From NCBI GenBank assembly GCA_019359155.1, contig JAHHHV010000073.1, forward strand, positions 89,982 to 121,981: a DNA stretch of 32,000 nucleotides, given 5' to 3'. The translations under genes and the position numbers were made by a program. Every line of letters begins with the position of its first letter. The first letter of the stretch is position 1. The DNA comes from Pegethrix bostrychoides GSE-TBD4-15B. Lineage in GTDB: Bacteria > Cyanobacteriota > Cyanobacteriia > Elainellales > Elainellaceae. Positions 1-32,000 of this stretch are shown here, piece after piece. The notes below the pieces were generated by a model. The model ran no database searches. It was not told the origin of the DNA and worked only from the letters and a program-made list of their open reading frames with translations.

Positions 1-412
1 TGTGATTGGGATCGATCACATTGGTGTAGGTGGTGGGATTACCGCTGTTGTTGCTAGAAGAAGGTAAGCCTGCTGTATCCCAATAGACATAAACTGTCTC
101 ATTCGACATCTTATAAATCTGACCCCGATCGCCTAGGCCGGCCTGACGATAGGCGGCTTCGCCGGTTTGATCTAGATAGTTGCCGGGGTCGGAGCCGGTT
201 GGACTCAGCTCATAGGTGACGCCATCTTGCCGCGAGATCCGCACAAACCCCTGGCGCTGAGAGAATGTGCAGGGCAGCACAGCAGAGGCTTGGTCTTCAC
301 CGCTGGGGTAAATGTCGCAGCGGGCATCAACGGTCTGGGCACTGGCAGCCAAAGGAAGAGCGCAAGCGGCAATGGCAGTTGCAGTCGCCCATAAGAAGGT
401 ACGGATGTTCAT
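1..412 (-). CDS. hypothetical secreted protein (5' part; 3' end outside window)
   Basis: ATG at 412-410 followed by 137 stop-free codons to the window edge. It is absent from the ORF track because it runs off the edge. N-terminus MNIRTFLWATATAIAACALPLAASAQ has the layout of a Sec signal peptide. Confidence 0.55.
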   Translation of the reverse strand, partial: MNIRTFLWATATAIAACALPLAASAQTVDARCDIYPSGEDQASAVLPCTFSQRQGFVRISRQDGVTYELSPTGSDPGNYLDQTGEAAYRQAGLGDRGQIYKMSNETVYVYWDTAGLPSSSNNSGNPTTYTNVIDPNH

Positions 413-600
413 GCTGAATCTGAAAATTTTAATGAATAAATGAAAGGTTGTCGGAACTCTGTGAGGAATATTGGTGACGAAAATCTGTGAGGAAATCGGT
501 GACGAATATCGGACAGCTTATACAGGCTCAAGCAACCCATTTCAGCGTTGCTGAGTGCGAGGATGATTTTCGCGTTTGCGGTTGCTTTGCCCTCACCCGA

Positions 601-912
601 TTACCGAGCCGTGCAAATCCCATTAGCCCCATTGCGTCTCGTGTAAGACACACTCGCGGTGCCATCAGGATTTAGCGTGATGGAGACCGTAATACCTCGA
701 AGGGTCGCATCATAGGAGTTATCATTGTACTTCTTAAGGCGTGCCTCCTCTCCGTTGATGTAAACGTAGCCTCCTTCATCAGCATGGAAGTCAATGCCAG
801 TGGGACAAGTGTAGTTAAGCTGTGGAATACCTGCTGCGCTGGCCATGCCAACCATCACAAGTTGAGACACAACCAGAGTCCACACAGAAGCGACAATCGA
901 TCGGTTATTCAT
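601..912 (-). CDS. small secreted hypothetical protein
   Basis: 103-aa ORF with a hydrophobic signal-like N-terminus (VWTLVVSQLVMVGMASAAG). Same strand and theme as the upstream secreted ORF. No family recognised. Confidence 0.5.
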   Translation of the reverse strand: MNNRSIVASVWTLVVSQLVMVGMASAAGIPQLNYTCPTGIDFHADEGGYVYINGEEARLKKYNDNSYDATLRGITVSITLNPDGTASVSYTRRNGANGICTAR

Positions 913-1090
913 GCTTTTATTAGCGTTTCTGGAGATCAGTTCTCATATTACAGCTTTTCAAGCTGCTGGAAGTATAAAAAGCAGCGTGCAGGAGAAGAGA
1001 CCCTGTGCAGAGGGCTAGATACTGTTTTGGGTGTCACGGGGCAATCAGGCGATTGGGATCAAAGGGGTGCTGAGACTTCAAAATTTCTGA

Positions 1091-2881
1091 TCAAGATTCG
1101 GGCAAGACATCGGCGGCGGGCGACTCTAGGGAAGACTCTAGGGAATAAGTCTGTCGGGGCGTGCCGATTTCAATCTCAGCTTCTGCTAATGCCCGCCGCA
1201 CCCGCAGCCGAAACTCTCGCCCTACCGCCCACTGCTGCGCTGGTGCAGTCTGAATCCAGGTGGTGAGGGTCATGCCGCTATGAGAAACGCTGTCAATGCC
1301 GAGTACCGCTGGCTCTGCAATTATCTTGTCATGCCAGACCGGGTCGTGGTACAGCCCCTGAGCTACTTCTTGCAGTACCGCTAGCGCCTGATCCGGATCG
1401 GTCTGGTAGGCTACATCAACGCTGAATTCTACCCGCGACCAGCTTCTGGTCAGGTTTTTGACCTGGGTGATGCTGCTGTTGGGAATCGTGATTAACTCTC
1501 CGCTGCCGCTGCGAATTTGAGTCACCCGCATGTTCAGGTTTTCGACCAGACCGCTGTCCTGTCCCAGATTAATGACGTCCCCAATGGCGTAGTGATCTTC
1601 TGCCAAAATGAAAAAGCCATTCACCAGATCTTTGACCAGGTTTTGTGAGCCAAATGTAATCGCCAAGCCTGCTAAACTGCCGATTGCCACCACCGATGCT
1701 GTGGGCAACCCTAGCGTCCCCAAAGCCGACAGCAGCCCAAATAAAATAATCACAATTGTCGCTAATCCTTTGGCCGCTCCGGCAATAGTCGAACTGCGGA
1801 AGTGACGGCGTTGAGTATCCCCCAAATCAATAAAATCAGGCAGGTTCAGGGTCTCCCAACTGATGACGAAGCGGTCAATCAGGCGGCGGCTGATCCGAAT
1901 TGCCAAGCCTGTAAAAAACCAGATGCTCAGCAGCGTCAGCGGCACATGCAGGAAGTCAAATTGATTGCGGATTAGATAAGGAGAGATGGTAGCAACCCAG
2001 GTAAAGCCTCCGTACCAAGCTAGAATGAGTGACCAAAACAGTAGCCACTGGGCAAAAGACAGCGCTGCTAGACGATGATCGAGGCTAAAAACCTGCTGGA
2101 GCCGCCACAAAAAGCCGCTGCGCCGCTGCGCCAGATTGCCTAACGGGGCAGGTGTATCAGGAGACGCATCAGCTGACGCATTAGCTGACGCATTAGGCTG
2201 AGGAGTGACCGCCACGCGCAGCGCTTTCTTCTGCCGACTCAACTGCTTCTGGCGTTTGGATAGTCCATACTTGACGCTCACCAACCCGGCTGTGAGGCCA
2301 AATAGCCCCACCAGAATCTGGTTCACGCGCTGCCGGTTAGCGGGCAGGTTTTTCAGGCCATCGCGCAGCTCTTGTTCCAGTATTTTGCGCCATGCTGCTG
2401 CCAGCTGATCAATCGGCAGGCCGTTGAAGTCAGCGTCAAATTCGGTGACAGATAGCAAGACTAATGGCCGAGGATATTGGGCATCTCTGGCATCAATAAT
2501 CGTGACGTTGTTGAGCTGCGAAACATCAAACAGCAGCGTCTCTGGGTTCATGGGGCGATTGAGCAGGAGTAAGAGCTTGGCTTGGATTTCTGCCGCCCGC
2601 TGCTCTACAGTCTGCCGATCGCCAACTGCTTCAGGGCTGCGATTATAAACCGTGGGAGAAGCGATCGTAAACAGCTTGCCTGCACTCAGCGGCGACTCCA
2701 CGGAAATTGTTTCCAGGTTGCCGTAACGGGTCACGGTTGCGGGTGGGCCAATATTCTCCTGACGAAAGCCCTCCGGCAACGAGAACTGAGCTTGGCTTGG
2801 CTGCCCCATCAACAGGCTGATTCCCAAAGTCACCCCAACTGCTAGGGCAATGGTTAAAAGTTGTTTCAATCGGGTAGGCAT
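1091..2881 (-). CDS. mechanosensitive ion channel family protein (MscS-like, large N-terminal extension)
   Basis: 596-aa ORF. Several hydrophobic helices are followed by the MscS core signature LAGLAITFGSQNLVKDLVNGFFILAEDHYAIGDVINL...VENLNMRVTQIRSGSGELITIPNS. Confidence 0.9.
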   Translation of the reverse strand: MPTRLKQLLTIALAVGVTLGISLLMGQPSQAQFSLPEGFRQENIGPPATVTRYGNLETISVESPLSAGKLFTIASPTVYNRSPEAVGDRQTVEQRAAEIQAKLLLLLNRPMNPETLLFDVSQLNNVTIIDARDAQYPRPLVLLSVTEFDADFNGLPIDQLAAAWRKILEQELRDGLKNLPANRQRVNQILVGLFGLTAGLVSVKYGLSKRQKQLSRQKKALRVAVTPQPNASANASADASPDTPAPLGNLAQRRSGFLWRLQQVFSLDHRLAALSFAQWLLFWSLILAWYGGFTWVATISPYLIRNQFDFLHVPLTLLSIWFFTGLAIRISRRLIDRFVISWETLNLPDFIDLGDTQRRHFRSSTIAGAAKGLATIVIILFGLLSALGTLGLPTASVVAIGSLAGLAITFGSQNLVKDLVNGFFILAEDHYAIGDVINLGQDSGLVENLNMRVTQIRSGSGELITIPNSSITQVKNLTRSWSRVEFSVDVAYQTDPDQALAVLQEVAQGLYHDPVWHDKIIAEPAVLGIDSVSHSGMTLTTWIQTAPAQQWAVGREFRLRVRRALAEAEIEIGTPRQTYSLESSLESPAADVLPES

Positions 2882-2988
2882 CAGGTTTGAATCTGTTGGT
2901 TAGTACGACGATGTTCCTCGTGAATGATCATCATGATCATCCGCTGCTGTGCTGCCTCTGTCTGAATTCAGGTAGGCTGGATCAGGCT

Positions 2989-3133
2989 AAAGACCTGAGT
3001 AGCTCAGTTAAGGCAGCTACATCTTGTGATTGGGCTTTACGAATATATGTACTCATCACATCTCGCTTCAATTCGCTCTTTGTGCGATCGTCTCACCAAA
3101 AGCTTCTAAGCACTACTCCACCGATACCCAGCA
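2989..3133 (-). pseudogene. truncated duplicate of the GNAT cassette 5' end (leader + first ~23 codons)
   Basis: 145 bp nearly identical (3 mismatches seen) to 3632-3776. Reads MSTYIRKAQSQDVAALTELLRSL, then diverges to a stop. Starts directly after the attC-like core at 3134-3140. Confidence 0.75.
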
Positions 3134-3220
3134 AGCTCACGTTTCGCTTGAGCGGCTACAAATAACTCAAAACTCAGCACTAAAATCTTGCGACATTCCG
3201 CTCCAAGCAAATTGTTAGCC
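3134..3220 (-). repeat. attC-like imperfect palindrome downstream of GNAT
   Basis: Minus strand: GGCTAAC (3220-3214) lies 11 nt after the GNAT stop. The arm TTGCTTGGAGCGG pairs with CCGCTCAAGCGAA with one extra G. The distal core is GTGAGCT (degenerate GTTRRRY). Confidence 0.55.
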
Positions 3221-3231
3221 TGCGCTGTGGG

Positions 3232-3699
3232 TTACTCTAGCACATAAACAAAATTGGCTATCTCTTCACGTTCTTTCCATCCTTGCCTTTCATAAAATTT
3301 GTGCTTGTATGAATCTCTACTACGACTATTAACTAACATCAATCGTGAGCATCCACGTTCTTGTGCTTCTGCTTTTACAACTTCTAAGAGTTGTGTTCCA
3401 ATACCTTGCCCACGAGCAGATTCACAAACAAATAGTTCAGAAATGTAACCTTCTGGTGCAGGCAAAAAGAGATAAGGGAGCCAGTGCACTGCAACGTAAC
3501 CTACAATCCTGCTGTCTTCCTCAGCTACATAAATGGTGTGGCTTTCATCTGCACTGCATAACGTGAGGTGGTGAATAATGCGCTCACGGGTCATCTCGCT
3601 CGATTCTGATGCCATGTAAGCGAACCAACCCAAAGACCTGAGTAGCTCAGTTAAGGCAGCTACATCTTGTGATTGGGCTTTACGAATATATGTACTCAT
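3232..3699 (-). CDS. GNAT family N-acetyltransferase
   Basis: ORF 3232-3714; the likely ATG is at 3699 (MSTYIRKA). Acetyl-CoA binding motif CESARGQGIGTQLLEVVKAEAQERGCSRLML. Confidence 0.9.
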   Translation of the reverse strand: MSTYIRKAQSQDVAALTELLRSLGWFAYMASESSEMTRERIIHHLTLCSADESHTIYVAEEDSRIVGYVAVHWLPYLFLPAPEGYISELFVCESARGQGIGTQLLEVVKAEAQERGCSRLMLVNSRSRDSYKHKFYERQGWKEREEIANFVYVLE

Positions 3700-3776
3700 C
3701 GCATCTCGCTTCAATTCGCTCTTTGTGCAATCGTCTCACCAAAAGCTTCTAAGCACCACTCCACCGATACCCAGCA
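3632..3776 (-). repeat. direct repeat (GNAT 5' end plus leader), partner of 2989-3133
   Basis: Sequence identity read directly. Both copies end at an attC-like core (GCCTAAC at 3777-3783; AGCTCAC at 3134-3140). Confidence 0.85.
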
Positions 3777-3820
3777 GCCTAACGGCTCAAATCAGCGGCG
3801 GCAATAACCTTGACTACTCC
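3777..3820 (-). repeat. partial attC-like site (distal half only)
   Basis: The minus strand reads ...GGTTATTGCCGCCGCTGATTTGAGCCGTTAGGC, homologous to the distal arm of the 6483-6566 site. No matching proximal arm was found in the glyoxalase 3' end. Confidence 0.4.
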
Positions 3821-3824
3821 TATT

Positions 3825-4244
3825 TTATGGAGTCTGTTCTACGGTTAATCCTATTTCTTGTCCATAAGATAGTTCAAGCGTGTGACCGTCTGGATCTCGT
3901 AAAAAAGCCCAATATCCGATCGGATATCCAGAATCTTTTGGTTCCTGAAGCAGCACACCTTCCTGTTTTGCCTTTTCACAGAGAGCATTCAAAAATTCCC
4001 GGCTTTGACAGCCGACTCCAAGATGTGCAAGGGGTGATAGAACGGAATTCACTGAGCTTGTTTGGATGAGAACAATAACGAAAGGACGAGTGCGATCAGA
4101 AAGCCATACAACCGCAACACCTGTTTCTGCATCAAGGCGACGATGAATAACCTGCATCTGAGCGTAGTCAGAGTAAAACTGAATACTTTGCTCAATGTCT
4201 GTAACGGGGAGCGCTACGTGAGTTAGCCCAACATCAATCATCAT
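3825..4244 (-). CDS. VOC (glyoxalase/bleomycin resistance/dioxygenase) family protein
   Basis: 139-aa ORF. N-terminal GLTHVALPVTDIEQSIQFY and C-terminal FLRDPDGHTLELSYGQ are typical paired beta-alpha-beta-beta-beta VOC motifs. Confidence 0.85.
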   Translation of the reverse strand: MMIDVGLTHVALPVTDIEQSIQFYSDYAQMQVIHRRLDAETGVAVVWLSDRTRPFVIVLIQTSSVNSVLSPLAHLGVGCQSREFLNALCEKAKQEGVLLQEPKDSGYPIGYWAFLRDPDGHTLELSYGQEIGLTVEQTP

Positions 4245-4290
4245 GATCTACCTCGTGCTTTGCTTATGAATGGTAGTTGTCTCCAACCGC

Positions 4291-4785
4291 TTATGCACTT
4301 TGCAACACTTTGATTATATTGAAGCCTTCCTCGGATGTAGGAGCCATAAAATACTTTGTAACCTGCTCAAACATCTCTGCTGTATCAGTTGCTGCTCTTT
4401 CAGGCTGTTCTATGCACCTTTTCCCGATTTGTTTTAAGCAGATTTCATTTGGCAAGTCGATGTATACCAGACTATGCGGAGCTTCGATCTCGGAGAAAAT
4501 ACTCCGAAACCAATCTCTTTGCGAAAGAGTATTAGCTGGAAAGTCCATCACTACATTGGTTCCCGAAGACAAAATAGCTTGAACAAGCTTTTTGATCTGT
4601 GGCTTAAGTAGATTTGAATATTCAATATAGTCATTTAGTGATGAAATCTTATTTGGGTAAAGTGACGCAAGCCATTCATCTTCTGAAAGCAAAACTGCAT
4701 TGACTTCTCGTGCGATTTCACTAGCTTTAGTAGATTTTCCTGCACCCATTTTGCCACAGAAAAAGGTCAATGCTCCTTTGCTCAT
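4291..4785 (-). CDS. P-loop ATPase / small-molecule kinase-like protein (AAA_33-like)
   Basis: 164-aa ORF with N-terminal Walker A FFCGKMGAGKST, at a size typical of shikimate/gluconate-kinase-like NTPases. Only 46 nt from the next gene, with no attC-like site between them. Confidence 0.7.
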   Translation of the reverse strand: MSKGALTFFCGKMGAGKSTKASEIAREVNAVLLSEDEWLASLYPNKISSLNDYIEYSNLLKPQIKKLVQAILSSGTNVVMDFPANTLSQRDWFRSIFSEIEAPHSLVYIDLPNEICLKQIGKRCIEQPERAATDTAEMFEQVTKYFMAPTSEEGFNIIKVLQSA

Positions 4786-4804
4786 AGCTTCTCTCTATTT
4801 TGAT

Positions 4805-4880
4805 ACATAACGTTCCGGCTGAGCGGCTGCAAGTGCACCACCAAAGTCTCCCAACAGTCCGCTCTAGCCGGGTGTTAGCC
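4805..4880 (-). repeat. attC-like imperfect palindrome downstream of cld
   Basis: Minus strand: GGCTAAC (4880-4874) lies 4 nt after the stop. The arm CCGGCTAGAGCGGACTG pairs with CAGCCGCTCAGCCGG, with two unpaired bases on the stop-proximal arm. The distal core is GTTATGT (4811-4805). Confidence 0.65.
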
Positions 4881-4884
4881 CCAT

Positions 4885-5442
4885 TTATGAGATATCATCT
4901 CGAATCAGACGAACCTCAACTTCACGCTCCACATACCCCCACTCTTTGCTTGCGCGCATCCGCAGCAATAATTCATCAAAAGCATCGGTGTGCTCCGGCG
5001 CAAATTCAAACCAAGTGAGAAAATCAAATGGCTCACCGAGATCACGACAGTGAAGCAACCGACGAGCAACCTCTGGAAGATATTCCAAACCAACAGCCGT
5101 ATGATGAGACTCTTCTTCAAAAATTGCTCGCCGCTCATCTTGTGCCATTTCCCACCACTGAGCAGATTTTTTAATCGGAATTAGCACCGCAGACATGGCT
5201 TCCGAACGATCTAGTGCAGGCTGCACTGCCCGAAGAGCCGTGACTTCATCACGCATAGAGTAGCGAATATTACTGGTAAAACTTTGTAGAACCCACGAAC
5301 TATCCAATGGCAATTCTGCAACAGCATTATTCACCACATTCACTCTTTCGACACGCTCTAAACTATATCCAGAAATGCTCCGAACATCAATTACTTTCCA
5401 TAAGCCTTGCTTGCCGCCTACAAACGAGTATTTATTATTCAT
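4885..5442 (-). CDS. cld: chlorite dismutase family protein (short, clade-2 type)
   Basis: 185 aa. Close by-eye match to the short Nitrobacter-type Cld: IPIKKSAQWWEMAQDERRAIFEEESHHTAVGLEYLPEVARRLLHCRDLGEPFDFLTWFEFAPEH. This includes the proximal His region (SHH) and the distal Arg in HCRD. Confidence 0.8.
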   Translation of the reverse strand: MNNKYSFVGGKQGLWKVIDVRSISGYSLERVERVNVVNNAVAELPLDSSWVLQSFTSNIRYSMRDEVTALRAVQPALDRSEAMSAVLIPIKKSAQWWEMAQDERRAIFEEESHHTAVGLEYLPEVARRLLHCRDLGEPFDFLTWFEFAPEHTDAFDELLLRMRASKEWGYVEREVEVRLIRDDIS

Positions 5443-5580
5443 AACTTTCTCTCACTTTTTAGAATTTTATCCTTTGCTATCTATCCTTCCGGAACCGCTT
5501 GCTTATCAGGTTAAAACAGCAAAATGAGTGGCGGCTGAAAAATTCTGTTAAATACCACGAGTGGCTACTGAAAAATTCTG

Positions 5581-5668
5581 TCTAACGTTGCCCATCACCC
5601 GCCGCAGATTACCTTTGCATCATAACCGATCAACTTTCGGCGGTCGGTGTGCATTGGGGTTGTTATGC
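5581..5668 (-). repeat. attC-like imperfect palindrome downstream of GST
   Basis: Plus strand: TCTAACGTTGCCCATCACCCGCCG ... CGGCGGTCGGTGTGCATTGGGGTTGTTATGC. The arms pair with several extra bases, all on the plus-strand 3' arm. The terminal cores are TCTAAC and GTTATGC. Confidence 0.55.
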
Positions 5669-5761
5669 AACTCCATGCACACCGCTCCACGAGTCTGCTT
5701 TTGAAAAGTTGCAGCATTTTGCTGCTATGCAGGTATGAGAGTCTAGTTTCTGTTCTCGGTC

Positions 5762-6412
5762 TCATCCTTCCATCAACTTCGCGATCGCAGGACGCTCGTA
5801 GCAGTGCTTCAACCATTCTGTGACGTTGGGGAAAGATTTCAGATCGATACCCAAAGACCCGATCCAGCCAACAATGCCTTGAAGATGGGTGTCTGCGAGG
5901 CTATATTCTCCAATTAAAAACGACCTTCCTTCCAACCCCTCGTTGAGAATTCTGAGATAGTCAACAAGATCCGCCTTTGCTTTCTCCATTATGACGGAGC
6001 TTTTCATCTCAGGGGCTAATGCCTCCTGCGAGTTAGTTTCAGCATCTCCCTGCTCTTCAAGTGGAAGGGATGCGAATAATCGGCTAGCTGGCTCGGCAAG
6101 GGTGACGTTGCTCCAAGCGATCCACTTCATCGCTTCGCCACGCTTTGGTCCTGGGGCGGGATAAAGCTTCTTGTCCACACCAAAAACTTCGCCAAGGTAC
6201 ATTGTAATTGCGGAAGACTCCCAGATCGCTACTCCTTCATGCACGATCACGGGGACTCTACCATTTGGGTTAATCTTTAAAAATTCCGGTTTCTTGGTTT
6301 CGCCAACACTGATATTGAGTTTTACGAGATCGAAGGGAATCCCAAGTTCAGCGAGAACAGCTTCGGTGATACTCGCGGTGGACATGGGGGCAAAATAAAA
6401 TGTAAGGCTCAT
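5762..6412 (-). CDS. glutathione S-transferase family protein
   Basis: 216 aa. N-terminal thioredoxin-like GST domain (FLKINPNGRVPVIVHEGVAIWESSAITMYL) followed by a helical C-terminal domain. Confidence 0.9.
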   Translation of the reverse strand: MSLTFYFAPMSTASITEAVLAELGIPFDLVKLNISVGETKKPEFLKINPNGRVPVIVHEGVAIWESSAITMYLGEVFGVDKKLYPAPGPKRGEAMKWIAWSNVTLAEPASRLFASLPLEEQGDAETNSQEALAPEMKSSVIMEKAKADLVDYLRILNEGLEGRSFLIGEYSLADTHLQGIVGWIGSLGIDLKSFPNVTEWLKHCYERPAIAKLMEG

Positions 6413-6482
6413 TGATTGCTTTTCCTAATATTTGACTTTCAACTGTAGGATCAAAGCGGAATTAAATCTAGCCACCAATACC

Positions 6483-6566
6483 GCATAACGGCTCAAATCA
6501 GCGGCGACAGTTAACCTTGAACTCAGCGCCAATGGCTATCAATCGTCCGCTGCATTTGAATTATGG
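6483..6566 (-). repeat. attC-like imperfect palindrome between the TMEM175-like and GST genes
   Basis: Plus strand: GCATAAC GGCTCAAATCAGCGGCGAC ... GTCCGCTGCATTTGAA TTATGG. The arms pair with single unpaired bases. An orphan proximal half-site (AGCTAAC core, 6669-6663; arm 6641-6657) lies nearer the upstream stop. Confidence 0.55.
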
Positions 6567-6697
6567 GGGGACAGGAGAGAAGCAGAGGCAGTTGATGAGA
6601 GCGAGAATTGATGAACAGCAAGATTTCAAACCCTACTTGACTCCGTCCGGCTCAGAGATTATGTTAGCTGTTTTTTGTCGCATCAGAACATGAAACT

Positions 6698-7273
6698 TTA
6701 TGAGTTCAATGTCTTTTCAATGCGGCGATCAGGAACGAGCCACATGACTGCAACCAGAACATACAACGCACATGCAAGCCAAGGGGTTGCAAAAGCAAGT
6801 GGAATTGCAACTGCATAAATCAATACCGATAACTTTCCTTTAAGATTCCGACCAAGAGCGTTCGCAAGTGTAGAATCTTGGCCGTGGCGCAAAATAAGTG
6901 TACAGGTTAGGGTGAAATAGGCGATTGCAGCCAACAGTAGAACTGCACCATAAAGCGCAACAGGCAACGCCGCAAAGTGGTTTTCACCCATCCATGCGGT
7001 GGCAAAGGGAAATAATGATAACCAGAACAACAAATGTAGGTTTGCCCACAGAGTTGAACCATTCACGTGTTGGACTACCTGAAACAAGTGATGGTGATTA
7101 TTCCAGTAGATACCAACATACACGAAACTTAACACATAGCTTAGGAAGGTTGGAATCAGCGGAAGTAGCGCAGCTAGATCTGACTCGTGAGGTATTTTTA
7201 ACTCCAGTACCATAATGGTGATAATAATAGCAATTACCCCATCACTGAATGCTTCTAACCTGCCTTTAACCAT
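6698..7273 (-). CDS. TMEM175-family (DUF1211) potassium channel-like membrane protein
   Basis: Signature RLEAFSDGVIAIIITIMVLE followed by further TM helices. I place the start at ATG 7273 (AAGGAG 11 nt upstream) rather than the track start 7381, which would run through the attC-like site. Confidence 0.85.
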   Translation of the reverse strand: MVKGRLEAFSDGVIAIIITIMVLELKIPHESDLAALLPLIPTFLSYVLSFVYVGIYWNNHHHLFQVVQHVNGSTLWANLHLLFWLSLFPFATAWMGENHFAALPVALYGAVLLLAAIAYFTLTCTLILRHGQDSTLANALGRNLKGKLSVLIYAVAIPLAFATPWLACALYVLVAVMWLVPDRRIEKTLNS

Positions 7274-7306
7274 TTTTGGGTGTGCTCCTTGTCTGCTTAC
7301 CGCATT

Positions 7307-7433
7307 GTCTAACCGCTGTTCGCAAAAATGGCTGTCCGGTTGTCCACTATCCATCAATATAGCGAAGTAGCAGCAGATCACCTCAAACTTTGTATCAAGG
7401 TCGATAGTCTATCTACTTCAGCATTTGTTAACC
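7307..7433 (-). repeat. attC-like imperfect palindrome downstream of the DUF5996-like gene
   Basis: Minus strand: GGTTAAC lies immediately after the stop (7433-7427) and the distal core GTTAGAC is at 7313-7307. The flanking GCTG/CAGC and GAAGTAG/CTACTTC segments pair. This is weaker than the other sites. Confidence 0.4.
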
Positions 7434-8375
7434 TTACACGGTTGGGGTACACTCCAGGGCTGCTCGATCCCAATATCCTAAATTTGCTGCTGCTTCATAA
7501 GTGCTTTGGAGAAAAGCAAGGATTACTGCATCTGGTTCGCCAGCTTGTCTTACTACCTCATAGGGTAGGATAAACTCTTGCAACTCCGAGCTATAGAATG
7601 CCTCCTTAGGCTGAACAGGGTAATCACGGAACCCTTCCGGCGCAGGGTAAGCATAAGCGTAAAAAACAGGCTCCACAACTGACCCACCCCCTGGCCAAAA
7701 GCCGCAACTACTGACTTCATGCGAATAGGCTTCTCGTGTGACCCAATCTGCCATATTCGGAACTCCCCCTGGATGTTCTGGCGCACGACGACCAGAGAAA
7801 CGAGTCACAGCGAGATCGAAGCTGCCCCAAAAGAAATGCACAGGACTGGATTTACCAATAAACTGTGAACGGAATAAGGTCATGACTCGATCGACTTGCA
7901 CGAGAATTCGCCAGAACCGTTCTGCATACTCCGGATCATAAGCTGCGTGTTGATAGTCCCTATCGAACGGGATTGGTTCTGACACTTCTTGCGGCATCGT
8001 CCAGATTCGGACTTCAATACCGATACTGCTCAATGTAGTCAGAACCGTTTGGTAAAAATCTGCAACAGAGCGAGGAGTCAGTGCAATTCTTTTAGTAATG
8101 CCGTCGCTAGTGTCGATTTGTAGTTGATGATTGAGAAAATCAAAGCTAATTTGAAAGTTACGAGTTTCGTAAGGGATTGAAGCAGTTGTCAGTCCACGTG
8201 GTGTGACGTAGAGAGTAGACTGCCACCAGTGATTGAGTTTAGGTGCCAATGCCAACCGAATTTTACCGATGATTTGTGTCCATAGATGGACAGTTGCATA
8301 TGTATCTTGCCAGGCTGCTAGGGGCAAACTGGGCCAAACAATGTCAATGGGAGCACCCTGAACAGAAACTGCCAT
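7434..8375 (-). CDS. conserved hypothetical protein (DUF5996-like)
   Basis: 313-aa ORF. The N-terminal WPSLPLAAWQDTYATVHLWTQIIGKIRLALAPKLNHWWQSTLYVTPRGLTT matches my memory of the DUF5996 family. The family name is less certain than the coding call. Confidence 0.7.
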   Translation of the reverse strand: MAVSVQGAPIDIVWPSLPLAAWQDTYATVHLWTQIIGKIRLALAPKLNHWWQSTLYVTPRGLTTASIPYETRNFQISFDFLNHQLQIDTSDGITKRIALTPRSVADFYQTVLTTLSSIGIEVRIWTMPQEVSEPIPFDRDYQHAAYDPEYAERFWRILVQVDRVMTLFRSQFIGKSSPVHFFWGSFDLAVTRFSGRRAPEHPGGVPNMADWVTREAYSHEVSSCGFWPGGGSVVEPVFYAYAYPAPEGFRDYPVQPKEAFYSSELQEFILPYEVVRQAGEPDAVILAFLQSTYEAAANLGYWDRAALECTPTV

Positions 8376-8721
8376 AAGAAGCCTCTACTTAAGGAAAACG
8401 TACTGAAAATCTATCAAAAGTTAGATGTTATTCACAACGCCTTTCTATTCACCAGTTTAAAGACTGAGTATTAAGGCAAGCTTCTTCACAGATACCAAAA
8501 CGGCTAACTATTAATAGACTGAAAGTTTCCGCCTAAGATCCCGCAGTAGCTGGATAGGCAGAACGAGTCGGCATAACATCCCAAATTCAACACTTCGGTA
8601 GAAGCTTTCCGTATAATACGCTCCTAGAGGCAGATAGCCCGATTCTTTCCGTATATCTTCAGATTCCATACAAAGGTGAGCAAATGTACTATTGAATACA
8701 CAGTACCTCTGCTCATCCCTC

Positions 8722-9039
8722 ATGCCGCTACTGCCCAAAAAGTTACTAGATCAAGTGCGCGATGCCATTCGCCTCAAGCACTACGCCTACCGCACTGAAG
8801 AAACCTACGTTCAGTGGATTCGCCGTTACATCCTGTTCCATGACAAACGCCATCCTATTGAGATGGGCAAAGCGGAAATCGAAGCCTTCCTCACTCATCT
8901 AGCCGTAGCAGGACAAGTGGCAGCTTCTACTCAAAATCAGGCTCTCAGTGCTTTGCTGTTTCTCTACCGCGAGCCCAATCTCACCAAACGTAAAAATTCT
9001 CCCCTCCCCACTTGTGCAAAGCCCAGTTTCAGCTTATGA
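8722..9039 (+). pseudogene. intI: integron-integrase-type tyrosine recombinase, N-terminal fragment only
   Basis: [77 protein letters not shown] aligns with the N-terminal SAM-like domain of IntI proteins. Similarity stops at about nt 8975 and no catalytic domain follows in any frame. Confidence 0.75.
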
Positions 9040-9076
9040 TTTTCCAACTGATTGCGTGAAGCAGTCAGGACAGGTA

Positions 9077-9233
9077 AAAGCTTAAGGCGTCGCTGACTAG
9101 AAGTGCTTGGAACCACGACTAGCCAGCTAACCCGGCCTCCCGCTCGTCACGGAAGGCAAGGCTGAGTCGATTTTACATCGCGCTCGCTTCGTTTTACACG
9201 CATGTGGTTAGGTGACTCTGCGTCTTAAGCTTT
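9077..9233 (+). promoter_or_regulatory. conserved structured leader upstream of the 66-aa ORF (copy A)
   Basis: Closing stem AAAGCTTAAGGCG (9077-9089) / CGTCTTAAGCTTT (9221-9233). Conserved hairpin GCTGACTAG...CTAGCCAGC (9092-9127). The same architecture, with compensatory changes, occurs at 31140-31293 on the minus strand. Confidence 0.55.
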
Positions 9234-9266
9234 CAAACCCATAACCCAAAATACGAGGAAAATATC

Positions 9267-9467
9267 ATGTCTACAGAGTTCAACGAACGTCTGAGCGATT
9301 CGCTTGGCCATCAGGCGCAGATTTGGATCGTCGGAACCCGCGAACAAGTCAACCACATCATCAGCGAAATGTACGTCAAGCAGATGATTACTGATCGAGG
9401 GCAATTCTCGCTGTTGGTTCCTGCACCCTTTGCTCAGGGCAAATTCATGAGCGTCTTGCTGCGATAG
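9267..9467 (+). CDS. small conserved hypothetical protein (66 aa), repeated family copy A
   Basis: GAGGA lies 7 nt before the ATG. The second copy (30909-31109, minus) differs at 6 nt, of which 5 are synonymous and 1 is F->Y, which indicates purifying selection on the protein. Confidence 0.8.
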   Translation: MSTEFNERLSDSLGHQAQIWIVGTREQVNHIISEMYVKQMITDRGQFSLLVPAPFAQGKFMSVLLR

Positions 9468-9863
9468 CCGAGCCGATTCTCCCGACCCAAAATTGGTGCA
9501 GCCTGATATGGCGAGTTGACAGGCTAAGCGAGGAGAGAGCAGAAGCCGAAATGGGCAGCTGCGAATCATCACCCTAGCCTTCGCCTACCGGGCTGCGCCG
9601 AAAAGACTGTTCCAACGTTTTGGCAAAATGTTTTGGCAAAATCATCCACCTGCTCCAGGCCAGCTCGCCATAGAATTCCTTACAATTCTTTACCCAGACT
9701 TGATACATTAGTACCAGAGAGATTTTGCGGTCTGCCGCATGGCTCTCATACCGGGGATCAACCTACCTGTAGCGTAAGTCAGCGCAGCTTTTGCCAGATC
9801 CCTGTAGATATAGCGGCGATGATCCGCTATTCTAAATCTCAGCCGTTTGGTTTGGGAATCGCC

Positions 9864-12800
9864 ATGTCGTTTGTTGGTCTGCATATTCACAGTGACTATA
9901 GCCTGCTAGACGGAGCCAGCCAGCTCCCCCAGCTAATCGATCGCGCTCTAGAGCTGGAGATGCCCGCGATTGCGCTGACAGATCATGGCGTGATGTATGG
10001 GGCAATTGAGCTGCTGAAAGTCTGTAAGGCCAAAGGCATCAAGCCGATCATTGGCAATGAGATGTATGTGATGAACAGCGACATCAGCAAGCAGGAGCGT
10101 CGTCCCAAATACCATCAGATTGTGCTGGCCAAAAACACCCAGGGCTACAAAAATCTGGTCAAGCTTACCACCATTTCGCATTTGCAGGGCGTGCAGGGCA
10201 AGGGGATTTTTTCGCGCCCCTGCATCAACAAAGCGCTGATTGAGCAGTATCACCAGGATTTGATTGTCACCAGCGGCTGTTTGGCAGGCGAAGTGCCCCA
10301 GGCGATTATGCAGGGCAAGCCGGAAATTGCCCGACAGGTGGCGCGCTGGTATCAAGATCTGTTTGGCGAAGATTACTACCTGGAGCTGCAAGACCACGGC
10401 TCCCAGGAAGACCGCATCGTTAACGTGGAGCTAGTGAAAATCGCCCGCGAGCTGGGCCTTGAGCTAATCTGCACCAACGACTCGCACTATATTTCCTGCT
10501 ACGACGTGGAGGCACATGACGCGCTGCTCTGCATCCAGACCGGTAAGCTGATCACCGAAGACAAGCGGCTGCGCTACAGCGGCACTGAATACCTGAAGTC
10601 AGCAGAAGAAATGAGCTGGCTGTTTCGCGATCACCTGGACGACGCAGTGATTGCCGAAGCGATTGCCAATACGCTAAAGGTCGCCGCCAAGATTGGGGAG
10701 TACAAAATTCTGGGCGAGCCGCGCATCCCCAACTACCCCGTGCCAGCAGGTCATTCGCTCTCAGACTACCTAGAAGAGATGACGCGGCAGGGGCTGATGG
10801 AGCGGTTCAACTGCCAGAGCTTTGATCAAATCACGCCAGAATATCAGGAGCGGCTGGACTACGAGCTGCAAATGATGCACCAAATGGGCTTTGACGCCTA
10901 TTTTCTGGTGGTCTGGGACTACATCAAATTTGCCCGCGACCAGGGGATTCCAGTGGGGCCAGGGCGCGGTTCAGCAGCAGGTTCTTTGGTCGCCTACGCG
11001 CTGCGGATTACCAACATTGACCCGGTGCATCACGGACTGCTGTTTGAGCGGTTCCTTAACCCAGAGCGCAAGTCGATGCCGGATATTGACACCGATTTTT
11101 GCATCGACCGCCGCGAGGAGGTGATTGAATATGTCACCGAAAAGTACGGCACTGAGCGCGTGGCGCAGATTATAACTTACAACCGGATGGCCTCCAAAGC
11201 CGTGCTTAAAGACGTGGCGCGGGTGCTGGATATTCCCTATTCCGAGTCCGACAAAATGGCGAAGCTGATCCCGGTGGTGCGGGGCAAGCCGACGAAGTTA
11301 GCGATGATGATTTCTGAAGATACGCCTGCGCCAGAATTCCGCGACAAATACCTCAACGACCCGAAAGTGCGGCACTGGCTGGATATGGCGCTGCGGATTG
11401 AGGGCACTAACAAAAGCGTCGGCATTCATGCGGCGGGCGTGGTGATTTCTTCTGATCCGCTAGACGAAATTGTGCCGCTTCAGCGCAACGCAGACGGCTC
11501 GGTATTCACCCAATATTACATGGAGGATATCGAGGCGCTGGGTCTGCTGAAAATGGACTTTTTGGGCTTAAAAAACCTGACAATGATCCAAAAGGCAGTC
11601 GAGCTCATCAAGCAGACTCAGCAGGTTGATCTCGATCTCGATGAGCTGCCGATGGATGATCTCAAGTCCTATCAGCTTTTAAGTCGGGGCGATTTGGAAG
11701 GCATCTTTCAGCTAGAGTCTTCCGGGATGCGGCAGATTGTCAAAGACTTGCGCCCTTCTGGACTCGAAGATATTTCGTCGGTGCTGGCACTGTATCGACC
11801 AGGGCCGCTAGATGCCGGGTTAATTCCCAAGTTTATCAACCGCAAACATGGACGTGAACAGATCTCTTATGAAGATAAGCTGCTGGAGCCTATCCTAAAC
11901 GAAACGTACGGCATCATGGTCTATCAAGAGCAGATTATGAAAATTGCTCAGGATATGGCCGGATATTCTTTGGGGCAGGCCGACTTACTGCGTCGCGCGA
12001 TGGGCAAGAAGAAGAAGTCGGAAATGGAGAAGCACCAGGAGCTATTTGTGAAGGGCGCTTCTGAGAACAATGTCCCGAAGAAAGTCGCAGAAGATCTATT
12101 TGAGCAAATGGTGATGTTTGCTGAATATTGCTTTAACAAATCGCACTCCACCGCCTACGGATACATTACCTATCAAACCGCTTACCTCAAGGCCAACTAT
12201 CCGGTCGAGTACATGGCGGCGCTGCTGACCTCCAACAGCGGTGACCAAGACAAGGTGCAAAAATATATTGCCACCTGTATGAACATGGGGATTACGGTCG
12301 AGCCGCCCAGCATCAACCGCTCCGGCATCGACTTCACGCCGCTATCTGAGAGCATTCTGTTTGGCCTTTCAGCTGTGCGGAACGTCGGCGGTGGCGCAAT
12401 TGAGAACCTGCTGGCGGCTCGCGCAGATGGCCCCTTCGTCTCGCTGCCCGACCTCTGCGACCGGGTCGATCCGCGCACCGTCAATAAACGCGCCCTAGAA
12501 GCCCTGATCCAATCTGGGGCGCTGGACGAACTCGAACCCAACCGCAACCAGCTGATGCACGACCTCGAACCCGTGCTGGACTGGGCGCAGTCTCGCGCCA
12601 GAGACAAAATCAGCGGTCAGGGCAATCTGTTTGATTTGATGGGCAGCAGCGAAACCAGCATGAGCGCTTTTGACTTGGCACCCAAAGCGCCTGCTGTGCC
12701 CGACTATCCGCCCCAAGAAAAGCTGAAGCTAGAAAAAGATCTGCTCGGCTTTTACATCTCCGATCACCCGCTCAAAACCGTACAGAATGCGGCGCGCATG

Positions 12801-13352
12801 CTAGCCCCAATCAACCTCAGCGAGCTGAGCGAGAAGCCAGATAATATTACCCTGAGCGCGATTGCGATGATTAGCAGCATCAAGCCCATCGTTACCAAGA
12901 AGGGCGACCGCATGGCTGTGGTGCAGATCGAAGACCTGACTGGGCATGCCGAAGCCGTGATCTTCCCCAAATCCTTCGAGCGTATTCAGCAATATATTCA
13001 GGTCGATACTCGCCTGATGCTCTGGGGCAAAGTAGACAGGCGGGATGACCGCAGCCAGTTTGTGATTGAAGATGCGGAGCCAATTGAAGACGTGCGGATG
13101 GTGATGGTAGAGCTCGACAGCCTCACCGCCAGCGACATCCGGCAGCAGCACGGACTCCGCACCATTTTGCTGGAGCATCGCGGCGAAGATGAGAGCGGCA
13201 AGATTCCAGTGATTGCGGTGATCTCCAGCCTGGAGCGGCGGGAAATTGTGCGGCTGGGGGCGCAGTTCCGGGTGCAGAACCACGAAATGACGGTTGGCGC
13301 TCTGCTGAAGGCGGGATTTCAGGCGCGGGTCGAGACACTGCTGGCTGGCTGA
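9864..13352 (+). CDS. dnaE: DNA polymerase III alpha subunit (contiguous, intein-less)
   Basis: PHP domain start [19 protein letters not shown] (ATG 9864; the track's upstream extension is not homologous). Also [21 protein letters not shown] and [16 protein letters not shown]. 1162 aa. Confidence 0.95.
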
Positions 13353-13395
13353 AGTGCTGGCTGAAGTGCTGGCGGGCTAACATTTCGCCGCTAGC

Positions 13396-14943
13396 CTAAG
13401 CAGGATGAATGACCGACTCATGCAAGACCAGCGTTGTCACCTCCAGGGTTTGGAGATTCACGCAGCGAATGGCGTGATTGTTGCTGTCGGCAACGTAGAG
13501 CCAGTTGCCTGACTGGCTGAGTCCTGTCGGCTCGTTGAAGCAGGCGCTCTGGGCACCTTGGGCACCGTCCCGAAACCCGGCCTGACCGCTGCCAAATCTT
13601 GTGGTGCAGATGCCTGTCTGCGGATCGACCGACTTGATTTTGTGGTTGTAGCTGTCCGCAATCCAGAGCTGATGGGATGGGTCGCAGGCCAGCCCCATGC
13701 AGTGCTGGAGCCGCGCTGCCTCGCCCTGCCCGTCTCGATCCCCAAATCCCGACAGGCTGCCGCTGCCGCAAATGCTGCGCACCTGCGAACTGCCGCTGAG
13801 GCTGACGGCACGAACTGTGCTGCCCTCGCTGTCGGCCACATAGAGCGTTTGGCCATCGAGCGCTAGACCGCTAGGCTGGGCAAAGGCTGGCGCCATATCG
13901 CTGTCGAAATCGCCATCTATGCAGGCTTCTGCCCCGCTGCCGACAAAGGTGCTGAGCCGCTGAGTGAGCAGGTCAAGGCTCCAGATTTGATGCGCGCCAG
14001 CCATCGCAATCAGCAAAAAGTGGCGGAACAGCGCCAGATCCCAGGGCGAATTCAGCGCAATTTCTCGCGCATCGCCGCTGTGCGGATAGATCACCTGGCT
14101 TTGCGTTCCTAATCCCGCGATTGTTTCAACCGTTTGGTGATAGAGATCGATCTTGCGAAGGCAGTGATTGCCCGTATCCGCCACGTAAAGCCACTGCTGC
14201 TCTGCGTCAAAGGCCAGTCCCTGTGGCGCAGAAAACAGCGCTTCTGCTGCGTCACCGTCCCAGAGTCCGGCCTCACCCAAGCCAAAGATCTGCTGAATGC
14301 TGGCTTGCGGGGCCTGATGCTCTGGGTGATGCCCAGTCGCGGCGAGCCGCAGCACCAGAATTCGATGGTGTCCCGTATCGGCAACAAATAGACGGTTGCT
14401 GGCAGGATCGGCCAGCAGCTTGCCGGGAAAGGCCAGCGTTGAATCTACCTCTGCGGGCGCAGTCAGCCTGTGCGGATGCCCGAAAACTAACCTGCCTTGC
14501 GCGGTATGGCTTTGCACCAGCTCGGCAATATGCCGGTCGAGGCGCTGGCGCTGCCCTTCTCCAGTCAGATGCTCGACGATATAGCCATCTGGATCAATCA
14601 GCACAAAGGTCGGCCAAGCCCGCACGGCATATTGCTGCCACAGCTCCAGATGACTGTCGATGACCACCGGATGCTGGATGTCATAGCGCTGCACTGCCTG
14701 CTGTACGGCTGTCTCTGCCTTTTCGTGGTCAAACTTGGCGGAGTGAATTCCAATTACGCTGAGGTGATCTCGATATTTTTGCTCTAGATACCGTAAGTCG
14801 GGCAGCACATGCAGGCAGTTGATGCAGCCATAAGTCCAGAAATCCAGCAGCACGACGCGACCTTTGAGCGCGGCAAGAGACAGGGGCGGGCTATTAATCC
14901 AGGGTAGCGTCGGGGGCAGTTCAGGGGCGTGGATGCGAACCAT
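13396..14943 (-). CDS. thioredoxin-like domain / NHL-repeat protein
   Basis: N-terminal redoxin motif LLDFWTYGCINCLHVLPDL (CxxC) followed by repeated NHL-like blades (LYVADTGNHCLRKI, LYVADSEGSTVR, LWIADSYNHKIK, LYVADSNNHAIR). The likely start is MVRIHAPE at 14943. Confidence 0.85.
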   Translation of the reverse strand: MVRIHAPELPPTLPWINSPPLSLAALKGRVVLLDFWTYGCINCLHVLPDLRYLEQKYRDHLSVIGIHSAKFDHEKAETAVQQAVQRYDIQHPVVIDSHLELWQQYAVRAWPTFVLIDPDGYIVEHLTGEGQRQRLDRHIAELVQSHTAQGRLVFGHPHRLTAPAEVDSTLAFPGKLLADPASNRLFVADTGHHRILVLRLAATGHHPEHQAPQASIQQIFGLGEAGLWDGDAAEALFSAPQGLAFDAEQQWLYVADTGNHCLRKIDLYHQTVETIAGLGTQSQVIYPHSGDAREIALNSPWDLALFRHFLLIAMAGAHQIWSLDLLTQRLSTFVGSGAEACIDGDFDSDMAPAFAQPSGLALDGQTLYVADSEGSTVRAVSLSGSSQVRSICGSGSLSGFGDRDGQGEAARLQHCMGLACDPSHQLWIADSYNHKIKSVDPQTGICTTRFGSGQAGFRDGAQGAQSACFNEPTGLSQSGNWLYVADSNNHAIRCVNLQTLEVTTLVLHESVIHPA

Positions 14944-15046
14944 AGCGGTCAACCAGAGCGGCAAGAAATTTACGAGAGCGGGCTTATAGCAGTTAGGCAG
15001 TCCCTCATTCAATTATGCCTTCATCCCGCCTCGCCACCCCACGCCG

Positions 15047-17308
15047 TTACTCCACGCCCCCTACCGTCAGCATCCGCGCCTCAATCCCCGCCCACAGCTC
15101 TGGCGACAGCCGCACCGCCGCCTCTTTGCAGCGCACCATTAGCTCGTTGGCGTAGAGGTAGTCTGCGAGTAGCTGAGATTCTTCCTCGGAGAACTCAACG
15201 ATTGCTGGATCAAGTTGAAGCGTGTCAAACCAAAGTTTCTGAATTTGCTCAACGAAGGCGCGTCGGACTTTAGGAGGCTGATTGTCATCTGGTGGTGTAA
15301 GAGCTTCAAGCTTGAAAATTACCTGCGTGAAATCAATCGAGTGAAAAATTTTCGCTTGCTCACAAAAGCGAGCACGGTCGAGGTCGCGGTCGCGGTCGAG
15401 GTCGCGAGCGCGGTTGAGGGCACGGTCGAAGGCGAGGTCGCGGTCGAGGGCACGGGCGAGGTCGAGGACGCGGTCGAGAACGCGGTCGAGGTCGAGGGCG
15501 AGGTCGAGGGCGAGGTCGCGGGCGCGGGCGTAGTCGAGGACGAGGTCGAGGTTGCGGGCACGGGCGAGGTCGCGGGCGCGGGCGAGGGCGTAGTCGAGGG
15601 CGAGGTAAACCGCCACCGATCGCTTGGCCGCAGGTTTATAATCTCCTTCTGACCCATTGGTTGCCTGCTCTACCCATTTCAACAAAGGAATAATCCGTTG
15701 AGCTGCTAAAGGATTTTGGAGCAGCGTTCGCACCTGCTTTTCCATCAGCACCAGTAGCTCATCAGCGCCTTTCCGTCCCGGCATTAGTCCGGTGACCAGC
15801 AAAAATACTTCTTTCCAGCGTTGATCTGTCAAATGATTCGTAACCAACTCTTCGATCTGCTGGTTATCAACAATATATTGCGCGGTTAGATATTCTTGAA
15901 ACGTCAGATGCGAAAACGAATAGGCATCTCTGGCACGTTCAACCAAAATTCCCTGCTGAACTTCAATTGCTTCCAAAATCTTTTCGCTGTCGAGATGCTT
16001 GGGCGCATTTAGGTTATTGACCAAAAATTCTCGAATCTTATCGGCGATGCTGCGTTTGTTGAAGAAAAGCTCGTCCTCAACAAAGCTATCAAAGGCAATA
16101 TCAGCCAGTAGTTCGTGCTCTAGCTCAAGGCTCAACTCTTGATAAATCGGGTTGTGCTGAATCCGCTTTTCAGATGCCCATTTTCGCAGCAGCACATCCA
16201 GTGCCTCGCCATACAGCGTCGAGCGATTCTTGGGAAAATCCATCGACTCGTCATAAACCGCACAGAGCAGTGTCAGCAGCAGCGGCGTTTGGGCTAGCTC
16301 TTTGGCCGCAGCATATTCAGGCCGCTTCAACAGCTCCCAGCACTGATCAGCCGTTTGCGTCTCCTCATCTTTGGGTGCACGAAACCAGTTGCGAATAAAC
16401 TGCTCAATCTGCTCATCCTCAAATGCCGCCATCGCCACATCTTTGAAGCGCGGAAACCCGCCCTTGTAGGCCGCAACCCGACAAGAGGCAATAAACCGAT
16501 TTCGGCTGTAGCGATCCACCAAATCCTGAATCTGCGTAATCGCATGATCCAAATGCTCCAGCGGCACTTCATCCAAACCATCCAGCAAAATCAGCAGCTT
16601 GCCTTTTTCCAACGCCGCCAGCGCAAACTCTTCAGATTCCGGGAAGCCGCAAATCTCAAACTCTCTGGCAATCAGCGACTCAACCTTAATCTCCTGCGAA
16701 TTAAACCGCTGTAACGCCAAAAACACCGGAATGCAGGCATGGTCAAACGTGCCCTGCTTCCCCTTCAGTGCCTCCAGCCCCACCTTCCGCAAAAAAGTCG
16801 ATTTGCCAACTCCCGGCCCGCCCAGTACCATCAAATACTGCGTTTGATTGGCGACCATCAGCCCTGACTGCTTGCCATCTTGCCCTCGCCCAAGTCTGCG
16901 CTGCTCCCCCTGCCGGAACAAACTTTGCAGCGACTCAGCCGATTCAAAATAGCGCAGCTCCGAGCGATCCAAAACCTGCACCGCCGTATACAGATCCTCC
17001 AGCCGCATCGGATTATCCATCCGCACACAGGCCACCTTCAGCTCGCCGTGCCGCTTCTCGTAGTTGAGCACATATTGCCGAATTGCCTCTTTCAGCTTTG
17101 GCTTAAGAATATCGTGGTCGAGCTGTTCAGCCAGTTTGCTGCCTTTCGTTTTGACGATTTCTGTTACCAGCGCTGTCAATGCAGAAGTCCCGATCGCGAT
17201 TAGGGGTTCAAAGCCGGTCATAGTTAGAAGCAGCAGGGGGAATATCCCCAGAATAAGTGCGACTTGCCGGATCAGCAACCCAAGCAGTCGGCTCAGTTTC
17301 AGGATCAA
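15047..17308 (-). CDS. NACHT-domain STAND NTPase with C-terminal A/L/D/R repeat tract
   Basis: Walker A LGGPGVGKSTFL and Walker B LLILLDGLDEV, followed by a helical and winged-helix-like region. The start is ambiguous: ATG 17308 gives a hydrophobic N-terminus but overlaps the upstream ORF by 100 nt, and ATG 17221 (MTGFEP) is the alternative. Confidence 0.85.
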   Translation of the reverse strand: MILKLSRLLGLLIRQVALILGIFPLLLLTMTGFEPLIAIGTSALTALVTEIVKTKGSKLAEQLDHDILKPKLKEAIRQYVLNYEKRHGELKVACVRMDNPMRLEDLYTAVQVLDRSELRYFESAESLQSLFRQGEQRRLGRGQDGKQSGLMVANQTQYLMVLGGPGVGKSTFLRKVGLEALKGKQGTFDHACIPVFLALQRFNSQEIKVESLIAREFEICGFPESEEFALAALEKGKLLILLDGLDEVPLEHLDHAITQIQDLVDRYSRNRFIASCRVAAYKGGFPRFKDVAMAAFEDEQIEQFIRNWFRAPKDEETQTADQCWELLKRPEYAAAKELAQTPLLLTLLCAVYDESMDFPKNRSTLYGEALDVLLRKWASEKRIQHNPIYQELSLELEHELLADIAFDSFVEDELFFNKRSIADKIREFLVNNLNAPKHLDSEKILEAIEVQQGILVERARDAYSFSHLTFQEYLTAQYIVDNQQIEELVTNHLTDQRWKEVFLLVTGLMPGRKGADELLVLMEKQVRTLLQNPLAAQRIIPLLKWVEQATNGSEGDYKPAAKRSVAVYLALDYALARARDLARARNLDLVLDYARARDLALDLALDLDRVLDRVLDLARALDRDLAFDRALNRARDLDRDRDLDRARFCEQAKIFHSIDFTQVIFKLEALTPPDDNQPPKVRRAFVEQIQKLWFDTLQLDPAIVEFSEEESQLLADYLYANELMVRCKEAAVRLSPELWAGIEARMLTVGGVE
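15372..15606 (-). repeat. low-complexity coding repeat (GAGGTCGCGG-type) inside the NACHT gene
   Basis: Encodes ALDYALARARDLARARNLDLVLDYARARDLALDLALDLDRVLDRVLDLARALDRDLAFDRALNRARDLDRDRDLDRAR. The tract is open in several frames on both strands, which explains track ORFs 15215-15652 and 15319-15657. Confidence 0.85.
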
Positions 17309-17465
17309 ACATCAACTCAAATCGGCCATTCGGCATCAGTCGCCGCAGGGTGTTCAGATAATTGTCTGCGTCGCCCCGCTTACGAAATCTCGCCACAATC
17401 AGCGTTTGAGCTTTGGGCAGGCAGCGGATCACGCACCACGGATGCAGACGGTTGTAGTAGCTCAC
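17208..17465 (-). CDS. small conserved hypothetical protein upstream of the NACHT gene
   Basis: Track ORF 17208-17501 begins with TTG. A GTG at 17465 preceded by GGAG gives MSYYNRLHPWCVIRCLPKAQTLIVARFRKRGDADNYLNTLRRLMPNGRFELMFD, which looks like a real folded small protein. No family name recalled. Confidence 0.5.
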   Translation of the reverse strand: MSYYNRLHPWCVIRCLPKAQTLIVARFRKRGDADNYLNTLRRLMPNGRFELMFDPETEPTAWVADPASRTYSGDIPPAASNYDRL

Positions 17466-17655
17466 GGCATTTCTCCAAGGATTGATTTTTGAGCACAGCA
17501 ATTTGGCAGTCCGAGCAGACCGCTTTGAGATTCGATGAGACTGCCCACCTAATGCGAAACTTAAAAAAGCAGGTGAAAGATAGCCCGCCTGAAGTGCTTG
17601 TCATTGCAGCTTCTAGAGGAGCTAATCAATTTGCGCTGTCCTTGATTGGACATTT

Positions 17656-17667
17656 ATGTGTACACAT
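17656..17667. promoter_or_regulatory. perfect 12-bp palindrome ATGTGTACACAT, candidate operator
   Basis: Lies 11 nt upstream of the XRE ATG (17679), in the divergent intergenic region shared with the small-ORF/NACHT operon. Confidence 0.4.
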
Positions 17668-17678
17668 AGAAGTGTAGT

Positions 17679-17903
17679 ATGTCTCAAGCGGAAGATCAAC
17701 CAACACTGGCAAAATTAAGGCAGCGAGCTGGATTAACGCAGCGTCAACTTGCCGACGCTTTGAGCATCACAGTCAAAACAGTCAGCGCTTGGGAAAGAGG
17801 CGTAGGCGAACCGCACCTGACAATTGGCGAAACTCAGCGGCTCATGACAATCCTGCAATGCTCATTTGAAGAGTTGGTTGAGGCCACAAAACCGCAGGAA
17901 TAA
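17679..17903 (+). CDS. XRE-family helix-turn-helix transcriptional regulator
   Basis: 74 aa. LRQRAGLTQRQLADALSITVKTVSAWERG is a canonical HTH_3 motif. Confidence 0.85.
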   Translation: MSQAEDQPTLAKLRQRAGLTQRQLADALSITVKTVSAWERGVGEPHLTIGETQRLMTILQCSFEELVEATKPQE

Positions 17904-17941
17904 AGCTCAGCCCTTAAAGCCCTAGCCAGCTCCAAAATCAG

Positions 17942-18568
17942 CTATCTGCCAGCCCTCAACACTTGTTCAGATGTCAGCTTTAAACCTGGGAAAGTTGAGG
18001 AAACAAAAGTCTGATTGCCTCGAAACTGCTGAATTTCGTACTCTGCATCTACTAGCGTGCAGATAGAGAGGGTGGGTTGTTTGGGCTTCCCAATCTGTCG
18101 AGTACCCCCCAATCCTGCGTAGTCTACAATCCAATATTCGGAAATGCCTAACGCTGCGTAGTCTTCAAGCTTACGCGCATAATCATTTTGCCAGTTGCTA
18201 CTCACGACTTCCGCCACAAATTTGATCGAAGTGCCTACAGTCAAGATCGACTGGTCATACCAAAGCGGCTCTTTGGCCAGTTCACCTTGATCGACCACTG
18301 CGATATCAGGACGAAATGCCGTCATGCCAGGGTCAGAAGGGCGTAGCAATCCACGCTGAAGGACAAACCAAGGTAACCCTGCTGCGTCGATTTGGACACA
18401 GATCTTCATCGTTATGAAGGCTGCAACCTCTTCATGCAAGCCTGTTGGTTCCAAGTCAAACACCTCTCCGTCAATCAGTTCGTAGCGGTTGTCACCACCA
18501 TAATGAGCAAGAAACTGATCAACGCTAAGTGGCTTCTGCTGAATTGCTTGATCGACTGCAATGGCCAT
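17942..18568 (-). CDS. Uma2 family (DUF820) endonuclease
   Basis: 208 aa. YELIDGEV...EP and the later D/E-K type core (PDIAVV...FVAEVVS) are typical of the abundant cyanobacterial Uma2 family. Confidence 0.8.
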   Translation of the reverse strand: MAIAVDQAIQQKPLSVDQFLAHYGGDNRYELIDGEVFDLEPTGLHEEVAAFITMKICVQIDAAGLPWFVLQRGLLRPSDPGMTAFRPDIAVVDQGELAKEPLWYDQSILTVGTSIKFVAEVVSSNWQNDYARKLEDYAALGISEYWIVDYAGLGGTRQIGKPKQPTLSICTLVDAEYEIQQFRGNQTFVSSTFPGLKLTSEQVLRAGR

Positions 18569-18641
18569 AGGTCAACTTAGCCCAATCTAATCTCTTCAGT
18601 TTACGGGATCGAAAATGTGATGAGGTGGGGAGCAAATTTCT

Positions 18642-18854
18642 CTACAGCCCCAGCCAGCTCCAGAACGATTCGCCCGTTACCAGCTCCAAAATCAGCAGCG
18701 CCACAAAGCCAATCATCGCAAACCGCCCGTTGATCAGCTCGGCATAGCTCGTCCAGCCAAAAGCGGGCTGCGGTTCAAGCTGCGGTTCAGCCGCCGCGTT
18801 CGATTCAGTTGGGTCAGGAGAGTTCTGGGTCATGGAGTTTGAGCGATGCGCCAA
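18642..18854 (-). CDS. hli: high-light-inducible protein (CAB/ELIP/HLIP family)
   Basis: 70 aa with one TM helix carrying the chlorophyll-binding motif [20 protein letters not shown]. Confidence 0.9.
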
Positions 18855-18865
18855 GTAGCTTGCAG

Positions 18866-20461
18866 TCAGATTTTAGCCCGCACCAGCAGCCATGTCTCCG
18901 CCTCGCCAATAATTTGTGCTGGCAAAACGCCTAGCTCTACCGCCGTCGGGCGATCAATCAGCAGCGGTTCGCCCTTGCGCCAGGAGCGGCGGAGCTGTTT
19001 GCTGGAAGCAGGCATCACCTGGCGCTGGCTGTAAAAATTCAGCGAAGGGCGGTTGTACGGATAGGACGTATAGAGCTTGGCCTCTGAAACCTGCTGCACC
19101 AGAGCCGCCACCGGACGCACCGGATAGCTTTCGGCCAGCTCCCAAGCCCAGTGCGGTGAGAACATCAGCAGCAGCATTGCCAAAAAAGTGCCCCAGCCCA
19201 GCACCACGATAAACTGCGGATTTTGCCGCGCCGCCAGCCCTGCTGCCGCCATCAGCGTCGCGCCCGCAACCATCAAAATCGGCCAGAGATTCGCTTCTGC
19301 CGGAGTCGCCCAGCCCATAAAGTAAGCCGCGCCTGCCCAGCCGCCCAGCCCCAGCAGCCCCAGCGCCCCAATCCAGATCCGCGAGTAGGGCTTGGCCGGA
19401 TGCGTCACAATGCCCACCTGTCGTCCCTGCTGCCAGAGTTCGGCCAGATGCGCTCCCAGCAGCAGCGCCAGCGCCGGAAACAGCGGCAAAATGTACCAGG
19501 GCAGCTTGGTCGCCATTAGCGAAATTGCCCCAAAGTAGCCTGCCGCCCAAACCAGCCCCAGCTTCGCCCAGCTCAGATTGCGGTGACTCCAAGCCAGCTT
19601 TAGCGCTCCCGGCAACCACAAAACCCAGGGCGCACCATACTTCAGCAGTTCCAGCAGGTAATACCAGAGCGGCGCGCCGTTCTCCTCCACGTCTGTCCAA
19701 ACCCGCGCTAGCGACTGCTCCACCAGGTTGTTGCCTAAAAAATCCGTGCCGTAATGCAGCCACTGCGCCCCGTACCAGCCTGCTACCGGCACCAGCCCTA
19801 GCCCCAGCCCCAGCCAAAGATAGGGCTGTCGAAGCAAGCGCGGCGTATCCCATGCCAAAAACGCCAGCGCAATCCCACCCAGCAATAGCCCCACCAAAAT
19901 GCCTTTCGTCAGGCAGAGTAGCCCAAACGCCCCGCCCACGCCCAGCAGCCAGCGGTAGTCGCGTCGAGACCGCAGCAGCGCCCAGAACAGCAGCAGCAGA
20001 AAGCAGAGAATTGCGCCGTCCAGCATCGCAAACCGGCCATTGCGGATCACGGGCAGACTCGTCAGGTAAACCAGCGTCGCAAAAATGGCGGGCAAGCGCT
20101 GATGAAACAGCTCGCGGCTGAGGCGATAGAGCAGCGGCACAGAAGCCAGCGTCAGGCCAGCGCTTGGCAGTCGCGCCGTCCATTCGTGAACGCCAGCCAG
20201 TCCGTAGAGCATCGCAATCAGGCCATGCAGCAGCGGCGGCTTGTTAAAGTAAGGCTCACCCCAGAGCGTCGGAAATAGCCAGGTAAAGCTACCCGCCGGA
20301 GCCTGATAGATTTCGCGCGCCACCTGCGCCACCAGCCCTTCGTCCCAGTCTTTGAGCGGCAAGCCTAGATTCACCGTCAGCAGCAGCAGGGCCGCAGCAG
20401 TAAACCCCAGAGTCCAGAGTTGATCGATGCGCTGAGCAGAAAACGGCTTGGAATAGGTCAC
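18866..20461 (-). CDS. glycosyltransferase family 39 (ArnT/PMT-like) membrane protein
   Basis: 531 aa and polytopic. An early-loop DEG motif ([16 protein letters not shown]) and FNKPPL are typical of GT-C ArnT-like enzymes. Confidence 0.75.
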
Positions 20462-20530
20462 AGCTCTTCCTGGGATTGAGCGAGGGTGGCATGATAAGGA
20501 GGATCTTTTCGCATTGGGTGATTTCTGGCA

Positions 20531-21169
20531 ATGATAGAGGCAGGTTTAACTCCCAGTCTGGTCGTTCCAGATCAGGTTCCAATTCCCAGCTCGACGCCGA
20601 TCAAGCTGGGGCTTCTGGCTTCTGGCAGCGGTAGCAACGTTGAGGTAATCGCCAAAGCGATCCAGGCAGGCCAGCTCAACGCCCAAATCCAGGTGGTGAT
20701 CTACAATAACCCAACTGCCAAGGTGGCTGAACGCGCCGAGCGGCTAGGACTGGCCAAAGTGCTGCTGAACCACCGCGAGTTTGCCAGCCGAGAAGCGCTG
20801 GATCAGGCGATTGTCAAGACGCTCGCAACCCATCAGGCTGACTGGGTGATCATGGCAGGCTGGATGCGGATTGTCACCCAGGAGCTCATTGACGCTTTTC
20901 CGCGCCGGATTTTGAACATTCACCCTAGCTTATTACCCAGCTTTCCGGGAGCCAATGCCGTTGAGCAAGCCTTGCAGTCTGGCGTGAAAATTACGGGCTG
21001 TACGGTGCATTATGTGGAGCTAGCCGTAGACAGCGGCCCAATTATTATTCAGGCGGCAGTGCCGGTGCTGCCCGACGACACGCCCGCAACTCTGCATCAG
21101 CGAATTCAGGTGCAGGAACACCGCATTTTTCCGCTGGCGATTGCTTTGGCTGCCCAACGGCTTAGCTGA
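20531..21169 (+). CDS. purN: phosphoribosylglycinamide formyltransferase
   Basis: LLASGSGSN, MAGWMRIV and NIHPSLLPSFPG motifs at the expected size. The start codon is uncertain. Confidence 0.9.
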   Translation: MIEAGLTPSLVVPDQVPIPSSTPIKLGLLASGSGSNVEVIAKAIQAGQLNAQIQVVIYNNPTAKVAERAERLGLAKVLLNHREFASREALDQAIVKTLATHQADWVIMAGWMRIVTQELIDAFPRRILNIHPSLLPSFPGANAVEQALQSGVKITGCTVHYVELAVDSGPIIIQAAVPVLPDDTPATLHQRIQVQEHRIFPLAIALAAQRLS

Positions 21170-21240
21170 GCGGCGGCAGATTAACTTAGCATCTCAGTAA
21201 GGGGATTTGACCCGTCCGCTCCAGCGTGTTGTTGTTATGC
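21152..21240 (-). repeat. attC-like imperfect palindrome overlapping the purN stop codon
   Basis: Plus strand: GCCCAAC GGCTTAGCTGAGCGGCGG ... CCGTCCGCTCCAGC GTGTTGTT GTTATGC. It belongs to the same sequence family as 4805-4880, with extra bases again on the plus-strand 3' arm. Confidence 0.5.
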
Positions 21241-21440
21241 AGCTTAACCCACGCTTGAGACGTAGCTTTATTGTGACTGAGCATACTTCTGAGCCTTAAA
21301 CCCCCTCCAGATAAGCTGTTCAGGCGTTCACGGACGCCATCATTCTGACATTTTCTCACTTTAGACCGCAAAGCAGTTGACAATGTCAGAGTCATGGATT
21401 AACGTTGAGGTATTAAAAACTCCGATAAGCGGAGGTTGCC

Positions 21441-22073
21441 ATGCCAGATGGGGATATTATCCATAGCAGATTGAGACGACTTTATCAAAAACCGTACAAG
21501 TGGCTTTGCGAAGGCACTGCAACCAGTGATGAATGTGCGCGGGCGCTGTTAGAGAAGCTCAAACAAGACATTCAAGCTAAAGGTGATCTCCCCATTGTTC
21601 TCTCACAAGCAATGGCAGATAGCGTTGCACAAATAAGTAACCATCTTGAAGAAGCTAGAGAAGGTGACTTTGCCAGACTCAGTATGGAATTCGAGGTTCT
21701 AGCTCAGAAAGCGGATGGGCGTCCGGATTTGAAAGAACTGACTTTACGGGCAGGCAAAGGCTTGCTCAACGATCTTAGAAATGGGCGAGAAGTAGATATG
21801 ACTCATCTTTCAGAGGCTATTTATGGGCGGTATATTCATGAGGTTTATGAATCAGAATTTAAAGAACGAATTCCATTGACCTCAGAACATCATGCAGGTG
21901 TTATTCAAAGAACCCTCGAAAGACGAATTGAAGCCATGCAATCAAGTGTAGATTCTGGGATTCAAAAATTTGCTCAAAATGCTATCAGGAATCAAAGTGT
22001 AGCCAAACTATCTCTGCCCCGACGCCCTTCTCGAAAAGCAATTGATTTAAACGAAGACCTTCTGGCAGTTTAA
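21441..22073 (+). CDS. hypothetical protein (210 aa, predicted helical), first gene of the four-gene operon
   Basis: GGAGG lies 8 nt upstream of the ATG. AT-rich codon usage is shared with the next three genes. No motif recognised. Confidence 0.75.
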   Translation: MPDGDIIHSRLRRLYQKPYKWLCEGTATSDECARALLEKLKQDIQAKGDLPIVLSQAMADSVAQISNHLEEAREGDFARLSMEFEVLAQKADGRPDLKELTLRAGKGLLNDLRNGREVDMTHLSEAIYGRYIHEVYESEFKERIPLTSEHHAGVIQRTLERRIEAMQSSVDSGIQKFAQNAIRNQSVAKLSLPRRPSRKAIDLNEDLLAV

Positions 22074-22078
22074 GCAAA

Positions 22079-23508
22079 ATGAAAAGACAAGATGTACAAG
22101 ATTCTGAATTTACCTTGCTTTTCGAGCTGGTGATGAGTGGTGGTGGATCTGTTCGCCTACTTGATCATTCTAGAAATCGAGAAAGTAATGTGAAAGTTGC
22201 TGTAGACGATAGCGCATTTAATTATCGAGTACAAAAAGAATTTCCCTCCATAATTGCTGATCTCATTGATCTGGCTATTGCTATTCATGCAGCTGATCGC
22301 TTGACCTTTCAAAGCCTAAGACAGCATCAAGCTCGGATTCATGTTGTTCTTCCAGCTCGTCATCCAGAAATTCTAAATCAAACCCCTCTACAAGATAAGC
22401 TCTCTAATCTTCTAGAATGGGCGACCGGCAGCAGATGGGTGTTTGAATTTGCAAAAAGAGTCGATTTGGGACGTGCTGTTGAGCAACAGCCTCTACTTTC
22501 GTCTGCTGCTCCCTATGTAGATGAAGTAGCACTTTGGAGTGGTGGCCTTGATGCTCTAGCTGGACTTTACACTCGTCTTAAGGAAAACCCCGAAATATCT
22601 TTTTGCTATTTGGGACAGGAAGCAATGATAACGCCTACGCCCGTCAAGAGCAGGTCTTTCAAGCGCTTCAACCATCTTTTCCTAATCGGTTAAACCTATG
22701 CAGAGCACCAATCCGTTTTTCTGAGAGCAATTTGCATACGAAAAACAAAATTTCTCGCGCAAGGGGTATTGTGTTCACGTTACTTGGTTCAGCTTGTGCA
22801 TATCTGATGGGACGGCGGGTTTTACACTTATACGAGAATGGCATTGGTGCAATCAATCTTCCCTATCGAAAATCTGCTGTTGGTCTGGATCATTCTCGAT
22901 CAGTTCATCCTTTGACCCTTCTTGGGGTTAGCAATCTGATATCAGAGCTCATAGGAGAGGAATTTAGAGTTAGGAATCCCTTCCTTTTTTGGACAAAAGC
23001 TGAAATGTGCCAGCAATTGGCAGAAGATGCGAAGTATGAATTACCTTCTTTGACTATTTCATGTGATAGCCCACATCGTAAGCAGCCTATCCAATGTGGC
23101 TACTGCTCATCTTGTATATTAAGAAAACAAGCACTTGCAGCCTCACAAGTAAAAGACCAAACCCATTACATCGTGTCTCATGCTACTCGTCCAGTAGGTG
23201 ATATTAGGTTATATCTCCAGCATATGCTTGCGCAAGTTTCTACACTTAAGGGATTGCTGAAATATTCAGAAAATGCTGCTACCCAATGGGAGTCTTTGAC
23301 TAAGAGATTCCCTGAACTTGACGACATCGTAGATAGGACTCATAAAGTAGAAGGCTTAACATCTCTTGAAATGAGAAAATGCTTAATTCGGCTCTATCAA
23401 ACCTATGTTTCTGAATGGGATACTGTAGAATCCCAAATTTCAGGAGCTTTCTTGAATCAGGTAAGTATTCAGCAAGTATCGCAAGATTTCCAGCCTGCTA
23501 TCCAGTAA
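22079..23508 (+). CDS. QueC-like PP-loop ATPase with ~140-aa N-terminal extension, interrupted by a frameshift (track ORFs 22079-22693 and 22603-23508)
   Basis: PP-loop ALWSGGLDALAG in the first frame. The rest of the QueC fold is in the second frame (LFGTGSN, GIVFTLLGSACAY, NPFLFWTKAEM, C-terminal CGYCSSCILR Cys cluster). The frames overlap at 22582-22693, around a T5 run at 22600-22604. Confidence 0.8.
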
Positions 23509-23526
23509 GAGTGAAAGGGAAATGCT

Positions 23527-24720
23527 ATGGCTGTCAACATTCTTGACAATATTGATTTACAAAAATTGGGAGAGCTTCTACAACAAGCGCGGAAGAAGAG
23601 TGGGATGACCCAAGCTGATGCGGCTAAGGTCATCGACGCTGCACGAACTACCATTGTTGCCATTGAAAAGGGAGAGCGGCGTCTCAAGCCGAATGAGTTA
23701 ATCAAATTAGCTCGTGCTTACGGACGAGCTATCAGCGATTTCGTTCGCTCTACTCCTGTTACTGAGCCATTTGAGGTTCAGTTTCGCGCTGCTTATCAAC
23801 GAAATGAACAGGAAGAAGTACAAATAAGCCCAGTTATCCAGCGCTTTGAGGAACTGTGCCGCAACTACTTGGAGCTTGAGAAGATAATGGATGCTCCAAT
23901 TGCTCGTAACTATCCTCAGGAATATAGCGTGAGCAGTATGCCGTTAGAAGCGGCGGCGGAGAGCATTGCGATCTCAGAGCGTCAACGGCTTGGACTAGGA
24001 GATGGCCCAATCCCAATGCTTCGAGACATCTTGGAGCAAAGTGTAGGGATTAGGGTGTTCTACCTAAATATGCCAGCAAAATATTCAGAAATTTACAGCT
24101 ATGATGAACAGCTCGGTGGCTGTATAGCAATAAACCTGAGTCATTACGAAGAACGGCGGCGTTGGTCTATGGCTCATGGCTATCTCCATTTTCTTGCGCA
24201 TAGACGAAAGCCCGTTGTAGATTTTGAGGGACAATACAAAAGAATTCCAGAGAGTGAGCGATTAGCCGAAGCTTTTCCCAAGTATTTTCTAATGCCCACA
24301 AGTGGCTTGCTGAGTCGATTTAACGATATGTATCGAACTCATGGTAAGTTTACTCCAACTAATTTGTTTACTCTTGCTCATTATTATGGGGTGTCTATAG
24401 AAGCCCTTGTTTATCGGTTAGAAGATATGGAACTTCTTCCGTCAGGAACTTGGGATCGTCTGCGTGATCGAGGATTAAAGGTTAGAAAAGTACAGCAAGA
24501 ACTAGGTTTAGAAGAGATCGAGCATCGGGCTGACATACTCCCTATCCACTATCAACACCTTGCTATTGAAGCTTTGGAGCAAGGGCTTATCACTGAAGGA
24601 CGCTTTGCAGATTTCCTTGGTGTTGATCGGTTAGAAGCTCGACGTATAGCAGAAACATTATGTGAACATTCCAGCGGGATGCTGGAAGAATCTGCTTATC
24701 TAGATTTGCGTCAGGCGTAA
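23527..24720 (+). CDS. XRE-HTH / ImmA-IrrE (COG2856) metallopeptidase-domain fusion protein
   Basis: N-terminal HTH (SGMTQADAAKVIDAARTTIVAIEKGER). The central motif AHGYLHFLAH aligns to the ImmA AHELGHxxxH. The C-terminal LAHYYGVSIEALVYRLEDMELL is typical of the family. Confidence 0.85.
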   Translation: MAVNILDNIDLQKLGELLQQARKKSGMTQADAAKVIDAARTTIVAIEKGERRLKPNELIKLARAYGRAISDFVRSTPVTEPFEVQFRAAYQRNEQEEVQISPVIQRFEELCRNYLELEKIMDAPIARNYPQEYSVSSMPLEAAAESIAISERQRLGLGDGPIPMLRDILEQSVGIRVFYLNMPAKYSEIYSYDEQLGGCIAINLSHYEERRRWSMAHGYLHFLAHRRKPVVDFEGQYKRIPESERLAEAFPKYFLMPTSGLLSRFNDMYRTHGKFTPTNLFTLAHYYGVSIEALVYRLEDMELLPSGTWDRLRDRGLKVRKVQQELGLEEIEHRADILPIHYQHLAIEALEQGLITEGRFADFLGVDRLEARRIAETLCEHSSGMLEESAYLDLRQA

Positions 24721-24738
24721 GAGATTGGGAGACGAATT

Positions 24739-25290
24739 ATGGAAATCAAACACTCCCATGTAGTTCTTGATGCCTGTTGTGTCTTGAACTTTTGTGCTTC
24801 TGAGCACTTGATCGAGATTATACAGTGCTTACCAGCTCAAGTTGTAGTTACTGAAGTCGTTAGAGAAAGAGAATTGCTGACTCTCCAACGCTTAGCAGAC
24901 GAGAGTAACGAGGATACAAATCAATTTGAAGCAGCTATGGAAAAGGGGCTACTTGCAGTTATAGATTTTAATTCTGAGAGTGAGGAAGAAACCTTTGTAA
25001 ACTATGTTTTTGAGTTGGGAGATGATGGTGAATCAGCAACCTGTGCAATTGCGGTTCACCGAGAGTGGGCGATTGCTACCGATGATAAGAAAGCAACTTC
25101 TTTTTTCCAACGGGAAGCACCCAACCTGCAAATTCTATCAACTTTAGCAATAATCAAGCATTGGTCAGAGGCAGCGAATGTTTCCTCTGCTACTTTACGA
25201 TCTGTGCTTACCGCTATACAAATGAGAGGACGCTACATCCCACACCGCCACCATCCTTTACTAGGTTGGTGGGAAGATATGATGCGATGA
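24739..25290 (+). CDS. PIN-like domain nuclease
   Basis: 183 aa. Acidic residues sit at PIN-typical positions: VVLDACCVLNF (strand 1), VVTEVVRE, and AIATDDKKA. Confidence 0.65.
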   Translation: MEIKHSHVVLDACCVLNFCASEHLIEIIQCLPAQVVVTEVVRERELLTLQRLADESNEDTNQFEAAMEKGLLAVIDFNSESEEETFVNYVFELGDDGESATCAIAVHREWAIATDDKKATSFFQREAPNLQILSTLAIIKHWSEAANVSSATLRSVLTAIQMRGRYIPHRHHPLLGWWEDMMR

Positions 25291-25377
25291 ACTCGAAACC
25301 GCAAGGAAGTTCATCTGGGCATCTGTCAGTAGCTTGCGTGGCTGTATAACAATAAACTAGGGCTACAGCAACCGGGG

Positions 25378-26223
25378 CTACAGCCGCGAACGGTCGGTCA
25401 AAATCTCGTAGCCATCTTCCGTGACCAGCACCGTATGCTCAAACTGCGCCGACAGCGCTCGATCCACCGTCACGACCGTCCAACGATCCGATAGCGTCCG
25501 GGTCAGCCGACTGCCTGCATTCAAAATTGGCTCAATTGCCAGTGTCATCCCGGCTTTGAGGCGCACGTTTGGCAGTTCGTGGGTGCGGAAGTTGAACACG
25601 GCGGGTTCTTCGTGCAGATTGCGCCCCACGCCATGCCCGGTAAACTCTTCGACGATTTTAAAGCCGTTCGCCTCGGTGTGATCCTGGACAGCGGCGGCAA
25701 TATCCAGCAGCATTCGGCCTGCCTTCACCTGCTCGATGCCTTTGTAGAGGGCCTCCTCCGCTACCCGCATCAGCTTTGCCGCTGCTAGAGTCACCTCGCC
25801 CACCGCAATCGTGATGCAGGAATCGCCGTGGAACCCTTCGTAGTAGGCTCCTGTATCCACCTTCAACAGGTCGCCGCGCCGAATCACCTTTTTGCGGCTA
25901 GGGATGCCATGCACCACTTCGTCGTTGAGGCTGGCGCAGATCGAAGCCGGAAAGCCGTGGTAGTTTTTGAAGCTCGGCGTGGCGCCCATCTCCCGAATCC
26001 GCTGTTCGGCCAGCGCATCTAGATCCGCCGTCGTCATTCCCGGCTGCACCTGCTCTGAGATTTCCTTTAAAACAGTGGCGACAATCCTAGAGGCATGTCG
26101 CATAATTTCTAGCTCTGGCGGCGACTTCAGCTCAATGCCGCGCTTACGGCTAATGCGGGGCGGCTGATGGGGCAGCAGTTTCGTCAAAATGTTCATACAG
26201 AAGCCGGTAGCTGTAGCTTTCAT
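25378..26223 (-). CDS. map: type I methionine aminopeptidase
   Basis: [52 protein letters not shown] and [16 protein letters not shown] metal-ligand motifs. The start may be the internal MNIL (26196). Confidence 0.95.
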
Positions 26224-26262
26224 ATCCTAGCAAGTTCCCCAGCCGCAGAGTTGGAGGTTTAT

Positions 26263-26302
26263 CACTGTGGCTGGCACTGTGGCTGGCACTATGGCTGGCT
26301 GG
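26263..26302. repeat. 12-bp tandem repeat CACTGTGGCTGG x3.3
   Basis: Read directly. Lies just upstream of map. Confidence 0.8.
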
Positions 26303-26496
26303 CCGGATGCGGACGCTCCTCCGGACGCTTGGCATTAGGCCACTCCACCAGATCAGATCCCTTTTTTCCAGGGCGGCAAAGGTAGCTGGAGAAACTTCTG
26401 CTCTAGATTAGCCAGGTAGGCAATTGGGGAACGACGGAACTGCCGTTGTTGATTGCGCTGATGCTGGAGATGATCAAGCTCAGCCCGCACCGACTG

Positions 26497-26853
26497 CTAA
26501 TCACCAATAGAAACTGTTGCTAAATCTAAAGCCGTGAAGGCATGCAGTTGAGTAGCAATCCCTGCCACAATTTGCACTGCACCTCGCACCACCAAGGAAG
26601 CCGGAGCCACTTTACGCCCCGTACAACGCCGTTGGTGATGTCGCCACCGTCCAAACAACTGCTCCAAGTCATTGTTGGTTCTAGGTAAGCCCTCCAGCTC
26701 ATAACAATGAAACAATCCTGGTGCATAACTGCGAGTCACTTTGAGAAAATGGTCAAGGCCAGAGGCTAAATGGCCTGCTTGGGCTTTGTCTTGTGCCTTC
26801 GTTGTCTTGAGAGAAAATCTGAAAGCATTGGGAACTGGTTCGGCTCTGCTCAA
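26497..26853 (-). pseudogene. transposase-like C-terminal fragment (IS remnant)
   Basis: 118-aa ORF containing LPRTNNDLEQLFGRWRHHQRR. This resembles the TNNxxE...R segment that follows the catalytic E in several DDE transposase families. There is no N-terminal catalytic part and no inverted repeats were identified. Confidence 0.35.
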
Positions 26854-27004
26854 ATATTACTTTTACAAAAACGAAGTAATCAGCCTTTCAAAAATCCTCT
26901 GGTGAAAATGAATCAGCCCTGCCCCGCACTGGGGATAGCTTTAATTCTAGTAACCAAGCAGCATGTTAGATTGACTGGATAAGCACGATGAGGTCTTGTA
27001 ACCG

Positions 27005-27211
27005 ATGACTTTTAGTGATGTGGTCGAGAGTATAAAAAGTCTTTCCACAGATGAAAAACGTGAGATTCAACTGTTGGTGCAACAATATCTTCGCGAGGAG
27101 CGGCGTGACGAAATATATGCCAACTTCAAGTCAGCGCAAGTCGAACAGCAAAAAGGTGAACTGAAATTTTCCTCCAATATCAAGAGGCTGAGACAATTGA
27201 TGGAGGAGTGA
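27005..27211 (+). CDS. putative antitoxin (addiction-module component-like)
   Basis: 68 aa. Its stop lies 3 nt before the RelE/ParE-like toxin start. SLSTDEKREIQLLVQQYL resembles small helical antitoxins. Confidence 0.6.
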   Translation: MTFSDVVESIKSLSTDEKREIQLLVQQYLREERRDEIYANFKSAQVEQQKGELKFSSNIKRLRQLMEE

Positions 27212-27214
27212 TTT

Positions 27215-27481
27215 GTGGAAGTCAGTTTCAGTTCTCCATTCAAACGTGCTTTCAAAAAGCGTATTAAAGGCAACACAGAGCTAGAGGTAAGATTTGGGCA
27301 AAAATTGGAACAGTTCACTGTAGATCCATTTGATCCGAGCTTGAAGACACACAAACTATCGGGCAAGCTCAAGGATTTTTGGAGTTTTAGCGTAGATTAC
27401 GATGAGAGGGTGCTGTTCTACTTTCTGGAAGCTGAGAAAGCTGTGTTTGTGGATATCGACAGTCATGACGAGGTGTATTGA
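27215..27481 (+). CDS. RelE/ParE-superfamily type II toxin
   Basis: 88 aa, GTG start. FKRAFKKR...DPFDPSLKTHKLSGKLKDFWSFSVDYDERVLF...DIDSHDEVY matches the RelE/YafQ-type pattern. Confidence 0.8.
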   Translation: MEVSFSSPFKRAFKKRIKGNTELEVRFGQKLEQFTVDPFDPSLKTHKLSGKLKDFWSFSVDYDERVLFYFLEAEKAVFVDIDSHDEVY

Positions 27482-27562
27482 GCAACAGTTGCAGCAGCAC
27501 AGCCACAGCTTATGAAGTGGATGGTCGATAGATCTTGTTGAAGAATCGATAGTTACAGTACG

Positions 27563-27585
27563 AAACGCTCTAATGCGACTCCTGA
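27563..27585. repeat. 23-nt repeat AAACGCTCTAATGCGACTCCTGA (copy 1)
   Basis: An identical 23-mer occurs at 28554-28576. Each copy lies 72-82 nt downstream of a TA operon stop codon. Confidence 0.8.
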
Positions 27586-27646
27586 TCAGATAGCGATGAC
27601 GCACAATCGATTGGCCTGAAAAAGAAATCTGATCGCAAACGCCCTG

Positions 27647-27831
27647 CTCGGCAGAGAGTGGCTGTTGCTGCGGAATAATTTAGCAGCAGAGAAGATCGCC
27701 AGCGCTCAGTCAATGGATGTCATGGTCTATGACTGGCTGGGGTTGGCGATCGTTCAGTCTCTGCGAACTGCGGTCGATGATTGAGTGAATTGAGCGATTG
27801 CGCTATCGCAGCAGGACGCTCATGAATTTGC
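27647..27831 (-). repeat. 3' flank plus last 8 codons of a deleted small-ORF copy (copy D remnant)
   Basis: About 185 bp highly similar to 30762-30937. It ends with ...KFMSVLLR-stop on the minus strand and then breaks off next to the higB promoter region. Confidence 0.8.
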
Positions 27832-27869
27832 GATGTGTGATAGCATGGGAGCCGTGATATTATGTCTTT

Positions 27870-28166
27870 ATGATTCGGTCATTTAAGAATTCTGGAACAG
27901 AAGATATCTTTAATGGTAAGTCATCTCAGTCAGCCCGAAAAATTTGTCCAGCTTCTTTGTGGAAGCGGGCAGGTCGAAAGCTCGATTTACTTGATTCCGT
28001 GATTACGTTGGATGAGCTACGAGTTCCATCTGGAAATCGATTGGAAGGATTGCAAGGTGATCGCAAAGGACAGTTCAGTATACGAATCAACGACCAGTAT
28101 CGAATCTGTTTCGCCTGGACGGATGTAGGCCCGGATGAAGTTGAAATTGTGGACTATCACGGATAG
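27870..28166 (+). CDS. higB: HigB-type (RelE-like) toxin
   Basis: 98 aa. MIRSFKNSGTEDIFNG...LRVPSGNRLEGLQGDRKGQFSIRINDQYRICFAW...VEIVDYH is the classic plasmid-maintenance killer protein pattern. Confidence 0.9.
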   Translation: MIRSFKNSGTEDIFNGKSSQSARKICPASLWKRAGRKLDLLDSVITLDELRVPSGNRLEGLQGDRKGQFSIRINDQYRICFAWTDVGPDEVEIVDYHG

Positions 28167-28182
28167 CAACCAGGAAGACCCT

Positions 28183-28482
28183 ATGAGAGTGCCCACCCAT
28201 CGACCCCCCACCCATCCAGGGGAAATGCTGCTAGAGGAATTTTTGGTTCCAATGGGATTAACTCAACGTGAACTGGCTGATGCTATTCATGTTCCATATC
28301 AGCGAGTGAATGAACTCGTTAAGGGAAAACGGGGCATGACACCGAGTACTGCATTGAGATTAGCTAAGTTTTTTGAGGTTTCTGCTGATTTTTGGATGAC
28401 GCTGCAATTGCGGTGGGATCTGTATCATGCTCAACAGGACGAGGCGCAGGATCTGGCAAAGATTCGGCCTCATGCGGTATGA
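28183..28482 (+). CDS. higA: HigA-type antitoxin (XRE HTH)
   Basis: HPGEMLLEEFLVPMGLTQRELADAIHVPYQRVNELVKGKRGMTPSTALRLAKFF. I use ATG 28183 rather than the track start 28135, which overlaps higB. Confidence 0.9.
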   Translation: MRVPTHRPPTHPGEMLLEEFLVPMGLTQRELADAIHVPYQRVNELVKGKRGMTPSTALRLAKFFEVSADFWMTLQLRWDLYHAQQDEAQDLAKIRPHAV

Positions 28483-28553
28483 CATGCTGGTGTTAAGGTG
28501 ATTGCTGCACCGTGGTAGTGGGCAAATCGTAATTGATCCTTGGGCAATCTGCT

Positions 28554-28576
28554 AAACGCTCTAATGCGACTCCTGA
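28554..28576. repeat. 23-nt repeat AAACGCTCTAATGCGACTCCTGA (copy 2)
   Basis: Identical to 27563-27585. Confidence 0.8.
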
Positions 28577-28625
28577 AGCGTTGCAGCAGGTTTATCAAGC
28601 GATGTTGGCAGAGTTGGCTCTGTAT

Positions 28626-28800
28626 GCAGCAGGACGCTCATGTATTTGCCGGGGGTAAAGGGGACGGGTAGCAGGGGAGAGAATTGGCTACGGTCGGTGG
28701 TGATTTGCTTGACGTACATCTCGCTGATGGTGTGGTTGACCTGTTCTCTGGTGCCGACGATCCAGATTTGGGTTCTGTGGTCGTGCAGGTTTTGAAGCTT
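28626..28800 (-). pseudogene. decayed copy of the 66-aa small ORF (copy C)
   Basis: The minus strand reads ...QIWIVGTREQVNHTISEMYVKQITTDRSQFSPLLPVPFTPGKYMSVLLH. There is no start codon in frame (a TGA lies upstream) and the stop is lost. About 70 percent nt identity to copy B. Confidence 0.7.
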
Positions 28801-28862
28801 TTTATCCGCTCCATAGAGCCATATTCATGTAATATTCGTAAAGGATTCGGCGAGAAAAACTG

Positions 28863-29822
28863 ATGGCTCAAGTAACATGCTTAGAAATCTGTGCTGGCGC
28901 TGGTGGTCAAGCCTTAGGGCTAGAGCAGGTAGGCTTTGAGCCTCAAGCACTTGTAGAGATTGATGGAGCTTGTTGTAACACTCTTAGATTTAATAGACCC
29001 CAGTGGAATGTCATAGAAGGCGATCTGAGAGACTTTGAGTGTAAACCATTTGAAGGAATTGATTTGTTGGCTGGAGGTGTACCTTGTCCTCCATTTTCAA
29101 AAGCAGGAAAGCAGTTGGGGAAAGAAGATGAGCGCGACCTTTTCCCTGAAGCTTTGCGTTTAGTAGATGAATGCAGACCTCGTGCTGTCATGTTAGAAAA
29201 CGTGCGAGGATTTTTAGATGCTGTTTTCGAAGATTATCGAGGTAATCTCAAACGACAGCTTGAAAAGATGGGATATGTAGCTGATTGGAGATTATTAAAT
29301 GCTTCTGATTTTGGGGTGTCACAACTTAGACCTCGCGTTGTTATCATAGCGATGCGCAAAGATTTATCAGAAAATTTCTTATGGCCAAAGTCTTATGGGC
29401 AAAATCCAGCAACTGTTGGGACACTTTTATATGATCAAATGGCATCACGAGGATGGAGAGGTGCTAAGAAATGGAAACGACAAGCTGATGATATTGCACC
29501 CACAATTGTTGGGGGGTCTAAAAAACATGGCGGCCCCGATTTAGGTCCTACTCGTGCTAAGCGAGCCTGGGCAAACTTGGGGGTAGATGGAATGGGCATA
29601 GCTAATGAGCCACCTGATCAAGACTTCTTGGGAATGCCCAAACTAACGGTTGAAATGGTTGCTAGGATACAAGGCTTTCCCGATGATTGGCATTTCACAG
29701 GCAAGAAAACCCCTGCATACCGTCAAGTGGGTAATGCATTTCCTCCACCCGTTGCTCAAGCTGTGGCAAGAGAGATTTATAACTGCTTGACTCACAGGAA
29801 AATATTTACAGTTGCCAGTTAA
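28863..29822 (+). CDS. DNA (cytosine-5) methyltransferase
   Basis: Motif I LEICAGAGGQALG, motif IV GGVPCPPFSKAGK, motif VI LENVRGF, motif VIII QLRPRVVIIA and motif X QVGNAFPPPVA. Confidence 0.9.
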   Translation: MAQVTCLEICAGAGGQALGLEQVGFEPQALVEIDGACCNTLRFNRPQWNVIEGDLRDFECKPFEGIDLLAGGVPCPPFSKAGKQLGKEDERDLFPEALRLVDECRPRAVMLENVRGFLDAVFEDYRGNLKRQLEKMGYVADWRLLNASDFGVSQLRPRVVIIAMRKDLSENFLWPKSYGQNPATVGTLLYDQMASRGWRGAKKWKRQADDIAPTIVGGSKKHGGPDLGPTRAKRAWANLGVDGMGIANEPPDQDFLGMPKLTVEMVARIQGFPDDWHFTGKKTPAYRQVGNAFPPPVAQAVAREIYNCLTHRKIFTVAS

Positions 29823-29833
29823 GTGGTTATCTC

Positions 29834-30430
29834 ATGTCAGAAAAGAGAGGCGCAAGAGCGAAACTCAGAGAACACTTTCTAAATAACATCGGAAGGGTTA
29901 TGGATTCTGATGAGCTTAGAGAAGTGGCGGGAGGTATTACGGAATGGGCAAGACGAGTAAGGGAGCTGCGATCAGAAGAAGGATATCAAATTCAAACCCA
30001 CAATGATAGGGGCGATTTAAAGCCTGGTCAATACATCCTCGAAGATCCTAAGCCAATTCCCGCTTTTGAAAGAGCAATATCTAAGGAAACACGGGCATAT
30101 GTTCTCGATAGGAATGGATTTACTTGTCAGATGTGTGGTGCTGTAGCTGGAGAGCCGCATCCCTATGACCTTACGAGAAAAACTCGATTGCATATTGGGC
30201 ACATAGTAGATAAATCTCAAGGAGGCACTGACGACCCATCAAATCTTCGTGCAATTTGCTCTGTGTGCAACGAAGGAGCCTCAAATTTAACTCTGGAAAG
30301 ACCATCAAACTTGAAACTTTTAGCACAGGTCAGACGGGCGAAAGGTAGTGATCAAGTTGAGCTTCTTAAGTGGCTTGTTCGGAAGTATCCAAAACAGACT
30401 GAGGAGTTTTTGGATGAGAACAATACCTAA
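29834..30430 (+). CDS. HNH-type endonuclease, probable cognate restriction enzyme
   Basis: 198 aa, starting 11 nt after the methyltransferase stop. HNH motif CQMCG...HIGHIVDKSQGGTDDPSNLRAICSVCN. Confidence 0.75.
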   Translation: MSEKRGARAKLREHFLNNIGRVMDSDELREVAGGITEWARRVRELRSEEGYQIQTHNDRGDLKPGQYILEDPKPIPAFERAISKETRAYVLDRNGFTCQMCGAVAGEPHPYDLTRKTRLHIGHIVDKSQGGTDDPSNLRAICSVCNEGASNLTLERPSNLKLLAQVRRAKGSDQVELLKWLVRKYPKQTEEFLDENNT

Positions 30431-30761
30431 CAATGGGGTCGTTAAGTCCAGGGGGCATTGGTAAAAGCAGTCTACTTGCAAACCTGATCGAGCAAATGGC
30501 TACGAGTAAAGCTTCGCCCGTAGATGAGCCATCGATCGAATAGTCAGACCCCAAAGAAGCACTGTTATCTCTCACAATGCCATTGCGATCACCCCCAAAG
30601 CGATTATCAGCTCTCATAATCTTGCTGTAGCTGTTGCAATGAGATTGTAATCGCTCACAATCCTGCTGTGAGATGATGCAATTTCAATGTGAACACTGAA
30701 ACTCTTGTTGTATAAAGCACATTAATTTAGTTATTCTACACTTAGGGTTGGAGGGCAACCA

Positions 30762-30937
30762 CTCGGCAGAGAGTGGCTGTTGCTGCGGAATAATTTAGTA
30801 GCAGAGAAGATCGCCAGCGCTCAGTCAATGGATGTCATGGTCTATTGCTGACTGGGGTTGGCGATCCTTCAGTTTCTGCAAACTGCGGTTGGTGGTTGAG
30901 CGATTGGGCTATCGCAGCAGGACGCTCATGTATTTGC
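30762..30937 (-). repeat. conserved 3' flank of the small-ORF module (copy B), partner of 27647-27831
   Basis: Identity read directly. Overlaps the last codons of ORF 30909-31109. Confidence 0.8.
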
Positions 30938-31109
30938 CCTGAGCAAAGGGTGCAGGAACCAACAGCGAGAATTGCCCTCGATCAGTAATCATCTGCTTGA
31001 CGTACATCTCGCTGATGATGTGGTTGACTTGTTCGCGGGTTCCGACGATCCAGATCTGTGCCTGATGGCCAAGCGAATCGCTCAGACGTTCGTTGAACTC
31101 TGTGGACAT
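30909..31109 (-). CDS. small conserved hypothetical protein (66 aa), repeated family copy B
   Basis: Identical to copy A except F->Y. I use ATG 31109 (MSTEFNERL), not the track's upstream 31163. Confidence 0.8.
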   Translation of the reverse strand: MSTEFNERLSDSLGHQAQIWIVGTREQVNHIISEMYVKQMITDRGQFSLLVPAPFAQGKYMSVLLR

Positions 31110-31139
31110 GGGTTTTGCCTCATATTGGGTATGGTTAAA

Positions 31140-31293
31140 GGACTTGAGGCTGCGGTTTCCCAAACCACATTCATGAACAAGGTGTGCGATCGATTAAGAT
31201 GAGCACAGCCCAGCCCTCCGCGTATACGGACGCTTGGGTTAGCTGGCTAGTCGTGTCGCAAGCACGTCTAGTCAGCGACCTCGCCTCAAGCCC
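31140..31293 (-). promoter_or_regulatory. conserved structured leader (copy B)
   Basis: Minus strand: closing stem GGGCTTGAGGC / GCCTCAAGTCC. The conserved hairpin GCTGACTAG...CTAGCCAGC corresponds to plus-strand 31242-31276. Confidence 0.55.
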
Positions 31294-31439
31294 AGGTTTT
31301 ACTGGCGTTGTGAGTGCCAGCTTGAAAAGCATAGAGCAAAAGGATGGGGTATGCAAGCCTGGAGTGTAAAACTGTCATCAAAGTTTGACTTTTCACCTAC
31401 GGATGAAATCTTCGGGTACGCGATATGGGTCGGATTGCG

Positions 31440-32000
31440 TCACTCTGGTTGTCTCAGTTTTGCTAGTTTCTGCGTTGCAAATTCTCGCACTTGTTCGTCA
31501 GGATCATGGTTGGCACGATCATTTACTAGCTCTAGCGTTTGAGGCTGGTCAGGATAGTTTCTGAGGAGCGCTTGTAGCGCAGTTTGACGAGGATTTTCTT
31601 CTCGATCTTGTTTACGCTCAAAGGGATCGTGTAGAGCACAATCGTACAGAAACTCAAACATTTCAGGTAAGTCTTTCCAGCCCCGAGCTAACTCTTGCAA
31701 TGCCGCACTACGCACAAAGAAATGATCATCACTTTGAGCACGGGTTTTGAGGATAGGTAAGGTCTCTGGGTCATCTTTCCAGCCCCGAGCTAACTCTTGC
31801 AATGCCGCACTACGCACAAAGAAATGATCATCACTTTGAGCGCGGGTTTTGAGGATAGGTAAGGTCTCTGGGTCGTCTTTCCAGCCCTGAGCTAACGCTT
31901 GCAATGCCGCATAACGCACACCTGAATTATCATCACTTTGAGCGCGGGTTTTGAGGATAGGTAAGGTCTCTGGGTCGTCTTTCCAGCCCTGAGCTAACGC
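31440..32000 (-). CDS. HEAT (PBS-lyase-like) repeat protein, C-terminal part; 5' end outside window
   Basis: The frame stays open to the window edge. 34-aa repeats WKDDPETLPILKTRAQSDDHFFVRSAALQELARG are encoded by near-identical 102-bp tandem units from 31672 onward. Confidence 0.8.
   Translation of the reverse strand, partial: ALAQGWKDDPETLPILKTRAQSDDNSGVRYAALQALAQGWKDDPETLPILKTRAQSDDHFFVRSAALQELARGWKDDPETLPILKTRAQSDDHFFVRSAALQELARGWKDLPEMFEFLYDCALHDPFERKQDREENPRQTALQALLRNYPDQPQTLELVNDRANHDPDEQVREFATQKLAKLRQPE

Follow-up and report, generated by a model that had tools for sequence, protein, structure and literature searches.

The glutamine-II family of RNAs (glnA RNA and Downstream-peptide motif; RF01739/RF01704) controls small ORFs such as gifB. 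In the ToxIN toxin–antitoxin (TA) system, the gene order is promoter, RNA, stem with U-tract and protein gene. Integron attC sites have R''/R' core sites of the form RYYYAAC ... GTTRRRY, measure 57–141 nt, lie 3' of the cassette ORF in an intI/attI array, and fold as bottom-strand DNA. HIP1, a GCGATCGC repeat, is abundant in cyanobacteria. The sole candidate type I TA system so far reported in cyanobacteria, msoT1/msoA1 of Microcystis, is unrelated to the unit described here (PMC12390103). A search of the full-text literature found no description of the RNA or the protein of this unit.

The unit was analyzed in a window of 32,000 nt from Pegethrix bostrychoides GSE-TBD4-15B, a term used here for the whole stretch of DNA. 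A promoter-like block, a structured leader of ~230 nt and a 66-aa ORF together form one repeated unit, of which four copies or fragments lie in the 32 kb, interleaved with TA and restriction-modification (R-M) genes. The leader is most likely a new gene-control RNA. The features are the following, in window coordinates:

8974–9011, plus strand: conserved upstream block of copy A (CCCAATCTCAC...), directly after CGCGAG
9012–9040, plus strand: promoter-like element of copy A, with a -35-like TTGTGC (9012–9017), a 17-nt spacer and a -10-like TATGAT (9035–9040)
9048–9068, plus strand: P0 hairpin of copy A (CUGAUUGC / GCAGUCAG), ~7 nt past the -10
9078–9240, plus strand: five-helix RNA core of copy A (covariance-model match 93 bits, E 5e-28)
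9255–9258, plus strand: Shine-Dalgarno (SD) GAGG of copy A, 8 nt before the ATG
9267–9467, plus strand: ORF A, 66 aa (74 homologous clusters, all of ~65–66 aa)
27802–27831, minus strand: partial copy D, consisting of the final 30 nt of the ORF, with 97% identity to copy A
28626 to ~28775, minus strand: partial copy C, ORF codons ~16–66, 78–81% identical, 5'-truncated
30762–30903, minus strand: terminator-like 3' flank of copy B, with a long imperfect hairpin and then CUUCUCU (fold z-score -3.4)
30909–31109, minus strand: ORF B, 66 aa, 97% identical to ORF A
31132–31293, minus strand: five-helix RNA core of copy B (covariance-model match 120 bits; fold z-score -3.4)
31301–31356, minus strand: promoter-like element and P0 of copy B, with a -35-like TTGCAT (31356–31351), a -10-like TATGCT (31333–31328) and P0 at 31321–31301

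The conserved unit of copy A begins at 8974, next to a degenerate HIP1-like hexamer (CGCGAG, 8968–8973) that coincides with the loss of homology of a truncated integron-integrase-like ORF. This neighbour is an N-terminal intI fragment only, and its SAM-like domain stops at aa 94, equivalent to nt 8973. Because the intI-like homology ends at 8973 and the upstream block starts at 8974, the remark in the initial annotation that copy A begins exactly at the intI break holds. The upstream block keeps an equal spacing, 37–38 nt before CTTGTG, in four other copies (L041, L063, L060 and L067). The leader had been put at ~160 nt; the conserved unit is longer and also includes, from 8974 on, the promoter-like element and P0.

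In copy A, the closing stem P1 pairs GCTTAAGGCG (9080–9089) with CGTCTTAAGC (9221–9230) and encloses P2 (9092–9127), the junction J2/3 (UAACCC, 9128–9133), P3 (~9134–9158), P4 (~9164–9186) and a P5 region (~9203–9219) that is degenerate in this copy. The minimum free energy fold gives the same helices as the covariance model. The tail after P1 reads CUUUCAAACC, with an eroded pyrimidine tract. P1 of copy B is formed by GCTTGAGGC (31291–31283) and GCCTCAAG (31150–31142), and the replacement of an A-U by a G-C pair between the two closing stems is present as the initial annotation described it. The near-identical long hairpin with its TAACCC (9092–9133 in copy A) and a third hairpin of different sequence at the same position were likewise seen in both copies. 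Every feature that the initial annotation described is present at the coordinates it gave. For the 42-nt hairpin pattern, 0 matches are expected in shuffles, and the likeness of the two copies is far above chance.

The 3' flank of copy B (repeat family D4) recurs at 27647–27788 with 92% identity, and has no counterpart in copy A or in other family members. This second occurrence follows copy D, which adjoins higB/higA (27870–28482, plus strand). Copy C adjoins the start of a C5-methyltransferase/HNH pair (28863–30430, plus strand); as it has no leader, start or stop codon, it is regarded as a pseudogene.

Across the family, the leader consists of a 5' hairpin, P0, followed by P1, which encloses P2 to P5. 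P0 was seen in every copy examined; its stem is of the CUGG/CCAG type and its loop varies in length. The unpaired nucleotides CAGCUAACCU, GAUUUUAA and GCUAAUGCAAAAC are conserved in junctions and loops. A covariance model seeded by hand was used to align 60 leaders, namely the window pair and 58 additional homologues; RNAalifold on a plain MAFFT alignment recovered 18 pairs only. In the 60-leader alignment, paired cells amount to 88.9%, and compensatory (double) changes occur at 27 of the 41 pairs, for a total of 163 compensatory cells, including all six pairs of P5. Slid alignments used as controls pair 20–50%, and none of 500 shuffles reaches any of the measures. A further 58 leaders that covary at the stems thus support the proposal of a structured RNA, either cis-regulatory or a small RNA, with a physical link to a small protein. 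Covariance-model scores are 85–165 bits on the sense strand and ≤33 bits on the antisense strand, and G-U pairs are frequent in the stems, which together indicate that the structure is that of an RNA on the coding strand. Within the 506 kb scanned, nearly every RNA match lies directly upstream of a copy of the ORF. The sequence of P1 is itself unusually conserved, a feature compatible with both recognition by a protein and the sensing of a ligand. Alternative helices, formed by J2/3 with the 5' strand of P5 or by an extension of P1, are pairable in 75–88% of cases, with little covariation.

The covarying aptamer-like fold, the conserved unpaired nucleotides and the location between the promoter-like element and the SD, in a predicted 5' UTR, fit a riboswitch in the generic sense. 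Rfam 15, whose families include riboswitches, T-box, ribozymes, HEARO, retron msr and cyanobacterial sRNAs, gave no match at the gathering score in the whole window, a permissive scan of 8950–9650 returned chance snoRNA-like matches only (E 3.3–7.9), and a permissive scan of four well-preserved representatives yielded none with E ≤ 1. A hammerhead-like CUGAUGA core was rejected in view of the variants of this motif, among them CUAAUGC and CUGAAGC. A retron (msr/msd) does not fit either: the downstream ORF encodes 66 aa with no domain match, and reverse transcriptases are scarce among the neighbours, with an RVT_1 domain in one of 53 upstream neighbours and no reverse transcriptase family in the list of the 25 commonest families of 75 downstream neighbours. 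These results, together with the failed attC assignment discussed below, agree with the earlier statement that the leader could not be matched to a riboswitch, T-box, retron msr/msd or attC.

Of 58 copies, 56 carry a putative promoter of the form TTGnnn-N17/18-TAnnnT (mostly TATGCT) at a constant position ahead of P1, compared with 5.7% of background windows. It is too weak to be called by a strict sigma-70 scan. The 5' end of the leader, at which P0 begins, and any termination site are, like the promoter, predictions from sequence. The terminator scan called no such termination site, and the multiloop of 150 nt closed by P1 is atypical of intrinsic terminators. Directly past P1 on its 3' strand, ~20 nt ahead of the SD, comes a near-invariant pyrimidine tract (CUUUUCUUCUC) that is lost in both window copies. 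All copies conserve the SD itself (GAGG or AAGG), 7–10 nt ahead of the ATG. The tract can pair with the SD in most copies, one subgroup pairing weakly, and the two change in concert in some lineages (L003/6/7, L049 and L053). The pairing energy is not significantly better for cognate than for permuted partners (-6.42 versus -6.14 ± 0.18 kcal/mol), and the covariation of tract and SD is not significant beyond composition.

A terminator can be read on the minus strand in the reverse complement of P5 with UCGUUUUGCU. A candidate antisense promoter formed by GCUAAUGC and GAUUUUAA was rejected because its spacer varies from 16–20 nt to more than 30 nt, the latter in copies with P4 insertions. A TTGAAC in codons 5–6 lacks a -10 at a usable distance.

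ORF A and ORF B are distinguished by 6 of 201 nt, as first counted, with synonymous changes in codons 2, 17, 19, 34 and 64 and a TTC to TAC change (F60Y) in codon 60. The purifying selection that had been deduced from this pair extends to the whole family (median dN/dS 0.16). The first 27 nt of the ORF are under additional constraint: the synonymous sites of codons 3–9 (9273–9293 in copy A) are nearly invariant, which suggests that a regulatory element extends into the ORF. A search for a long-range RNA partner of this segment found only loose, inconsistent duplexes.

The 66-aa protein, the only gene product that the leader would regulate, is an orphan that matches no family or fold. In Pfam, NCBIfam, PHROGs and PADLOC, no match had an E below 0.016. 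The AlphaFold2 model (pLDDT 69) shows a beta-alpha-beta-beta topology, and the best match of a Foldseek search against the PDB had an E of 0.17. The fold was not assigned, as KH, S10 and dodecin-like folds appear among non-significant matches only. An exhaustive profile search returned 52 representatives, all of 35–124 aa, and revealed no distant relatives or larger proteins with the domain. The maximum Kyte-Doolittle value over 19 residues is 0.59–1.31, with a GRAVY of ~0 and a pI of ~6.7; the protein is not hydrophobic and is predicted to be soluble and of beta-alpha-beta-beta fold.

In reference genomes, ~170 copies of the unit were detected in filamentous cyanobacteria, with ten to more than twenty dispersed copies per genome, many of them at contig ends. 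The 66-aa family is absent from the collections of viral contigs, plasmids and phages. Homology between paralogues spans from ~-300 to the stop codon; beyond it, the hairpin is particular to each copy. The unit is sharply bounded, often by HIP1-like palindromes: HIP1-core palindromes occur at 13 of 28 upstream edges (17% expected) and at 8 of 28 downstream edges (9.5% expected). No terminal inverted repeats or target duplications were found at the unit ends, unlike in a MITE with fixed terminal repeats, which the initial annotation had named as evidence against its own reading. Family-wide, the neighbours are unrelated, ordinary housekeeping genes beside solitary copies, with no recurrent transposase and no recurrent partner gene among 53 upstream and 75 downstream neighbours. 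The idea of a mobile module or recombination hotspot is thus supported in part only: the unit is dispersed, multicopy and sharply bounded, but its neighbours across genomes are not TA, R-M or integrase genes. Likewise, the embedding of copies among TA and R-M genes is true of the window and is a local association that does not extend across genomes.

The contrast between a conserved ORF and a diverged leader, which had been taken from the A/B pair, is real in that pair and peculiar to it. Among 903 paralogue pairs, 99.3% show less divergence in the leader than at synonymous sites. The window pair is, therefore, a gene-conversion mosaic and not a sign of weaker constraint on the leader.

We estimate an approximately even chance that the leader is a new cis-regulatory RNA, riboswitch-like or autoregulatory, of a dispersed small-protein gene family. 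Each copy would be a self-contained monocistronic gene with a promoter, a leader of ~230 nt, an SD, the 66-aa ORF and a copy-specific terminator. The leader would act as an RNA-level cis-regulatory domain whose fold state most plausibly decides the production of the small protein. Closure of P1 could create a terminator-like stem with its U-tract or, alternatively, release the CU tract, which would then mask the purine-rich SD. We infer that the trigger is either a small ligand, as in a riboswitch, or the encoded protein, in an autoregulation of the kind found in ribosomal-protein leaders. The gene family would have spread to many chromosomal sites, and gene conversion would have produced the mosaic A/B pair. 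Ten to more than twenty copies per genome ahead of an orphan protein would be unusual for a metabolite riboswitch.

Another explanation is a new kind of self-maintaining cassette, in which the structured RNA, as a stable molecule, and its cognate 66-aa protein form a ribonucleoprotein with a role in addiction, immunity or regulation. Such a cassette would multiply and be homogenised by recombination at HIP1-like palindromes, and would seed sites where TA and R-M genes accumulate later. We regard this explanation as tentative and rather unlikely; if true, the unit would represent a mobile or TA-like system that lacks a transposase, a nuclease and a known fold. Similarly doubtful is an RNA–protein addiction module of the type III TA kind or of a new type, in which the leader is released as a stable sRNA of ~200 nt with a P0-protected 5' end, terminates at P1 and the U-tract, and binds or neutralises the 66-aa protein made by read-through, so that the spread reflects selfish maintenance. 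The order of promoter, structured RNA, stem with U-tract and small ORF mirrors that of type III loci, and RNA and ORF are nearly always found together in the 506 kb scanned. P1 and the junctions are conserved as if recognised by a protein, the many dispersed, diverging and partly decayed copies of narrow taxonomic range resemble chromosomal TA families, and the window copies lie in a TA/R-M island. However, tandem and direct repeats are absent from the leader, the scan did not call the terminator, and the family-wide neighbours are housekeeping genes instead of defence islands. The protein is tiny, with no nuclease or other known fold and no match in PADLOC or Pfam, and its 66 aa compare with ~170 aa for the endoribonuclease toxins of type III systems, to which the unit is thus not assigned.

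A type I TA-like locus, in which a toxin mRNA is held translationally inert by its structured 5' UTR and repressed by an antisense RNA over the SD and ORF start, appears improbable. It would account for the long structured 5' UTR, the CU-rich tract near the SD, the dispersed multicopy loci of ~500 bp with their decayed copies, the minus-strand terminator-like site at the reverse complement of P5 with UCGUUUUGCU, and the frozen synonymous sites of codons 3–9, which are expected of the target of an overlapping antisense RNA. Against this, the protein is not a small hydrophobic membrane toxin of the type I kind, which usually has fewer than 60 aa (maximum Kyte-Doolittle ≤1.31, pI ~6.7, predicted soluble), and inspection found no conserved antisense promoter, the spacer of the candidate being variable. 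Because homology ends at the stop codon, there is also no conserved downstream antisense gene. More remote still is a DNA-level element, be it a mobile cassette, a MITE or an attC-like recombination site, whose inverted repeats would be DNA structures or recombinase sites and whose ORF would be cargo. The start of copy A at the break of the intI-like gene, the sharp unit ends with HIP1-core palindromes enriched at both edges, and the four copies or fragments amid TA and R-M genes in 32 kb are in agreement with such an element. However, the many tolerated G-U pairs and the scores of ≤33 bits on the reverse strand versus 85–165 bits indicate a constraint on the sense RNA. The structure lies 5' of the ORF behind the predicted promoter, whereas an attC would be 3' of its cassette; the copies stand singly between housekeeping genes and not in arrays beside intI; and the family is missing from viral, plasmid and phage collections. 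An attC site is further disfavoured by the P1 core (GCTTAAG/CTTAAGC, with a CTTAAG that misfits the R''/R' consensus RYYYAAC/GTTRRRY) and by an element length of ~150 nt. A MITE or other DNA transposon is disfavoured by the lack of terminal inverted repeats, target duplications and a transposase, the enrichment of HIP1-like palindromes being the only feature of the edges.

If the cis-regulatory reading is right, the leader represents a new, large and very well-supported class of structured RNA absent from Rfam and linked to a family of orphan small proteins that Pfam lacks. It offers cyanobacteria a candidate for an orphan riboswitch or an autoregulatory element, and its phylogenetic data are rich enough for the design of in-line probing, EMSA and reporter experiments. 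The copy number, HIP1-associated boundaries and gene-conversion mosaics offer a tractable case of spread with no recognisable mobility gene. Because many copies lie at contig ends, recognition of the unit explains assembly breaks, and it prevents spurious ORF calls across the leader.

A comparison with known systems reveals partial similarities to several of them. As in HEARO and the omega-RNA of IscB, a large structured RNA lies upstream of a co-inherited ORF in many cyanobacterial copies; by contrast, the unit has no Rfam HEARO match and no transposon ends, and its 66-aa ORF has no HNH, RuvC or transposase domain. With integron attC sites it shares an imperfect inverted repeat that closes a variable branched interior, the truncated intI-like gene abutting copy A and TA cassettes nearby, but the core sites, the 5' position behind a promoter, the sense-RNA constraint and the solitary copies differ. 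The succession of promoter, non-coding RNA, stem with U-tract and protein gene is that of the type III systems ToxIN, CptIN and TenpIN, which have tandem repeats of 34–36 nt where the leader has a single complex fold, and an endoribonuclease fold that the 66-aa protein lacks. Like the type I toxin mRNAs (hok/sok, aapA1/isoA1 and tisB/istR-1), the unit forms multicopy, chromosomally dispersed loci of ~0.5 kb with a long structured 5' UTR, a CU-rich anti-SD-like sequence, decayed copies and a narrow phylogeny. Unlike these toxins, the 66-aa protein is predicted to be soluble and not hydrophobic, and no antisense RNA gene was detected.

Glutamine-II RNAs are likewise structured 5' leaders of cyanobacteria that immediately precede genes for small proteins, act in cis and can occur several times per genome. 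The leader described here differs from it in having no Rfam sequence or structure match, a far higher copy number and a single orphan protein family downstream, and its core of ~165 nt with five helices contrasts with the small pseudoknot or three-stem fold of glutamine-II RNAs. Compared with ribosomal-protein and phage leaders (S15, L20, S4 and T4 gp32), the leader displays no rRNA mimicry and is present as tens of paralogous leader-gene pairs per genome. It resembles these autoregulatory leaders in that the structured region reaches the SD and start of a small-protein gene, and the conserved stems and junctions and the frozen ORF start fit a protein-binding operator. By analogy, the encoded 66-aa protein could bind its own leader.

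Two complete units, each comprising a promoter-like block, a 5' hairpin (P0), a structured RNA leader core, an SD and a 66-aa ORF, are present in the window, copy A on the plus strand and copy B on the minus strand. They are listed here with the remnants and neighbouring genes:

9077–9266, plus strand: leader of copy A
9267–9467, plus strand: ORF of copy A
9273–9293, plus strand: frozen ORF-start segment of copy A (same positions in all loci)
27005–27481, plus strand: antitoxin and YafQ/RelE-like toxin
27802–27831, minus strand: remnant, the 3'-terminal 30 nt of the ORF, then a copy (27647–27788) of the copy B 3' flank (30762–30903)
27870–28482, plus strand: HigB/HigA
28626–~28775, minus strand: 5'-truncated ORF pseudogene
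28863–30430, plus strand: C5 cytosine methyltransferase and HNH endonuclease
30909–31109, minus strand: ORF of copy B
31103–31083, minus strand: frozen ORF-start segment of copy B
~31300–31110, minus strand: leader of copy B

The initial annotation described the two copies correctly: six of the 201 ORF nucleotides are changed, five of them synonymously and one to give F60Y, and both leaders contain the closing stem (P1), a long, near-identical hairpin followed by TAACCC, and a third hairpin whose sequence differs between them. The covariance model introduced below finds just two full matches within the window, at 9078–9240 (93 bits) and 31132–31293 (120 bits). The remnants are interleaved with the YafQ-like TA pair, HigBA and the C5-methylase/HNH pair, which lie on the opposite strand and form an addiction/defence island (27005–30430, plus strand) in which a fragment of the 66-aa ORF stands ahead of each gene set. 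Copy B and the 30-nt remnant share a 142-nt repeat (92% identical, minus strand) as their 3' flank. Its fold is an extended, imperfect hairpin (GGAUCGCCA...UGGCGAUC) and then CUUCUCU (z = -3.4); this repeat points to duplication of a segment spanning the ORF end and its flank, not to transposition of the unit.

The window also carries other repeats. The 27-nt motif GCCTAACGGCTCAAATCAGCGGCGGCA is dispersed in three copies (3777–3803, 6483–6509 and 21152–21178; 81–100% identical), and a dispersed 173-nt direct repeat (92%) occupies 2989–3161 and 3632–3804, 643 nt apart. The tandem array at 15340–15627 (12/18-nt periodicity, 13 registers of a 108-nt unit), within a 753-aa ORF (15047–17308, minus strand), is the probable coding sequence for a repetitive, low-complexity stretch of protein. 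The 102-nt tandem repeats at 31671–31998 (90–97%) correspond to HEAT repeats of an ORF that ends at 31440 (minus strand) and extends past the window edge.

Homology between paralogues begins ~300 nt 5' of the ATG and breaks off abruptly at the stop codon; one hairpin follows the stop in each copy, unrelated between copies. The 5' end is an upstream block that often starts at a palindrome resembling HIP1, a repeat abundant in cyanobacteria. A promoter-like TTGnnn-N17/18-TAnnnT, usually TTGTGT...TATGCT, is found in 56 of 58 copies versus 5.7% of background windows; simple scans called neither a promoter nor a terminator. P0 begins ~7 nt downstream of the -10-like box and is followed by the core. 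The near-invariant pyrimidine tract CUUUUCUUCUC lies directly 3' of the P1 3' strand, and a ~20-nt linker separates it from the SD (GAGG) of the ORF.

Individual minimum free energy folds of diverse copies gave a consensus in which P1 closes around four hairpins, and these helices seeded a covariance model of 165 positions and 41 pairs. Applied to the window and to 506 kb of loci, the model scores 85–165 bits on the sense strand and at most 33 bits on the reverse strand, and nearly all matches lie directly 5' of an ORF copy. The exceptions, among the scanned loci, are L047 (3654–3845) and L050 (3663–3840), where the core lies ~150 nt further upstream and the P5 region carries inserted or duplicated sequence, and L054 (2607–2744), with an extra partial RNA copy ~1.3 kb upstream that lacks an ORF. 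In L072 (3852–3996) the 5' part of the leader is replaced; the ORFs of all four rearranged members are intact.

Homologous leaders lend the stems the covariation support sought by the initial annotation: in an alignment of 60 leaders, fitted to the model's own structure and composed of sequences related by descent, 27 of 41 pairs changed on both sides (163 cells) and pairing is standard in 88.9% of cells. In 500 column shuffles the pairing and covariation values never came up to those observed, and sliding the partners by 1–3 columns lowers pairing to 20–50%. P5 has good support, with covariation in all six pairs. Insertions sit in the tips of P2, P4 and P5, and G-U pairs are common, which places the constraint on the coding-strand RNA. 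Conserved unpaired elements include CAGCUAACCU in J2/3, GAUUUUAA in the P4 loop, and GCUAAUGCAAAAC. Three alternative pairings are 75–88% pairable (J2/3 with the P5 5' strand, a P1 extension, and J1/2 with the segment after P4); because they are mostly conservation-based, a conformational switch in the leader is only possible. The initial annotation could not place the leader among riboswitches, T-boxes, retron msr/msd or attC sites, and no Rfam family matches it.

In most copies pairing between the pyrimidine tract and the SD is possible, and both sides changed together in some lineages; permuting the partners does not make the pairing energy significantly worse than that of the cognate pairs, and pairing is weak in one subgroup. 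Across 60 unique copies, synonymous sites in codons 3–9 (ACA GAG TTC AAC GAA CTG CTG) hardly vary, in contrast to the free variation of codons 17–66, so the functional RNA element probably extends ~27 nt into the ORF. This segment holds a small self-complementary hairpin, AGUUC-AAC-GAACU, and no consistent pairing partner was found for it. Read on the minus strand, P5 followed by UCGUUUUGCU fits a terminator-like pattern (L031, 3938–3953, and equivalents), where an antisense transcript running out of the ORF could end; no promoter for such a transcript was found.

Homologues of the 66-aa protein fall into 74 clusters, nearly all 65–66 aa long and with many paralogues per genome, and every source-named cluster is cyanobacterial. 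A reference-genome scan yielded 170 copies (Elainellales, Leptolyngbyaceae, Coleofasciculaceae, Crinalium, Egbenema, Drouetiella and relatives), frequently at contig ends; 80 loci were retained, ~20 of them from Elainella saxicola alone. Searched exhaustively with a profile, 1.8 billion representatives yielded only 52 clusters, all of 35–124 aa. No match was found in Pfam, NCBIfam, PHROGs or PADLOC, nor was the family found in viral, plasmid or phage collections. The protein is computed to be soluble and near-neutral, and its AlphaFold2 model, a small β-α-β-β unit (pLDDT 69), has no significant neighbour in the PDB. The proposed purifying selection is borne out by a median pairwise dN/dS of 0.16.

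Over 903 paralogue pairs, mean identity is 0.70 for the leader versus 0.72 for ORF nucleotides, and the leader is less diverged than synonymous sites in 99.3% of pairs; the leader itself is therefore constrained. The earlier view that leaders diverge more than ORFs holds for A and B (ORF 97%, pS 0.115, leader 70%) but not family-wide, where this pair is an outlier. This contrast, combined with the near identity of the P2 segment, identifies A and B as gene-conversion mosaics.

CGATCG is enriched on both sides of the unit: upstream it occurs within 60 nt in 13 of 28 copies versus 17% expected, preferentially at 38 or 52–58 nt, and downstream within 30 nt of the stop in 8 of 28 versus 9.5% expected. 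HIP1-like palindromes stand 38 or 52–58 nt upstream of the -35-like box in L041, L060, L063, L067 and others, and 0–30 nt past stops. Copy A does start where intI homology breaks off: its upstream block begins at 8974, directly after a degenerate HIP1-like CGCGAG (8968–8973), an edge that is a possible boundary of recombination or gene conversion. The truncated integron-integrase-like gene (8692–8973, plus strand) retains the N-terminal SAM-like domain only (residues 18–94 of ~315–337 aa), with no catalytic domain anywhere near, and a full-length dnaE (9633–13352) lies downstream of the inserted unit. HIP1-associated edges, multicopy spread and gene conversion show that the unit propagates by some recombinational route. 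The suggested association with TA, R-M and intI genes is real in this window but is not a family feature, since no neighbour family is frequent: 75 downstream neighbours comprise 191 Pfam families and 53 upstream neighbours 79, none occurring more than two or three times.

The best-supported reading, at about even odds, is that the leader is a new cis-regulatory RNA for a dispersed family of small-protein genes, acting like a riboswitch or through autoregulation by the encoded protein; its predicted point of control would be termination or the initiation of translation at the 66-aa ORF. Less probable is a module resembling type III TA systems, in which RNA and protein act as partners or as an addiction pair. 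A type I-TA-like locus is improbable, as the protein lacks hydrophobic character and no gene for an antisense RNA was detected; the sole cyanobacterial type I TA candidate reported to date (PMC12390103) is unrelated to the unit. A mobile or recombination element acting at the DNA level is slightly more improbable still and is contradicted by two observations: the constraint is strand-specific and on RNA, and terminal inverted repeats, target duplications and a transposase are lacking. The regulatory, TA-like and DNA-element readings are partly compatible rather than fully exclusive.

Neither the RNA nor the 66-aa protein turned up in the full-text literature searches or in the curated libraries that were scanned. 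A structured mRNA leader with a small gene is an already known kind of arrangement; copy number and orphan status separate this cis-regulatory candidate and its family from known riboswitch or TA families.

Follow-up and report, generated by a model that had tools for sequence, protein, structure and literature searches.

A question raised by this locus is why a gene for a QueC-like enzyme should sit, together with a small partner, in a tight four-gene block with an XRE-HTH/ImmA-IrrE fusion and a PIN-like nuclease, and whether such a block represents a single system. We addressed this in a window of 32,000 nucleotides from Pegethrix bostrychoides GSE-TBD4-15B (GCA_019359155.1, contig JAHHHV010000073.1), which is the whole stretch of DNA analyzed and to which all positions refer (table 1). 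The four ORFs lie on the same strand with gaps of 5, 18, and 18 nt, and their GC content of 0.40-0.48 contrasts with 0.50-0.63 in the flanking purN and map, both of which were confirmed by Pfam. The original prediction had read these genes as a candidate undescribed defense or conflict system, and every family assignment it made was borne out. Our analysis indicates a self-contained, horizontally mobile cassette, which is probably an undescribed variant of the Qat anti-phage system, although its defense function and mechanism are inferred and not shown.

Table 1. Features of the four-gene cassette, all on the forward strand of the window.
Position	Feature	Details
21234..25350 (+)	Extent of the transferable block	Cassette plus about 200 nt upstream and about 60 nt downstream; homology begins at about 21234-21375 and ends at about 25350
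21337..21397 (+)	Operator-like inverted repeat	Left arm TCTGACAT; right arm TTGACAATGTCA, itself the palindrome TGACA-A-TGTCA; probably binds the gene 3 HTH (inferred)
21377..21405 (+)	Putative sigma-70-type promoter	-35 TTGACA (21377-21382), 17-nt spacer, -10 TAACGT (21400-21405); the -35 lies inside the right operator arm
21431..21435 (+)	Shine-Dalgarno GGAGG	Precedes the gene 1 ATG; can pair with CTCCG at 21420-21424
21441..22073 (+)	Gene 1	210-aa all-helical (predicted) partner protein; presumed substrate or adaptor of gene 2
22079..23508 (+)	Gene 2	QatC-family PP-loop ATPase, 476 aa when repaired; split into 22079-22693 and 22603-23508
22603..22604 (+)	Site of the frameshift	One A missing between these two bases, TCTTTT[A]TGCTA
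23527..24720 (+)	Gene 3	397 aa; XRE-HTH (about residues 14-75), Peptidase_M78/ImmA-IrrE domain (about 171-299), C-terminal helical region; presumed autorepressor and PIN-neutralizing hub
24739..25290 (+)	Gene 4	183 aa; PIN nuclease (predicted fold, conserved acidic residues)

To determine whether this arrangement could have arisen by chance, we retrieved 80 loci through gene 2. All loci with enough flanking DNA carry all four genes in the same order and on the same strand, and they span at least five phyla and include cyanobacteria, Chloroflexota, Gemmatimonadota, Chthonomonadia, and Rubrivirga; the same layout is found on alphaproteobacterial plasmids of Bosea, Pannonibacter, and Labrenzia. 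The main refutation test of the original prediction, co-occurrence of the genes elsewhere, was thus passed strongly. The pairwise-identity matrices of the four proteins correlate at rho 0.87-0.92, showing that they codiverge, and no recurrent fifth gene appears in the 80 loci. A blastn comparison of the window with the loci L011 (94% identity) and L001-L010 showed that the flanks are unrelated. It should be noted that about one locus in ten carries a disrupted gene, and the window itself is such a case: a DNA alignment with loci L011, L001, L003, and L005 located a single missing A in gene 2, where intact relatives read SFMLFG. This copy is probably crippled by the frameshift, which the original prediction had implied, unless it is a sequencing error.

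Gene 2 is a divergent member of the QatC clade of QueC-family PP-loop ATPases, and intact 476-aa homologues are found at 92-60% identity. A profile search against the PDB structures of QatC (9vlk/9zee) gave an E-value of 1.6e-25 over residues 60-376, aligning residue 60 with QatC residue 62, so that the QatC-specific N-terminal domain is included; D61 and D73 are invariant across both clades (the catalytic Asp in this domain is D63 in Escherichia coli QatC). The PP-loop reads WSGGLDA at residues 153-159, with S154, G156, and D158 invariant with canonical QatC and the last Ser replaced by Ala. The QatC signature motifs (PMC13329287) are found as R227-x-R229-x3-F233, E253-N-G255, H277-P278, P301-x4-T306-K307 (within NPFLFWTKAEM), and the Zn site C329/C340-G-x-C343-x-x-C346/R349, although the Cys spacer is 10 residues rather than 19. 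In contrast, the invariant Thr pair T278/T280 of the substrate site (PMC13279940) is replaced by S273 and S275, and by H/Y-R-N in the alphaproteobacterial copies. The PADLOC QatC model also hits, but against the NCBIfam QatC model (NF041925; PADLOC PDLC02214) the repaired protein scores 155.1 bits and the intact homologue P0045 scores 155.2, below the curated equivalog cut-off of 280 bits, whereas canonical QatC scores 532.7.

Gene 1 is an orphan always encoded immediately upstream of gene 2. AlphaFold2 modeling predicts seven helices (pLDDT 85.7), and no sequence or fold match was detected; the family comprises 387 clusters at 50% identity. Its extreme N-terminus, M-[P/A/S]-D-x-D (M-P-D-G-D in this copy), is the best-conserved part of an otherwise fast-evolving protein and is conserved in 114 of 129 divergent full-length representatives; a C-terminal tail, LPRR..IDLxEDLL, is also conserved. 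The original prediction had suggested a possible substrate or adaptor analogous to QatB, but gene 1 is only a positional and functional analogue, without detectable homology to QatB (hhalign probability 2.4%). It lacks the N-terminal glycine that is essential in QatB and CdnD, and its tail before helix 1 is only about 12 residues, against 30-90 in QatB. Interestingly, the active-site loop of the enzyme differs by clade (STRTTHP, HSRSVHP, DHRN-NP) in step with the N-terminus of the partner (MGTS, MPDGD, MSDGP).

Gene 3 is an XRE-HTH fused to a Peptidase_M78 domain (Pfam HTH_3 2.7e-14 and Peptidase_M78 3.9e-24). Its best hit in the defense library is RmrA, with 15 RmrA models matching, the best at 3.2e-25 and covering residues 18-305, followed by capP (1.2e-10) and capH (5e-8). 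It is the most conserved of the four proteins, with a mean pairwise identity of 0.68. However, the HExxH motif reads H217-G-Y-L-H221 in this copy, and among 77 gene 3 sequences the catalytic position is Gly in 44, Glu in 24, and Asp in 8, having switched at least eight times, whereas H217, H221, and E244 are conserved; proteolysis therefore cannot be an obligatory step. Gene 4 is a PIN nuclease by fold and by conserved acidic residues: D11, E45, G97-E98, and D115 are invariant and D116 and T135 nearly so, and the AlphaFold2 model (pLDDT 87.5) retrieves VapC/PIN structures in Foldseek with probability 1.0 and a TM-score of up to 0.70. Homologues carry PF11848, and four members hit Pfam PIN weakly. 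The gene 3 and gene 4 half is itself a previously predicted module of HTH-DUF955 with a COG2405 PIN (PMC2701414, PMC5499597).

Upstream of gene 1, the pattern TGACAW-N(about 31)-WTGTCA lies about 97 nt before the ATG in 47 of 72 loci, including Chloroflexota, Gemmatimonadales, and Rubrivirga, with only 51 matches in 1.13 Mb of locus DNA. This conserved palindrome overlaps the -35 box of the operon promoter; the promoter was read from the sequence and is inferred, as a consensus scan did not list it, although the TTGACA is conserved across loci. Pairing of the Shine-Dalgarno sequence gives a hairpin of -7.4 kcal/mol that is not significant (z = -1.0), although ACTCC...GGAGG is conserved in the alignment.

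Taken together, the block is one evolutionarily cohesive, horizontally transferred four-gene operon, and we propose, with a probability of roughly 0.6, the following mechanism, all of which is inferred. The gene 3 HTH would bind the palindrome and keep operon expression low, and gene 3 would also hold the PIN nuclease inactive, as in RosmerTA-type and HTH-DUF955/PIN toxin-antitoxin modules; deletion of rmrA was not tolerated in RosmerTA (10.1101/2022.05.11.491447), and the HTH-DUF955 and COG2405 PIN pair was already predicted to be a TA-like module with an unknown upstream signal (PMC2701414, PMC5499597). Gene 2 would bind gene 1 and modify its exposed N-terminus using ATP, in parallel with QatC-QatB and Cap9-CdnD, with an adduct that need not be a 7-deazaguanine. 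Published work shows that QatBC is the minimal defense unit and that the QatB N-terminus sits in the QatC active site (PMC13279940, PMC13376578). On phage infection or a related insult, the modification state of gene 1 would be read by the M78 domain of gene 3, either as a substrate or as a ligand, lifting repression and freeing the PIN nuclease to cut RNA and arrest the infected cell. The chemistry of gene 2 and every protein-protein contact in this scheme remain inferences. The window holds other conflict genes (NACHT, Uma2, a YafQ-like TA pair, and Dcm+HNH) and the cassette abuts an Eco57I-type R-M gene on the Pannonibacter plasmid, but immediate neighbors in the chromosomal loci showed no clear enrichment for PADLOC families, and no copy was found on viral contigs.

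A possible but less likely alternative is the same system with different wiring, in which gene 3 is only a CapH/CapP-like transcriptional controller that derepresses the operon after DNA damage or infection, and the PIN nuclease is activated directly by modified gene 1 or by the gene 1-gene 2 complex. The capP and capH hits, the palindrome over the -35 box, and a conservation of gene 3 far above that of a typical antitoxin favor this view; however, the best hits are the RmrA antitoxin models, which cover almost the whole protein, cleavage-based derepression is hard to reconcile with Gly at the catalytic position in 57% of the sequences, and gene 3 lies directly before the PIN gene with tight spacing or overlap, the classic antitoxin-toxin arrangement. 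It is also conceivable, although rather doubtful, that the cassette is a selfish addiction or stress-response element, a four-component TA that stabilizes itself or its host replicon without a dedicated anti-phage role, with genes 1 and 2 tuning antitoxin activity in response to cell physiology. The predicted TA nature of the gene 3 and gene 4 half, the occurrence on conjugative plasmids, the patchy distribution in unrelated contexts, and the lack of a clear defense-island signal around the chromosomal copies are in line with this, but the only characterized relatives of gene 2 (QatC, Cap9) and of gene 3 (RmrA, CapP) act in phage defense (PMC13279940, 10.1101/2022.05.11.491447), and TA and defense functions are not mutually exclusive. 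A chance juxtaposition of a minimal QatBC-like pair and a RosmerTA-like pair could be suggested by the PADLOC hits falling into two known systems and by the sufficiency of QatBC alone for defense in Pseudomonas and E. coli (PMC13279940), but is effectively refuted by the strict co-occurrence, order, and strand in every retrieved locus with enough DNA, the intergenic gaps of 0-20 nt or overlaps, the codivergence, and the single conserved promoter/operator upstream of gene 1. Finally, a housekeeping QueC, as suggested by the public annotation "7-cyano-7-deazaguanine synthase" and a Pfam QueC hit (PF06508, 2.8e-7), is very unlikely, as only positions 149-208 of the 210-position model match, TIGR00364 scores 15.8 bits against a cut-off of 150.3, the protein aligns end to end with QatC, no queD/E/F neighbors are present, the gene sits in a mobile, AT-rich block in variable contexts, and canonical QatC does not complement a queC deletion (PMC13329287).

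We found no literature on this architecture, and no named system covers the locus at HMM level in PADLOC-DB v2.0. The qatABCD system (Gao et al. 2020; PMC13279940, PMC13376578, PMC13639016) shares the QatC-clade enzyme, a small helical partner encoded immediately upstream with a conserved extreme N-terminus, and a four-gene operon that includes a nuclease; here, however, no QatA (KAP NTPase) or QatD (TatD) is present in the cassette, their place being taken by the XRE-M78 fusion and a PIN domain rather than a TIM-barrel TatD, and the partner carries neither the MGTS motif nor a long tail. RosmerTA (Millman 2022) and the predicted three-component HTH-DUF955(COG2856) and PIN(COG2405/DUF3368) toxin-antitoxin modules (Makarova 2009, PMC2701414; Matelska 2017, PMC5499597) share an RmrA-like HTH-M78 fusion directly upstream of a COG2405-type PIN, exactly as those surveys describe, but the module is never free-standing here, being always preceded by genes 1 and 2, the HExxH Glu is interchangeable, and gene 4 hits no PADLOC model, RmrT included, which, given the diversity of RmrT families, weakens membership in RosmerTA but does not exclude it. 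Type IV CBASS, in which Cap9/Cap10 deazaguanylate the CD-NTase N-terminus (10.1101/2025.04.06.647259), likewise pairs a QueC-family enzyme with a protein whose processed N-terminus is the presumed acceptor, yet no CD-NTase, Cap10 TGT, or cyclic-nucleotide effector was found in the cassette or its flanks, gene 2 is of the long QatC type and not the minimal Cap9 type, and the CDG-binding Tyr/Asp pair is not conserved. In the CapH/CapP regulators of CBASS and other defense operons, an HTH repressor plus an M78 metallopeptidase controls a defense operon, and here too an operator overlaps the promoter, but the two are fused in one polypeptide, the catalytic Glu is often missing, and the protein is positioned as a PIN antitoxin.

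The four open reading frames (ORFs) on the plus strand were all recovered, with gaps of 5, 18 and 18 nt between them and a GC content of 0.40-0.48 inside the block, compared with 0.50-0.63 in the neighboring genes, which are purN (Formyl_trans_N, 8.9e-55) and map (Peptidase_M24, 1.1e-51). Everything described in the original prediction, which had claimed a closely spaced, AT-richer four-gene operon between purN and map with a GGAGG before the first ATG, is present.

Coordinates of the four-gene cassette, its regulatory and neighboring features, and selected copies on other sequences
Feature	Sequence	Coordinates	Strand	Description
Gene 1	window	21441-22073	+	210 aa
Gene 2	window	22079-23508	+	read as two overlapping pieces, 22079-22693 and 22603-23508
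Frameshift in gene 2	window	between 22603 and 22604		single A missing
Gene 3	window	23527-24720	+	397 aa
HExxH position of gene 3	window	24175-24189		residues 217-221, reads HGYLH
Gene 4	window	24739-25290	+	183 aa
C-terminal tail of gene 1	window	22016-22073		residues about 192-210
Limits of nucleotide homology with L011	window	21234 and 25350		
Inverted repeat	window	21337-21397		arms at 21337-21355 and 21379-21397
Hairpin including the Shine-Dalgarno sequence	window	21420-21434		CTCCG-ATAAG-CGGAG
Shine-Dalgarno sequence	window	21431-21435		GGAGG
dnaE	window	9633-13352		
NACHT-domain NTPase	window	15047-17308	-	753 aa, NCH2 C-terminal domain
Uma2-family putative endonuclease	window	17942-18568	-	
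Tandem 15-nt direct repeat	window	25355-25384		
map ORF	window	25378-26223		
ORF with no Pfam match	window	26497-26853	-	118 aa
Probable toxin-antitoxin pair	window	27005-27481	+	68-aa ORF followed by an 88-aa YafQ/RelE-like toxin (PF15738, 5.9e-6)
C-5 cytosine DNA methylase (Dcm) and HNH endonuclease	window	28863-30430	+	1.4e-68 and 6.9e-10
Gene 2 of the closest genomic relative	L011	3459-4888		filamentous cyanobacterium CCP5
Four-gene cassette (L082)	Bosea plasmid NZ_CP017148	334220-337956		
Four-gene cassette (L087)	Pannonibacter plasmid NZ_CP032314	19963-23666		

To resolve the split reading frame of gene 2, we aligned its DNA with that of four relatives, which showed that the window simply lacks one A (TCTTTT[A]TGCTA). 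Restoring this base gives SFMLFGTGSNDN, the family consensus, and a protein of 476 aa. A programmed frameshift was rejected, because intact relatives have an uninterrupted frame; homologues of 475-490 aa at 92% down to about 60% identity are abundant in cyanobacteria, where they are usually annotated as "7-cyano-7-deazaguanine synthase." The closest genomic relative, the locus L011 of the filamentous cyanobacterium CCP5 (94% identity), carries its own, different 1-nt deletion in gene 2 (G-run, alignment column 359), 167 nt upstream, so either both assemblies have errors or gene 2 has been inactivated twice in this lineage. About 10% of all retrieved loci have one of the four genes split (gene 2 in loci L063, L064, and L076; gene 3 in L037, L069, and L076; gene 4 in L009 and L029), which could reflect recurrent decay or assembly error.

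The Pfam QueC model matches gene 2 only over the last 60 positions of the model, and the canonical QueC equivalog scores 15.8 bits against a cut-off of 150. In contrast, the PADLOC and NCBIfam QatC models hit both halves of the split gene, the repaired protein scores 155 bits (E 2.4e-45), and a family profile finds the two solved QatC structures (9vlk, 9zee) at E 1.6e-25 over residues 60-376. A joint alignment with five canonical QatC proteins shows invariance of D61, D73, W120, F124, S154, G156, D158, R227, R229, E253, G255, P278, P301, T306, K307, C329, C340, G341, C343, C346, R349, and Y364, a set that covers the PP-loop, the QatC-only N-terminal domain with its catalytic Asp, the motifs listed for the QatC cluster (PMC13329287), and the zinc site. 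Three differences from canonical QatC were noted: the score lies well below the equivalog cut-off of 280 bits (a canonical QatC scores 533), the invariant T278/T280 pair of QatC is S273/S275 here, and the C-terminal region is longer. Gene 2 is therefore a separate subfamily inside the QatC clade, not a QueC.

Gene 3 encodes HTH_3 (2.7e-14) and Peptidase_M78/IrrE (3.9e-24) domains, and in PADLOC it matches 15 models of RmrA, the antitoxin of RosmerTA, with the best at 3.2e-25, as well as capP and capH. Although the window copy of gene 4 has no Pfam hit, its family alignment has invariant D11, E45, G97-E98, and D115 and near-invariant D116 and T135, many database homologues carry PF11848/DUF3368, and an AlphaFold2 model (pLDDT 87.5) matches VapC/PIN structures with a Foldseek probability of 1.0 and TM up to 0.70. 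Gene 4 is a COG2405-type PIN nuclease with an intact active site. An HTH-DUF955 fusion directly upstream of a COG2405 PIN is precisely the predicted three-component toxin-antitoxin arrangement of Makarova 2009 and Matelska 2017 (PMC2701414, PMC5499597).

The HExxH motif of the M78 domain presents a complication for protease-based models. Across 77 sequences of gene 3, the second position of the motif is Gly in 44, Glu in 24, and Asp in 8, with at least eight independent switches on a neighbor-joining tree, whereas H217, H221, and the presumed third zinc ligand E244 are conserved. The peptidase may be catalytically dead in most copies, and peptide-bond hydrolysis cannot be an obligatory step. 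Gene 3 is nevertheless the most conserved of the four proteins, with a mean pairwise identity of 0.68, compared with 0.52 for gene 2, 0.51 for gene 4, and 0.37 for gene 1; the domain is clearly under selection, probably as a zinc-dependent binding or sensing module.

Gene 1 gives no hit in Pfam, NCBIfam, or PADLOC. Its AlphaFold2 model is confident (pLDDT 85.7) and shows seven helices, but has no structural neighbor in the PDB or BFVD. To test for homology with QatB, to which the original prediction had likened this protein as a possible substrate or adaptor, we compared a profile with PDB sequences, which found nothing, ran hhalign against five QatB sequences, which gave a probability of 2.4%, and searched with the PADLOC QatB model, which gave no hit; homology is rejected at a detectable level. 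The termini of the protein are distinctive. In 71 genomic loci and in 116 of 120 database entries it starts with M-[P/A/T/S]-D-G-D, followed by ..YQKPYK.LCEG, and among 129 full-length representatives at no more than 50% identity, 114 start M-x-D, with P at position 2 in 93, A in 15, S in 4, and T in 1, D3 present in 114, and D5 in 111. The alphaproteobacterial versions are otherwise unrecognizable (14% identity), yet they start MSDG. Given the established specificity of methionine aminopeptidase, every residue seen at position 2 permits removal of the initiator Met. This resembles the logic of QatB (MGTS) and CdnD (MGGS), whose processed N-termini enter the QueC-like active site (PMC13279940, PMC13376578), although the motif itself is different, acidic, and without the essential glycine. 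The C-terminal tail (consensus LPRR..IDLxEDLL; LPRRPSRKAIDLNEDLL in the window) is also conserved, recognizable even in distant phyla, and predicted to be disordered; it could be a docking or cleavage motif for gene 3 or gene 4.

To interrogate whether the cassette represents one system or two, we searched 185,579 species genomes with the gene 2 alignment, which returned 86 hits, of which 80 loci were kept. Every locus with enough flanking DNA contains homologues of genes 1, 2, 3, and 4 in that order, on one strand, with tiny gaps or overlaps. The loci are mostly cyanobacterial, but also come from Chloroflexota (Anaerolineae, Ktedonobacteria, Caldilineales), Gemmatimonadales, Chthonomonadia, and Rubrivirga, at 35-43% identity. 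A tblastn search against plasmids found the same four-gene layout on Bosea, Pannonibacter, and Labrenzia plasmids, with profile E-values of 4e-36 (gene 2), 5e-87 (gene 3), and 8e-21 (gene 4), whereas canonical qatABCD operons were found on other plasmids. On the Pannonibacter plasmid the cassette lies next to a large AAA ATPase and an Eco57I-type R-M methylase; in the public records of the alphaproteobacterial plasmids, gene 2 is annotated as "7-cyano-7-deazaguanine synthase" and gene 3 as "XRE family transcriptional regulator" or "helix-turn-helix domain-containing protein." The pairwise-identity matrices of the four proteins correlate at rho 0.87-0.92, and no fifth gene recurs, with none of 436 flank families in more than six loci. 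Genes purN and map flank the cassette only in this window, and nucleotide homology with the 94%-identical L011 stops at either side of the cassette. Just downstream of the cassette boundary on the gene 4 side, a tandem 15-nt direct repeat (AACTAGGGCTACAGC / AACCGGGGCTACAGC) lies between gene 4 and map, overlapping the end of the map ORF as well as a terminator-like hairpin on the minus strand. The cassette is one cohesive, horizontally mobile unit, spread by horizontal transfer across at least six phyla, and the family is sizeable, with 387 clusters at 50% identity for gene 1.

An inverted repeat lies upstream of gene 1, and its right arm, TTGACAATGTCA, is itself palindromic and overlaps a perfect -35 box, followed after 17 nt by a TAnnnT -10. 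The pattern TGACAW-N(about 31)-WTGTCA occurs about 97 nt upstream of the gene 1 start in 47 of 72 loci, including the non-cyanobacterial ones, and only 51 times in 1.13 Mb of locus DNA. We infer that this is likely the operator of the gene 3 HTH, and that the operon is autorepressed. A hairpin covering the Shine-Dalgarno sequence is conserved in sequence, with ACTCC...GGAGG found in many loci, but is not statistically supported as a structure, as it could not be distinguished from shuffled controls in folding energy (z = -1.0) or in pairing frequency (53% against 44% paired).

The window mixes core genes (dnaE, purN, map) with other conflict-type genes. A NACHT NTPase and a Uma2 endonuclease lie a few kb upstream of the cassette; further genes include a probable type II toxin-antitoxin pair, homologues of whose toxin also lie near the cassette in the loci L047 and L052, and a Dcm methylase followed directly by an HNH endonuclease, a likely restriction-modification pair. 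An ORF of unknown origin lies in an AT-richer stretch between map and the toxin-antitoxin pair. The mix of core and conflict-type genes is suggestive of a defense-rich neighborhood but proves nothing. A PADLOC search of 133 ORFs immediately flanking the cassette was uninformative, with only a few kinase or PglW-like hits, each in two members, and no copies were found on viral contigs.

The most likely mechanism, which is inferred, is that gene 3 represses the operon at the palindrome and neutralizes the PIN nuclease, while gene 2, with ATP, modifies the N-terminus of gene 1; infection changes this state, which is read by the M78 domain of gene 3, and the PIN nuclease is released and degrades RNA, arresting the cell. 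One feature fits enzyme-substrate coevolution: the active-site loop of the enzyme (STRTTHP, HSRSVHP, DHRN-NP) changes together with the N-terminus of the partner (MGTS, MPDGD, MSDGP) across the three clades. The main alternatives are that gene 3 is only a CapH/CapP-like transcriptional switch, or that the cassette is primarily an addiction module. Two adjacent independent systems, and a housekeeping QueC, were both rejected.

A more far-reaching interpretation, which we regard as tentative, is a distinct antiphage immune system in which a QatC-like ligase writes an ATP-dependent mark on the processed N-terminus ([P/A/S]-D-x-D) of a dedicated helical partner, and a zinc-peptidase-like repressor/antitoxin reads that mark and releases a PIN ribonuclease. 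This would be the first case where a QueC-family protein modification has an identifiable downstream effector, and the acidic, non-glycine acceptor motif and the S/S active-site pair hint at chemistry different from Cap9 deazaguanylation. QatBC is known to be the minimal Qat defense unit, although what QatC attaches to QatB, and how that stops phage, is still unknown (PMC13279940); here the same kind of enzyme-partner pair is hard-wired to an explicit regulator and an explicit nuclease effector, which gives a readable output for the modification. The HTH-DUF955/PIN modules were predicted in 2009 and 2017 to be toxin-antitoxin systems "in which the upstream signal still needs to be determined" (PMC5499597), and the obligate gene 1/gene 2 pair is a concrete candidate for that signal.

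PADLOC-DB v2.0 recognizes only QatC and RmrA pieces of the cassette, and the QueC-family survey lists only KAP_NTPase and TatD as recurrent neighbors of the QatC cluster. Full-text searches found no description of this architecture, and searches linking QueC-like proteins with XRE, M78, COG2856, or PIN returned nothing relevant. The family is currently misannotated as 7-cyano-7-deazaguanine synthase plus hypothetical proteins, so that catalogues of defense systems miss it, especially in cyanobacteria. In this window the system is probably disabled by the gene 2 frameshift, while genes 1, 3, and 4 remain intact. On the mechanism inferred here, the cassette works like a Qat system whose QatA/QatD are replaced by a RosmerTA-like HTH-M78/PIN module. 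It is not a member of qatABCD, because QatA, QatD, and a QatB homologue are all absent, and it is not a standard RosmerTA, type IV CBASS, or QueC either.
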